A stretch of 36,232 nucleotides of DNA from Alphaproteobacteria bacterium (GTDB lineage Bacteria > Pseudomonadota > Alphaproteobacteria > Rs-D84). The stretch covers positions 1 through 36,232 of the forward strand of contig JAIDLK010000012.1 of the NCBI GenBank assembly GCA_029051085.1, given 5' to 3'. This document shows, in pieces, positions 1 through 36,232 of the stretch. The notes under the pieces are model-generated. The model saw only the letters and a list, made by a program, of their open reading frames with translations. It did not search any database and was not told the origin of the DNA. Position 1 is the stretch's first letter, and the number at the start of each line of letters is the position of its first letter. Both the position numbers and the translations under genes were made by a program.

Positions 1-1
1 G

Positions 2-487
2 GTTATACTGATTATTGCAACATCGGTACAAATCGGTCTGCGTATGCATTCGGCGGCAAAAACGGCGGCGGCAACAAATTATGAAATGGCGGTGGAAAAT
101 GCAGATGCGGCGGCTTTGGCGGCAATCGGCACACAAGGCACGGGCGCATCCGCAGATTTGGCACTGTTTCAGGCGTATATGATTGACAAAGATGCGGCAA
201 AAATTGAACAACTGGCGGAAAAAGGCCATTCGCGCGATTTTCGTGATTTGGCACGTCTGCACGTGGTCGGAATCCGCGGCGATAAAATGACCGCACGCGA
301 GTTGGAAAAATATCTGGCCCCGCTGAATACCAAATCATCGCCGTATTATTATATGGGCGCACTGACCGTGGCCCAAAAATATCTGGCCGAAGGTGACAAG
401 ACAACCGCGAACAAATGGCTGGATAAAATCATTAACGACAAAAACGCACCGGCGGCGATTTCTGCAAGCGCCACTGCGTTAAGATAA
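2..487 (+). CDS. 5'-truncated membrane-anchored TPR-like protein, YfgM-like (ancillary translocon/BamB-neighbour family)
   Basis: The frame is open from the window edge (VILIIATSVQIGL... looks like a TM anchor before the listed Met at 44). The C-terminus is Ala-rich and helical. It sits directly upstream of a BamB-like lipoprotein, as in the common yfgM-bamB pairing. Assignment is by context and composition only. Confidence 0.45.
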   Translation, partial: VILIIATSVQIGLRMHSAAKTAAATNYEMAVENADAAALAAIGTQGTGASADLALFQAYMIDKDAAKIEQLAEKGHSRDFRDLARLHVVGIRGDKMTARELEKYLAPLNTKSSPYYYMGALTVAQKYLAEGDKTTANKWLDKIINDKNAPAAISASATALR

Positions 488-501
488 CAAAGGCGAAAAA
501 T

Positions 502-1227
502 ATGCGTAAACTTACGGCGGTCGTGGCTGTTTTAATCTTGGCGGCGGGATGTACCAAGCATGACCCGATTTTGCCGGGCGAACGCACGGCTATTTTCGAA
601 GAAAGCACGACAACGGTTGTGGGCGGTGTGATTGAAAACCTGCCGGATGTGGCGGCGGGAAGTACTAACATCGAATGTCCGTATACGCAGGACAGTTCCA
701 ACGTAATCCGTAATGGCAACAGAAAGATTTTCACCGGGTTTCCGACAAATAATTCCGTAAAAAGCACACAATCCCCCGTATGTGCCGGCAAATATGTCAT
801 CGCGGGACTGACAACGGGTGAAGTCGTTAAGGTTAACCCTGCAAACCGTAACGTGGAATGGATTGCGGATGTATTCCGCCCCAGCAATATGACCGGCGGC
901 GCATCGGTATTGGATATTGTTGCACCGATTGTAATTGACGGTAATGCGGTATATGCCGGCGGCATGGGCGACGCTTTTTGCCGAATAAATTTGGCGAACG
1001 GGAAAAAGAAATGGTGCACGCCAATAAGTGTTTCCGCACCGTTTATCATTACCGAGCCGGCCGCATTTGTCGCGGGGACCAACGGTATCTTGTATGCGGT
1101 ACGTACAAGCGATGGCGCCATTTACTGGCAGACACCAATTGGAAAATGCAATAAAATAAGTTATGAAAATCAGATTATAACGGCGTGTAAAGCAAAAATA
1201 AACGCCGCCACAGGTGAAACGATTTAA
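502..1227 (+). CDS. bamB: Short PQQ-like beta-propeller lipoprotein, BamB-like (241 aa)
   Basis: Lipoprotein signal with lipobox (VLILAAGC). Repeated propeller-like motifs (GKYVIAG.TTGEV, GNAVYAGG, GILYAVRTSDGAIYWQTPIG). Much shorter than typical BamB (about 380-450 aa). Confidence 0.55.
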   Translation: MRKLTAVVAVLILAAGCTKHDPILPGERTAIFEESTTTVVGGVIENLPDVAAGSTNIECPYTQDSSNVIRNGNRKIFTGFPTNNSVKSTQSPVCAGKYVIAGLTTGEVVKVNPANRNVEWIADVFRPSNMTGGASVLDIVAPIVIDGNAVYAGGMGDAFCRINLANGKKKWCTPISVSAPFIITEPAAFVAGTNGILYAVRTSDGAIYWQTPIGKCNKISYENQIITACKAKINAATGETI

Positions 1228-1251
1228 AAAACGCCCAAATGGGCGTTTTTT
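1226..1251. terminator. Bidirectional intrinsic terminator between the BamB-like gene and dnaG
   Basis: AAAAA-ACGCCC-aaat-GGGCGT-TTTTT: a perfect 6-bp GC-rich stem flanked by an A-run and a T-run, lying between convergent genes. Confidence 0.8.
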
Positions 1252-1263
1252 AAATCGTCAGCA

Positions 1264-2874
1264 TTACACAACCAGCATTTCCTGCTTTGTGCGAACCTTT
1301 TCCATTTCGGAATCAATGGCGGCGATGCGTTCTTTGACATCGGCCCCGGCCAGCATTTGAACCATACATTCTTTCTTTTCCGACGCCAGGCGTTCCATAT
1401 ATTTTTGCAGTTTTAATGAGACAATGTATCGCTCTGCCATTGTCGGGTCCATTTGAACGGCCGCCGGAACACCGTCATAATCCACATTCAACGTGGCCAA
1501 GAAATCGCCGTATCTTTCCACCAGTTCAGGGAAGGTATTTACAATATAAACAAGCGTCCCACGTGTTATTTCATCAACTGACGGCAATGCAACAGCAGAC
1601 TCTTTTTTCTTGCGCGTCCAACGGCTCCATTGATTAAATTTACGCGAATTATATTCCTTTTCATATGCGCGACGCAGACCTTCGTCCTTAATCTTTTCTA
1701 TTTCCGCGGCCAAAAATTTTTCGGCCTGGGCCTGGCCGCCGGGCGTGGATGTTACATAGTTTTTATTCGCCAATTCCCACAGGAAATCCGTTAAATCCAT
1801 GGCACCGTCGATAATCTTGCGCATGGCATCCGCTCCACCGGTCTTTAATACCTCGTCCGGGTCCTTGCCGCCGGAAACAAATGCAAAACGCACATCGGAT
1901 GTATCACGTAAAAATGGCATTACTATTGATGCGGCACGGGCCGCAGCCTTTTGTCCGGCAGCGTCGCCATCAAAACAAAATGTTATGTTGCGGTTCGATT
2001 TGCACAAGACTGCAATATGGTCTTCGGTCAATGCAGTGCCAAGCGGCGCCACAGTTTCGCCAAAACCATTACATTGCATTTGAATGGCATCTATCTGTCC
2101 TTCGACAACGATACTGCGACCGGCGCGATATATCGCATCACGCGCAAAATTCAGACCAAACACAGTCCTGCGTTTATGGAACATTTCCGTATCGGTCGTA
2201 TTGATATATTTCGGCTCTGACCCGTCCAGACTGCGCCCGGAAAACGCAACTATACGGCCGTTGGCATTAAATATCGGAAACATCAGCTTGTCCCGGAAAA
2301 AGTCATACATACCGTAATCACCGCGACGGCACAGCCCGGTTGCAATCAGCGCATCCTGTTTCGTATTCGCAAATGTATTTGCAATCAGATTATTTTTTGG
2401 CGCATATCCGATACGATACTTTTTTATCATATCATCTGAAAAACCACGGCGCCGAACATACTCCAATGCGACAGCCCCGGCGGGTTCAAACAACTTTTGC
2501 TGATACAGCGCGGTGGCGCGTTCGGTAATGCCGGTATACGATTCTTCGCGCGCGACGGCGGCGGGATCCCGCGGCTTGTAATCAGGCATTTTCACGCCGG
2601 CCATTGCGGCCAGTTCCGTAATTGCCGCCCGAAAATCCATATTGTTTGTTTTCATTGTAAACGAAATTATGTCGCCATGTTCGCCACAACCAAAACAGTG
2701 ATAAAAACCTTTTTCTTCGTTTACAGAAAAACTGGGCGTTTTTTCATTATGAAACGGACAGCAGCCCCAATAATTTTGCCCTTTGCGCGTCAGCGGTACG
2801 CGACGCCCGACAACATCAACAATCGATAATCGCGTTCGCAGTTCATCGGTAAAATTACGGTCATATGACGCCAT
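1264..2874 (-). CDS. dnaG: DNA primase DnaG
   Basis: N-terminal CHC2 zinc finger (CCPFHNEKTPSFSVNEEKGFYHCFGCGEHGD), Toprim region (VVEGQIDAI, FCFDGDAAGQKAA), 536 aa. Confidence 0.95.
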   Translation of the reverse strand: MASYDRNFTDELRTRLSIVDVVGRRVPLTRKGQNYWGCCPFHNEKTPSFSVNEEKGFYHCFGCGEHGDIISFTMKTNNMDFRAAITELAAMAGVKMPDYKPRDPAAVAREESYTGITERATALYQQKLFEPAGAVALEYVRRRGFSDDMIKKYRIGYAPKNNLIANTFANTKQDALIATGLCRRGDYGMYDFFRDKLMFPIFNANGRIVAFSGRSLDGSEPKYINTTDTEMFHKRRTVFGLNFARDAIYRAGRSIVVEGQIDAIQMQCNGFGETVAPLGTALTEDHIAVLCKSNRNITFCFDGDAAGQKAAARAASIVMPFLRDTSDVRFAFVSGGKDPDEVLKTGGADAMRKIIDGAMDLTDFLWELANKNYVTSTPGGQAQAEKFLAAEIEKIKDEGLRRAYEKEYNSRKFNQWSRWTRKKKESAVALPSVDEITRGTLVYIVNTFPELVERYGDFLATLNVDYDGVPAAVQMDPTMAERYIVSLKLQKYMERLASEKKECMVQMLAGADVKERIAAIDSEMEKVRTKQEMLVV

Positions 2875-3138
2875 TTACAAGCTTTTTCCCAAATAATTGA
2901 AAATTTTGCGTCCCCAAAATCCGCTGAATCTGGCAATCAAGCTGTTCGTAACACGGTCATGCACATTGGCGGTATGCCAGTCATATTTGGTATCATGAAC
3001 GCTGTTTATGATGTACATATCGTCAAATTTCCATTTTATATTGGAAAAATTATTTTCGGGCGAATTGACACGCTCAATAACAGACGGAGTTGATTTCATT
3101 AGTTTTCTATAAAGGTTGTATCTTTCAATAATATTCAT
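2875..3138 (-). CDS. Hypothetical small basic protein (87 aa), no recognisable family
   Basis: GAGGTGG Shine-Dalgarno 5 nt before the ATG. The ORF starts 12 nt after the topA stop, and its TAA abuts the dnaG ATG (TAAATG). No signal peptide or TM. By eye it is AT-richer than its neighbours. Confidence 0.55.
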   Translation of the reverse strand: MNIIERYNLYRKLMKSTPSVIERVNSPENNFSNIKWKFDDMYIINSVHDTKYDWHTANVHDRVTNSLIARFSGFWGRKIFNYLGKSL

Positions 3139-3150
3139 TTGCCACCTCTT

Positions 3151-5406
3151 TTATTTCTTTTTAAACCCGCGGCGTGCAGACGGTTTTTTATTGTTTATCA
3201 AATCCGCCGCCGTTTCCAAATCCGGCTGCTCTTTTACAGAAACATTTACTTTGTTTGAGGAGATATATGCACCATAACGACCGGTCGGATAATAGTAAAT
3301 CATTTTACCGGTTGCCGGATTCTCGCCAAGCTCAATCGGCTCCACTTTTTTCGTACCGGCGGAAAGCAATTCCCGCGCCACATCCAGTGTTATGGTTTCT
3401 GCGTTATATTGTTTGGCCGAAACATTCTTTTTACCATCTGTTACATATGGTCCGAATCTGCCTACCTTAAACGATATGCCCTCTCCCAAGTCAATATTAT
3501 TAGCAGAGGCCTGACCTGCGGCGCCATTTTCCGCAGGCGCCTCTTCTGCGCCCAAACGCTGGGTATAGTCACACTCGGGATAATTTGCACAACCTACAAA
3601 CGCACCGTACTTTGATAACTTTATCCCCAGTGTCCCACCACATTTCGGACATTTGCCATCACCGTCGCCAAACAGATGCATATGCATTATCTCGTTTATG
3701 GAATCGATTATTTCCGCTGTCTTGACACCACTTGCGGCACCAATCATGCTGTTGGTAGGTTCCCAGAATGCCTGCAGGGATTTAATCTTGTCTGCGCGAC
3801 CGTTGGAAACCTCGTCCAGGGTGTCCTCGGTCTTGGCGGTGAAATTAACGTCTACCAAATCTGTGAAATATTTGGATAGGTAAGCGGCGATAACCCACCC
3901 GCCCGACGTCGGATGAAAGCGGCGCTGTTTGTCCTGCTCAACATATTTACGGTCAACGATTGTAGACATAATCGTTGCGTATGTTGACGGACGCCCGATT
4001 CCCAATTCTTCAAGCTTCTTTACCAATGACGCCTCTGTATAACGGGCGGGCGGTTGGGTAAAGTGCTGTTCCGGGCAAAGCGATGTTATTTGTATGGCGT
4101 CGCCCACACTTAAAACCGGCAACTTGGATTCACTTGACGTGTCGGCATCATCGCGACCTTCGGTATAAACTTTCATAAAACCGTCAAATGTTCGCGTCGT
4201 GCCAACCGCATGAAATACCGCCGCACGGTCCGCCGTTTCAATATCGGCCGCAACACTGTCGAATTCCGCATTCGTCATCTGGCATGCAATGGTACGCTTC
4301 CAGATTAAATCGTATAGCTTTGCCTCGTCACCGGATAATTCCGGGCCGGTGCCATCAAAATGAGTTGGACGGATGGCCTCGTGCGCTTCTTGGGCGTTTT
4401 TTGATTTCGTTACATATACGTTCGGTGTTTTGGGCACAAAACGCTGGCCATAAGTTGCGGCGATATATTCTCGTATCGCCCCGACCGCATCCGCAGACAG
4501 GTTTGTTGCATCCGTACGCATATATGTAATCAACCCCTGTTCATAAAGCTTTTGAGCAGTGCTCATTGTACGCTTTGATGAAAAGTAAAGCTTGCGCGCC
4601 GCCTCCTGCTGAAGTGTAGAGGTTGTAAATGGTGCCGCCGCACGACGGGATGTCTTTTTCTTTTCAATATTTACAACCGAGGCATTTATAACAGGTTCAC
4701 CGATGCCCGATAAAATTTCATCCATGCGCGAACGGCCACCAATGCTTAACTTTTCGATTTTCTCGCCACCAAATACGGACAATGCGGCGGAAAAAGTATC
4801 GGCGCCACGCATCATTTCCGCAGCCAGGCTCCAATATTCAACCGGACGAAAGGCCTCTATCTCGCGCTCGCGATCGACAACCAGCTTTACCGCAACAGAC
4901 TGTACGCGCCCGGCGGATTTCCCCAGATTACGACGCCACAACAAAGGCGAAATACCAAAACCAATCAGATAATCCAAAGCGCGGCGAACCAAATATGCAT
5001 CGACCAGATTCTGATCTATCTCACGCGGGTTTTCAATGGCGGCCTGAACGGCTTTCTTTGTAATTTCATGAAATGCGACACGATAGACTTTTTTTCCGGA
5101 CAATAATTTCTTGGCACGCAAAATATCCAATATATGCCAGGCGATGGCCTCTCCCTCGCGGTCAGGGTCCGATGCCAGATATACGGCATCCGCCTTTTTA
5201 ACCTCGTCCGTTATCAGTTTTATCTGACGTTCCTTGCCCGGCATAATCTGCCAGCGCATCGCAAAATTATTTTCCGTATCAACACTGCCGTTTTCGGGAA
5301 CCAAATCACGCACATGACCGACCGACGCAATAACACGCCAGCCCTTACCCAAATATTTTTCGATTGTTTTGGCCTTGGACGGAGATTCAACGATAAGTAA
5401 GTTCAT
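3151..5406 (-). CDS. topA: DNA topoisomerase I
   Basis: Toprim N-terminus (LLIVESPSKAKTIEKYLG), DPDREGEAIAWH, active-site region ITYMRTD, C-terminal Cys4 zinc ribbon (CPKCGG...CANYPEC), 751 aa. Confidence 0.95.
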   Translation of the reverse strand: MNLLIVESPSKAKTIEKYLGKGWRVIASVGHVRDLVPENGSVDTENNFAMRWQIMPGKERQIKLITDEVKKADAVYLASDPDREGEAIAWHILDILRAKKLLSGKKVYRVAFHEITKKAVQAAIENPREIDQNLVDAYLVRRALDYLIGFGISPLLWRRNLGKSAGRVQSVAVKLVVDREREIEAFRPVEYWSLAAEMMRGADTFSAALSVFGGEKIEKLSIGGRSRMDEILSGIGEPVINASVVNIEKKKTSRRAAAPFTTSTLQQEAARKLYFSSKRTMSTAQKLYEQGLITYMRTDATNLSADAVGAIREYIAATYGQRFVPKTPNVYVTKSKNAQEAHEAIRPTHFDGTGPELSGDEAKLYDLIWKRTIACQMTNAEFDSVAADIETADRAAVFHAVGTTRTFDGFMKVYTEGRDDADTSSESKLPVLSVGDAIQITSLCPEQHFTQPPARYTEASLVKKLEELGIGRPSTYATIMSTIVDRKYVEQDKQRRFHPTSGGWVIAAYLSKYFTDLVDVNFTAKTEDTLDEVSNGRADKIKSLQAFWEPTNSMIGAASGVKTAEIIDSINEIMHMHLFGDGDGKCPKCGGTLGIKLSKYGAFVGCANYPECDYTQRLGAEEAPAENGAAGQASANNIDLGEGISFKVGRFGPYVTDGKKNVSAKQYNAETITLDVARELLSAGTKKVEPIELGENPATGKMIYYYPTGRYGAYISSNKVNVSVKEQPDLETAADLINNKKPSARRGFKKK

Positions 5407-5409
5407 TTT

Positions 5410-6555
5410 TCAGCTTCCCTTTGCAGATAATTGCTGGTCTTTGTGAATGTGGGCATTCTGGGCCAGGCCGAATCCAAACATAAGCGCGATAAGACTGCTG
5501 CCGCCAAATGACATCAAAGGCAGCGGCACTCCAACCGTCGGCATCAACCCCAAAACCATGGAAATATTTATAAAATAATAAATGAAAAAGTTCAACATAA
5601 AACCAAAGCAAATCAACTGGCCGAATCTGTTCCTGCATGTCTTTGCACACCAGAACAGGACCATGATTATCATACTGTAAAGGCCGATAAGACCGAATGC
5701 CCCAAGGAATCCAAACTCCTCGCCCAGCATGGTAAAGATAAAGTCAGTCTGCTTTTCCGGCAGGAATGATTGCTGGGACTGGCTGCCTTTCATATAGCCT
5801 TTGCCGATAAGTCCGCCGGAACCGAACGCTATTTTTGCCTGATTTATCTGATACCCGGCACCACGTGCATCATGCTCGGGATTTACGAATGTTATGATAC
5901 GCTGGCGCTGGTAATCATGCAGGCCGCCAAACCAAACAACCGGTGCCGCACATACGGCCAAAACAGCACCAATTATAAACCACTTTTTATTCGCACCGAC
6001 AATATAGAAAACACCGGTCGTAATCATCGCCAAAGACAATGCCGTCCCAAGGTCGGGTTGAGCCACGATTAAACCGAACGGCACCAACAGCATTGTCGCC
6101 GGAATTATATAGTTCTTGAACTGGGATAGCTCTACGGAATTCATCCATGCAAAATACCGCGCAAGCGCCAAAACCAGTGCAATTTTTATCAGCTCGGACG
6201 GTTGGATATGAACAAAGCCCAGATTCAGCCACCGCTGGGCCCCCATGCCGGTATGGCCGACAAATGTCACCAATATTATCATTATCAGAGCAACGGCATA
6301 AATCAAATATGCCGATTTAATCCATGTTTTTATATTGGAAAACGCCGCGATAAAAAATATGGCGAACCCGACCATTATTTTTGCGGCCTGGGACAGCGCG
6401 AACGGTCGCCAATTCCCATGACCGGCAGAATAGAGAACAACAATTGAAATCGCCAGAACGATACACATCGGAACGAACAGCCCCCACGAAAAGCGGGCCA
6501 GCTTTTCCGAGAAAGTCATCATGGACGCATTGGATACACGGGTCTGGCGCGCCAT
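5410..6555 (-). CDS. rodA: Peptidoglycan glycosyltransferase RodA (SEDS family)
   Basis: Polytopic FtsW/RodA/SpoVE-type sequence (QPSELIKI, PEKQTDFIF, VGVPLPLMSFGGSS), immediately downstream of mrdA. Confidence 0.9.
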   Translation of the reverse strand: MARQTRVSNASMMTFSEKLARFSWGLFVPMCIVLAISIVVLYSAGHGNWRPFALSQAAKIMVGFAIFFIAAFSNIKTWIKSAYLIYAVALIMIILVTFVGHTGMGAQRWLNLGFVHIQPSELIKIALVLALARYFAWMNSVELSQFKNYIIPATMLLVPFGLIVAQPDLGTALSLAMITTGVFYIVGANKKWFIIGAVLAVCAAPVVWFGGLHDYQRQRIITFVNPEHDARGAGYQINQAKIAFGSGGLIGKGYMKGSQSQQSFLPEKQTDFIFTMLGEEFGFLGAFGLIGLYSMIIMVLFWCAKTCRNRFGQLICFGFMLNFFIYYFINISMVLGLMPTVGVPLPLMSFGGSSLIALMFGFGLAQNAHIHKDQQLSAKGS

Positions 6556-6556
6556 T

Positions 6557-8332
6557 CTATTTGCCCCCCTTTAATAATGTGCGCATGACTGCAGCCGCCG
6601 TACGCGCAGCAGGACCGGAGCCGCCACTGTGCTCTGTTACAATACATACGGCGTATTTCGGATTATCTGTTGGCGCATATCCGACAAACAGCCCGTGGTT
6701 ACGCATATTCCACTTCAGCTGGTCATTGGTCAGAACACCGGACAAACGCTCCGCCTTGGAAATGCTGCGAACCTGCGACGTACCTGTCTTGCCACCCATT
6801 TTTTTCCCGCCAACGTTGATGGCAGAACCGGCCGCCGTACCACCTGGCTTCGTAACCTCTTCAAGGCCGCGAAATACATAATCTATATTTTTTTTCTGCA
6901 GGCCCAATGTCGGAAACGACGGTTTCGCATCCACTTTTATCAAACGCGGATATACCTCGCGGTTTGATGCTACGCGCGCCATCATTACAGCCAACTGCAT
7001 GCAGTTGGCAAGAATAAAGCCCTGGCCGATGCCAGATATAACGGTGTCACCATGAACCCAGCGGACACCGACATTTTTCTCTTTCCATTTTCTGTCGGGA
7101 ATAACCCCGGTCATTTGGCGTGCAAAAATATCCGACATGTATTCCTGGCTTAGGCCCAGTTTTAGCGCCATTGACTTAATCGCATCAATACCGATTTTCA
7201 ACGCCAGCTGGTAAAAATAAATGTCACAGGAATGCTTTAATGCACCGGCCAAGTCAACATGCCCGTGCCCTTTGGCCTCCCAGCAATGATAACGGCGGTC
7301 ACCGTAATCCCAGTGCCCCGGACAGAAAACTTTGTCACGCGGGGTTATGGCACCCGCTTCAAGCGCGGCAAGCGCAACTATTATCTTAAATGTGGAGCCC
7401 GGCGGATATAACCCTTCCAGCGTTTTATTCATAAACGGCTTTGCAAAATCCGCACGCAGCTGGGCAATATATTCGTCCGCATCATCGGCACCGAAATTAT
7501 TTGGGTCAAAGCTGGGGGTGGAAACCATCGCCAAAACATCGCCTGTTTCAATATCCAGCGCAACCCCGCACCCGGCACGATGCGTTTCCAGCGCATCGTA
7601 CATTGCGCGCTGGGCGGCGTCATTGATTGTTGTCGGGACATTGCCGCCTGTAACCGGTGCTTCGTATTGAGATTTGTCTTCGCCGGTAACACGCCCAACA
7701 GCGTTGGTTATCATAACCGTCTGACCGGGCGTGCCGGCCAAAGCATCGTTAAAACGGCGCTCCAGCCCGGTTACCCCCGCCGTAAAAAACGGCGCGCCAG
7801 GCACCGGCTTATCCGGCGCACCGACATATCCGAATATCTGGGCACCCGCAGGCCCCATCTCATACACACGAGCAAAGCCGTTTTCAACATGCAACCCCGG
7901 CAGATTTTTCGCCTGAAGTTCCGCCAGACGCGCCCAGTCCGTATTTTCACTTACCAATACCGGCTGAAACTTCTGCTGCTTTTTTATACGCGCACGTATC
8001 CGTTTCAATGTCTTTGGCCGCAAAGACAAATCCGCCGCAACAATGGAAAGCAGCCCTTCCAAATCTTCCGCCTCTTCGGGAACGATATATATTCTATAGA
8101 CGCGCGCATCACGCGAAATCGGTGTTCCATTGGCCGACAATATTCTGCCGCGCTCAGGCATATTTATCTGAATGCGAAAAGAATTGTTTTCGCTTTTACG
8201 CTTGTAATCACGATAAGAAAACACCTGCATCTGCAGCATACGCAGGACCAGCACGGATGTCAGCACCGCACCCGCGGTAAAGAACAACGCGGACCTGCGG
8301 TCGAAAAGACGCGAGACTTCGGTATCAATCAT
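6557..8332 (-). CDS. mrdA: Penicillin-binding protein 2 (elongasome transpeptidase)
   Basis: N-terminal TM, then transpeptidase motifs STFK (PPGSTFKI), SGIG and KTGTSQ. Lies between mreD and rodA. Confidence 0.92.
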   Translation of the reverse strand: MIDTEVSRLFDRRSALFFTAGAVLTSVLVLRMLQMQVFSYRDYKRKSENNSFRIQINMPERGRILSANGTPISRDARVYRIYIVPEEAEDLEGLLSIVAADLSLRPKTLKRIRARIKKQQKFQPVLVSENTDWARLAELQAKNLPGLHVENGFARVYEMGPAGAQIFGYVGAPDKPVPGAPFFTAGVTGLERRFNDALAGTPGQTVMITNAVGRVTGEDKSQYEAPVTGGNVPTTINDAAQRAMYDALETHRAGCGVALDIETGDVLAMVSTPSFDPNNFGADDADEYIAQLRADFAKPFMNKTLEGLYPPGSTFKIIVALAALEAGAITPRDKVFCPGHWDYGDRRYHCWEAKGHGHVDLAGALKHSCDIYFYQLALKIGIDAIKSMALKLGLSQEYMSDIFARQMTGVIPDRKWKEKNVGVRWVHGDTVISGIGQGFILANCMQLAVMMARVASNREVYPRLIKVDAKPSFPTLGLQKKNIDYVFRGLEEVTKPGGTAAGSAINVGGKKMGGKTGTSQVRSISKAERLSGVLTNDQLKWNMRNHGLFVGYAPTDNPKYAVCIVTEHSGGSGPAARTAAAVMRTLLKGGK

Positions 8333-8804
8333 GCCCGACCCTTTTTATCAATGCCACAAGCGGAAAATACATCGCACATTCCCATGCACCCGTCCACAAA
8401 ACGCGAAATACATTTGTAAATGTCACCATATGCGGCAAAGAAATAATCAGCACGGAAACACAAAAAAACAACGCAAAGGCACCGATGCCATCATTATCCG
8501 CACGCGTTAAATCAACAACATTTTGAAATCCGCATACCGCATAGGCAAGGCAATACACCGATGTCCAGAACAACAGTGTATCCGCACGATAATCAACCAA
8601 GAAACACATCAGTACACCGAACGGCACAAACCATGCCGTCGGGCGGATAAAGGTGCAGAAAAACACCGGCACCAGGGCCAACAACCCCGCCGGATTCAGC
8701 CACCCAATCGATGCACGCCATAAAAACAGCGTCAGAACAAACGGAAAGGCCGTACGTAAAAAATCAATTATTTTTCTGTCCATTTGTATATTGCCCCGCC
8801 GCAC
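8325..8804 (-). CDS. mreD: Rod shape-determining protein MreD
   Basis: 159-aa multi-TM protein between mreC and mrdA. It overlaps both neighbours. The start is uncertain (alternative Met at 8783). Confidence 0.7.
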   Translation of the reverse strand: MRRGNIQMDRKIIDFLRTAFPFVLTLFLWRASIGWLNPAGLLALVPVFFCTFIRPTAWFVPFGVLMCFLVDYRADTLLFWTSVYCLAYAVCGFQNVVDLTRADNDGIGAFALFFCVSVLIISLPHMVTFTNVFRVLWTGAWECAMYFPLVALIKRVGHD

Positions 8805-9600
8805 CGAATCTAAGTATCATGACACGGCTTAAATCGCCGGGCGATTTTATGCGCACATCCGCCTCGTTCTCCATAACGCCGACCATTATCCCTTCGGGCA
8901 GGATGCCACTGATGCCACTGGTAACAAGCCTTATTCCCGCGGTCGGCTGAAATTCCGGGTCACTGAAAAATCCCATAACCGGGCGGCGACCGCCTGTGCC
9001 CCGCATAAATCCGTATACCTCTGAGCCGACAACACGTACCGCAATATTGGTGTCCGCATCGGTCAACGCGCGCACGCGCGCAAAACCGGGCGCCGCATCA
9101 ATTACAACGCCCGCCAGCATCCCGTCAAACGTTACCGCAACCTGGCCCGGTTCGATTCCATCACGCGCACCCTTGGATATCATATACGTGTTATGATGCA
9201 AAACCGAATTGTCATGAACAACATCGGCGGCAACGGCACCGGGGCGACTGTGAACAATATCCAACTCACGGGAAAGCTTCTGGGCCTCTGCAATTGCGAT
9301 ATCACATTCGGCGCCGCGCATCCGCATGGCATCCAATTCTTCGCGCAGCATGGCGTTTTCACGACGCAGACCCGATAATTCCCGAACGTTGGCAACAACA
9401 TTCCCCACCGCACGAAACGGCCACGTAATAATGTCACCCGCAAAACCGGCCACAGGCACAACCACATGTGCCGCCGCATTCATAATGCGATAATCAGGCT
9501 TTGCAACCATAATATATATGAAAAACACCGGCAAAACCGCCGCTGCGGCCGCGGCTTTTGCCACCGAATATACACGCGATGTCAGCTTTTTTTGATTCAT
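8764..9600 (-). CDS. mreC: Rod shape-determining protein MreC
   Basis: N-terminal TM, coiled-coil (LRRENAMLREELDAMR), beta-rich C-terminal domain, positioned ahead of mreD. Confidence 0.85.
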   Translation of the reverse strand: MNQKKLTSRVYSVAKAAAAAAVLPVFFIYIMVAKPDYRIMNAAAHVVVPVAGFAGDIITWPFRAVGNVVANVRELSGLRRENAMLREELDAMRMRGAECDIAIAEAQKLSRELDIVHSRPGAVAADVVHDNSVLHHNTYMISKGARDGIEPGQVAVTFDGMLAGVVIDAAPGFARVRALTDADTNIAVRVVGSEVYGFMRGTGGRRPVMGFFSDPEFQPTAGIRLVTSGISGILPEGIMVGVMENEADVRIKSPGDLSRVMILRFGAAGQYTNGQKNN

Positions 9601-9735
9601 GTCGGCTCATACTTTAACCCTTAAAAAAGCAACATTCAATAAAAACTTGATTTTTCATTTAATTGTGTCAAAATAGCCCCGCATCTCCAAAGTGGCAAGG
9701 CATTGCCACCAGGAAAAAGTAAAAAAGGATAGAAA

Positions 9736-9939
9736 ATGCCAAAACTGAAAACAAAGTCGTACTTGAAAAAGCGCGCATCTATGACTGCGACCGGTAAAAT
9801 CCGTGTTGCCAGAAACGCCCACAAGAAACTGTTGCGTAAAAAATCCGCACGTGCAAACAACGCCGGGTCCAAACCGCAGTATCTGAATGAAAACATGGTT
9901 GGTCAGGCGAAAATCTTGGCCCCGTATGGTTTGAAATAA
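9736..9939 (+). CDS. rpmI: 50S ribosomal protein L35
   Basis: MPKLKTKSYLKKR...TGKI..ARNAHKK: the typical L35 N-terminus, 67 aa, followed directly by rplT. Confidence 0.93.
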   Translation: MPKLKTKSYLKKRASMTATGKIRVARNAHKKLLRKKSARANNAGSKPQYLNENMVGQAKILAPYGLK

Positions 9940-9955
9940 TTGGGGGTAACATAAA

Positions 9956-10324
9956 ATGGCAAGAGTAAAACGCGGAACAACCGTTAAACAGAAACATAAT
10001 AAAATATTGGCGCGCGCCAAGGGTTATCTTGGCCGTCATCACTCGACATACCGCGCCGCGCGTGAAAAGACCGAAAAAGCAGGTCAGTACGCATACCGTG
10101 ACCGTCGCGTTAAAAAGCGCGAATTCCGCGGTTTGTGGATTGTGCGTATCAACGCCGCATGCCGTATGAACGGTATCAGCTATAGCCAGTTTATGTCCGG
10201 CCTGAAAAAAGCGGGCATCGCACTGGACCGCAAGGTTCTGGCGGAAATGGCATACGCGGCCGATGCGAACTTCGCAAAATTGGTTGAAACCGCAAAACGA
10301 TTTAACAGCGCCGAATCCAAATAA
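9956..10324 (+). CDS. rplT: 50S ribosomal protein L20
   Basis: [23 protein letters not shown]: canonical L20, 122 aa. Confidence 0.95.
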
Positions 10325-10356
10325 CACTTGGCGGTGATTGATTGTTTTGTCATAAT

Positions 10357-10390
10357 AAAAGCCGTCAAAGTGACGGCTTTTATTTATTTT
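10357..10390 (+). terminator. Intrinsic terminator after rplT
   Basis: GCCGTCA-aag-TGACGGC followed by TTTTATTTATTTT. Confidence 0.8.
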
Positions 10391-10402
10391 TAAGGGTAAA
10401 TT

Positions 10403-11350
10403 ATGCAAGAACAGATAAAAAATATAAATTCATTGGAAGAGCTGCAGGCATTATACGCATCAGTATTCGGTAAAAACGGTACAATGACGGCACGCTTAAA
10501 GGAAATGAAAAATCTGGATAACGATGCACGCGCGGCACTGAATACGGAAAACACGACCCTGCGGGAATTGTTCAAAGTACGCCAAGCCGAATTGGAACAG
10601 GCCGCACTGATGGAAAAACTGGCGGGCGAGCGCCTGGATGCGACCCTGGATGCGGCACCGGAAAACCGCGGCACAATTCATCCGCTTTCGCGCGCATTGG
10701 CCGAAGTGTCCGGAATACTTGAATCTTTTGGCTATACAATGCATACCGGACCGGAGGTTGAAGACGACTGGCATAACTTTACCGCATTAAATACACCGGC
10801 ACACCACCCTGCCCGCGATATGCAGGACACTTTCTTTTTGCCAAACGGGAATGTTTTGCGCACCCAAACATCGGCGATACAGATTCGCGCCATGGAAGGT
10901 CACGGCGTACCGATTAAAATGTTCGGGGTCGGCGCAACATACCGCAAGGAAATGGATGCAACGCACGGCCCAATGTTCGGCCAGATAGAGGGACTGTATA
11001 TTGACCGTAACGTCACAATGGCGGATTTAATCGGCGATATTCGCGCATTCCTGGCCCGCTTTTTTGAGGTGGATAATGTGGAATTACGCATACGTCCGTC
11101 ATACTTTCCCTTTACCGACCCCAGCATTGAGATAGACATGAAATTCCGTGGGGACAAGTGGCTGGAAATTATGGGGGCCGGAATGGTGCACCCGAATGTT
11201 TTGCGCAATTGCGGAATAAACCCCGATGAATATCAGGGATTTGCATTCGGTTTTGGCTGGGACAGACTGGCGATGCTTAAATACGGCCTGCCGGATTTGC
11301 GTGAGTTATATGGAAATGATGTGCGCTGGCTGCGTCGGTACGGTTTTTAA
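10403..11350 (+). CDS. pheS: Phenylalanine-tRNA ligase alpha subunit (short, 315 aa)
   Basis: Class II core motifs (HPARDMQDTFF, RTQTSAIQIR, FRPSYFPFTDPSIE, GAGMVHPNVL, GFGWDRLAML), followed by pheT. Confidence 0.95.
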   Translation: MQEQIKNINSLEELQALYASVFGKNGTMTARLKEMKNLDNDARAALNTENTTLRELFKVRQAELEQAALMEKLAGERLDATLDAAPENRGTIHPLSRALAEVSGILESFGYTMHTGPEVEDDWHNFTALNTPAHHPARDMQDTFFLPNGNVLRTQTSAIQIRAMEGHGVPIKMFGVGATYRKEMDATHGPMFGQIEGLYIDRNVTMADLIGDIRAFLARFFEVDNVELRIRPSYFPFTDPSIEIDMKFRGDKWLEIMGAGMVHPNVLRNCGINPDEYQGFAFGFGWDRLAMLKYGLPDLRELYGNDVRWLRRYGF

Positions 11351-11367
11351 CGCGGGGGATTAAAAAA

Positions 11368-13674
11368 ATGAAATGGACATACGATTGGTTAAAAGACTAT
11401 TTGGAAACGAACGCATCCGCGGATGAAATCGCAGATACCCTTACGCGTATCGGACTGGAAATTGATGATGTTATAACACCTGTTGTGCCAATTGCGGCAA
11501 AAATCATTGAGTGCAAGCCGCATGAAAACAGCGACCATTTGCATGTACTTATGGTTGACGATGGCACGGGAACACCGCGCCAGGTTGTATGCGGCGCGCC
11601 AAATGCACGTGTGGGTCTGATATCCGCATTGGCGGTGCCGGGCTGTATTGTCGACGGGCATGAAATTCAAAGTGGAAAACTGCGCGGCGTGCTGTCCAAC
11701 GGCATGATGTGCAGTGAAAAAGAACTGGGGTTATCCGACAATCATGACGGTATTATTGAGCTGCCGGAGGAGACTGTAATCGGCATGCCAGTATTGAGCG
11801 CACCGACAGTTTTTGAAGCCGGCATCACGCCAAACCGTCCGGACTATCTGGCGGTACGTGGTATTGCGCGTGATTTGGCGGCGGCCGGATTGGGTCGCTA
11901 TACCGGAAAAGGCAACGGAACAGTTGTTGATACCAACACCGGCCGCAATGTAGATATAAAAACAGATAAATGCATGATATATCGCATGGCTGAAATCCAT
12001 GATATAAAAATGGCCGCCTCCGATGACACGGTTACGCGTCGCCTGCGTGCGATTGGAATTAACCCGAAAAATGCATGTATTGATGCGACAAACTATATCT
12101 GCTTTGACCGTGGTCAACCCATGCATTGTTTTGACGCAGACTGCGTTTCCGGTGATATTACCGTACGAATGGCGGCGCCGGGAGAAACATTCACCGACCT
12201 GTTCGGTGCGGAACACACTTTGCACAGCAGTGATATTGTTATAACCGACGATAAGGGCATCTTGGCACTGGCCGGGGTTATCGGTGGCGCGCGCGGCATG
12301 ACAACGGACGATACAAAAAACATAATCCTGGAAAGTGCTTATTTCGACCCTGTTTCAGTCCGCAAGACTTCAAAAAGATTGGGAATTTCAACAGACGCGT
12401 CATATCGCTATGAGCGCGGCATTGATCCAACAATTTCCGACCAGGCTTTGGCGGATGCATTGAAAATGATACAGAGTACATGTGGTGGGCAAGTGGTGGC
12501 GATAAAGACCGCCGGCGAAGTTGAAGCCGAACGCCCGGTTGTTGATTATTCACCGGAAAGTTTCGCGAAAAAAATGGGTATTGATGTCCCGGCAGATGTC
12601 CAGACACAGATTTTAACCAGTCTGGGATATACAATTGAGCAACATAAAAATGATTGGCGTGTATTCCCGCCACGTCGCCGCGTGGACGTAGAGATTGCCG
12701 AGACTGTAATCGCAGACATCGCGCGTATTTACGGATATGACAAAATCGCGGCCGCGGCGGTGCATCGCCCGGCAAATCCGGTCGCGCCACATCCCGACCA
12801 TGCGTTGGATATTAAACGTGCATTGGCTGCACGCGGATTGAATGAATGCCGCAGCTATGCTTTCGGGAACTCAAAAACAGAGAAACTGTTGTCGGACCAT
12901 ACGCCCGTTATGGTCGCCAATCCAATCGTATCCGATTTGGACACGGCGCGCGGGGACCTGATGGGCGGATTACTGCAGGCAGTGTCTAATAACGAAAAGC
13001 GCGGATATCCGGACCTGAGCTTGTTTGAGCTTGGGACGGTATTTGATGGCGACACCCCCGGCGCCCAGCGCACGGCCCTGGCAATTGTACGCACGGGCGC
13101 GACGGGACCAAGACACTGGGCAAAACGCAACCGCGATGTTGATATTTTCGATGTAAAAGCGGATATCGTATCAATGTTGGCGGGCCAGAAATATACCGTG
13201 GCAACGGATAATCCGCCACGTTGGGCGCACCCGTACAGATATGGCCGGATAATGCAGGGGAAAAAAGTTATTGCGGAATTTGGCGAGCTGTCACCGATTG
13301 TGGCACGTGAATTGCGCATAAAAACGCGTGTATGCATTGCAACGGTTGCAGATATCGAAAATATTCCACAGCGCCGCGCGGCAAAATATATTCCCGCCGC
13401 AGAGTTCCCGCCGATAACACGTGACTTTGCATTTATCACGGATGCCGCAACCCATGCCGGCGGCATTGTCGGCACAGCCATGTCAGCCGACCGTCGTATT
13501 GTGGATGCGGTTGTATTTGACGCGTTTGACATCGGCAACGGGACAAAATCAATCGCATTTACCATTACAATTCAGCCCGATAAAAATATGACTGATACGG
13601 ATTTGATGGAAATCCAGAATGCGGTTATAGCAGCGGTTGAAAAAAAGTGCGGGGCACAAATCCGCGATAAGTAA
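11368..13674 (+). CDS. pheT: Phenylalanine-tRNA ligase beta subunit
   Basis: MKWTYDWLKDYLE N-terminus, tRNA-binding domain (HPNSDHL-like ...VCGAPNARVG), B3/4 and B5 regions, 768 aa. Confidence 0.95.
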   Translation: MKWTYDWLKDYLETNASADEIADTLTRIGLEIDDVITPVVPIAAKIIECKPHENSDHLHVLMVDDGTGTPRQVVCGAPNARVGLISALAVPGCIVDGHEIQSGKLRGVLSNGMMCSEKELGLSDNHDGIIELPEETVIGMPVLSAPTVFEAGITPNRPDYLAVRGIARDLAAAGLGRYTGKGNGTVVDTNTGRNVDIKTDKCMIYRMAEIHDIKMAASDDTVTRRLRAIGINPKNACIDATNYICFDRGQPMHCFDADCVSGDITVRMAAPGETFTDLFGAEHTLHSSDIVITDDKGILALAGVIGGARGMTTDDTKNIILESAYFDPVSVRKTSKRLGISTDASYRYERGIDPTISDQALADALKMIQSTCGGQVVAIKTAGEVEAERPVVDYSPESFAKKMGIDVPADVQTQILTSLGYTIEQHKNDWRVFPPRRRVDVEIAETVIADIARIYGYDKIAAAAVHRPANPVAPHPDHALDIKRALAARGLNECRSYAFGNSKTEKLLSDHTPVMVANPIVSDLDTARGDLMGGLLQAVSNNEKRGYPDLSLFELGTVFDGDTPGAQRTALAIVRTGATGPRHWAKRNRDVDIFDVKADIVSMLAGQKYTVATDNPPRWAHPYRYGRIMQGKKVIAEFGELSPIVARELRIKTRVCIATVADIENIPQRRAAKYIPAAEFPPITRDFAFITDAATHAGGIVGTAMSADRRIVDAVVFDAFDIGNGTKSIAFTITIQPDKNMTDTDLMEIQNAVIAAVEKKCGAQIRDK

Positions 13675-13676
13675 AA

Positions 13677-13704
13677 GCCGGCCGGCAAACGCCGGCCTTT
13701 TTTA
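13677..13704 (+). terminator. Intrinsic terminator after pheT
   Basis: GGCCGGC-aaac-GCCGGCC followed by TTTTTT. Confidence 0.85.
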
Positions 13705-13705
13705 T

Positions 13706-13733
13706 TTGAAAAAAGCGTGATTTATGCTATAAT
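13706..13733 (+). promoter_or_regulatory. Sigma70-type promoter with extended -10 (TTGAAA-N16-TGcTATAAT)
   Basis: -35 TTGAAA at 13706-13711, TG at 13725-13726, -10 TATAAT at 13728-13733. Lies directly after the pheT terminator and upstream of the 13844 ORF. Confidence 0.6.
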
Positions 13734-13771
13734 TTAAAGGCATAGGAAGCAAAAACATACGCCTAATTAAA

Positions 13772-13800
13772 ACCACCGATTATTCTGATGGTTTTTATTT
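13772..13800 (+). promoter_or_regulatory. Terminator-like hairpin plus U-tract inside the 5' leader of the 13844 ORF (possible attenuator)
   Basis: ACCACC-gattattct-GATGGT followed by TTTTATTTTTTT. The 14-mer GATGGTTTTTATTT is identical to 23304-23317 in the leader of the 23341 ORF. Confidence 0.5.
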
Positions 13801-13843
13801 TTTTATACTTTCCCAATTTCTGCATGTTTTTATCCTTGTTTTT

Positions 13844-14191
13844 ATGCCTAAGGAAAACGGTCCTTTGTTTGCCGCATTATGCATTGTTGGTGCAACACCG
13901 GCAATGGCGGCATCAAACGGTATGTGCGAACTGATTGTACAAATGCAAAATGTATTTAAGATACTGCGAACGATGGCGTTTGTCGGGGCAGGGTTTGTGT
14001 TGGCAAAATACGCATGGGATGCAATAGTCGGCGGTAAACTGGGCGGTAAAGATAACATTGCAGACGGCTTAAAGGCCGTTGGCGTACCAATGATTGTTGG
14101 ATTTGCACTGCTGTTTTCAATCGGCCTGGTTTTGGGATTTTTGTCAAACGGCGCAAATCTGGGATGCACGGCGATTACACAGGGCTGGTAA
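13844..14191 (+). CDS. Small secreted two-helix membrane protein, TrbC/VirB2 (T4SS pilin)-like architecture
   Basis: Signal peptide (LFAALCIVGATPAMAA), then hydrophobic helix - charged/aromatic loop (AKYAWDAIVGGKLGGKDNIADGLK) - second hydrophobic helix (VPMIVGFALLFSIGLVLGFL). At 115 aa, length and layout resemble VirB2/TrbC pilins. No obvious SD. Not verified by a profile search. Confidence 0.5.
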   Translation: MPKENGPLFAALCIVGATPAMAASNGMCELIVQMQNVFKILRTMAFVGAGFVLAKYAWDAIVGGKLGGKDNIADGLKAVGVPMIVGFALLFSIGLVLGFLSNGANLGCTAITQGW

Positions 14192-14206
14192 ACAAGGGGG
14201 ATGAAT

Positions 14207-14287
14207 ATGAAAATATCAAAAAAGCACGTTGTATTCGCGATAATGGTTATCGCCATACTGGCATGCGGATACATGATTGCGATATAA
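14207..14287 (+). CDS. 26-aa single-TM micro-ORF (MKISKKHVVFAIMVIAILACGYMIAI)
   Basis: Not in the ORF track (too short). GGGGGA SD 6 nt upstream of the ATG, the same SD type as metG and the 23341 ORF. Starts 16 nt after the preceding stop and is followed at once by a terminator. Contains a lipobox-like ILAC. Confidence 0.4.
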   Translation: MKISKKHVVFAIMVIAILACGYMIAI

Positions 14288-14290
14288 AAT

Positions 14291-14312
14291 CAAAGCCCCG
14301 ACCGGGGCTTTG
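14291..14312. terminator. Bidirectional intrinsic terminator between convergent accessory genes
   Basis: CAAAGCCCC-gacc-GGGGCTTTG with T-rich flanks on both strands. Confidence 0.8.
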
Positions 14313-14313
14313 A

Positions 14314-14592
14314 TTATTTTGAATAATAACAATCGCCTTCGTATACCCCACTGCCCGAGCCATCAGAAAAAGTGGTGCCGGATGGTATATAGCAAGATGT
14401 TATGTCTCCGGTATTGCGATCGACCGTTGTACCATAAACCCCACCGGATGATGGACAGCGAGTGCATGCTGCACTGTTTAAATAATATCCGGGTTTACAT
14501 GCAGTATAAGTTTTTGTGGTCGTCGTACAGGCAGCATATGCATATTGCATATTTATCAATGTTATAAGAACAATAAAAAAAATCTTTTTCAT
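14314..14592 (-). CDS. Secreted Cys-rich, Thr/Ser/Gly-rich small protein (92 aa; paralog of the upstream gene)
   Basis: Sec signal peptide MKKIFFIVLITLINMQYAYA. The mature part has 6 Cys, including CKPGYYLNSAACTRCP. AGGTGA SD. Its ATG overlaps the upstream stop (ATGA). Confidence 0.75.
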   Translation of the reverse strand: MKKIFFIVLITLINMQYAYAACTTTTKTYTACKPGYYLNSAACTRCPSSGGVYGTTVDRNTGDITSCYIPSGTTFSDGSGSGVYEGDCYYSK

Positions 14593-14945
14593 ATTATATC
14601 ACCTATATTACCTGTATCACCCATCAAACACGGAGAACCATCAGAATTCGTACTTTTGTTTGAAGGCGTATAACATGTTTTCTCAGTGGTTTCGCAGGTG
14701 CCGTAGGCCTGGGTGTAATAACCGTAAGAATCACTGCCGCTTGTGCTAGAACGTGTGCACGTAGTGCCTGATACCGTCCAGCCAATCGGACAAGTTTTCT
14801 CTGTCCGGCCTTTACAACAATACGGACTCGCTGACGTTGTCTTTTTTCTACATTCTGATGATGTGTCGCATCCTAGTAATGATGCTGAGTTTGCCGATGA
14901 TATTGGAATAACCAATATCAATGCTGCGATAAAAATATGTTTCAT
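14589..14945 (-). CDS. Secreted Cys-rich, Thr/Ser/Gly-rich small protein (118 aa from the Met at 14945)
   Basis: AGGAGG SD 7 nt upstream of the ATG at 14945; the track start at 14972 would include the SD. Signal peptide MKHIFIAALILVIPISSANSA. 9 Cys. CPIGWTVSGTTCTRSSTSG aligns with CKPGYYLNSAACTRCPSSG of the downstream paralog. Confidence 0.75.
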   Translation of the reverse strand: MKHIFIAALILVIPISSANSASLLGCDTSSECRKKTTSASPYCCKGRTEKTCPIGWTVSGTTCTRSSTSGSDSYGYYTQAYGTCETTEKTCYTPSNKSTNSDGSPCLMGDTGNIGDII

Positions 14946-14970
14946 TTTAAACCTCCTGTTTGTGCGAAAC

Positions 14971-15183
14971 AAAAAACCACCAAATATTTGGTGGTCAGGA
15001 GGCTGATAACAATTCTGTGAATTGCGTGCTTATTCAATATATTCGCAACCCTCCTGACCCGCGGTTCAGGAGATTTATATTTAACGTCGTAATAAAAATG
15101 GCGCGGCGCGCCAACAAGTATCTATTCCGACGCACAGAAAGAGGTTATCAGGCCTCATCACGACAACCCGTCGCGACATAAAA
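14971..15183 (-). ncRNA. Structured 5' leader, copy A, of a conserved unclassified cis-regulatory RNA element ending in an intrinsic terminator
   Basis: On the minus strand: 5' hairpin; a 4-bp/8-nt-loop hairpin (GAGG-cctgataa-CCTC, 15141-15156); variable hairpin; H1 (15051-15072); a 26-nt core (15028-15053) identical at 25/26 to 23227-23252; a 5-bp hairpin AATTC-aca-GAATT; GTTATCAG complementary to the 8-nt loop; CCTCCTGACC (14993-15002) complementary to the H1 3' arm; terminator CCACCAAATATTTGGTGG plus T6 (14971-14994). The strand call follows the U-tract and the downstream gene. Confidence 0.6.
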
Positions 15184-15221
15184 AGTATATAGTACAGTAA
15201 GAATTTTTGCCAGTGATTTTT

Positions 15222-15881
15222 TTATGCCGTCTTGCATGCAGCCGTACAGATATGCGCAACCGGGCAATCGGCGCATTTCGGGCGCAATGCCTTGCAGGTA
15301 TAGCGGCCATGCAAAACCATTACATGATTTACAATTCCGTGGTATTTTTTCGGTATTTTGGTCAGCAGTGCCGCCTCTACCTTTTCCGGAGTGTTCGCGT
15401 CATCGCCCACCCAGCCATATCGGTGCGCATTGCGAAAAACATGCGTATCCACACCGATAAACGGCGCGCCCCATAAAACATTCATAACTACGTTGGCGGT
15501 TTTCTGGCCGATGCCCGGCAATTTCATCAGGATATCGCGATTATGAAATTTTTCCGGAAATGTATAAGCGATATCGGTGGCGCCCGCCTCGTCCATAAGT
15601 CTGGCGGCCAGCCCCATTATACTTTTCGTCTTGTTATTAAAGAACGACAGAACTTTTATATGAGCTTTCAAGCCGTCTTCGCCCAGCGCAATCATTTTTG
15701 CAGGCGTGGGTGCCACACGGAACAGGTCGGGCGTGACCTCGTTTACTTTTTTATCTGTCGCCTGGGCCGATAAAATTACCGCAACCGCGAATGTGAATTC
15801 GTTTGTCGAATACAATTCCGACCGAATATTCATATCCACGGTTTTTGGTACGGCGGTAAAATACTGCTCAGGCGTCATCAT
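15222..15881 (-). CDS. nth: Endonuclease III (DNA glycosylase/AP lyase)
   Basis: HhH-GPD region (LPGIGQKTANVVMNV, VDTHV) and C-terminal 4Fe-4S cluster loop C-x6-C-x2-C-x5-C (CKALRPKCADCPVAHIC). Confidence 0.93.
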   Translation of the reverse strand: MMTPEQYFTAVPKTVDMNIRSELYSTNEFTFAVAVILSAQATDKKVNEVTPDLFRVAPTPAKMIALGEDGLKAHIKVLSFFNNKTKSIMGLAARLMDEAGATDIAYTFPEKFHNRDILMKLPGIGQKTANVVMNVLWGAPFIGVDTHVFRNAHRYGWVGDDANTPEKVEAALLTKIPKKYHGIVNHVMVLHGRYTCKALRPKCADCPVAHICTAACKTA

Positions 15882-15886
15882 TTAGC

Positions 15887-18800
15887 TCAGGCTTTTTGCA
15901 CGGATACGGAAAAGGCGTAGCCTTCTATCTCCGTATCATATTCTCCGCCATGGGCGGCAATCATTTCTTTTATCAGCGCATCCCGCATGATGCGTTTTTT
16001 ATGCGCATCCATGGCCATGGCCAATGCAGGGTCCGCAGAATAAGTCAATATTATGCGGTCTGAGACATCAAGACCCGCCGCCTTGCGCGTATCCTGAATA
16101 AAGCGCAAGGCATCGTTTGCCAGTCCCTCGGCCACCAATTCCGAATTTATTTCCGTATCCAGTACAACCACGGCCGTATTATCAGGCAATGCCGCACCGG
16201 TCACGCCCGGCTTTACGGTTAAACGGCTTTCAAATTCGTCCGAATTCAATGTATGACCCGCAACAATCAGCGTATCTCCGGACACTTCATATTCGCCTTT
16301 CTTTACCGCCGGGATGATTTCCTTTAACGCACCACCCAAGCGCGCACCGATACGCGGGGTAATCAAATACACGAACTTGTCCGCAACACCGTCGACAGTG
16401 TCGGCAAAATCAACGGACTTAACATTCAGCTCTTCTTTGATAATGTCGCTGTATGCGCCCAAATCAGCACCGGCCACGGTTAATTTATTCAACGGCAGAC
16501 GATTGCGCAGATGATAATTTTCACGCAGCTGTTTACCCGCCGATACAACCATTTGCACACGACGCATATCACGAACGATATCGCCATCAACAACACCCGG
16601 TGTCGGGAAGTCGGTCATATGGACAGATTCACCACCCGTTAAATTCTTGTAAATATACTCTGATACGAACGGGGCAAACGGCGCCATTGCACGCGTAAGC
16701 GTTGTCAGAACGGAATACAGGGTGTCAAAGGCGGCCTGTTCTTCATCCCAGAAACGTGAACGAGACCGACGGATATACCAGTTATTCAATATGTCCAGGA
16801 ATCTAACAAATTCTTTTATGGCCATATCCGGCTTATATTCCGCCAAAGACTTGTCTGTTATCTGAATTAACTCGTTCAATTCCGCAATGATATACTTATC
16901 CAGCGCATTGTCCGAGGCATTTGACGTTGCAACTATTCCGCCCGCATTCGCATACAGCGTAAAGAAATGATATGCATTCCACAGCGGTGTTAGAATTGTT
17001 TTGGCGGTTTCTGTAAATACCTTTCCTTCTTTGTCTACGGGGACGGGCTCGGCCTTCATGAAATTTGACCCCAATATGAACAGGCGAATGCTATCCGCGC
17101 CGAACTGTTCTATCTGGGCCTCGGGATTAACAAAATTTTGCAGCGATTTGGAAAACTTTTTCTTGTTTTCATCAACAACCATTCCATTTGCCGAGACCGT
17201 ACGGAAAGCCGGACTGTCCCACATGGCGGTTGCCAAAACCATCAATGCATAGAACCAACCGCGTGTCTGGTCCTGGCCTTCGATAATGTAATCGGCCGGG
17301 AATGTCGCGCTGAACTTATCCTTGTTTTCAAAAGGATAATGCAACGAGGCCCACGGCATGGAGCCGGATTCAACCCAGCAATCCAAAACATCCGGAATAC
17401 GATGCCAGCCGTCTTTTGTTAAGGCATCCAGCGTCGGGCGATGCAAATCCGCAACCTGTACGCCAAAGAACTCCTCCAGCTCTGCAATAGAGCCAAAAAC
17501 CTTGTATTCGCCGTCACGCTCCCAAATCGGCAGCGGCGTTCCCCAGAAGCGATTACGGGATATAGACCAGGGACGCGCGTTCTCAATCCAGCTGCGGAAA
17601 CGCTCGCCGGCAGAGGTCCAGTTTACCTTTTTATTATTCTCAATCAATTTTTCACGGATTTTCGGAACGTCAATATACCATGAATCCGTCGCACGATAGA
17701 TAAGCTTTTCCTTGGAGCGATCGCCATACGGATAGCTGTGCTTATATTGTTCTTTCTTAACCACATGACCGCGGGATTTCAGCAAATCCATAACCTTTGG
17801 ATTTGCGGCAAAAATATTTTCGCCTGCAAAATCACGGACAGTCTCATCAAAATTACCATAGTTATCAACATTTAACAGCACCGGAAACTTTGGGTCAATG
17901 GCCTTGGCCGCCCAGAAGTCATCCGCACCAAATGCCGGCGCGATATGAACAATGCCGGTACCGTCACTGTCGGAGACATATTCGGCCGGAATTACCTGAT
18001 ACAGCAACGGCGATGCATCGGTATAATAATCAAACAGCGGCGTATATTTCATTCCAACCAAGTCACGCCCTGTAACTTCACCAATCTGTTCGGCATTTGC
18101 CAACTGCTTTTCATATGCTTTCAGGCGGCTTTGGGCAATTACGTAGACATGACCGTCCGCATCACGCATGCGAACATATTTCATATCAGGATTTACTGCC
18201 AACGCACTGTTCGCCGGCAATGTCCACGGCGTTGTTGTCCACGCCATAACCCGGTCGCCGTTTTCCAACTCAAACCATACCGTCAGCGCATCATCAACAA
18301 CATCACGATAATCCTGGGACGCCTCGGAATTAGACACAACCGTACCATTTACCCAGTCAAACGGGTTTACACTGTAATCCTTGTAAAGCAGCCCTTTGTC
18401 ATACAACGATTTCAGCGTCCAAAGCATGGATTCCATATAGTTTTTATCCATGGTTTTATAACCGTATCCGTCACCTACATCCACCCATCGACCAATACGG
18501 GCAATAAACTTTTCCCATTCGGTTGTATATGTCATAACATCGCTGCGGCACATGTCACAGAATGCGGCGATACCGTCCGTGGCAACAATTTCACGTGCGG
18601 TACGCTTTTGCTTTTTTTCGACCGAATTTTCCGCCGGCAGACCATGGCAATCCCATCCCAGCTCGCGCCGTACAAATCGTCCCTTCATTGTCTGATAACG
18701 ACATACCATGTCTTTTACCGCCGAGACCCCCAAATGCCCCCAGTGCGGCAAACCGTTTCCAAACGGCGGGCCGTCAAAGAAAGAGAAGGGATGGCCCTGT

Positions 18801-18910
18801 TTGGTCTTTTCCAATGTCTTGTGGAATGTGTTATCAGCCTGCCAGAAAGCAAGTATTTCCTGTTCCAGCTTTGGGAAATCAGCACGCGGATCTGTTTTTT
18901 GATATGCCAT
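15887..18910 (-). CDS. ileS: Isoleucine-tRNA ligase, type 2 (eukaryote/actinobacterial-like form)
   Basis: FFDGPPFGNGLPHWGHL (HIGH region in type-2 context), WDCHGLP, KKFSKS (KMSKS). 1007 aa, with none of the N-terminal features of type-1 IleRS. Confidence 0.9.
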   Translation of the reverse strand: MAYQKTDPRADFPKLEQEILAFWQADNTFHKTLEKTKQGHPFSFFDGPPFGNGLPHWGHLGVSAVKDMVCRYQTMKGRFVRRELGWDCHGLPAENSVEKKQKRTAREIVATDGIAAFCDMCRSDVMTYTTEWEKFIARIGRWVDVGDGYGYKTMDKNYMESMLWTLKSLYDKGLLYKDYSVNPFDWVNGTVVSNSEASQDYRDVVDDALTVWFELENGDRVMAWTTTPWTLPANSALAVNPDMKYVRMRDADGHVYVIAQSRLKAYEKQLANAEQIGEVTGRDLVGMKYTPLFDYYTDASPLLYQVIPAEYVSDSDGTGIVHIAPAFGADDFWAAKAIDPKFPVLLNVDNYGNFDETVRDFAGENIFAANPKVMDLLKSRGHVVKKEQYKHSYPYGDRSKEKLIYRATDSWYIDVPKIREKLIENNKKVNWTSAGERFRSWIENARPWSISRNRFWGTPLPIWERDGEYKVFGSIAELEEFFGVQVADLHRPTLDALTKDGWHRIPDVLDCWVESGSMPWASLHYPFENKDKFSATFPADYIIEGQDQTRGWFYALMVLATAMWDSPAFRTVSANGMVVDENKKKFSKSLQNFVNPEAQIEQFGADSIRLFILGSNFMKAEPVPVDKEGKVFTETAKTILTPLWNAYHFFTLYANAGGIVATSNASDNALDKYIIAELNELIQITDKSLAEYKPDMAIKEFVRFLDILNNWYIRRSRSRFWDEEQAAFDTLYSVLTTLTRAMAPFAPFVSEYIYKNLTGGESVHMTDFPTPGVVDGDIVRDMRRVQMVVSAGKQLRENYHLRNRLPLNKLTVAGADLGAYSDIIKEELNVKSVDFADTVDGVADKFVYLITPRIGARLGGALKEIIPAVKKGEYEVSGDTLIVAGHTLNSDEFESRLTVKPGVTGAALPDNTAVVVLDTEINSELVAEGLANDALRFIQDTRKAAGLDVSDRIILTYSADPALAMAMDAHKKRIMRDALIKEMIAAHGGEYDTEIEGYAFSVSVQKA

Positions 18911-18931
18911 GAACGTCGCCTTTTAGTAAAT

Positions 18932-18958
18932 AAAAAACGACGAAGCCGTCGTTTTTTT
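18932..18958 (-). terminator. Intrinsic terminator-like hairpin between tRNA-Thr and the ileS start
   Basis: ACGACG-aagc-CGTCGT with an A-run and T-run on both sides. On the minus strand it is followed by TTTTTTATTT, about 20 nt before the ileS ATG. Confidence 0.7.
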
Positions 18959-18966
18959 CGTAAGTC

Positions 18967-19042
18967 TGGTGCCGGTGATAGGACTTGAACCTACGACCCC
19001 CTCATTACGAATGAGATGCTCTACCAGCTGAGCTACACCGGC
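18967..19042 (-). tRNA. tRNA-Thr (anticodon CGU)
   Basis: The reverse complement folds as a cloverleaf: acceptor GCCGGTG/CACCGGC, D-arm GCTC..GAGC, anticodon stem TCTCA/TGAGG with loop TTCGTAA, T-arm GTAGG-TTCAAGT-CCTAT, encoded CCA. 76 nt. Confidence 0.93.
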
Positions 19043-19151
19043 AATGCGCCCATAATAATATATGTTTTCGCAAATTTCCAGCATAAAATTTATACGAATT
19101 AGGATTTGTATCGCCTGTTTTTCCGCAATGGCGTCTGATAATCTGTCCAGC

Positions 19152-19808
19152 ATGAATGCGATATTGCTATATTATATTCTAATAACAACAAAGCTGATTA
19201 TGGCTATCGCAGTGGCGGTTTTATATCTGCGCTTTTTCAATGCAGGCGCAGGATTAAAACAGATGACGCCGCTGGATATAATTGTAAACTTTCTATTAAG
19301 TGCAATTTTATCCGACTTTATTTTAGACAGACATATCGGAATACTGGATTTTGTTGTTGTGGTGGTGATTTACGGAATACTGCTGTATACACTGAATAAA
19401 ATAACATTTAACACCAATTTGGGGCGACGTATTTTCATAGGAACACCGCGTATTATTATCCAAGGCGGTGAAATTGATGCCGAAATGATGGAACGCATGA
19501 AAATATCGGCACATGATTTGGCATTGGCCCTGCGGCGACAACAGGTAAAATCCATCAAAGACGTTGAAATGGCCCAAATAGAGCCGAATGGTGATTTAAC
19601 AATTGTAAAAAAGGGTGCAAAAAAGTACTCCGTTATCGTAATAGACAACGGTGATATTGATGACATGGCGTTGGCAAAAATTCACCGCAGCGAAGCATGG
19701 CTGCGGCGCGAACTGAAGAAAAAGAAAATCAAGGACATTGATGAAATCCTTATCGCCCAGTGGCATAACGACAGACTGCAAATAGTAAAAAAGAAGGATG
19801 CGGTTTAG
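19152..19808 (+). CDS. DUF421/YetF-like membrane protein
   Basis: N-terminal TM helices plus a C-terminal soluble domain with a YetF-like signature ([35 protein letters not shown]). Start chosen at the Met at 19152, because the track start at 19062 runs into the tRNA promoter region. Confidence 0.65.
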
Positions 19809-21448
19809 CCACGGATTTTACGCAAAACAACCATTATACCGGCCGGTGTCATTCCCGGAATACGTGATAATGCGGCAATATTTTCCGGGCGGGCCGCGGT
19901 TAACTTTTCTATCAGCTCGTTTGTAAGACCGGGCATGTTTTTATATTCAAAGCCACGTGGGATTTTTAAGTTCATATCACGGCGATAGCTTTCCATTTCC
20001 CGCATGGCACGGGCGATATAGCCGGCATAAAATTTATCATTTTCGGCGGCCGCCGGTGCACGATAGTCTGTTTTTTCACGCAATTGCGCGGGTGTTATCA
20101 ATCCCAAATCAACACCCATTTCACCCAATCGGATAACGGCATTGTCTGCGCGCAGATGCAATCGATATTCCGCACGGGATGAAAACATTCTATACGGCTC
20201 ATCCACACCCAGCGTTGTTATATCGTCAATTAAGACACCTATCATCGCATTTGTGCGATTTAGTTCCAACGGCGCCAACCCCAGCGCCCGTGCGGCGGCA
20301 TTGCTGCCGGCAACGATACCCTGGGCCGCAGCTTCTTCGTAGCCGGATGTACCGTTTATCTGGCCGGCAAAAAACAGCCCGGGAATATCTTTTGCCTCAA
20401 GAGTATGGGTTAATTTACGCGCATCAATCGCATCATATTCAATTGCGTAGCCGTATCGCGCAATCCGGGCATTTTCAAGGCCGGGAATCGTGCGAATCCA
20501 CATGTCCTGAATATCGGAACCAAAGCTGGTGGAAATTCCATTGGGATAAATCAAATCGCTGTTTAATCCTTCGGGTTCCAAGAAAACATGGTGCGAGGCA
20601 TGGTTTTCAAAACGCATGACCTTGTCTTCCAATGATGGACAATAGCGCGGACCGGTACCTTCGATATCGCCGTTGTACATCGGGGCATTTTTTATATTCC
20701 GGCGGATAACATCATGGGTTTGCGCCGTTGTATGCGTGATAAAGCATACCGCATCATAATTATTTTCAGCATTCGGCGCAGAAAACCATTCATGCGGGTT
20801 ATCTGCCGGCTGGCGCTCGCATACGGAAAAATCAATACTGTCGCGATATATGCGGGCGGGCGTCCCCGTTTTTAAACGCATCAACTCAAACCCGGCCGCG
20901 GCCAGTACACCCGATATATTCGTATCGGGCGCCTGGTACCGACCATCGTCCATAAGACGTCCCGACGGAATCTTTTCCGTACCGCGCGTGACCAGACCGC
21001 GCAAAAAAGTTCCGGTTGTTATTACAATTGATTTGGCGGTGTATCTGTTATTAACGGTTTTGTTTTCTATATCCAGTGCGTCAACCGTTTCATAAGAAAT
21101 TGTCAAATTTGGTGTATTAGCCAGAATTTGCATAACGGCCGCATGATACAAATCACGGTCAATCTGGGCACGCAGGGCGCGTGTGGCCGCACCGTGCGTT
21201 GCGTTCAATGTGCGAAAATGAATACCCGCCGCATCGGCCGCCCGGCCCATTACACCGCCCAGCGCATCAATTTCTGCGACCATTTGTGATTTTCCGGGGC
21301 CGCCGATTGACGGATTGCACGACATGGCACCGATATCCGATTCCAGCATGGTAATCAGCAATGTTTTTGCACCACGGCGTGCAGAGCTGGCCGCGGCCTC
21401 TACCCCGGCGTGACCACCGCCAATAACGATTACGTCAAATTCCGTCAT
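19805..21448 (-). CDS. mnmG: tRNA uridine 5-carboxymethylaminomethyl modification enzyme MnmG (GidA), short 547-aa form
   Basis: FAD-binding N-terminus ([16 protein letters not shown]), [43 protein letters not shown]-terminal GMTPAGI. Confidence 0.93.
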
Positions 21449-21451
21449 TTA

Positions 21452-22180
21452 TTAGAAACGCCCCATACCGCCGTTGACATTGATTGTCTGGCCGTTGACA
21501 TAGCCGGCTTCGGTGCTTGCCAAAAAGACACATGCGGCGGCAATATCGTCCGGTTCTCCGAAACGAGCGGCCGGAATTTGCGCCAGATACGCTTTTTTCA
21601 AATCATCGGACAAAACATCTGTCATTGGTGTTTTGATAAAGCCCGGTGCAATGCAGTTTGCGGTAATGCCGCGTGATGCAACCTCGGCCGCGATGGATTT
21701 TGTCATGGCAATCATACCACCCTTGGATGCGGCATAGTTCGCCTGGCCCGGACCGCCGATAACACCGATGATAGAGGCCATGTTAATAATACGACCGTAA
21801 CGATTCTTCATCATCGGCATTATACAGGCACGACAAATCTTAAATGTGGAACGCAGATTGGTGTTGATAACATCATCAAACTGCTCGTCCGTCATGCGCA
21901 TTAACAAAGTGTCTTTGGTAATACCGGCGTTGTTTACAACGATATCGATTTTACCTGCGGCCTCTATAGTATTCATAACCAATTCAACCGCCGCACCGTC
22001 GGATGCCAGGTCACACGGAATCTTGATAAAATCATCACCGAATTCCGCGTTTAATTTTGCAATATTACGCCCGCTTACGACAACTGTTGCGCCGGCCTCT
22101 TTCATCTTTTTCGCAATCGCACCGCCAATACCGCCGGTTGCACCCGTAATCAGCGCAACGCGCCCTGTTAAATCAAACAT
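21452..22180 (-). CDS. fabG: 3-oxoacyl-ACP reductase FabG
   Basis: SDR motifs TGATGGIG, NNAG and YAASKGG, directly downstream of fabD. Confidence 0.9.
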   Translation of the reverse strand: MFDLTGRVALITGATGGIGGAIAKKMKEAGATVVVSGRNIAKLNAEFGDDFIKIPCDLASDGAAVELVMNTIEAAGKIDIVVNNAGITKDTLLMRMTDEQFDDVINTNLRSTFKICRACIMPMMKNRYGRIINMASIIGVIGGPGQANYAASKGGMIAMTKSIAAEVASRGITANCIAPGFIKTPMTDVLSDDLKKAYLAQIPAARFGEPDDIAAACVFLASTEAGYVNGQTINVNGGMGRF

Positions 22181-22182
22181 TT

Positions 22183-23058
22183 TTATATCTCCAATTTTTT
22201 AGCTGTTATTTCACTGCAGATTCTGCCGCACAGGCCTGTTAAAACATTGCCCGGCCCGCATTCAACCATTTCGGTTATAGCCAAATCATGCATTTTTAAA
22301 ACACTTTCACGCCAACGCACCCCATGCGTCATTTGGTAAACCAGCGCCTCTTTTATCTCGGTCGGGTCCATCATAACGTCGGCTGTTTTATTTGCGATAA
22401 ATTTCGACGACGGCGTCTTTATTTCAACGTTTTCCAAAGCGGTGCGCATTGCGACGGCGGCGCTTTCCTGCATACGGCAATGAACCGGCACCGACAGCGC
22501 AAGCGGCATCGCACGACGGGCGCCCGCATCCTTGGCGGCGGCCATTGTACGTTCAACAATGTCTTTTGCGCCGGAAATCACAACCTGGCCCGGACAGTTG
22601 TCATTCGCCACATCGCAATCGTTGGCGGCGCAGATTTCACGCACCGCATCAATATCCAGACCGATAATAACCGCGGTCAGACCCGCACCGACGGGGGCCG
22701 CGCTTTGCATTGCGTCACCGCGTGCACGCAACAGACGCGCCGCATCACCCACCGACAATGCACCGGCCGCGCACAGAGCGGTATATTCACCCAAAGAATG
22801 CCCTGCAACATATTCCGGCAATTCGACACCCGACGCACGCAGCATCGCAATGGATGTCGCCATAATCGCAGGCTGTACATTGCGCGTTAATGTTAAATCG
22901 TCCGCCGGACCGTTAAAGATAATATCCGTTAACTTTTCACCAAGCGCGGCGTCAACCTCATCAAACACGGCACGCGCGGCGGCATTGCTTTCATATAATT
23001 CACGCCCCATGCCGACAGATTGGCTGCCCTGGCCGGGGAATACAAAAACAGATGACAT
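22183..23058 (-). CDS. fabD: Malonyl-CoA-ACP transacylase FabD
   Basis: FVFPGQGSQSVGMG, GHSLGEY nucleophile elbow, GAAGGAGGA SD. Confidence 0.92.
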   Translation of the reverse strand: MSSVFVFPGQGSQSVGMGRELYESNAAARAVFDEVDAALGEKLTDIIFNGPADDLTLTRNVQPAIMATSIAMLRASGVELPEYVAGHSLGEYTALCAAGALSVGDAARLLRARGDAMQSAAPVGAGLTAVIIGLDIDAVREICAANDCDVANDNCPGQVVISGAKDIVERTMAAAKDAGARRAMPLALSVPVHCRMQESAAVAMRTALENVEIKTPSSKFIANKTADVMMDPTEIKEALVYQMTHGVRWRESVLKMHDLAITEMVECGPGNVLTGLCGRICSEITAKKLEI

Positions 23059-23107
23059 ACGTCCTCCTTCAAATATTGAATCACGCGTGAATTATAGACA
23101 TAAAAAT

Positions 23108-23136
23108 TTGCAAACGCAAAAAGAATTAGATATAAT
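23108..23136 (+). promoter_or_regulatory. Near-consensus sigma70 promoter TTGCAA-N17-TATAAT
   Basis: -35 at 23108-23113, -10 at 23131-23136, with an exact 17-nt spacer. Drives the structured leader and the 23341 ORF. Confidence 0.7.
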
Positions 23137-23313
23137 CAAGGTGCCGGCGGGTATTCTGCGGGCGGGGTGTAAGAGCCCCATAACTGCCTGTTTCCGATGA
23201 AACAGAAAAACTCCAACCAATGGCTGGAGGGTCGCGAATATATTGAATAAGCGCACTATAGCAGTTTATAGCTCTTAACCTCCAGCCATCTGAATTTTAT
23301 TCCGATGGTTTTT
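23137..23313 (+). ncRNA. Structured 5' leader, copy B, of the same conserved unclassified cis-regulatory RNA element
   Basis: 5' hairpin GCCGGC..GCGGGC (23143-23163); a 4-bp/8-nt-loop hairpin GGGG-tgtaagag-CCCC (23164-23179); hairpin CTGTTTC-cgat-GAAACAG; H1 CTCCAACC-aat-GGCTGGAG (23211-23229); 26-nt core 23227-23252; 5-bp hairpin CTATA-gcagtt-TATAG; GCTCTTA (23271-23277) complementary to the 8-nt loop; CCTCCAGCCAT (23279-23289) complementary to 23220-23230; terminator-like CCATC..GATGG plus T5 (23286-23313). Confidence 0.6.
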
Positions 23314-23340
23314 ATTTATTAAAATCACGGGGGAATTCAG

Positions 23341-23544
23341 ATGTTGACCGGAAGGCACATAGAGGCCGCCAGAATCCATGCCGGCATACCGATATTTATC
23401 ATATGCAATGCAATGAATATAGAAACCGAAGCTGAATATCACTCCATTGTTGATAAAAACAAAAAGCCAAGCGTATACCAGCAGATAATGATATATACAT
23501 TATTTGAAGAACGTCGCAAATCAATGCCTATACTTTGCGTATAG
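23341..23544 (+). CDS. Small XRE-like helix-turn-helix protein (67 aa), tentative
   Basis: GGGGGA SD 6 nt before the ATG. The N-terminus MLTGRHIEAARIHAGI.... resembles the MLTG.QIRAARALLG start of many small alphaproteobacterial XRE/HTH proteins. The 3' end overlaps the convergent queH by 17 nt. Confidence 0.4.
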   Translation: MLTGRHIEAARIHAGIPIFIICNAMNIETEAEYHSIVDKNKKPSVYQQIMIYTLFEERRKSMPILCV

Positions 23545-24058
23545 AAAATTCGCAGCCACAGTAATTCTGGCGATAAAAATCAGAGGTGCGGCCGATGCTC
23601 TGGCGCAGCCCTTCGTCCCACTTTATCGGCATATAGCATATGTCGCCACATTTTACGGTCGCGGCCGCGTCAACCTGGGCCTGGTCTTTGTGGCGTGATA
23701 CGCCAAGAACACTGGCAATCGCATCATATCCGTTTTCGCGCGCAAATCGGGCCGCGCGGGCAAAGCGAAACTCAAAGCATGCCGTGCAACGCGCGCCGCG
23801 TTCGGGCGACGCCTCAAGCCCCGAGACCGCCGCACGCCATGCGGCATGGTCATATTCCAATTCCGCGTGCCGTACGCCCAGGCTTTCGCAATATCTAATT
23901 TGTTCCGCCATACGCTTTTGATATTCGGTTTCAGGGAAAATGTTGGGATTGAAAAACAGCACGATAAAATCATCAACATCCGGGATTTGACCGTCCGCCA
24001 ATTGTTTTATCGCGCCCGCACTGCACGGCGCACAACAAGATACCAAGACCAGTTTCAT
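23528..24058 (-). CDS. queH: Epoxyqueuosine reductase QueH (DUF208)
   Basis: N-terminal SCCAPCS motif and C-terminal YCGCEFS motif typical of QueH, 176 aa. Confidence 0.85.
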   Translation of the reverse strand: MKLVLVSCCAPCSAGAIKQLADGQIPDVDDFIVLFFNPNIFPETEYQKRMAEQIRYCESLGVRHAELEYDHAAWRAAVSGLEASPERGARCTACFEFRFARAARFARENGYDAIASVLGVSRHKDQAQVDAAATVKCGDICYMPIKWDEGLRQSIGRTSDFYRQNYCGCEFSIRKV

Positions 24059-26041
24059 TTATTTATATTCCGCGCCGATAACGCTGTCGGCGGGCAATTC
24101 GATTATTTTATCGCCGTCGTCACCCCGGCCCAGTTCGGCCGCGCTGCACATCATGCCAAAGCTTTCCGTGCCGGCGACGGTGCGCTGGGATATCGGCTTT
24201 TTTGCGCCCGGCAATTTACATCCGACCGGCGCCAGTACCGATACCAGACCGGCGCGCGCGTTTGGCGCGGCACAGACTATTTGTAATTTTTCCGCGCCGT
24301 TATCCACTGTTAAAATCTGCAGGCCATCCCGCGCGGGGTGCGCCGCGGCCGCAATGATTTTTGCAACCATTGGTTTTGGTGCATCATCTTTTTTCGGTGC
24401 AAATTTTTCGGTTAATTCGGTAACACGCGCATCATCGATTCTTTCAAATAAATTCTGGGGCACGCGGAATGCATCACCGGATGCGATGCGCTGTTCAAAC
24501 TTTTCCGGCCATGACAGGTCATGCGGGGCGACAAACACCGCACGAATTTTTTCAGCCGCCGTCGGGATAAACGGGGCGGATACGCGTGCATACAAATCAA
24601 TTAGCTGAAAACAGTTGTTCAGAACCGCGCCCGCCGTCGACATATCGCCGTTTTTAACCAATGCCCACGGGGCTTTATCCGTCATATATTCATTACCGAT
24701 TGCATACAGCCCACGCAGCGCCACAATCGCCGCACGGAATTCACATGCATCCAATGCAGCGGTAAGCTCCGCTATCTTAACATCAACCGCCCCGGCCAGT
24801 TTTTCATCGAATTCGCCCGCCACCGGGATGACCGGTCCGAAATTTTTCTCGGTCAATTTGCATACACGCGATACAAAATTCCCCAGCATGCCGTTCAAAT
24901 CTTTGTTTACAATATCGGCAAAGCGTTCGATTGTGAAATCCGTGTCGTCTGTTTCCGGCGCGGATGCCAACAGTGCATATCTCCATGCGTCGGCGGGCGC
25001 AACATCAATCGCCGCATCCAGAAATATTCCGCGCTTTTCAGATTTTGAAAATTTACCGCCCTCAAAATTTAAGAAATTCATGGACTTTAACATATCCACT
25101 GTTTTCCAGCCGTCGTCCACGGCCAGCTGCTGTTCAGGGAAAAACACAGCATGGAATTTTACATTGTCCTTGCCCATAAACTGTGCGTAATACGTATCTT
25201 CGTTTTTCCACCAATCGGCCCAGTTTTCCCGCGCCGCCTGGGATATGGAGACATATCCCCAGGGCGCATCAAACCATACATAGAAAACCTTGTCCTGGTA
25301 CCCGGGTTTGTTTACAGAAATGCCCCATGGCAAATCACGCGTAATTGATGTATCAAACAGCTCATCCGATGCCCATCCGCGTGCAATCGCGCCCGCGGTC
25401 TTTGACCATTTCGGCGCATGCGCGGCCAGCCATTCACGCCACTGGTTCTGGACGCGGGATGCCAAAAAGAACAGATTCTTGGTCGGACGCATCTCAATTT
25501 TATCAGACCCAGAAATCGTGCTGCGCGGGTTTAATAGTTCGGTCGCCTCGTACGTGGCGCTGCACTTATCGCACTGGTCGCCGCGCGCTTTTTCATAGCC
25601 GCATTTGGGGCATGTGCCAACCAACTGCCGGTCGGCCAGAAACATATTGTCATCGACAGAAAACGGCTGGATTGTTTCGCGCTCTTCTATCAATCCTTGG
25701 GCATCCAGGCGCGAAAACAGGTCATGAATTAACTTTTCCTGTAATTCCGTATGGGTACGACCATACAAATCAAACGACAGGTTAAAATCGCGAACCGCAC
25801 GCAGGTGTTTTTCATAATACTTATTGTTATATTCGATTACCGGTACGCCCTCTTTCGCGGCACCGACCACGGCGGGGGTTCCATGCTCGTCCGCGCCACA
25901 GACATACAGTACATCGCGACCGCGCGCACGACAAAAACGCGCATACACATCACTGGGCAACCAACAGCCAACCAAGTGCCCCAGATGCAACTCACCGTTC
26001 ACATACGGCAATGCGGACGTAATAAGATATTTTTTAGCCAT
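24059..26041 (-). CDS. metG: Methionine-tRNA ligase with C-terminal tRNA-binding (Trbp111/EMAP-like) domain
   Basis: ITSALPYVNGELHLGHL (HIGH), zinc knuckle CPKCGY...CDKC, KFSKS (KMSKS), C-terminal ...VCAAPNARAGL. Start moved to the Met at 26041, which has a GGGGGA SD; the track start at 26086 lies inside the terminator. Confidence 0.93.
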   Translation of the reverse strand: MAKKYLITSALPYVNGELHLGHLVGCWLPSDVYARFCRARGRDVLYVCGADEHGTPAVVGAAKEGVPVIEYNNKYYEKHLRAVRDFNLSFDLYGRTHTELQEKLIHDLFSRLDAQGLIEERETIQPFSVDDNMFLADRQLVGTCPKCGYEKARGDQCDKCSATYEATELLNPRSTISGSDKIEMRPTKNLFFLASRVQNQWREWLAAHAPKWSKTAGAIARGWASDELFDTSITRDLPWGISVNKPGYQDKVFYVWFDAPWGYVSISQAARENWADWWKNEDTYYAQFMGKDNVKFHAVFFPEQQLAVDDGWKTVDMLKSMNFLNFEGGKFSKSEKRGIFLDAAIDVAPADAWRYALLASAPETDDTDFTIERFADIVNKDLNGMLGNFVSRVCKLTEKNFGPVIPVAGEFDEKLAGAVDVKIAELTAALDACEFRAAIVALRGLYAIGNEYMTDKAPWALVKNGDMSTAGAVLNNCFQLIDLYARVSAPFIPTAAEKIRAVFVAPHDLSWPEKFEQRIASGDAFRVPQNLFERIDDARVTELTEKFAPKKDDAPKPMVAKIIAAAAHPARDGLQILTVDNGAEKLQIVCAAPNARAGLVSVLAPVGCKLPGAKKPISQRTVAGTESFGMMCSAAELGRGDDGDKIIELPADSVIGAEYK

Positions 26042-26061
26042 ATCATTCCCCCGGTTTATAT

Positions 26062-26094
26062 AAAAACAGACGCCAATGGGCGTCACGTTTTTTT
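26062..26094 (-). terminator. Intrinsic terminator-like hairpin between tRNA-Val and the metG start
   Basis: GACGCC-aatg-GGCGTC (26069-26084) flanked by an A-run and a T-run. On the minus strand it is followed by TGTTTTTA, about 20 nt before the metG SD. Confidence 0.7.
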
Positions 26095-26097
26095 ATC

Positions 26098-26174
26098 TGG
26101 TGGGTGGTATTGGACTCGAACCAACGACCTTTACGATGTCAACGTAACGCTCTAACCAACTGAGCTAACCACCC
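26098..26174 (-). tRNA. tRNA-Val (anticodon GAC)
   Basis: The reverse complement folds as a cloverleaf: acceptor GGGTGGT/ACCACCC, D-arm GCTC..GAGC, anticodon stem TTACG/CGTAA with loop TTGACAT, T-arm GTTGG-TTCGAGT-CCAAT, encoded CCA. 77 nt. Confidence 0.93.
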
Positions 26175-26183
26175 GCGCCCCCG

Positions 26184-26211
26184 ATTATAGCAAAGAAAAA
26201 TAGGATTGCAA
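26184..26211 (-). promoter_or_regulatory. Sigma70 promoter for tRNA-Val (TTGCAA-N16-TATAAT with GC-rich discriminator)
   Basis: On the minus strand: TTGCAA (26206-26211), TATAAT (26184-26189), then CGGGGGCGC immediately before the mature tRNA 5' end. Confidence 0.65.
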
Positions 26212-26226
26212 TATTAAAATCACTAT

Positions 26227-26255
26227 TAAAAAACCGCCCATACGGGCGGTTTTTA
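26227..26255 (-). terminator. Intrinsic terminator after rpsO
   Basis: CCGCCC-atac-GGGCGG with flanking A and T runs, directly after the rpsO stop. Confidence 0.85.
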
Positions 26256-26528
26256 TTATTTACGCAGACCCAATTTCTTAATCAGTTCTTCGTATTTGGC
26301 CACATCGTTTTTCTTGATGTACGCCAACAATTTCTTGCGGCGGTTAACCATCAGCAACAGACCGCGTTTTGAATGCTGGTCCTTGTGGTTGGCCTTCATA
26401 TGTTCCGTCAAGTTGCGGATACGTTCAGTCAAGATTGCAACCTGAGCCTCAGCACTGCCGCCGTTGTCAGTGTTCGTAGTCTTGTATGATTTTACCAGTT
26501 CCGCTGTCTTTTCTTTTGTAATGGACAT
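26256..26528 (-). CDS. rpsO: 30S ribosomal protein S15
   Basis: Typical S15 sequence ([35 protein letters not shown]), 90 aa, downstream of truB. Confidence 0.95.
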
Positions 26529-26548
26529 TGTTTTTCCTTTTTTGTTTT

Positions 26549-27421
26549 TTAAATCGTTCTTTTGGGACGCAATACACCATCCGTCACATTTCCAACGCCG
26601 ATAAAATTATCACCGTTATACACGCGACGCAGGCCCATCGCCCCACCTGTTTCAATAAAGCCGCCATTTATATAAAAACGCGCGTCCTTATCATCCAGAC
26701 AACAGACCGGAATGTCCCCCAGCCCATAGTCCATCGGCATCAGATATTTTCCGATGTCGGCCCCATTATTAAACAGATTTTCCAAAAAATCAAGTGTAAC
26801 CGCGGATTTAAGGGTAAAACCGTTTGTTTCGGTCCGGCGTATCATGTCCACGGTTGCGATTCCACCCGCGGCGGCCGCGATATCACGCGCCAAACTCCGC
26901 ACATACGTACCGCGGCTGCAGCGTGTGCGAAAATGCCATGACGGGCCGTCACGACCGATAAATTCCAGTTCATAAATTGTCACAGGACGCGGCGGTATAT
27001 CAGGTACGGCGCCACGGCGCGCCAATTCATATGCACGGCGGCCGTCTATATGAACAGCGGAATATGCGGGCGGGATTTGCATTATATCGCCAACAAATTG
27101 TGCACATACCGCCGTTACGGACGTCACATCCGGAACAAAATCATCGCGGCGTATAACATTTCCGGTTATATCCAATGAATCTGTTTCAAAGCCGAACCGC
27201 ATGGAAAACAAGTATTCTTTGACGGGGCTGTGCGCGTCTTCGACAAACGGAATCATTTTGGTCGCATCACCCAGCGCAATTGGCAATACCCCGGATGCCA
27301 TCGGGTCCAATGTACCGATATGACCGAACTTTTTGGTGTCAAACATACGCGCAATGCGACCGCCCGCCGTACGTGAAAACAGCCCGGATGCTTTGTCCAA
27401 AATAATCCAGCCGTTTGCCAT
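26549..27421 (-). CDS. truB: tRNA pseudouridine-55 synthase TruB
   Basis: [10 protein letters not shown], catalytic-Asp motif [15 protein letters not shown], 290 aa, truB-rpsO synteny. Confidence 0.92.
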
Positions 27422-27423
27422 GT

Positions 27424-30000
27424 CTATCCAAATAAACTAAGTTGTGGGGCATCTGTTTTGGGTGCTGATACCCGCGTTGGACGCAAAGACGGCGCCACAG
27501 GCGGCGTTTCAGTCTGTTCGGCGGCGGATACCGATGCCGGGGCCTGTGATGCGGATACAGAGGCCGGCTGAAATCCATGCGCATCTTCCAGCGCGGCCAG
27601 AACCGCCCCGGCACGCGCAACAACGGATGCGGGCATCCCGGCCATACGTGCAACATGGATACCATAAGAACGACTGGCCACGCCGGGAATTATCTTATGC
27701 ATAAAGACAATTTCATTATTATGCTCGCGTACGTCAATGGTCAAACAGGATACATTCTGCAACGCACCCGATGTATCGGCCGACAACGCGGTTAATTCAT
27801 GATAATGCGTCGCAAACAATGCACGCGCACCCAAATCATTTAAATATTCCAAAACCGCCTGGGCAATCGCCATACCGTCGTATGTCGCGGTACCGCGCCC
27901 TATTTCATCAAAAATAATAAATGAACGGTTTGTTGCGCGCTGTAAAATATTTGCAGTTTCCGCCATCTCAACCATAAATGTCGACTGACCCGCGGCCAGA
28001 TTATCCGATGCGCCAACACGGCTGAACAACTGGTCACAGATACCGATTTGAGCACGCGTTGCAGGCACGAACGACCCCATGTGCGCCAATACGACCAATA
28101 AAGCATTCTGGCGCAGATATGTCGATTTACCGGCCATATTCGGACCGGTTAACAGCGAAATCGGACGGGCAGCCAAATTACAATCGTTTTTAACAAAATT
28201 ATCGGCCCGTGCACGCAGAACATGTTCTATGACCGGATGACGACCGCCGACAATATCAAAATCGGTCCCATCGGTAATCACAGGCCGTGTCCAATTATAC
28301 CGCCCGGCCACCGTTGCCAAAGAATACCAAACGTCGGCGTCGGCAATCAGCTCTGCCGCGGCAAGAAGCGAATCTGAGATTTCTCTGATTTTTTCAATGA
28401 AACCTTCCACTATTTCGGCCTCGATACCGGCAGAGCGGTCCGCCGCACTGCGAACATCGTTATCCAAATCTATTAGCCGCGCGGTTGTAAAGCGCATATT
28501 GCCCGCCATTGTCTGGCGATGAATAAACCCACTGTCGGGCTGCATCAAAGCATCGGCGCGAGTATTCGGCACCTCTATAAAATACCCAAGGATGTTGTTA
28601 TATTTGATTTTTAGTGTCGCCACCCCTGTTGTGGCGGCATATTCCGCCTGAAGTGCGGCAATCGTTTCCTTGGCCCCATGTGCCAGCCCGCGCATATTAT
28701 CCAGCGCCGGGTCAAATCCGTCACGAATTGTTCCGCCATCACGGAAAAATGTCGGCAGGCTGTCCGCCAATGCGGAACGCAAACGGCCGGCCAAAGTATC
28801 ATGTGTGTCAATTGCGGAAAACTGATCGGCCACCCCCCGGTCCAGGCGCATGCCCATCATTTTTACATTTGGTAATTCTATCATAAAATCCGATATATGA
28901 CGCAAATCACGCGGGCTGCCACGATTGGACAGCAGACGGGATAAGCTGCGCCCCACATCGGGAACGCCCCCCAATGCCGCCGCCAGCGCACCCATTATGT
29001 CAGGGTTTAGAATAAGATGACCGATGTGTTCTTGGCGCGTTAAAATTTCCCCCATATCGCCCGTCAGCGTACGCAAGTATCCACGCAGGCGACGCGCGCC
29101 GGCCGCTGTTTTGGTATTGTCCAGCACATCCAACAGGCATGTGCCACCGTCATTTATGGCGGAGTCTATTTCCAAGCTTTTCCATGTGGCGGAATCAATT
29201 AACAGCTGGGCCCCGGAATTAAACCGACGTGCGGCACGAAACGTTATATTCGCCCCACGCTGGGTATTAAACAGATAGCCCGCCAACAGTGCAATCGCAC
29301 TGTCACCGGTTGAAACAGAAACGCCATCCGGCACCGCACCGCCAAATACCCGTGATACAATTGTGTCAATGTCCGCACGCAGATACAGTTTTTCATACAC
29401 AGGCGTTGTTTTAAATATATCGCGCAAACGCATGATGATTTCTGTTTCCGCCGCCGCCGCGGGGTATATCAATTCAGCCGGCGCCACCCTAACCATATCA
29501 TCAATCGGATTTGCACTTTGGCCGATAAAGAATTCACCCGTGGATATATCACAACCGGCAACATGATAGACGTCACCCACAGGCATTATTGCCACAAGAA
29601 AATTTGAATTCTTTGGCGACAACAGATTTTCATCGGTAAGCGTACCGGGCGTCAAAACACGGACAACCTTGCGCTCTATAAACTTATGGCCGCGGGCCTT
29701 GGCCTGGGCGGGTGTTTCCATTTGCTCGACCAGCGCAACCTTATACCCTGAACGTACCAGACGCCCGAAATAATTGTCCGCCGCATGCCATGGAATACCA
29801 CACATCGGGATATTTTCACCCGACGCATCCGTACCGCGCTGTGTTAATACAAGGCTAAGCGCATCGCTTATCTGACGGGCGTCTTCGAAAAACGCCTCAT
29901 AAAAATCGCCCAGCCTAAACATTAGCAAGGCATCAGGATTCTCGGCCTTCATGTCAACATACTGTTGCATGACCGGGCTTAGTTTGTTTTTATCCGCCAC
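27424..30000 (-). CDS. mutS: DNA mismatch repair protein MutS
   Basis: N-terminal mismatch-binding motif (SPVMQQY...GDFYEAFFEDA), Walker A GPNMAGKSTY, STFMVEM, DEIGRGT, 858 aa. Confidence 0.95.
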   Translation of the reverse strand: MADKNKLSPVMQQYVDMKAENPDALLMFRLGDFYEAFFEDARQISDALSLVLTQRGTDASGENIPMCGIPWHAADNYFGRLVRSGYKVALVEQMETPAQAKARGHKFIERKVVRVLTPGTLTDENLLSPKNSNFLVAIMPVGDVYHVAGCDISTGEFFIGQSANPIDDMVRVAPAELIYPAAAAETEIIMRLRDIFKTTPVYEKLYLRADIDTIVSRVFGGAVPDGVSVSTGDSAIALLAGYLFNTQRGANITFRAARRFNSGAQLLIDSATWKSLEIDSAINDGGTCLLDVLDNTKTAAGARRLRGYLRTLTGDMGEILTRQEHIGHLILNPDIMGALAAALGGVPDVGRSLSRLLSNRGSPRDLRHISDFMIELPNVKMMGMRLDRGVADQFSAIDTHDTLAGRLRSALADSLPTFFRDGGTIRDGFDPALDNMRGLAHGAKETIAALQAEYAATTGVATLKIKYNNILGYFIEVPNTRADALMQPDSGFIHRQTMAGNMRFTTARLIDLDNDVRSAADRSAGIEAEIVEGFIEKIREISDSLLAAAELIADADVWYSLATVAGRYNWTRPVITDGTDFDIVGGRHPVIEHVLRARADNFVKNDCNLAARPISLLTGPNMAGKSTYLRQNALLVVLAHMGSFVPATRAQIGICDQLFSRVGASDNLAAGQSTFMVEMAETANILQRATNRSFIIFDEIGRGTATYDGMAIAQAVLEYLNDLGARALFATHYHELTALSADTSGALQNVSCLTIDVREHNNEIVFMHKIIPGVASRSYGIHVARMAGMPASVVARAGAVLAALEDAHGFQPASVSASQAPASVSAAEQTETPPVAPSLRPTRVSAPKTDAPQLSLFG

Positions 30001-30021
30001 TTTAATATCCGTTTGATAAAA

Positions 30022-30222
30022 TTACTGGTTTGAACTAACTTTCAGCGTTTCGATTTTCAGTTCCGCTTCTTTCAGCAGCTGTTCGCAATATGCTTTTAGC
30101 TTTATTCCCTGTTCATACGCATCAACAGATGCCGCCAGCGGCAATTCCCCGCTTTCCATTTTACGAACCAATTCCATTAGTTGCTTATACGCTTCCTCAA
30201 AGGATAATTTCTCGGATTCCAT
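30022..30222 (-). CDS. xseB: Exodeoxyribonuclease VII small subunit
   Basis: 66-aa helical protein with the XseB signature (FEEAYKQLMELVRKMESGELPL..SVDAYEQGIKL...C...L). Confidence 0.85.
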   Translation of the reverse strand: MESEKLSFEEAYKQLMELVRKMESGELPLAASVDAYEQGIKLKAYCEQLLKEAELKIETLKVSSNQ

Positions 30223-30304
30223 TATTCAAACACCTTTCTTTTCACGAATTTTACGATACAAGATAAAAAACCGAAAATCAATAAATATTGCCTGAAAACG
30301 ATAT

Positions 30305-30333
30305 ATAAAAAAACCGGCAAATGCCGGTTTTTA
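30305..30333 (-). terminator. Intrinsic terminator after gpsA
   Basis: CCGGC-aaat-GCCGG with A7 and T5 flanks, abutting the gpsA stop. Confidence 0.8.
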
Positions 30334-31194
30334 TCACAGATTCAACGTATTACTCATTTGTGCCAATACCGGCGTATCAATTCCCATATCTGCCGCGCGC
30401 GCCAATATGCCCGCCAAGGCGAACACCCCTTCTACAGTGCCTTCTATGGGGCGCCCATCGGCAATTGCCATTCCCGCCGCAAAGTTTCTGGATGTCGGCG
30501 ATGTTGCCGACAGAAACAAATCCCCTATGCCGCATAAATCCAAAAAAGTGCCCTCTTTTGCACCCAGCGCCATTGCAACTTTAACCACTTCGCCCCATGC
30601 ACGCGTGAAAATCAACGCACGTTCATTTTCACCACACTTAACACTTGTATATCCGCAAATAAGCGCAACCGCATTCTTGCCGACACCACACATTTCGGCC
30701 CCGATTATGTCGTCGCTTTCACTAATATACAACCGGTTCAATGCCGCCGCACCAATTTGTCGCGCCATTGGTGTCCCCGCCAATGTGGACCCTGTGGGAA
30801 CATTACACGCAACCTCGGACGCAAACTGAGGCCCAGACAGAACACCGTAATCATGACACTCCGACAGCTCTGTACGCAATATTTCAGACATAAAGCACCC
30901 TGTCGAATATTCGGCACCCTTGGTGCAGATTATTACAGGACACCCCTTGTAACATCCGCGGGCCGCGCGCACTGTCTCACGAAAATATGCGGCAGGCGTT
31001 ACAATCAACCATACATCCGCATTGCTTAAGTCGGCCATATTTTTCGTTAAACGGATACTTTCCGGCAGCTCTATGCCATCAAACACTTTCGCCGCACCGT
31101 CATAAGACCACAGTGCCACCTGTGCCCCGCCCCGGGCCGCTGTTATGGCAAGTGCCGTACCCCATGCGCCCGCGCCAATAACACCAACAATCAT
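30334..31194 (-). CDS. gpsA: NAD(P)H-dependent glycerol-3-phosphate dehydrogenase (short, 286 aa)
   Basis: Rossmann N-terminus VIGAGAWGTALA, GPQFASEVA, NRLYISESDDIIGAE.CG..KN, GRP.EGV. Confidence 0.88.
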   Translation of the reverse strand: MIVGVIGAGAWGTALAITAARGGAQVALWSYDGAAKVFDGIELPESIRLTKNMADLSNADVWLIVTPAAYFRETVRAARGCYKGCPVIICTKGAEYSTGCFMSEILRTELSECHDYGVLSGPQFASEVACNVPTGSTLAGTPMARQIGAAALNRLYISESDDIIGAEMCGVGKNAVALICGYTSVKCGENERALIFTRAWGEVVKVAMALGAKEGTFLDLCGIGDLFLSATSPTSRNFAAGMAIADGRPIEGTVEGVFALAGILARAADMGIDTPVLAQMSNTLNL

Positions 31195-32807
31195 TTCAAA
31201 TTCCTTATCTTCTTTTCCAATGCCGGGATAACTGTCAATCCGTCCTGGGCCAAATCAATCGCACGAGAATATGCATCACGCGCACGACGGCTGTCACCTT
31301 TGGCGGAATATAAATCCCCCAATTGTTCAAACAGTGACGAACAGCTATTCGATACCTCGCCTACACGCTCTATCAACTCCAGCGCGGCATCATCCCCCTC
31401 TCGTACAGCGACTACGCGCCCAAGCACGTCCCACGCCCCAACATCTGTCGGGTTCTGTCGAACCAGGCCCATCGCATATTCATATGCATTATCCAGCTCT
31501 CGCCGTTGCAAGGCCCATATTTTTGACTGCAACGCCAAAATCTCGCCATCAATCGGCAGCACGTCGGACGCAGCGCGAATGTCGCTTTGCGCAGCATCCA
31601 GGTCACCAAATGCAAAATTGATTTGCGCCCTGCTCTTTAAAAAGTATCCGCGCCCTTCCGGTGTGATATTATCATCGGCCAATGCACGCGCCACAACGCG
31701 CATTGCACCGCGCCTATCGCCATGTGATACATAATGCGCAATCAATCTGTTGGCGCCAGGAACAAATAAAGGCGAAACCTCCAGCGCGGCGGCCAAAGAA
31801 TCAAAATCCCCGGTCTTGTCCGCGATACGCAGAACACCGAACAGATAAAACGGACTGTCGGGAGAAATAGCATTGAAATGTTTTATATAATCACCGACAT
31901 TATTATGAAAATACTGGCCCAGGTAATAATTTATCGCATCATTATTCGACGCAAAATCAGAACCTGTTATCTGTGCAAATCGCAACAGCAACAGTGCCAA
32001 ATCGGAATACATCATTATCTGTGTATGCGAAACGCTTTGAAGCAAGCTGAACGCCAATGCATTCTTATTCCCTTCGTATACGGACCAATCCGGCACAGAA
32101 TCATACCCCAGCATATACATGCCGCCGGGTTTTGATGTAAACTCCTCGCGCAGTTTTGCCGCCGCCCCATTCAAATCATTGGCCCGATAAAACGACATTA
32201 CATATAAATAGTCGTTAATATTCATAAAATCCGGGGAAACCGCAGCAAACTCTTTTTCAGCCGCGGCAATATCGCCCTCTTGGGCATAAATCTGACCGCG
32301 GGCAAACGACTTCCACGATTCGTTTGTCGGCAATTTTGAAATGAATTTTATTGCATCAGAGCTGTGCTTTGTCGCTACAGACGACCATATGCGCAGCGGA
32401 GCCGACAATGCGGATGTATCTTTCTTGTGTCGCTTGTACAGCTCTTCCCACTGCCCCTGATCTACAAGATAGGCATCATAAATCAAGCGTGCAGCCGCAT
32501 TCTTTTCATCCCGCATCAGTTTTGCTTCACTTGGCAGACGACCGCTTAAAAACTCTGACAGCATACGCGTGTTGTAAACAACGGCGTATTCTATGTTATC
32601 CAGGTTGCGTCCAAATTCGGCGGCACGCTCAAAATCATTTACATAAATGGCATGCTGGGCCGCCAAAAATGCGCCGTATTTTGTCGTCGGATACTGATGC
32701 AAAACGCCGTTATCAGCCGGCGCAAAAGCACGCCATACAACAACACCCGACACAATCAGCGCAGCAATCAAACCCGCGCCAACAAATAAAGTTTCTGTTT
32801 TTCTCAT
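31191..32807 (-). CDS. Membrane-anchored tetratricopeptide-repeat protein (538 aa), function unknown
   Basis: N-terminal TM (FVGAGLIAALIVSGVVVW) followed by TPR-like helical repeats (A..Y..A..LD.., GD...A...Y..A). 4-nt overlap with gpsA. Confidence 0.7.
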   Translation of the reverse strand: MRKTETLFVGAGLIAALIVSGVVVWRAFAPADNGVLHQYPTTKYGAFLAAQHAIYVNDFERAAEFGRNLDNIEYAVVYNTRMLSEFLSGRLPSEAKLMRDEKNAAARLIYDAYLVDQGQWEELYKRHKKDTSALSAPLRIWSSVATKHSSDAIKFISKLPTNESWKSFARGQIYAQEGDIAAAEKEFAAVSPDFMNINDYLYVMSFYRANDLNGAAAKLREEFTSKPGGMYMLGYDSVPDWSVYEGNKNALAFSLLQSVSHTQIMMYSDLALLLLRFAQITGSDFASNNDAINYYLGQYFHNNVGDYIKHFNAISPDSPFYLFGVLRIADKTGDFDSLAAALEVSPLFVPGANRLIAHYVSHGDRRGAMRVVARALADDNITPEGRGYFLKSRAQINFAFGDLDAAQSDIRAASDVLPIDGEILALQSKIWALQRRELDNAYEYAMGLVRQNPTDVGAWDVLGRVVAVREGDDAALELIERVGEVSNSCSSLFEQLGDLYSAKGDSRRARDAYSRAIDLAQDGLTVIPALEKKIRNLK

Positions 32808-32834
32808 GGTATTATTTATGCTACAATATTCCTT

Positions 32835-33395
32835 ATGAATAATAAAGACAAATTTGAAACGTACGCCACCCTGCTGCGCGAGTGGTCAAAAAAAATGAAC
32901 CTGGTCGCGCCCAGCACGCTGGCCGACATTGAAAAACGACATTTCGCCGACAGCGCCCAGCTGGCCGATATCTTACCCGCCGGCGCAAGCATAATAGACT
33001 TGGGAAGCGGCGCCGGATTTCCCGGCGTAGTGTTGGCTATACTTGGTTTTAATGTCACATGCATTGAATCCATCGGCAAAAAAACCGCTTTTTTAAATAC
33101 GGTTAAGGAAACACTTGGCTTGGACAATCTGACCATTTATCACGGCCGAGTAGAAGATTTTATTAAAAAAACACCGGTAAATCCCGGAAACACAGTATTT
33201 ACCGCGCGCGCATTTGCACCCTTGATAAAGATTTTGGATTATGTGGCGCGTACAAAATGCCGGCTTTTTTTATTAAAAGGCCGGGAAATAGAAAGCGAGA
33301 TAGCAACTGCCAAAACAAAATATAAATTTGACTATAAACTTGTTCCATCAAAAACAGGTGACGGCAACATAATAATAATAGAAAAACACCGGTAA
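32835..33395 (+). CDS. rsmG: 16S rRNA (guanine527-N7)-methyltransferase RsmG (GidB)
   Basis: LLREWSKKMNLV, SAM-binding DLGSGAGFPGVVLAI, ARA.APL motif, 186 aa. Confidence 0.9.
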   Translation: MNNKDKFETYATLLREWSKKMNLVAPSTLADIEKRHFADSAQLADILPAGASIIDLGSGAGFPGVVLAILGFNVTCIESIGKKTAFLNTVKETLGLDNLTIYHGRVEDFIKKTPVNPGNTVFTARAFAPLIKILDYVARTKCRLFLLKGREIESEIATAKTKYKFDYKLVPSKTGDGNIIIIEKHR

Positions 33396-33417
33396 TTTCA
33401 TATGAAATTATTAACAA
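33393..33417. repeat. 25-bp direct repeat, copy 1 (TAATTTCATATGAAATTATTAACAA) with a 16-bp perfect palindrome; parS-like
   Basis: Identical to 34475-34499. The core AATTTCATATGAAATT is a perfect palindrome and matches the parS consensus TGTTTCACGTGAAACA at 10/16 positions, with symmetric substitutions. Confidence 0.9.
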
Positions 33418-33427
33418 TTCATTGAAA

Positions 33428-34402
33428 TCAGTACGGATATTCAAAAGTCTTTGGATTTAACATTTCGCCGGACGTCATATTAGTCTTTACTATGGAATCA
33501 ACCTTGTTTATAACACGGCGACGCGTTTCTTCGGTTGCTGAATTCCAAATATCAACACTGTTTTTTGCAAAAACAGTCCAAGGAGCCTTAACATCGTACG
33601 TCCACAAAACACCCCACTGATCGACCATCGGAATATAATTAAGAGCCGTCGGCATCAAATCACATTTATTATGAGGTTTATACTTTGGGCGTCTGACACC
33701 GCTTAATTCTTTCTTTATCTTGGTATGATAAAAACCCCGTTTGTGATCTCTTGCAAACTTATTAACCGCGCTTTCCAATACAATATCGGCAATAACAGGA
33801 TCACTGAAGTCAACCGGCACACCGTCACCATAACCAAAGTTCTTTTCTTTATGGCGCGCCATAATCAAGCTATCGGCACGCCACAGGAACGCGCGGTCCT
33901 GCGGATAACGTTCGCCATTTTCAATATGGTATTCCACCGCCTCAATTATTTCACCACCGGGTGCCATCGCCTCATTCATAACCGCCAAACGCGCCCTGTC
34001 CCATCTGGATAAATGATTTACATCCTGAACAATATGCGCCTTGCGCGCATGTTCCATTTCATGTCGCCGAACAGCCTCAATCGATTCGTTGGCAATATTA
34101 CAATAGTATTTTACGCGAGAATTGGCAGAGTCATCACACGCAAAATACGAAACACGCACCGTATTGGAACCAGGTACAAATTGACCAGCCGCAGAACGGG
34201 CATATTTCGCATCAAAATTTTCATTCGTAAAATATAAGGTGTCTATGACAAACTTTAAATCAGGCAACGGTTCAAAACGAATCGTTTTAGTGTTTTGTTG
34301 CGCTTCGACATCCGAGGCATTATTAAATACAGCACAACCAATAGATGCCGTCAAAGCGACACTTACCCCCGCAGATAAAGCAAGTACTTTCTTGAACTTC
34401 AC
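33428..34402 (-). CDS. Secreted or lipoprotein putative zinc metallopeptidase (HExxH motif HEMEH), family unrecognised
   Basis: Start set to the GTG at 34402 (GGAGGG SD 6 nt upstream); the track start at 34441 lies inside the promoter. Signal peptide VKFKKVLALSAGVSVALTASIGC. HEMEH at RRHEMEHARKAH. 324 aa. Confidence 0.7.
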   Translation of the reverse strand: MKFKKVLALSAGVSVALTASIGCAVFNNASDVEAQQNTKTIRFEPLPDLKFVIDTLYFTNENFDAKYARSAAGQFVPGSNTVRVSYFACDDSANSRVKYYCNIANESIEAVRRHEMEHARKAHIVQDVNHLSRWDRARLAVMNEAMAPGGEIIEAVEYHIENGERYPQDRAFLWRADSLIMARHKEKNFGYGDGVPVDFSDPVIADIVLESAVNKFARDHKRGFYHTKIKKELSGVRRPKYKPHNKCDLMPTALNYIPMVDQWGVLWTYDVKAPWTVFAKNSVDIWNSATEETRRRVINKVDSIVKTNMTSGEMLNPKTFEYPY

Positions 34403-34429
34403 AGTAAGCCCTCCATAAACATAGACAAT

Positions 34430-34458
34430 ATTATAACACAAGCATAATTATTTGTCAA
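34430..34458 (-). promoter_or_regulatory. Consensus sigma70 promoter TTGACA-N17-TATAAT for the HExxH gene
   Basis: On the minus strand: TTGACA (34453-34458), a 17-nt spacer, TATAAT (34430-34435). Both hexamers are perfect. Confidence 0.75.
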
Positions 34459-34474
34459 CAAAGGAGTCGTTGTT

Positions 34475-34499
34475 TAATTTCATATGAAATTATTAACAA
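34475..34499. repeat. 25-bp direct repeat, copy 2 (parS-like palindrome), upstream of parA
   Basis: Identical to 33393-33417. The next 8-10 nt are also similar (TTCATTGAAAT vs CCTATTGATTT). Confidence 0.9.
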
Positions 34500-34609
34500 C
34501 CTATTGATTTTTAATGTTTTTTAACAATAAAAGCCGTCTGCACGTTAATTATCTTGACTGAACAGCGACGTTTTTATACCATAAAGGCCGGTAAACATCG
34601 GGAAAAAGA

Positions 34610-35383
34610 ATGACAAAAATAATAGCGTTTGCAAACCAAAAAGGCGGTGTAGGAAAAACCACAACCGCAATAAATATCGGTGCGTCACTGGCCGCAATAA
34701 AAAAGCGGGTTTTACTAATCGACTTGGACCAGCAGGGAAATGCCGGAACCGGATTGGGCTTTGTGCGCTCATCTCATCGCCAAAGCGTTTACGGCGTATT
34801 AAAGGGCACCGCAACGGCGGCTGACAATATTTTAACCACAGCCGTACCAAACCTGCACATTATGCCGTCAACACAGCAATTGGCCGCAGCAGAGGTAGAG
34901 CTGTATACGGAAGATAATCGTTTTTATCGTCTGCGCGACGCATTGGCGCCCATAATGGAGCACTATGATTATATATTACTGGATTGTCCGCCGGCGATGG
35001 GAAATATCACTGCAAATGCTTTGGCGGCCGCAAACGGCGTTATTATTCCAATGCAGTGCGAATTTTATTCGCTTGAAGGGGTTCAGCAGTTGATTAACAC
35101 CATAGAAGGTGTACGACGCGAATTAAATCCGAATATTGATATTCTGGGTGTACTGTTGACGATGTATGACCGCCGCCAGAGTTTAACCCGTGCGGTAGAA
35201 GATGAAATTCGCAGCACTTTTGGCGACAAAACATTTAAAACCGTTATTCCGCGCAATGTTCGCGTATCCGAGGCCCCCAGCCACGGTAAACCGGCATTGT
35301 TTTATGACTTTAATTCCCCCGGGGCCCAGGCGTATCTGCGTGTCGCGACCGAGGTGGTAGAACGTACAGAACAGGGAGTATAA
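34610..35383 (+). CDS. parA: Chromosome partitioning ATPase ParA (Soj)
   Basis: Deviant Walker A (NQKGGVGKTTTAINI), LLIDLDQQGNA, DYILLDCPP, 257 aa, followed by parB. Confidence 0.95.
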   Translation: MTKIIAFANQKGGVGKTTTAINIGASLAAIKKRVLLIDLDQQGNAGTGLGFVRSSHRQSVYGVLKGTATAADNILTTAVPNLHIMPSTQQLAAAEVELYTEDNRFYRLRDALAPIMEHYDYILLDCPPAMGNITANALAAANGVIIPMQCEFYSLEGVQQLINTIEGVRRELNPNIDILGVLLTMYDRRQSLTRAVEDEIRSTFGDKTFKTVIPRNVRVSEAPSHGKPALFYDFNSPGAQAYLRVATEVVERTEQGV

Positions 35384-35384
35384 T

Positions 35385-36232
35385 ATGTCTTCAAAATTTG
35401 GATTAGGCAAAGGATTGGCCGACTTAAAGGCTGAAATGGGACAGATTCCTGATTTTTCTGTTCTGACGGGGGCAGAGCGTGTGGTTGTAAAGCAAATACC
35501 ACTGGCACAGATAGGTGCAAATCCGGACCAGCCGCGAAAAACATTTACCGATGCAGAATTACAAGAACTGGCGGCGTCGATTAAAGAAAAGGGCGTGTTA
35601 CAGCCGATTTTACTGCGCGCTGTTTCAGGCCGTCCATATATGTATGAAATTGTTGCCGGCGAACGCCGCTATCGCGCAAGCAAACTGGCCGGTCTGTCTG
35701 AAATCCCGGCATTGGTAAAAACACTGAATGATGAAAATGCGATGGAAATCGCATTGATTGAAAATGTTCAGCGTGAAAATTTAAACCCGATGGAAGAGGC
35801 TGCCGCATACCAGAACTTAATGGAAAAATGCGGATATGATTTGGCCGATGTCGTGCGTCTGATTGGAAAATCGGAAAGTTATATAAGAAATATTATGCGC
35901 TTAACCAACCTAGCCGATTCGGTAAAGGCAATGGTAGAGCGGGGCGAACTGTCCGCATCGGCGGCCCGTACAATTGCCGTGGCTGAAAACCAGGAAGAAT
36001 TGGCCCATAAAATTATAAATGAAAAGATACCGGTTGCCCAAATCGCAACAATGGTAAAACAGGGCGCGCGCAGCGGTAAGAGCCGGGCATTTTCATCAAA
36101 TAATCTTGATGAAGATACGCGACGAGATATGGAAGGCCGTATAAAAACAGCCCTGGGCGTGCCGGCAAAAATAACCGAGCGACGCGGCGGAGCAGGGCAG
36201 ATTGTACTAACATTTGCAACGCGTATCCAGAT
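35385..36232 (+). CDS. parB: Chromosome partitioning protein ParB (Spo0J), 3'-truncated by the window end
   Basis: Not in the ORF track (no stop in the window). The ATG at 35385 lies 1 nt after the parA stop. My translation gives MSSKFGLGKGLADL..., ANPDQPRK.F, LQPILLR, YEIVAGERRYRA, ALIENVQRENLNP (ParB boxes I/II and an HTH region). Confidence 0.9.
   Translation, partial: MSSKFGLGKGLADLKAEMGQIPDFSVLTGAERVVVKQIPLAQIGANPDQPRKTFTDAELQELAASIKEKGVLQPILLRAVSGRPYMYEIVAGERRYRASKLAGLSEIPALVKTLNDENAMEIALIENVQRENLNPMEEAAAYQNLMEKCGYDLADVVRLIGKSESYIRNIMRLTNLADSVKAMVERGELSASAARTIAVAENQEELAHKIINEKIPVAQIATMVKQGARSGKSRAFSSNNLDEDTRRDMEGRIKTALGVPAKITERRGGAGQIVLTFATRIQ

What the first reader, a model, noticed from the sequence alone, without database searches (positions are those of the whole stretch)
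14971..15183. Candidate undescribed cis-regulatory RNA: two leaders with a 25/26-nt identical core and compensatory changes in every helix (copy A)
Read on the minus strand, this leader and the one at 23137-23313 (copy B) have the same layout:
- (1) A 5' hairpin: TCGCGAC..GTCGTGA in A, GCCGGC..GCGGGC in B.
- (2) A hairpin with a 4-bp stem and an 8-nt loop: GAGG-cctgataa-CCTC in A, GGGG-tgtaagag-CCCC in B.
- (3) A variable hairpin.
- (4) Helix H1: CTCCTGA..TCAGGAG in A, CTCCA..TGGAG in B.
- (5) An almost invariant single-stranded core, GAGGGT(T/C)GCGAATATATTGAATAAGC.
- (6) A 5-bp hairpin: AATTC/GAATT in A, CTATA/TATAG in B.
- (7) A segment complementary to the 8-nt loop of (2), suggesting a pseudoknot: GTTATCAG in A, GCTCTTA in B.
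- (8) An immediately adjacent segment perfectly complementary to the 3' arm of H1: CCTCCTGACC in A, CCTCCAGCCAT in B.
- (9) A terminator hairpin plus U-tract just before the SD.

The sequences of the helices differ between copies while the pairing is preserved. That is the signature of a selected RNA structure with mutually exclusive conformations, as in a riboswitch or attenuator. In copy A the 3' arm of H1 (TCAGGAGG) mimics the true SD (CAGGAGG). The CCTCCTG segment could therefore pair with either one, which would allow translational as well as transcriptional control. I could not match the core to SRP, tmRNA, 6S, RNase P or any riboswitch consensus I know.
Basis: seen in the sequence. Interest (0 to 1): 0.85.

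Follow-up and report, generated by a model that had tools for sequence, protein, structure and literature searches.

The report
New two-state leader RNA family
The two look-alike leaders belong to a large, apparently undescribed family of structured RNAs in tiny-genome gut Alphaproteobacteria; the family sits in front of surface/secreted-protein and small regulator genes and most likely acts as a switchable transcription terminator.

Summary
Copy A (14971-15183) is on the minus strand, but copy B (23137-23313) is on the plus strand. No Rfam 15 family matches. An exact 19-mer scan found about 115 true copies in gut Alphaproteobacteria MAGs (Ca. Enterousia / Rs-D84), at least 6 per genome of under 1 Mb. 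A loop-blind metagenome scan added 49 more.

Each copy is its own transcription unit: sigma-70 promoter, 5' hairpin, structured leader, intrinsic terminator, then an SD and ORF about 28 nt later.

Covariation supports two mutually exclusive folds:
- A "locked" fold: long helices P1 and P1b, plus hairpin H1 (a:b), with the terminator intact.
- A three-way junction: b:a' closing P4 and P5, plus hairpin S1. Its a' strand takes 3-4 nt from the base of the terminator.

The "invariant single-stranded core" is really the cap of the covarying hairpin P4. Across the family only GAAUA-N4-RAAUAA is conserved, and the middle can be replaced by a hairpin.

Best reading: a conditional terminator (riboswitch- or attenuator-like) whose effector is unknown. 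The effector probably acts on the P4 module or junction and stabilises the antiterminator. Copies without an ORF, arranged in tandem arrays, keep a stand-alone sRNA or decoy role open.

Rejected or weakened:
- The leader peptide is rejected.
- SD mimicry is weak.

The parts
15184..15213 (-). Copy A promoter-like site: CTGGCA - 18 nt - TATACT. The inferred transcription start is near G15177.
   Evidence: Across the family, a -10 box matching at least 5 of 6 positions lies 27 nt upstream of S1 in 94/106 copies.
15157..15177 (-). Copy A P0: 5'-terminal hairpin, GUCGCGAC/GUCGUGAU.
   Evidence: MFE fold. The P0 region folds at -5 kcal/mol or better in 93% of family members.
15141..15156 (-). Copy A S1: GAGG-ccugauaa-CCUC, a 4-bp hairpin. 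Its loop contains the P1 5' strand, UGAUAAC (15150-15144).
   Evidence: S1 covaries: GGGG/CCCN, GAGG/CCUC, UGGG/CCCA, UAGG/CCUA.
15133..15139 (-). Copy A P1b 5' strand, UUCUGUG. It pairs with CACAGAA at 15019-15013.
   Evidence: MFE fold. Family test: 91 distinct 3' strands. The own partner scored at least 6.5 of 7 in 76% of copies, against 1.4% for partners from other copies.
15085..15132 (-). Copy A P2: variable hairpin with a CGUCG...CGACG base. It contains an internal terminator-like GC hairpin plus U-run at 15113-15099.
   Evidence: The internal hairpin plus T-run occurs in 37/53 type I copies and 0/47 type II copies.
15050..15072 (-). Copy A H1: a (CUCCUGA, 15072-15066) pairs with b (GGUCAGGAGG, 15059-15050). 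This is the proposed anti-antiterminator hairpin.
   Evidence: The MFE fold pairs b with a in 103/105 family members.
15026..15049 (-). Copy A P4: covarying stem with a conserved 15-nt cap, GAAUAUAUUGAAUAA (15044-15030).
   Evidence: Searches show all 4 stem pairs with compensatory changes. One search gives the family cap consensus GAAUA-N4-RAAUAA, with hairpin insertions tolerated.
15010..15024 (-). Copy A P5: CAAUU-cacag-AAUUG. Its loop and 3' arm overlap the P1b 3' strand (15019-15013).
   Evidence: All 4 pairs show compensatory changes, including CAAU/AUUG, CUAU/AUAG, CUGU/ACAG, CUAC/GUAG and CGUG/CACG.
15004..15010 (-). Copy A P1 3' strand, GUUAUCA. It pairs with UGAUAAC at 15150-15144.
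   Evidence: 7 pairs, 99.1% paired, 5 with compensatory changes; 100/111 copies have a perfect 7/7 match.
14993..15002 (-). Copy A a': CCUCCUGACC, perfectly complementary to b. It is the 3' strand of the proposed antiterminator.
   Evidence: 104 of the 111 family members kept (score of at least 8.5 of 9) have 9/9 Watson-Crick pairs. Rare variants covary.
14969..14996 (-). Copy A intrinsic terminator: GACCACCAAA-uauu-UUUGGUGGUU followed by a U-tract. Its 5' arm overlaps a' (14996-14993).
   Evidence: The overlap is 3-4 nt in most copies. Terminator dG has a median of -9.8 kcal/mol, falling to -2.3 when the a' nucleotides are withheld.
14589..14958 (-). Copy A regulated gene: SD CAGGAGG (14958-14952), ATG at 14945, 118-aa Cys-rich protein with a signal peptide.
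   Evidence: No Pfam or NCBIfam family matches.
23108..23136 (+). Copy B promoter-like site: TTGCAA - 17 nt - TATAAT. The inferred start is near G23143.
23143..23163 (+). Copy B P0: 5'-terminal hairpin.
23164..23179 (+). Copy B S1: GGGG-uguaagag-CCCC. The P1 5' strand UAAGAGC is at 23170-23176.
23182..23187 (+). Copy B P1b 5' strand, AACUGC. It pairs with GCAGUU at 23261-23266.
23188..23205 (+). Copy B P2 hairpin: CUGUUUC-cgau-GAAACAG.
23211..23230 (+). Copy B H1: a (CUCCAACC, 23211-23218) pairs with b (GGCUGGAGG, 23222-23230), with one A.C mismatch.
23231..23254 (+). Copy B P4, with cap GAAUAUAUUGAAUAA at 23236-23250.
23256..23271 (+). Copy B P5: CUAUA-gcaguu-UAUAG.
23271..23277 (+). Copy B P1 3' strand, GCUCUUA.
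23279..23287 (+). Copy B a': CCUCCAGCC, forming a perfect 9-bp complement to b.
23286..23313 (+). Copy B terminator hairpin (CCAUCuG...CGAUGG) plus U-tract. It overlaps a' by 2 nt.
   Evidence: The simple scan missed it because of a bulge.
23341..23544 (+). Copy B regulated gene: a 67-aa small protein that looks HTH-like. Related type II leaders precede XRE-type HTH proteins of 64-95 aa.
   Evidence: HTH_19/HTH_3 matched for two family members. Clustering gives 19 members, 18 of them type II. The window protein itself had no Pfam hit.

Best explanation
**What it is.** Each copy is a self-contained transcription unit whose roughly 170-210-nt leader acts as a conditional intrinsic terminator.

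**The two folds.**
- *Locked fold (OFF, and the default):*
  - The 5' half pairs with almost every part of the 3' half except P4.
  - The pairings are P1-5' with P1-3', P1b-5' with the P5 loop, a with b (hairpin H1), and GGGG with the CCUC of a'.
  - This leaves the 3' end of a' free to complete the terminator stem.
  - Transcription then stops about 28 nt before the SD of the gene.
- *Open fold (ON):*
  - b pairs with a' over 9-10 bp.
  - This closes a three-way junction that carries P4 and P5.
  - GGGG folds back into the small hairpin S1.
  - Because a' now holds the 3-4 nt at the base of the terminator, the terminator is crippled and RNA polymerase reads into the gene.

**The proposed trigger.**
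- I propose that an effector recognises the conserved P4 module, 5'-GAAUA...RAAUAA-3', which is a pseudo-symmetric, A-rich irregular helix.
- Binding to this module and/or to the junction would stabilise the three-way junction.
- That would make the element an ON switch.
- I think the effector is more likely a protein (possibly a dimer, or the transcription complex itself) than a metabolite.

**The regulon.**
- Mostly lineage-specific secreted, Cys-rich or outer-membrane proteins (type I and some type II leaders).
- Small XRE-type HTH regulators (many type II leaders).

**Shown versus inferred.**
- Shown:
  - the family exists
  - both sets of helices exist
  - a' overlaps the terminator
  - the promoters and gene contexts are as described
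- Inferred:
  - the direction of the switch
  - the existence and nature of the effector
  - that regulation occurs at all
For: **Family and novelty.**
- About 115 true copies were found in gut Alphaproteobacteria MAGs, at least 6 per genome.
- A loop-blind scan added 49 more.
- No Rfam hit.

**Structure: locked fold.**
- P1 is 99.1% paired, with 5 of 7 pairs showing compensatory changes.
- 100/111 copies have a perfect P1, drawn from 41 distinct strands.
- P1b: own partner scored at least 6.5 of 7 in 76% of copies, against 1.4% for partners from other copies.

**Structure: open fold.**
- P4 and P5: every pair shows compensatory changes, with 0/500 shuffles reaching the observed values.
- b:a' is 9/9 Watson-Crick in 104/111 copies.
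- b:a' covaries in rare variants:
  - GGCAGGAGG/CCTCCTGCC
  - GTCGGGAGG/CCTCCCGAC
  - TGTGGGATG/CATCCCACA
  - GTGGGGGAG/CTCCTCCAC
  - GGTTGGAGT/ACTCCAACC
- Strand a changes in step with b in the common types.

**Two states.**
- The MFE is the locked fold in 103/105 copies.
- Forcing b:a' costs a median of +10 kcal/mol, and the forced fold then uses S1 and P5, the two small hairpins that also covary.

**Expression platform.**
- a' overlaps the terminator 5' arm by 3-4 nt.
- Terminator dG falls from -9.8 to -2.3 kcal/mol without those nucleotides.
- A T-run is found in 109/111 copies.
- An ORF with an SD starts a median of 28 nt after the T-run in 96/111 copies.
- A -10 box lies at a fixed 27 nt before S1 in 94/106 copies.

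**Regulon.**
- Downstream genes fall into many unrelated families: 43/48 type I are signal-peptide proteins and 23/41 type II are short non-secreted (HTH) proteins.
- This is the pattern of a shared cis-regulator rather than a co-duplicated cassette.

**Effector.**
- The conserved nucleotides sit in a helical module that tolerates a hairpin inserted at its centre.
- The junction composition varies: P2 is present or absent.
- Both points fit a macromolecular partner better than a small-molecule pocket.
Against: - No effector has been identified.
- No expression or termination data exist for these uncultured organisms.
- Nearest-neighbour energies favour the locked fold by about 10 kcal/mol, and co-transcriptional order also favours it. 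The ON state therefore needs a strong stabiliser or a kinetic route that I cannot demonstrate.
- The overlap between a' and the terminator is only 2-4 nt.
- b:a' could coexist with P1 and P1b as a pseudoknot. In that case the role of P5 would be unclear.
- Tandem leaders with no ORF between them (L061, L007, L117) are not what a purely cis-acting element predicts.
- Units that lack the 5' lock and a separate terminator (L117) are also not what such an element predicts.
- The preference for a protein over a metabolite effector rests on indirect arguments.
Confidence: 0.62

Rival explanations
1. The RNA's primary role is as a stand-alone small RNA. In this reading it is a multi-copy 'sibling' sRNA family, or a decoy/sponge that titrates a factor binding the GAAUA/RAAUAA module. 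The downstream ORFs would then be expressed only incidentally by read-through.
For: - Every copy has its own promoter, a 5' hairpin and a strong terminator, so the default product is an RNA of about 190 nt.
- L117 holds at least 8 units in 1.7 kb with no ORFs between them. Some are bare [b-P4-P5-a'] modules followed directly by a U-rich run.
- L061 has 3 full leaders in series and L007 has 2, with no intervening ORF.
- The most conserved part is one exposed module, as in seed or protein-binding sRNAs.
Against: - 96/111 copies are followed within about 28 nt by an SD and ORF on the same strand, with no room for another promoter.
- The elaborate, covarying alternative pairing that involves the terminator (a, b, a') has no obvious purpose in a purely trans-acting RNA.
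- No target or partner was found. Complements of the loop in the window are at chance level.
- This rival is not exclusive of the best explanation.
Confidence: 0.2
2. It is a classical metabolite- or second-messenger-sensing riboswitch. In this reading the three-way junction (b:a' as P1, with P4 and P5) is the aptamer, and ligand binding stabilises b:a' to prevent termination, as in ON-type purine riboswitches.
For: - A three-way junction whose closing stem shares nucleotides with a terminator is the standard ON-riboswitch layout.
- There are many copies per genome in front of diverse surface-protein genes. From established knowledge, this resembles c-di-GMP-I (GEMM) riboswitches.
- Covariation is strong and no Rfam match exists.
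Against: - The junction strands are poorly conserved in sequence and length. P2 is optional and the strand between P5 and a' is copy-specific.
- The conserved nucleotides lie in a helical module away from the junction, and that module accepts a hairpin insertion.
- The regulated genes give no metabolic clue.
- ORF-less arrays are unusual for riboswitches.
Confidence: 0.2
3. Control is mainly translational. In this reading the anti-SD-like strands a and a' (CCUCC) pair with the SD of the downstream gene, and b (GGAGG) acts as a competing SD mimic.
For: - In copy A the true SD, CAGGAGG, equals the core of b.
- CAGGAG at the SD is enriched in type I (13/48) against type II (1/41), Fisher p = 0.0012. 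TGGRG is enriched in type II, 13/41 against 6/48.
Against: - About 70% of copies lack a type-matched SD.
- The enrichment can be explained by shared ancestry of paralogues.
- A strong terminator lies between the leader and the SD, so transcription control comes first.
- Any CCUCC can pair with any SD, so the test has little specificity.
Confidence: 0.1
4. It is a DNA-level feature. The conserved AT-rich 19-mer would be an operator for the XRE-type regulators encoded downstream of type II copies, or the element would be a mobile or repetitive DNA element (MITE/REP, phage-borne).
For: - AATATATT is palindromic.
- Small HTH genes follow many type II copies.
- Three full copies lie on IMG/VR 'viral' contigs.
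Against: - The flanking stem P4 covaries, including its closing pairs, which points to an RNA hairpin.
- G.U pairs occur in the helices of the transcribed strand only.
- Hairpin insertions of 14-22 nt between the two conserved halves would destroy a DNA site's spacing, but they preserve the RNA module.
- The element's orientation is always tied to a promoter, terminator and ORF.
- Its neighbours in the window are housekeeping genes, with no transposase.
- The L119 'viral' copy is an ordinary type II leader before a secreted protein.
Confidence: 0.03

Closest known systems
ON-type transcriptional riboswitches built on a three-way junction (for example the pbuE/ydhL adenine riboswitch; from established knowledge)
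   Same: - A three-way junction whose closing stem (here b:a') shares its 3' strand with the 5' arm of an intrinsic terminator, so a stabilised junction means read-through.
- The element sits directly upstream of the SD and ORF.
- Covariation is strong.
   Different: - No sequence or Rfam relationship.
- No known ligand.
- Conserved nucleotides lie in a helical cap or module, not in the junction.
- An extra 5' 'lock' of about 100 nt is complementary to nearly all of the junction domain (P1, P1b, a).
- Many copies per genome sit in front of unrelated surface-protein genes.
Protein-dependent antitermination leaders (BglG/SacY-LicT RAT elements; ANTAR two-hairpin substrates; from established knowledge)
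   Same: - An antiterminator structure that overlaps the terminator by a few nucleotides and would be stabilised by a bound factor.
- Several leaders per genome share one recognition element.
   Different: - There is no RAT-like or ANTAR-like motif. ANTAR needs two hexaloop hairpins, whereas here the loops are 15 nt and 5-14 nt.
- No partner protein has been identified.
- The architecture is much larger, with three competing long-range helices.
Cis-acting antitermination RNAs that act on RNA polymerase (HK022 put, Bacillus EAR; from established knowledge)
   Same: - A structured RNA just downstream of a promoter and upstream of terminators.
- A universally conserved partner such as RNA polymerase would explain why one module is conserved across all paralogues.
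   Different: - No sequence or structural similarity was tested or is known.
- put and EAR are not known to have a competing 'locked' fold.
- This comparison is a lead only.
UAA/GAN internal-loop motif (Lee, Gutell & Russell 2006, as summarised in PMC2615604)
   Same: - The base of the P4 cap reads 5'-C-GAA-U / 5'-A-UAA-G.
- This fits the published signature (ccUAAg/uGAagg) of a 3x3 loop flanked by Watson-Crick pairs.
- That motif makes A-minor long-range contacts.
   Different: - Only the sequence signature matches, and there is no 3D evidence.
- The module here is longer and pseudo-symmetric (GAAUA/RAAUAA), so the two halves cannot both be canonical UAA/GAN motifs.
Multi-copy sibling sRNAs and sponge RNAs (Qrr, LhrC, CsrB/RsmZ; from established knowledge)
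   Same: - Several paralogous copies per genome, each with its own promoter and terminator, sharing one conserved exposed element.
- ORF-less tandem arrays exist (L117).
   Different: - Most copies are fused to a downstream ORF.
- They carry terminator-competing alternative pairings.
- No GGA, C-rich or seed-like target complementarity was found.

Membership tests
Any Rfam 15 family (4227 models) | Match to a curated covariance model at its gathering score | tested here: not met
   - Window: only two tRNAs.
- 15 loci holding about 30 copies: only tRNAs.
- At E<=10 the only overlapping hits are far below gathering: DUF3800-VI 16.6 bits against 35, C0719, Phe_leader, YenS.
Riboswitch (generic) | Conserved structured domain in a 5' leader, with covariation | tested here: met
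Riboswitch (generic) | Expression platform whose pairing competes with the sensor domain | tested here: met
   a' is shared between b:a' and the terminator. The alternative folds were computed.
Riboswitch (generic) | Direct, selective binding of a small molecule or ion | not testable with these tools
   This needs in-line probing, ITC or similar assays. The gene context gives no ligand clue.
T-box leader | Stem I specifier loop, conserved T-box sequence and antiterminator bulge, and association with aminoacyl-tRNA synthetase or amino-acid genes | tested here: not met
   There is no RF00230 hit even at E<=10. The downstream genes encode secreted proteins and HTH regulators.
Ribosome-mediated (leader-peptide) attenuator | Conserved short leader ORF whose translation determines which hairpin forms | tested here: not met
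   The only open frame through the core starts at the loop UUG. Its length is variable (median 11 codons, 5th-95th percentile 5 to about 80) and its stop position is not conserved.
ANTAR / PRD (RAT) antiterminator targets | ANTAR: two tandem hairpins with hexanucleotide loops. RAT: an imperfect hairpin of about 29 nt with conserved sequence. | tested here: not met
   The P4 cap is 15 nt or longer and the P5 loop is 5-14 nt with variable sequence. The consensus features were recalled from knowledge, and no dedicated model was run.
Trans-acting sibling sRNA family | Own promoter and Rho-independent terminator, with multiple paralogues | tested here: met
   There are at least 6 copies per genome.
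Trans-acting sibling sRNA family | Conserved accessible seed complementary to target mRNAs | tested here: inconclusive
   A conserved cap exists, but complements in the window are at chance level: 6 found against 2.2 expected, and 2 of the 6 are the elements themselves. Whole genomes were not available.
UAA/GAN internal-loop motif | 5'-UAA-3' opposite 5'-GAN-3', flanked by Watson-Crick pairs and forming a cross-strand A stack | tested here: inconclusive
   The sequence signature is present at the base of the P4 cap (C-GAA-U / A-UAA-G) and fits the signature quoted in PMC2615604. The 3D fold is not testable here.

The most novel reading that the evidence does not exclude
The [b:a'/P4/P5] three-way junction is an autonomous module that binds a conserved cellular factor through its pseudo-symmetric GAAUA/RAAUAA helix. 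That factor could be a dimeric regulator or RNA polymerase itself.

In leaders, binding would unlock the 5' 'lock' and suppress the adjacent terminator. ORF-less arrays of the same module (L117, L061) would act as decoys that titrate the factor.

Together these would form a previously unknown, Csr-like global RNA circuit governing the surface and secreted proteome, and a set of XRE regulators, in reduced-genome gut Alphaproteobacteria (Rs-D84 / Ca. Enterousia).
Probability: 0.2. Interest if true: 0.85.

Novelty: new variant of a known kind. Interest (0 to 1): 0.72.

Why it matters
Rs-D84 / Ca. Enterousia are uncultured gut Alphaproteobacteria with genomes under 1 Mb (PMC12306168). Such genomes have few regulators.

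**Scale.** There are at least 6 copies of this leader per genome, and probably many more, with 2 in this 36-kb window. The leader may therefore be the main device controlling their lineage-specific surface and secreted proteins, which are the molecules that mediate contact with the host or with other microbes.

**For RNA biology.**
- It is a large orphan class with more than 160 members.
- Comparative evidence for two mutually exclusive folds is unusually clear.
- It has an unusual 'self-antisense' 5' lock.
- It has a compact conserved module whose partner is unknown.

Identifying that partner would reveal either a new riboswitch ligand or a new RNA-protein antitermination system.

**For annotation.** A covariance model (R1) now exists that finds members specifically.

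Tried and rejected
**Database and literature checks**
1. Rfam. Searches at gathering score and at E<=10 on both copies, and on 15 related loci, gave nothing relevant. The weak GcvB-like hit on the opposite strand (22.6 bits against a gathering score of 42) is judged spurious.
2. Literature.
   - The core sequence appears in no paper.
   - No paper on Ca. Enterousia describes RNA motifs.
   - No listed paper links Rs-D84/RF32 to an RNA motif.
   - The human-microbiome structured-RNA catalogue (PMC8040213) does not mention these taxa.
   - The core is absent from the first 200 of that catalogue's 408 supplementary files.

**Alternative readings of the element**
3. Leader-peptide attenuation. The frame opened by the loop UUG is not conserved. 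In copy A it happens to end in an ATGA overlap with the gene start. That also occurs in 3 other copies, but it is not a family feature.
4. SD mimicry as a general feature. There is only a weak type-specific enrichment.
5. A trans target. Complements of the cap in the window are at chance level.
6. Phage or mobile element. Four IMG/VR contigs carry the 19-mer. Three of these are ordinary leaders, and one examined (L119) precedes a secreted-protein gene. There are no transposases near the window copies.
7. Chance matches. Three of the 118 genome hits (L049 Paenibacillus, L062 Chitinophagaceae, L067 Rhodospirillaceae) lack the architecture, about the number expected for a 19-mer in 596 Gb.

**Functional and structural questions left open**
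8. Function of the regulated proteins. Pfam and NCBIfam gave only HTH_19/HTH_3, OMP_b-brl and Listeria-Bacteroides repeat hits. Most proteins have no family.
9. A single nested consensus structure. RNAalifold on MAFFT alignments returned the b:a' fold for type I and the P1/H1 fold for type II. This shows that no single structure describes the family.
10. My first automated parses used windows and offsets that were too narrow and mis-placed P1 in about 25% of copies. This was corrected.
Full report
**1. Observation**

The 26-nt core GAGGGT(T/C)GCGAATATATTGAATAAGC occurs at 15028-15053 (minus strand) and 23227-23252 (plus strand). No other match with up to 3 mismatches exists, and none appeared in 100 shuffles.

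Both leaders fold much better than dinucleotide shuffles (z = -6.5 and -4.2).

Both have a sigma-70-like promoter just upstream:
- Copy B: TTGCAA-17-TATAAT
- Copy A: CTGGCA-18-TATACT

Both also have a terminator hairpin with a U-tract, followed by an SD and ATG. Copy A precedes a 118-aa Cys-rich protein with a signal peptide. Copy B precedes a 67-aa protein that looks HTH-like. The neighbouring genes are housekeeping: pheT, ileS, nth, mnmG, fabG, fabD, queH, metG.

**2. It is a large family**

*Databases and literature.*
- Rfam 15 gives only two tRNAs in the window and nothing meaningful at E<=10.
- Fifteen related loci give only tRNAs.

- All but three are MAGs of gut or rumen Alphaproteobacteria, labelled Ca. 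Enterousia, 'Rickettsiales' or 'uncultured proteobacterium'.
- The three exceptions lack the architecture and match the number expected by chance.
- Several assemblies contribute at least 6 copies each (CANQCM01, SUUO01, JAWPOC01, CAMWON01, CANSHD01).
- These organisms belong to order Rs-D84 and have genomes under 1 Mb (PMC12306168).
- L028 (CANSHD010000001.1) carries near-identical versions of both window copies about 8 kb apart.

*Covariance model.* I built a model of the 3' domain (R1).
- It finds only the two copies in the window.
- It finds about 25 further, more divergent copies in the fetched loci.

*Loop-blind scan.* A scan of metagenomes with GGTTGGAGGN{44,70}CCTCCAACC, filtered with R1, gave 49 more members.

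**3. Anatomy, 5' to 3'**

| Element | Description | Evidence |
|---|---|---|
| Promoter | -10 box matching at least 5/6 positions in 94/106 copies, a constant 27 nt before S1 | |
| P0 | Hairpin at the 5' end | |
| S1 | GGGG:CCCN, 4 bp with an 8-nt loop | |
| P1b 5' strand | 7 nt, directly after S1 | |
| P2 | Variable. Long in type I; short or absent in type II | |
| Linker | A-rich | |
| H1 | a pairs with b | |
| P4 | Covarying stem with the conserved cap | |
| P5 | 4-5 bp. Its loop is the P1b 3' strand | |
| P1 3' strand | 7 nt, complementary to the S1 loop | |
| a' | 9-10 nt | |
| Terminator | Followed by SD and ORF | |

In type I, P2 contains an internal GC hairpin plus U-run in 37/53 copies.

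Two main types exist:
- Type I: a = CUCCUGA, b = GGUCAGGAGG, a' = CCUCCUGACC.
- Type II: a = CUCCAAC, b = GGUUGGAGG, a' = CCUCCAACC.

**4. Covariation**

- **P1:**
  - 99.1% of cells are paired, and 5 of 7 pairs show changes on both sides. One pair, for example, reads C-G 22, A-U 15, G-C 9.
  - The whole structure beats all 500 shuffles and all slid controls.
  - In 111 copies, 100 have a perfect 7/7 match drawn from 41 distinct strands.
- **P1b:** there are 91 distinct 3' strands. The own partner scores at least 6.5 of 7 in 76% of copies, against 1.4% for partners from other copies.
- **P4 and P5:** every pair shows compensatory changes. P4 stems in the unbiased set range over GUGGC/GUCAC, GCUGU/ACAGC, GUUGU/ACAAC, UGCC/GGCA and CCGU/ACGG.
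- **b:a':** 9/9 Watson-Crick in 104/111 copies. Rare variants change on both sides (GGCAGGAGG/CCTCCTGCC, GTCGGGAGG/CCTCCCGAC, TGTGGGATG/CATCCCACA, GTGGGGGAG/CTCCTCCAC, GGTTGGAGT/ACTCCAACC).
- **a:b:** a follows b in the common types but is weak or absent in a few rare ones (L015, L066). b:a' is therefore the more conserved pairing.
- **Strand of the structure:** G.U pairs occur in the helices, which places the structure on the transcribed strand.

**5. Two folds**

P5 and P1b cannot coexist, because the P1b 3' strand fills the P5 loop with no spacer before the P5 3' arm. Strand b cannot pair with a and a' at the same time. GGGG pairs either with CCCN (forming S1) or with the CCUC of a'.

Constrained folding shows the following:
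- The locked fold (P1, P1b, H1 and the terminator) is the MFE in 103/105 copies.
- Forcing b:a' costs a median of +10 kcal/mol.
- The forced fold then uses exactly the two small hairpins, S1 and P5, that also covary.

RNAalifold returns one fold for type I and the other for type II. Selection on both sets of pairs is the signature of a switch.

**6. Link to the terminator**

The terminator's 5' arm begins inside a'. The overlap is 3-4 nt in most copies. Median terminator stability falls from -9.8 to -2.3 kcal/mol when the a' nucleotides are withheld.

So b:a' is an antiterminator, a is an anti-antiterminator, and the rest of the 5' half (P1-5', P1b-5', GGGG) is an additional lock on the junction domain. 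An SD and ORF follow the T-run by a median of 28 nt in 96/111 copies, which leaves no room for another promoter.

**7. The 'core'**

In the loop-blind sample the cap is not invariant.
- The consensus is GAAUA-NNNN-(G/A)AAUA(A), with the middle four nucleotides free.
- In at least 7 of 49 members (and in L007:7132-7212), the middle is replaced by a stable hairpin of unrelated sequence.

The conserved element is therefore a pseudo-symmetric module, 5'-GAAUA(A) opposite 5'-RAAUAA, inside an extended P4 helix. Possible pairs are G.A, A.A, A-U, U-A, A.A and A.R. Single changes fit this pairing:
- U6.G10 becomes C-G in L084.
- G1.A15 becomes U-A in L039.
- G1.A15 becomes G-C in L089, L093 and L009.

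Its base fits the sequence signature of the UAA/GAN motif. That is a lead, not a test.

**8. Genes controlled**

Downstream proteins fall into many unrelated families:
- 43/48 type I copies precede signal-peptide proteins.
- 23/41 type II copies precede short non-secreted proteins.
- 15/41 type II copies precede signal-peptide proteins.

Only HTH_19/HTH_3, an OMP beta-barrel and Listeria-Bacteroides repeats are recognisable.

**9. Mechanism proposed**

The default is the locked fold and termination. An effector that recognises the P4 module and/or the junction stabilises b:a', the terminator fails, and the gene is transcribed.

I lean towards a macromolecular effector, for four reasons:
- The junction itself is poorly conserved.
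- P2 is optional.
- The conserved module is helical, twofold-like and tolerant of insertions.
- ORF-less arrays that could act as decoys exist (L117, L061, L007).

A metabolite riboswitch is not excluded. The direction of the switch and the effector are both inferences.

**10. Rejected or weakened ideas**

- Leader-peptide attenuation.
- General SD mimicry.
- A DNA operator or mobile element.
- Membership of any Rfam family.

**11. Verdict**

This is a real, strongly supported and apparently undescribed structured leader RNA family. It works like a terminator/antiterminator riboswitch, but with an unusual self-complementary lock and an unknown effector.

Noticed in passing
L117:80-1700 (minus strand; CANBCI010000003.1 144001-152000): A tandem array of at least 8 R1 hits lies within 1.7 kb, with no ORFs between them. 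Each unit has its own TTGCAA-N17-TAAAAT/TATAAT site. Some units are bare [b-P4-P5-a'] modules, sometimes two back to back, followed directly by AUUUUAAUUAUUU instead of a separate terminator. Only the last unit precedes an ORF (MSGRPFKPSEIDVYIGQ...).
   Followed up: partly
L061:2361-2929 (minus); L007:6906-7212 (minus): Three full leaders in series (L061) and two in series (L007) each have their own promoter and terminator. No ORF lies between them, and a single gene follows.
   Followed up: partly
window 15099-15113 (minus strand), inside P2 of copy A: An internal terminator-like GC hairpin plus U-run (UGGCGCGCCGCGCCA UUUUUAUUA) lies inside P2. The same feature is present in 37/53 type I leaders and 0/47 type II leaders. 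It may be a pause or early-termination site.
   Followed up: partly
L007:7132-7212; L197, L158, L215, L173, L219, L182, L242 (metagenome loci): In these leaders the middle of the conserved P4 cap is replaced by a stable hairpin of variable sequence. The hairpin sits between the GAAUA and AAAUAA halves.
   Followed up: yes
L081:309-379: This is a chimeric copy: b is type I (GTCAGGAGG) but a' is type II (CCTCCAACC). No downstream ORF was detected. It may be a recombinant or a decaying copy.
   Followed up: no
window 13795-14274 and 14314-14592 (minus strand): Two further ORFs (159 aa and 92 aa) lie downstream of the copy A gene on the same strand. Neither has a Pfam or NCBIfam match. They may be co-transcribed with the regulated gene.
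   Followed up: no
L126, L127, L131, L134, L135, L139, L143, L145, L147 and others (metagenome loci): An unrelated, highly repeated long palindromic element (about 70-90 nt, TTAGGTGCGGTTAGGCTGGAGTAGTGTCCGGGCTGCAGCCCGGACACTACTCCAGCCTAACCGCACCTAA) was picked up by the b/a' pattern. It is not a member of this family, as R1 gives no hit.
   Followed up: no
L119, L120, L121 (IMG/VR contigs): Full-length leaders occur on contigs that IMG/VR classifies as viral. The L119 copy precedes a secreted protein of about 316 aa, like the L027 family. This suggests prophage regions or host DNA mis-binned as viral.
   Followed up: partly
window 14943-15036 (minus strand): In copy A the frame starting at the cap UUG runs 31 codons and stops at a TGA overlapping the gene's ATG (an ATGA overlap). 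The same overlap occurs in L028, L020 and L011:475, but the frame is not conserved across the family.
   Followed up: yes
Upstream of the -35 box in type II HTH-associated loci (for example L004, L048, L053, L085, L109): A recurrent CCAGTAAATATTTGCAA / CTGGA(A)TTTTATTTGCAA sequence overlaps the -35 box. It could be an operator for the XRE-type proteins encoded downstream.
   Followed up: no

Follow-up and report, generated by a model that had tools for sequence, protein, structure and literature searches.

A conserved two-state leader RNA ahead of a small XRE-like gene in gut Alphaproteobacteria, a probable default-OFF transcription attenuator

What is controlled, and how, when a near-consensus promoter fires into a long, conserved and structured stretch of sequence that ends in a weak terminator just ahead of a small gene? 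The question is raised by a locus in a contig of Alphaproteobacteria from Rs-D84 (GenBank assembly GCA_029051085.1, JAIDLK010000012.1), of which the whole stretch of 36,232 nt was analysed and is called the window here. A preliminary description had offered two answers, a leader RNA in which competing pairings decide between termination and read-through into the downstream open reading frame (ORF), and a DNA operator for the helix-turn-helix (HTH) protein encoded by that ORF. The conserved sequence occurs in the window a second time, and the two occurrences are referred to as copy A and copy B, with copy B being the locus in question.

The promoter named in that description, TTGCAA-N17-TATAAT, was seen in the sequence and was also returned by a consensus scan; 10 of its 12 hexamer positions match, and its spacer lies within the 16-18 nt of sigma-70-type promoters. 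In an alignment of 66 relatives every position of the -10 hexamer is either invariant or conserved to 90% or more, and the hexamer stands at a fixed distance from the first hairpin, Ha, so that the stretch from about 23143, the predicted transcription start, appears as one transcribed and conserved unit. Comparison with relatives shows copy B to be a structured leader of ~170 nt that is conserved over this entire transcribed stretch, with the following features.

23108-23136, plus strand: promoter, with the -35 hexamer TTGCAA at 23108-23113, a 17-nt spacer and the -10 hexamer TATAAT at 23131-23136 (consensus scan).
23143-23163, plus strand: hairpin Ha (GCCGGCG / TGCGGGC), the earliest structure in the transcript.
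23164-23179, plus strand: GGGGTGTAAGAGC-CCC, in RNA GGGGUGUAAGAGC followed by CCC, which can form hairpin Hb (GGGG:CCCC) or the 5' strand of a long-range helix.
23182-23187, plus strand: S1b, AACTGC (AACUGC), whose partner is the P3 loop GCAGTT at 23261-23266 and whose pairing excludes P3.
23188-23205, plus strand: hairpin Pa (CTGTTTC cgat GAAACAG).
23206-23210, plus strand: A-rich linker AAAAA, 3' of Pa.
23211-23230, plus strand: P0, composed of X'up, CTCCAACC, at 23211-23218 (RNA CUCCAACC), a loop, and X at 23222-23230.
23222-23230, plus strand: X, GGCTGGAGG (RNA GGCUGGAGG), the strand shared by P0 and P1.
23231-23254, plus strand: P2, a stem (GTCGC / GCGC) closing the conserved GAATATATTGAATAA at 23236-23250 (RNA GAAUAUAUUGAAUAA).
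23256-23271, plus strand: P3 (CTATA / TATAG, loop GCAGTT).
About 23271-23278, plus strand: linker J3/1 (GCTCTTA / CUCUUAA), the 3' strand of the long-range helix.
23279-23287, plus strand: X'down, CCTCCAGCC (RNA CCUCCAGCC), the 3' strand of P1, with its partner at 23222-23230.
23284-23313, plus strand: terminator (AGCCATC-TGAAT-TTT-ATTCC-GATGGTT and a T run), with the hairpin at 23284-23310 and T5 at 23309-23313.
23329-23333, plus strand: Shine-Dalgarno sequence (SD) GGGGG, ahead of the ATG at 23341.
23341-23544, plus strand: 67-aa ORF for a small XRE-like HTH protein, homologues of which follow this leader at other loci.

Reading of the interval 22800-23700 placed ATGGCTGGAGG at 23220-23230, with a local hairpin formed from CTCCAACC and GGCTGGAG, and its distal complement CCTCCAGCCAT at 23279-23289. 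Hairpin Ha shows changes on both sides in six of its seven pairs (alignment A7), and Pa, which is predicted in both of the folds described below, has a counterpart at the same place in most relatives.

Comparison of sequences identifies this leader as a member of a large RNA family in gut Alphaproteobacteria with tiny genomes. More than 240 leader copies, several per genome, were recovered from metagenome-assembled genomes (MAGs) of Alphaproteobacteria (Ca. Enterousia and relatives) from the gut, the rumen and termites. Rs-D84, the uncultured order that includes Ca. Enterousia, has genomes that are mostly <1 Mb, with few regulators (PMC12306168). A genome scan with the pattern GGAGG-N2-8-GAATATATTGAATAA returned at least 117 stretches; among the matches listed, nearly all were from gut, rumen or faecal Alphaproteobacteria MAGs (Ca. 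Enterousia, 'Rickettsiales bacterium' and similar), 3-5 loci often came from a single assembly, and in the four or five matches from other phyla the rest of the element was absent. A metagenome scan that did not depend on the core (CTCCAACC..GGTTGGAGG..CCTCCAACC) returned at least 120 stretches, and full elements were found in IMG/VR on five contigs, at prophage edges. The preliminary description had proposed that the copies be traced with a covariance model. Such a model (R1), built on 106 members, located exactly two copies in the window, copy B at 23197-23291 (90.8 bits) and copy A at 14989-15086 on the minus strand (66.8 bits), and in the flanks of relatives it located more copies, in which the core is not exact. 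A weak R1 match at 14282-14353 on the plus strand (E=0.1), considered as a third copy, was taken as chance.

The family is absent from Rfam 15. When its 4227 models were searched, the whole window gave two tRNAs only, copies A and B gave chance-level matches only at E up to 10 (best 19.6 bits against a threshold of 93), and 15 further family members gave tRNAs only; a known RNA family was ruled out, as no model reached its gathering threshold. Searches of the literature returned nothing on such an RNA, nor does it appear in the titles and abstracts of the retrieved papers that mention Enterousia. Other kinds of repeated element were also considered. An integron attC site or MITE-like repeat was rejected on the grounds that the copies lie scattered between housekeeping genes (fabD, metG, nth) and that every copy is co-oriented with a gene and has a promoter and terminator, and an invertible promoter between inverted repeats on the grounds that the orientation to the downstream gene is identical in all copies. 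A leader peptide starting from GGAGG and the UUG in the core was likewise rejected: the spacing of GGAGG varies from 2 to 8 nt, the range that the search pattern allowed, the UUG is missing in the variants GAAUAUAAAGAAUAA and GAUAUACAUAAAUAA, and the putative frames agree neither in length nor in content.

Both pairings of GGCTGGAGG that had been proposed, local and distal, are kept with compensatory changes in more than 100 relatives. The distal pairing, P1, closes a three-way junction with P2 and P3, and this predicted ON fold, which would take the base of the terminator, is supported by covariation. In a plain MAFFT alignment (n=106), 95.3% of the P1/P2/P3 cells are paired and double changes are found in 11 of 18 pairs, a result that none of 500 shuffles equalled, with slid partners being 28-56% paired. 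In the model-fitted alignment of the genome set, for which the search had imposed GGAGG and the core only, the corresponding values are 98.3% and 14 of 18. P1 is 99.5-99.8% paired, with both-side changes in five of nine pairs (UA/CG, UA/AU/CG and others; alignment A4), and in the metagenome set part of the invariance of P0 and P1 stems from the search pattern, which required both. Covariation is found at all pairs of P2, and P3 has both-side changes in three of four pairs in alignment A3 and in four of four in A4, for example UA to AU in 37-48 sequences. The full ON fold is 90.4% paired, with double changes in 19 of 29 pairs.

The conserved block that the preliminary description had noted in both copies is 34 nt long (15021-15054 on the minus strand in copy A), is 88% identical between them and constitutes the strongest inverted repeat of the window, where its 19-mer core occurs twice against 0.04 expected. 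In the core-independent set, the exact 15-mer core is found in 34 of 121 copies among the matches listed, with variants that include GAAUAUAAAGAAUAA, GAAUAUAUAGAAUAA and GAUAUACAUAAAUAA. Moreover, 17 of the 107 unique members of this set carry a covarying hairpin of 10-18 nt inserted between the invariant GAAUAAU and AAAAUAAG, and the inserted stems differ from one another (AUCGGG/CCCGGU, AUGGA/UCCAU, GCGGG/CCCGC, GCC/GGC and CAUUGA/UCAAUG). Because these hairpins split it, the conserved core is identified as an RNA internal or apical loop of P2 (GAAUA / AAUAAG) and not as a DNA palindrome, and the AAUAUAUU 'palindrome' as its variable tip only. The 5' strand GAAUA and the 3' strand AAUAAG sit on the closing C-G of P2, and the loop is the one invariant non-helical element, present in both folds. 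With 5'-GAA../..UAA-G-3' on a closing C-G, it may resemble the UAA/GAN internal loop motif, a module of large RNAs that usually makes long-range tertiary contacts, although some family variants (GAUAUA...AAAUAA) fit this motif poorly.

These observations bear directly on the operator reading, according to which the block, a 9-mer of its core and a nearby palindrome are DNA sites through which the 67-aa HTH protein represses or activates both loci. The downstream protein is indeed XRE-like, AATATATT is palindromic, CTCCAACC..GGTTGGAG forms an inverted repeat in the DNA, and one copy of the 9-mer, ATATTGAAT, does exist 5' of the -35 hexamer, at 23073-23081 and not at 23071-23079 as first given. 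This upstream 9-mer, however, is found in only two of 67 homologous loci, the window itself and a tandem element, and is missing from the same position in the other 65; the best-match scores upstream equal those of coding and shuffled controls, and the four occurrences in the window against 0.73 expected comprise the two cores, one coding occurrence and an extra copy that is not beyond chance. The 10-bp palindrome TCACGCGTGA is likewise real (23081-23090) but not conserved, being unique in the window and found once in 242 loci, away from any element. The block itself lies ~90 nt downstream of the start site rather than over the promoter, covariation is seen in the helices that flank it, where G-U pairs are frequent, the inverted repeat is spaced by anything from 3 to 19 nt, and the 10-18-nt hairpin interrupts it in 17 relatives. 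Many members, moreover, precede genes without an HTH gene nearby. The fixed-spacing palindrome conserved at the promoter that characterises XRE/Cro-type operators was not found in this family, and an operator appears highly improbable here.

The predicted OFF fold, comprising the long-range helix, P0, P2 and the full terminator, is likewise supported by covariation, with 89.9% of cells paired when the long-range helix is included and double changes in 22 of 31 pairs. P0 is paired in 94.5% of cells (alignment A3) around a loop of 3-19 nt, and its X'up strand tracks the changes in X (TTGG/CCAA, TCAGG/CCTGA, CTGG/CCAG, CGGG/CCCG, and ATTGG/CCAGT with G-U). The preliminary description had recognised the 3' half of the leader, missing both the nature of the core as the P2 loop and a second competitor in the 5' half, the long-range helix 23164-23176 : 23271-23283. 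This helix joins a 5' strand of GGGGU and a variable 7-mer to the P3-P1 linker and ACCUC; it is 90% paired, with both-side changes in nine of 12 pairs, and the linker J3/1 covaries with 23170-23176. Alignment column 90/243, for instance, contains AU in 24, CG in 23, GC in nine and UA in five sequences, and at position 83/248 G-U is the commonest pair (54 GU, 12 AU), which indicates that the level at which the helix is conserved is RNA and also fixes the strand. In an alignment-free comparison (n=74), the upstream region that holds S1b gave a mean helix score of 19.2 against its own P3 region and 14.6 (sd 2.5) against those of other members, and S1b often pairs with part of the P3 arms in addition to the P3 loop. 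The long-range helix and the pairing of S1b with the P3 loop are both present in the minimum-energy fold.

The linker portion of the long-range helix (23170-23176 : 23271-23277) shares only one base with P3. Because of this small overlap it might persist in both folds as a pseudoknot, in which case the switch would be smaller than drawn. Sequestration of the downstream SD by CCUCC was set aside, as the CCUCC segments are paired in each fold or would have an effect in the wrong direction.

The weak terminator-like hairpin and T5 that had been described at the end of the leader are present at 23284-23313. The hairpin has an interrupted stem of 7+4 bp followed by U5, as in an intrinsic terminator, and was missed by the consensus scan because of the 1x1 mismatch in its stem. 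Of 110 relatives, 104 have a hairpin of at least five contiguous pairs and a U-rich tail after X'down, and in 99 of these 104 its 5' arm overlaps X'down by 3-5 nt; in copy B the first 4 nt of the terminator are the last four bases of X'down. This overlap agrees with the earlier proposal that the choice of pairing would decide whether the terminator forms. The leader therefore has the arrangement of an attenuator, with mutually exclusive and conserved pairings (P0 and the long-range helix against P1), one of them sharing bases with the stem of the terminator. For full-length copy B, the calculated energies are -61.3 kcal/mol for the OFF fold, with the complete terminator, and -52.9 kcal/mol when P1 is forced and the terminator dissolved, and for a transcript ending before the 3' arm of the terminator they are nearly equal (OFF -52.5, P1 -51.3 kcal/mol). 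In the family as a whole, the OFF fold has a median advantage of ~6 kcal/mol, which suggests a default-OFF attenuator that would need a few kcal/mol of stabilisation of P1-P2-P3 for read-through. Collectively, these data suggest that copy B is probably a cis-acting bistable leader RNA, a transcription attenuator that is OFF by default and switched ON by an effector. The two folds, their conservation and their overlap with the terminator come from comparison, whereas the sense in which the switch regulates, and an effector acting to stabilise the ON fold, are what we infer from them.

In the proposed mechanism, transcription would start near 23143 and, in the OFF fold, GGGGU-G-UAAGAGC would pair with GCUCUUA-ACCUC and AACUGC with the P3 loop. 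P0 would then hold GGCUGGAGG, leaving the AGCC at the end of X'down free to complete the terminator beside the U run, and transcription would end at ~23313; this more stable state would be the default. In the ON fold, GGCUGGAGG would instead pair with CCUCCAGCC as P1, closing the junction with P2 and P3, so that the four pairs at the foot of the terminator would be lost, the remaining weak hairpin would be moved off the U run, and the polymerase would read through into the 67-aa XRE-like gene. The surface recognised would likely comprise the P2 internal loop (GAAUA / AAUAAG) and the top of P1, both of them invariant. Intrinsic termination requires the hairpin to lie directly against the U run, and the loss of the bottom four pairs is consequently predicted to matter; some termination could persist in the ON fold, because the stretch over which P1 competes with the terminator is only 3-5 nt.

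A transcript with its own conserved promoter and terminator might equally come from a stand-alone sRNA gene, in which a terminated RNA of ~170 nt acts in trans and its position before genes is incidental. Being stable, the OFF fold would be expected to build up as a discrete RNA, and the many copies per genome and the invariant exposed loop also suit such a function. The position of the copies argues otherwise: 91 of 108 members are directly followed by a co-oriented ORF with an SD, and the distance from GGAGG to the start codon varies little (median 114 nt, IQR 110-122). Moreover, the alternative fold that removes the terminator is conserved by covariation and would be needless in a pure sRNA gene. 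A stand-alone sRNA thus appears improbable, and a dual role, as attenuator and as source of a terminated sRNA, may apply.

The second leader of the window belongs to a distinct class, referred to as class A, and its position is as follows.

14966-15191, minus strand: copy A (class A), upstream of the Cys-rich secreted-protein operon, containing the 66.8-bit R1 match.

Copy A has the same 5' domain as copy B, in which GAGGCCTGATAAC at 15156-15144 pairs with GTTATCAGCCTC and TTCTGTG at 15139-15133 pairs with the P3 loop, and has an additional hairpin and U run at 15112-15094. Members of class A, in which X is GGUCAGGAGG, generally share this 5' domain and the additional hairpin and U run, which lie within the Pa loop. 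A short copy A with a promoter directly 5' of P0 was rejected, the class A 5' domain having been found further upstream; from the position of this domain, the predicted promoter of copy A is near 15191 and does not adjoin P0. The earlier idea that copies A and B form one regulon survives in altered form, the link between them being the shared leader RNA and not an operator.

The genes behind the leaders fall into two groups. The first encodes small proteins of 47-119 aa, about half of which match HTH_31, HTH_19 or HTH_3, and the second encodes proteins with signal peptides, often Cys-rich and mostly without a Pfam family, of which a few carry Listeria-Bacteroides repeats, an OMP beta-barrel, PKD or DUF285. 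Behind class A leaders the genes are nearly all of the secreted group (30 of 37); behind class B leaders both groups are found. The 67-aa ORF behind copy B has no Pfam match on its own and only weak matches in a PDB profile search (best E 0.065); its homologues stand behind the same leader in six other loci, and the profile of this subfamily aligns with that of the HTH_3/HTH_31-positive group with an hhalign probability of 92.8% (E=4e-7). From these profile comparisons, the designation 'XRE-like' appears reasonable but not proven.

With a default-OFF attenuator as the preferred reading, two kinds of agent could stabilise the ON fold. A metabolite or second messenger might bind the P1-P2-P3 junction or the P2 loop, as in a small-molecule riboswitch. 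The architecture is compatible with this, in that a three-way junction is closed by a P1 coupled to the terminator, the median OFF preference of ~6 kcal/mol could be bridged by a ligand, and copy B is near-isoenergetic at the decision point. The many copies per genome before secreted or surface proteins and small regulators are also in keeping with second-messenger riboswitches, which are distributed likewise. Against this, the strands of the junction are minimal (J1/2 0 nt, J2/3 1 nt), J3/1 covaries with a partner, no known aptamer in Rfam 15 matches, and few conserved nucleotides are left unpaired for a classical ligand pocket. Most of the invariant bases are in helices, where two or three alternative pairings are open to them (two CUCC segments for GGAGG, CCC or CCUC for GGGG), which by itself explains their conservation. 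A small-molecule riboswitch is accordingly regarded as somewhat unlikely, though deserving of consideration.

Alternatively, an RNA-binding protein could lock the ON fold through the P2 loop, or no effector would be involved and transcription speed, temperature or Mg2+ would decide. An invariant purine-rich internal loop on a covarying stem that tolerates insertion of a distal hairpin is typical of protein or tertiary-contact modules, and the same loop is present in both folds, where it would provide a fixed handle. No candidate protein was found, and the host genomes, at <1 Mb, contain few regulators (PMC12306168), which weighs against a protein partner. This second possibility is entertained with some doubt, and the balance between a small-molecule riboswitch and a protein-dependent or effector-free switch is roughly even. 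The P2 internal loop could accordingly contribute to a ligand site, dock in tertiary contacts or offer a handle to a protein.

Taken together, it appears feasible, and is proposed tentatively, that these leaders constitute an undescribed riboswitch-like class with its own effector, which would serve as the main gene-control device of Ca. Enterousia / Rs-D84 with roughly ten or more copies per sub-megabase genome, jointly switching a secreted Cys-rich proteome and small XRE regulators. Many two-state leaders of 170-230 nt in genomes of <1 Mb with few recognisable regulators would imply a central control element, and the genes that follow them, for secreted Cys-rich, surface-repeat and outer-membrane proteins, are those likeliest to act in contact with the host or with other microbes. 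For RNA biology, the family represents an orphan switch with covariation-backed folds, an invariant recognition loop and a testable read-out, termination at a mapped U run. Its effector, if found, would add a signalling molecule or an RNA-binding regulator, new in either case, from a lineage still beyond cultivation.

Although the family is absent from Rfam, its mechanism is of a known kind, that of a terminator/antiterminator leader, and three known systems provide a basis for comparison. As with the operators of Cro/CI (XRE) repressors, a small XRE-like HTH gene stands directly 3' of a conserved AT-rich block with a palindrome; here, however, the block is transcribed, lies ~90 nt past the start, has covarying RNA helices on its flanks and can be split, and the upstream repeat is not conserved. 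Antitermination leader elements, such as the leader hairpins bound by LoaP, EAR and the phage put RNAs, are similar in being structured 5' leader RNAs upstream of intrinsic terminators and before secreted or surface genes, and the conserved hairpin could likewise serve as a protein handle. These elements differ in that they are not known to consist of two exclusive folds overlapping a terminator, and neither homology to them nor a NusG-paralogue partner was found here. There are also parallels with transcriptional ON-riboswitches and three-layer attenuators, namely the pbuE adenine riboswitch, T-box and PyrR leaders, which work by terminator, antiterminator and anti-antiterminator. The present family differs from these in having two separate competitors, the local P0 and a long-range helix spanning ~100 nt, in an overlap with the terminator of 3-5 nt only, in a junction nearly without conserved single-stranded bases, and in matching none of the 4227 Rfam models. 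What they share is the organisation: the leader is promoter-proximal, its structured core is a three-way junction, P1 shares bases with the 5' arm of the terminator, and an upstream competitor, formed here by P0 and the long-range helix, would hold the antiterminator strand by default.

The genes behind copy A, the window's minus-strand member of this family of two-state, terminator-controlling leader RNAs, form the Cys-rich operon.

13795-14972, minus strand: three small ORFs in succession (127, 92, and 159 aa) behind copy A

The first of these encodes a cysteine-rich protein with a signal peptide, and comparable secreted Cys-rich proteins are encoded behind many members of the leader family. 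A Pfam match was sought for all three ORFs and none was found.

Copy A also carries a structure characteristic of its subgroup, the class A leaders.

15112-15094, minus strand: GC-rich hairpin with a 3′ U run (GGCGCGCCGCGCC-ATTTTT), within copy A

This additional element sits mid-leader, in the loop of Pa, the hairpin in the 5′ part of the leader, and recurs at the same location in ∼40 loci of this class, among them L025, L031, and L056. The element resembles an intrinsic terminator, which would be the leader's second, or else the 3′ end of a short sRNA.

Two further matches in the window were regarded as chance: a weak covariance-model hit (14.4 bits, E = 0.1) at 14282-14353 (plus strand), antisense to the Cys-rich operon and within it, and a fourth copy of the conserved-core 9-mer ATATTGAAT at 16784-16792 (minus strand), inside a coding region.

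Upstream of copy B, a perfect palindrome separates the promoter from fabD.

23081-23090: 10-bp palindrome TCACGCGTGA, flanked by the fabD start (23058, minus strand) on one side and the leader -35 on the other

The palindrome occurs once in the window and once among the 242 related loci, there away from any leader copy; it could be a chance occurrence or an unrelated fabD operator. In several other leaders (L016, L088, L104, and L110), the -35 TTGCAA is located within the loop of an upstream hairpin with a T run (AAACGGTTGCAATCGCAACCGTTTT); this hairpin is most likely the preceding gene's terminator, which overlaps the leader promoter.

Two of the related loci contain paired leaders.

L060:2756-3071: tandem pair, 174 nt between copies, with no gene behind the first
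L035:3912-4008 (minus) and 4163-4258 (plus): divergent pair, ∼150 nt apart

These arrangements show that the family can undergo local duplication.

Leader copies with full scores are also present on contigs classed as viral in IMG/VR (L238-L242), with two examples given here.

L239:12075-12176: leader copy
L238:5474-5567: leader copy

Their neighbors are phage tail or lysis-like genes and a DNA methylase, with one copy immediately 5′ of a Rha-like antirepressor gene. These contigs probably represent prophage edges or prophage cargo genes.
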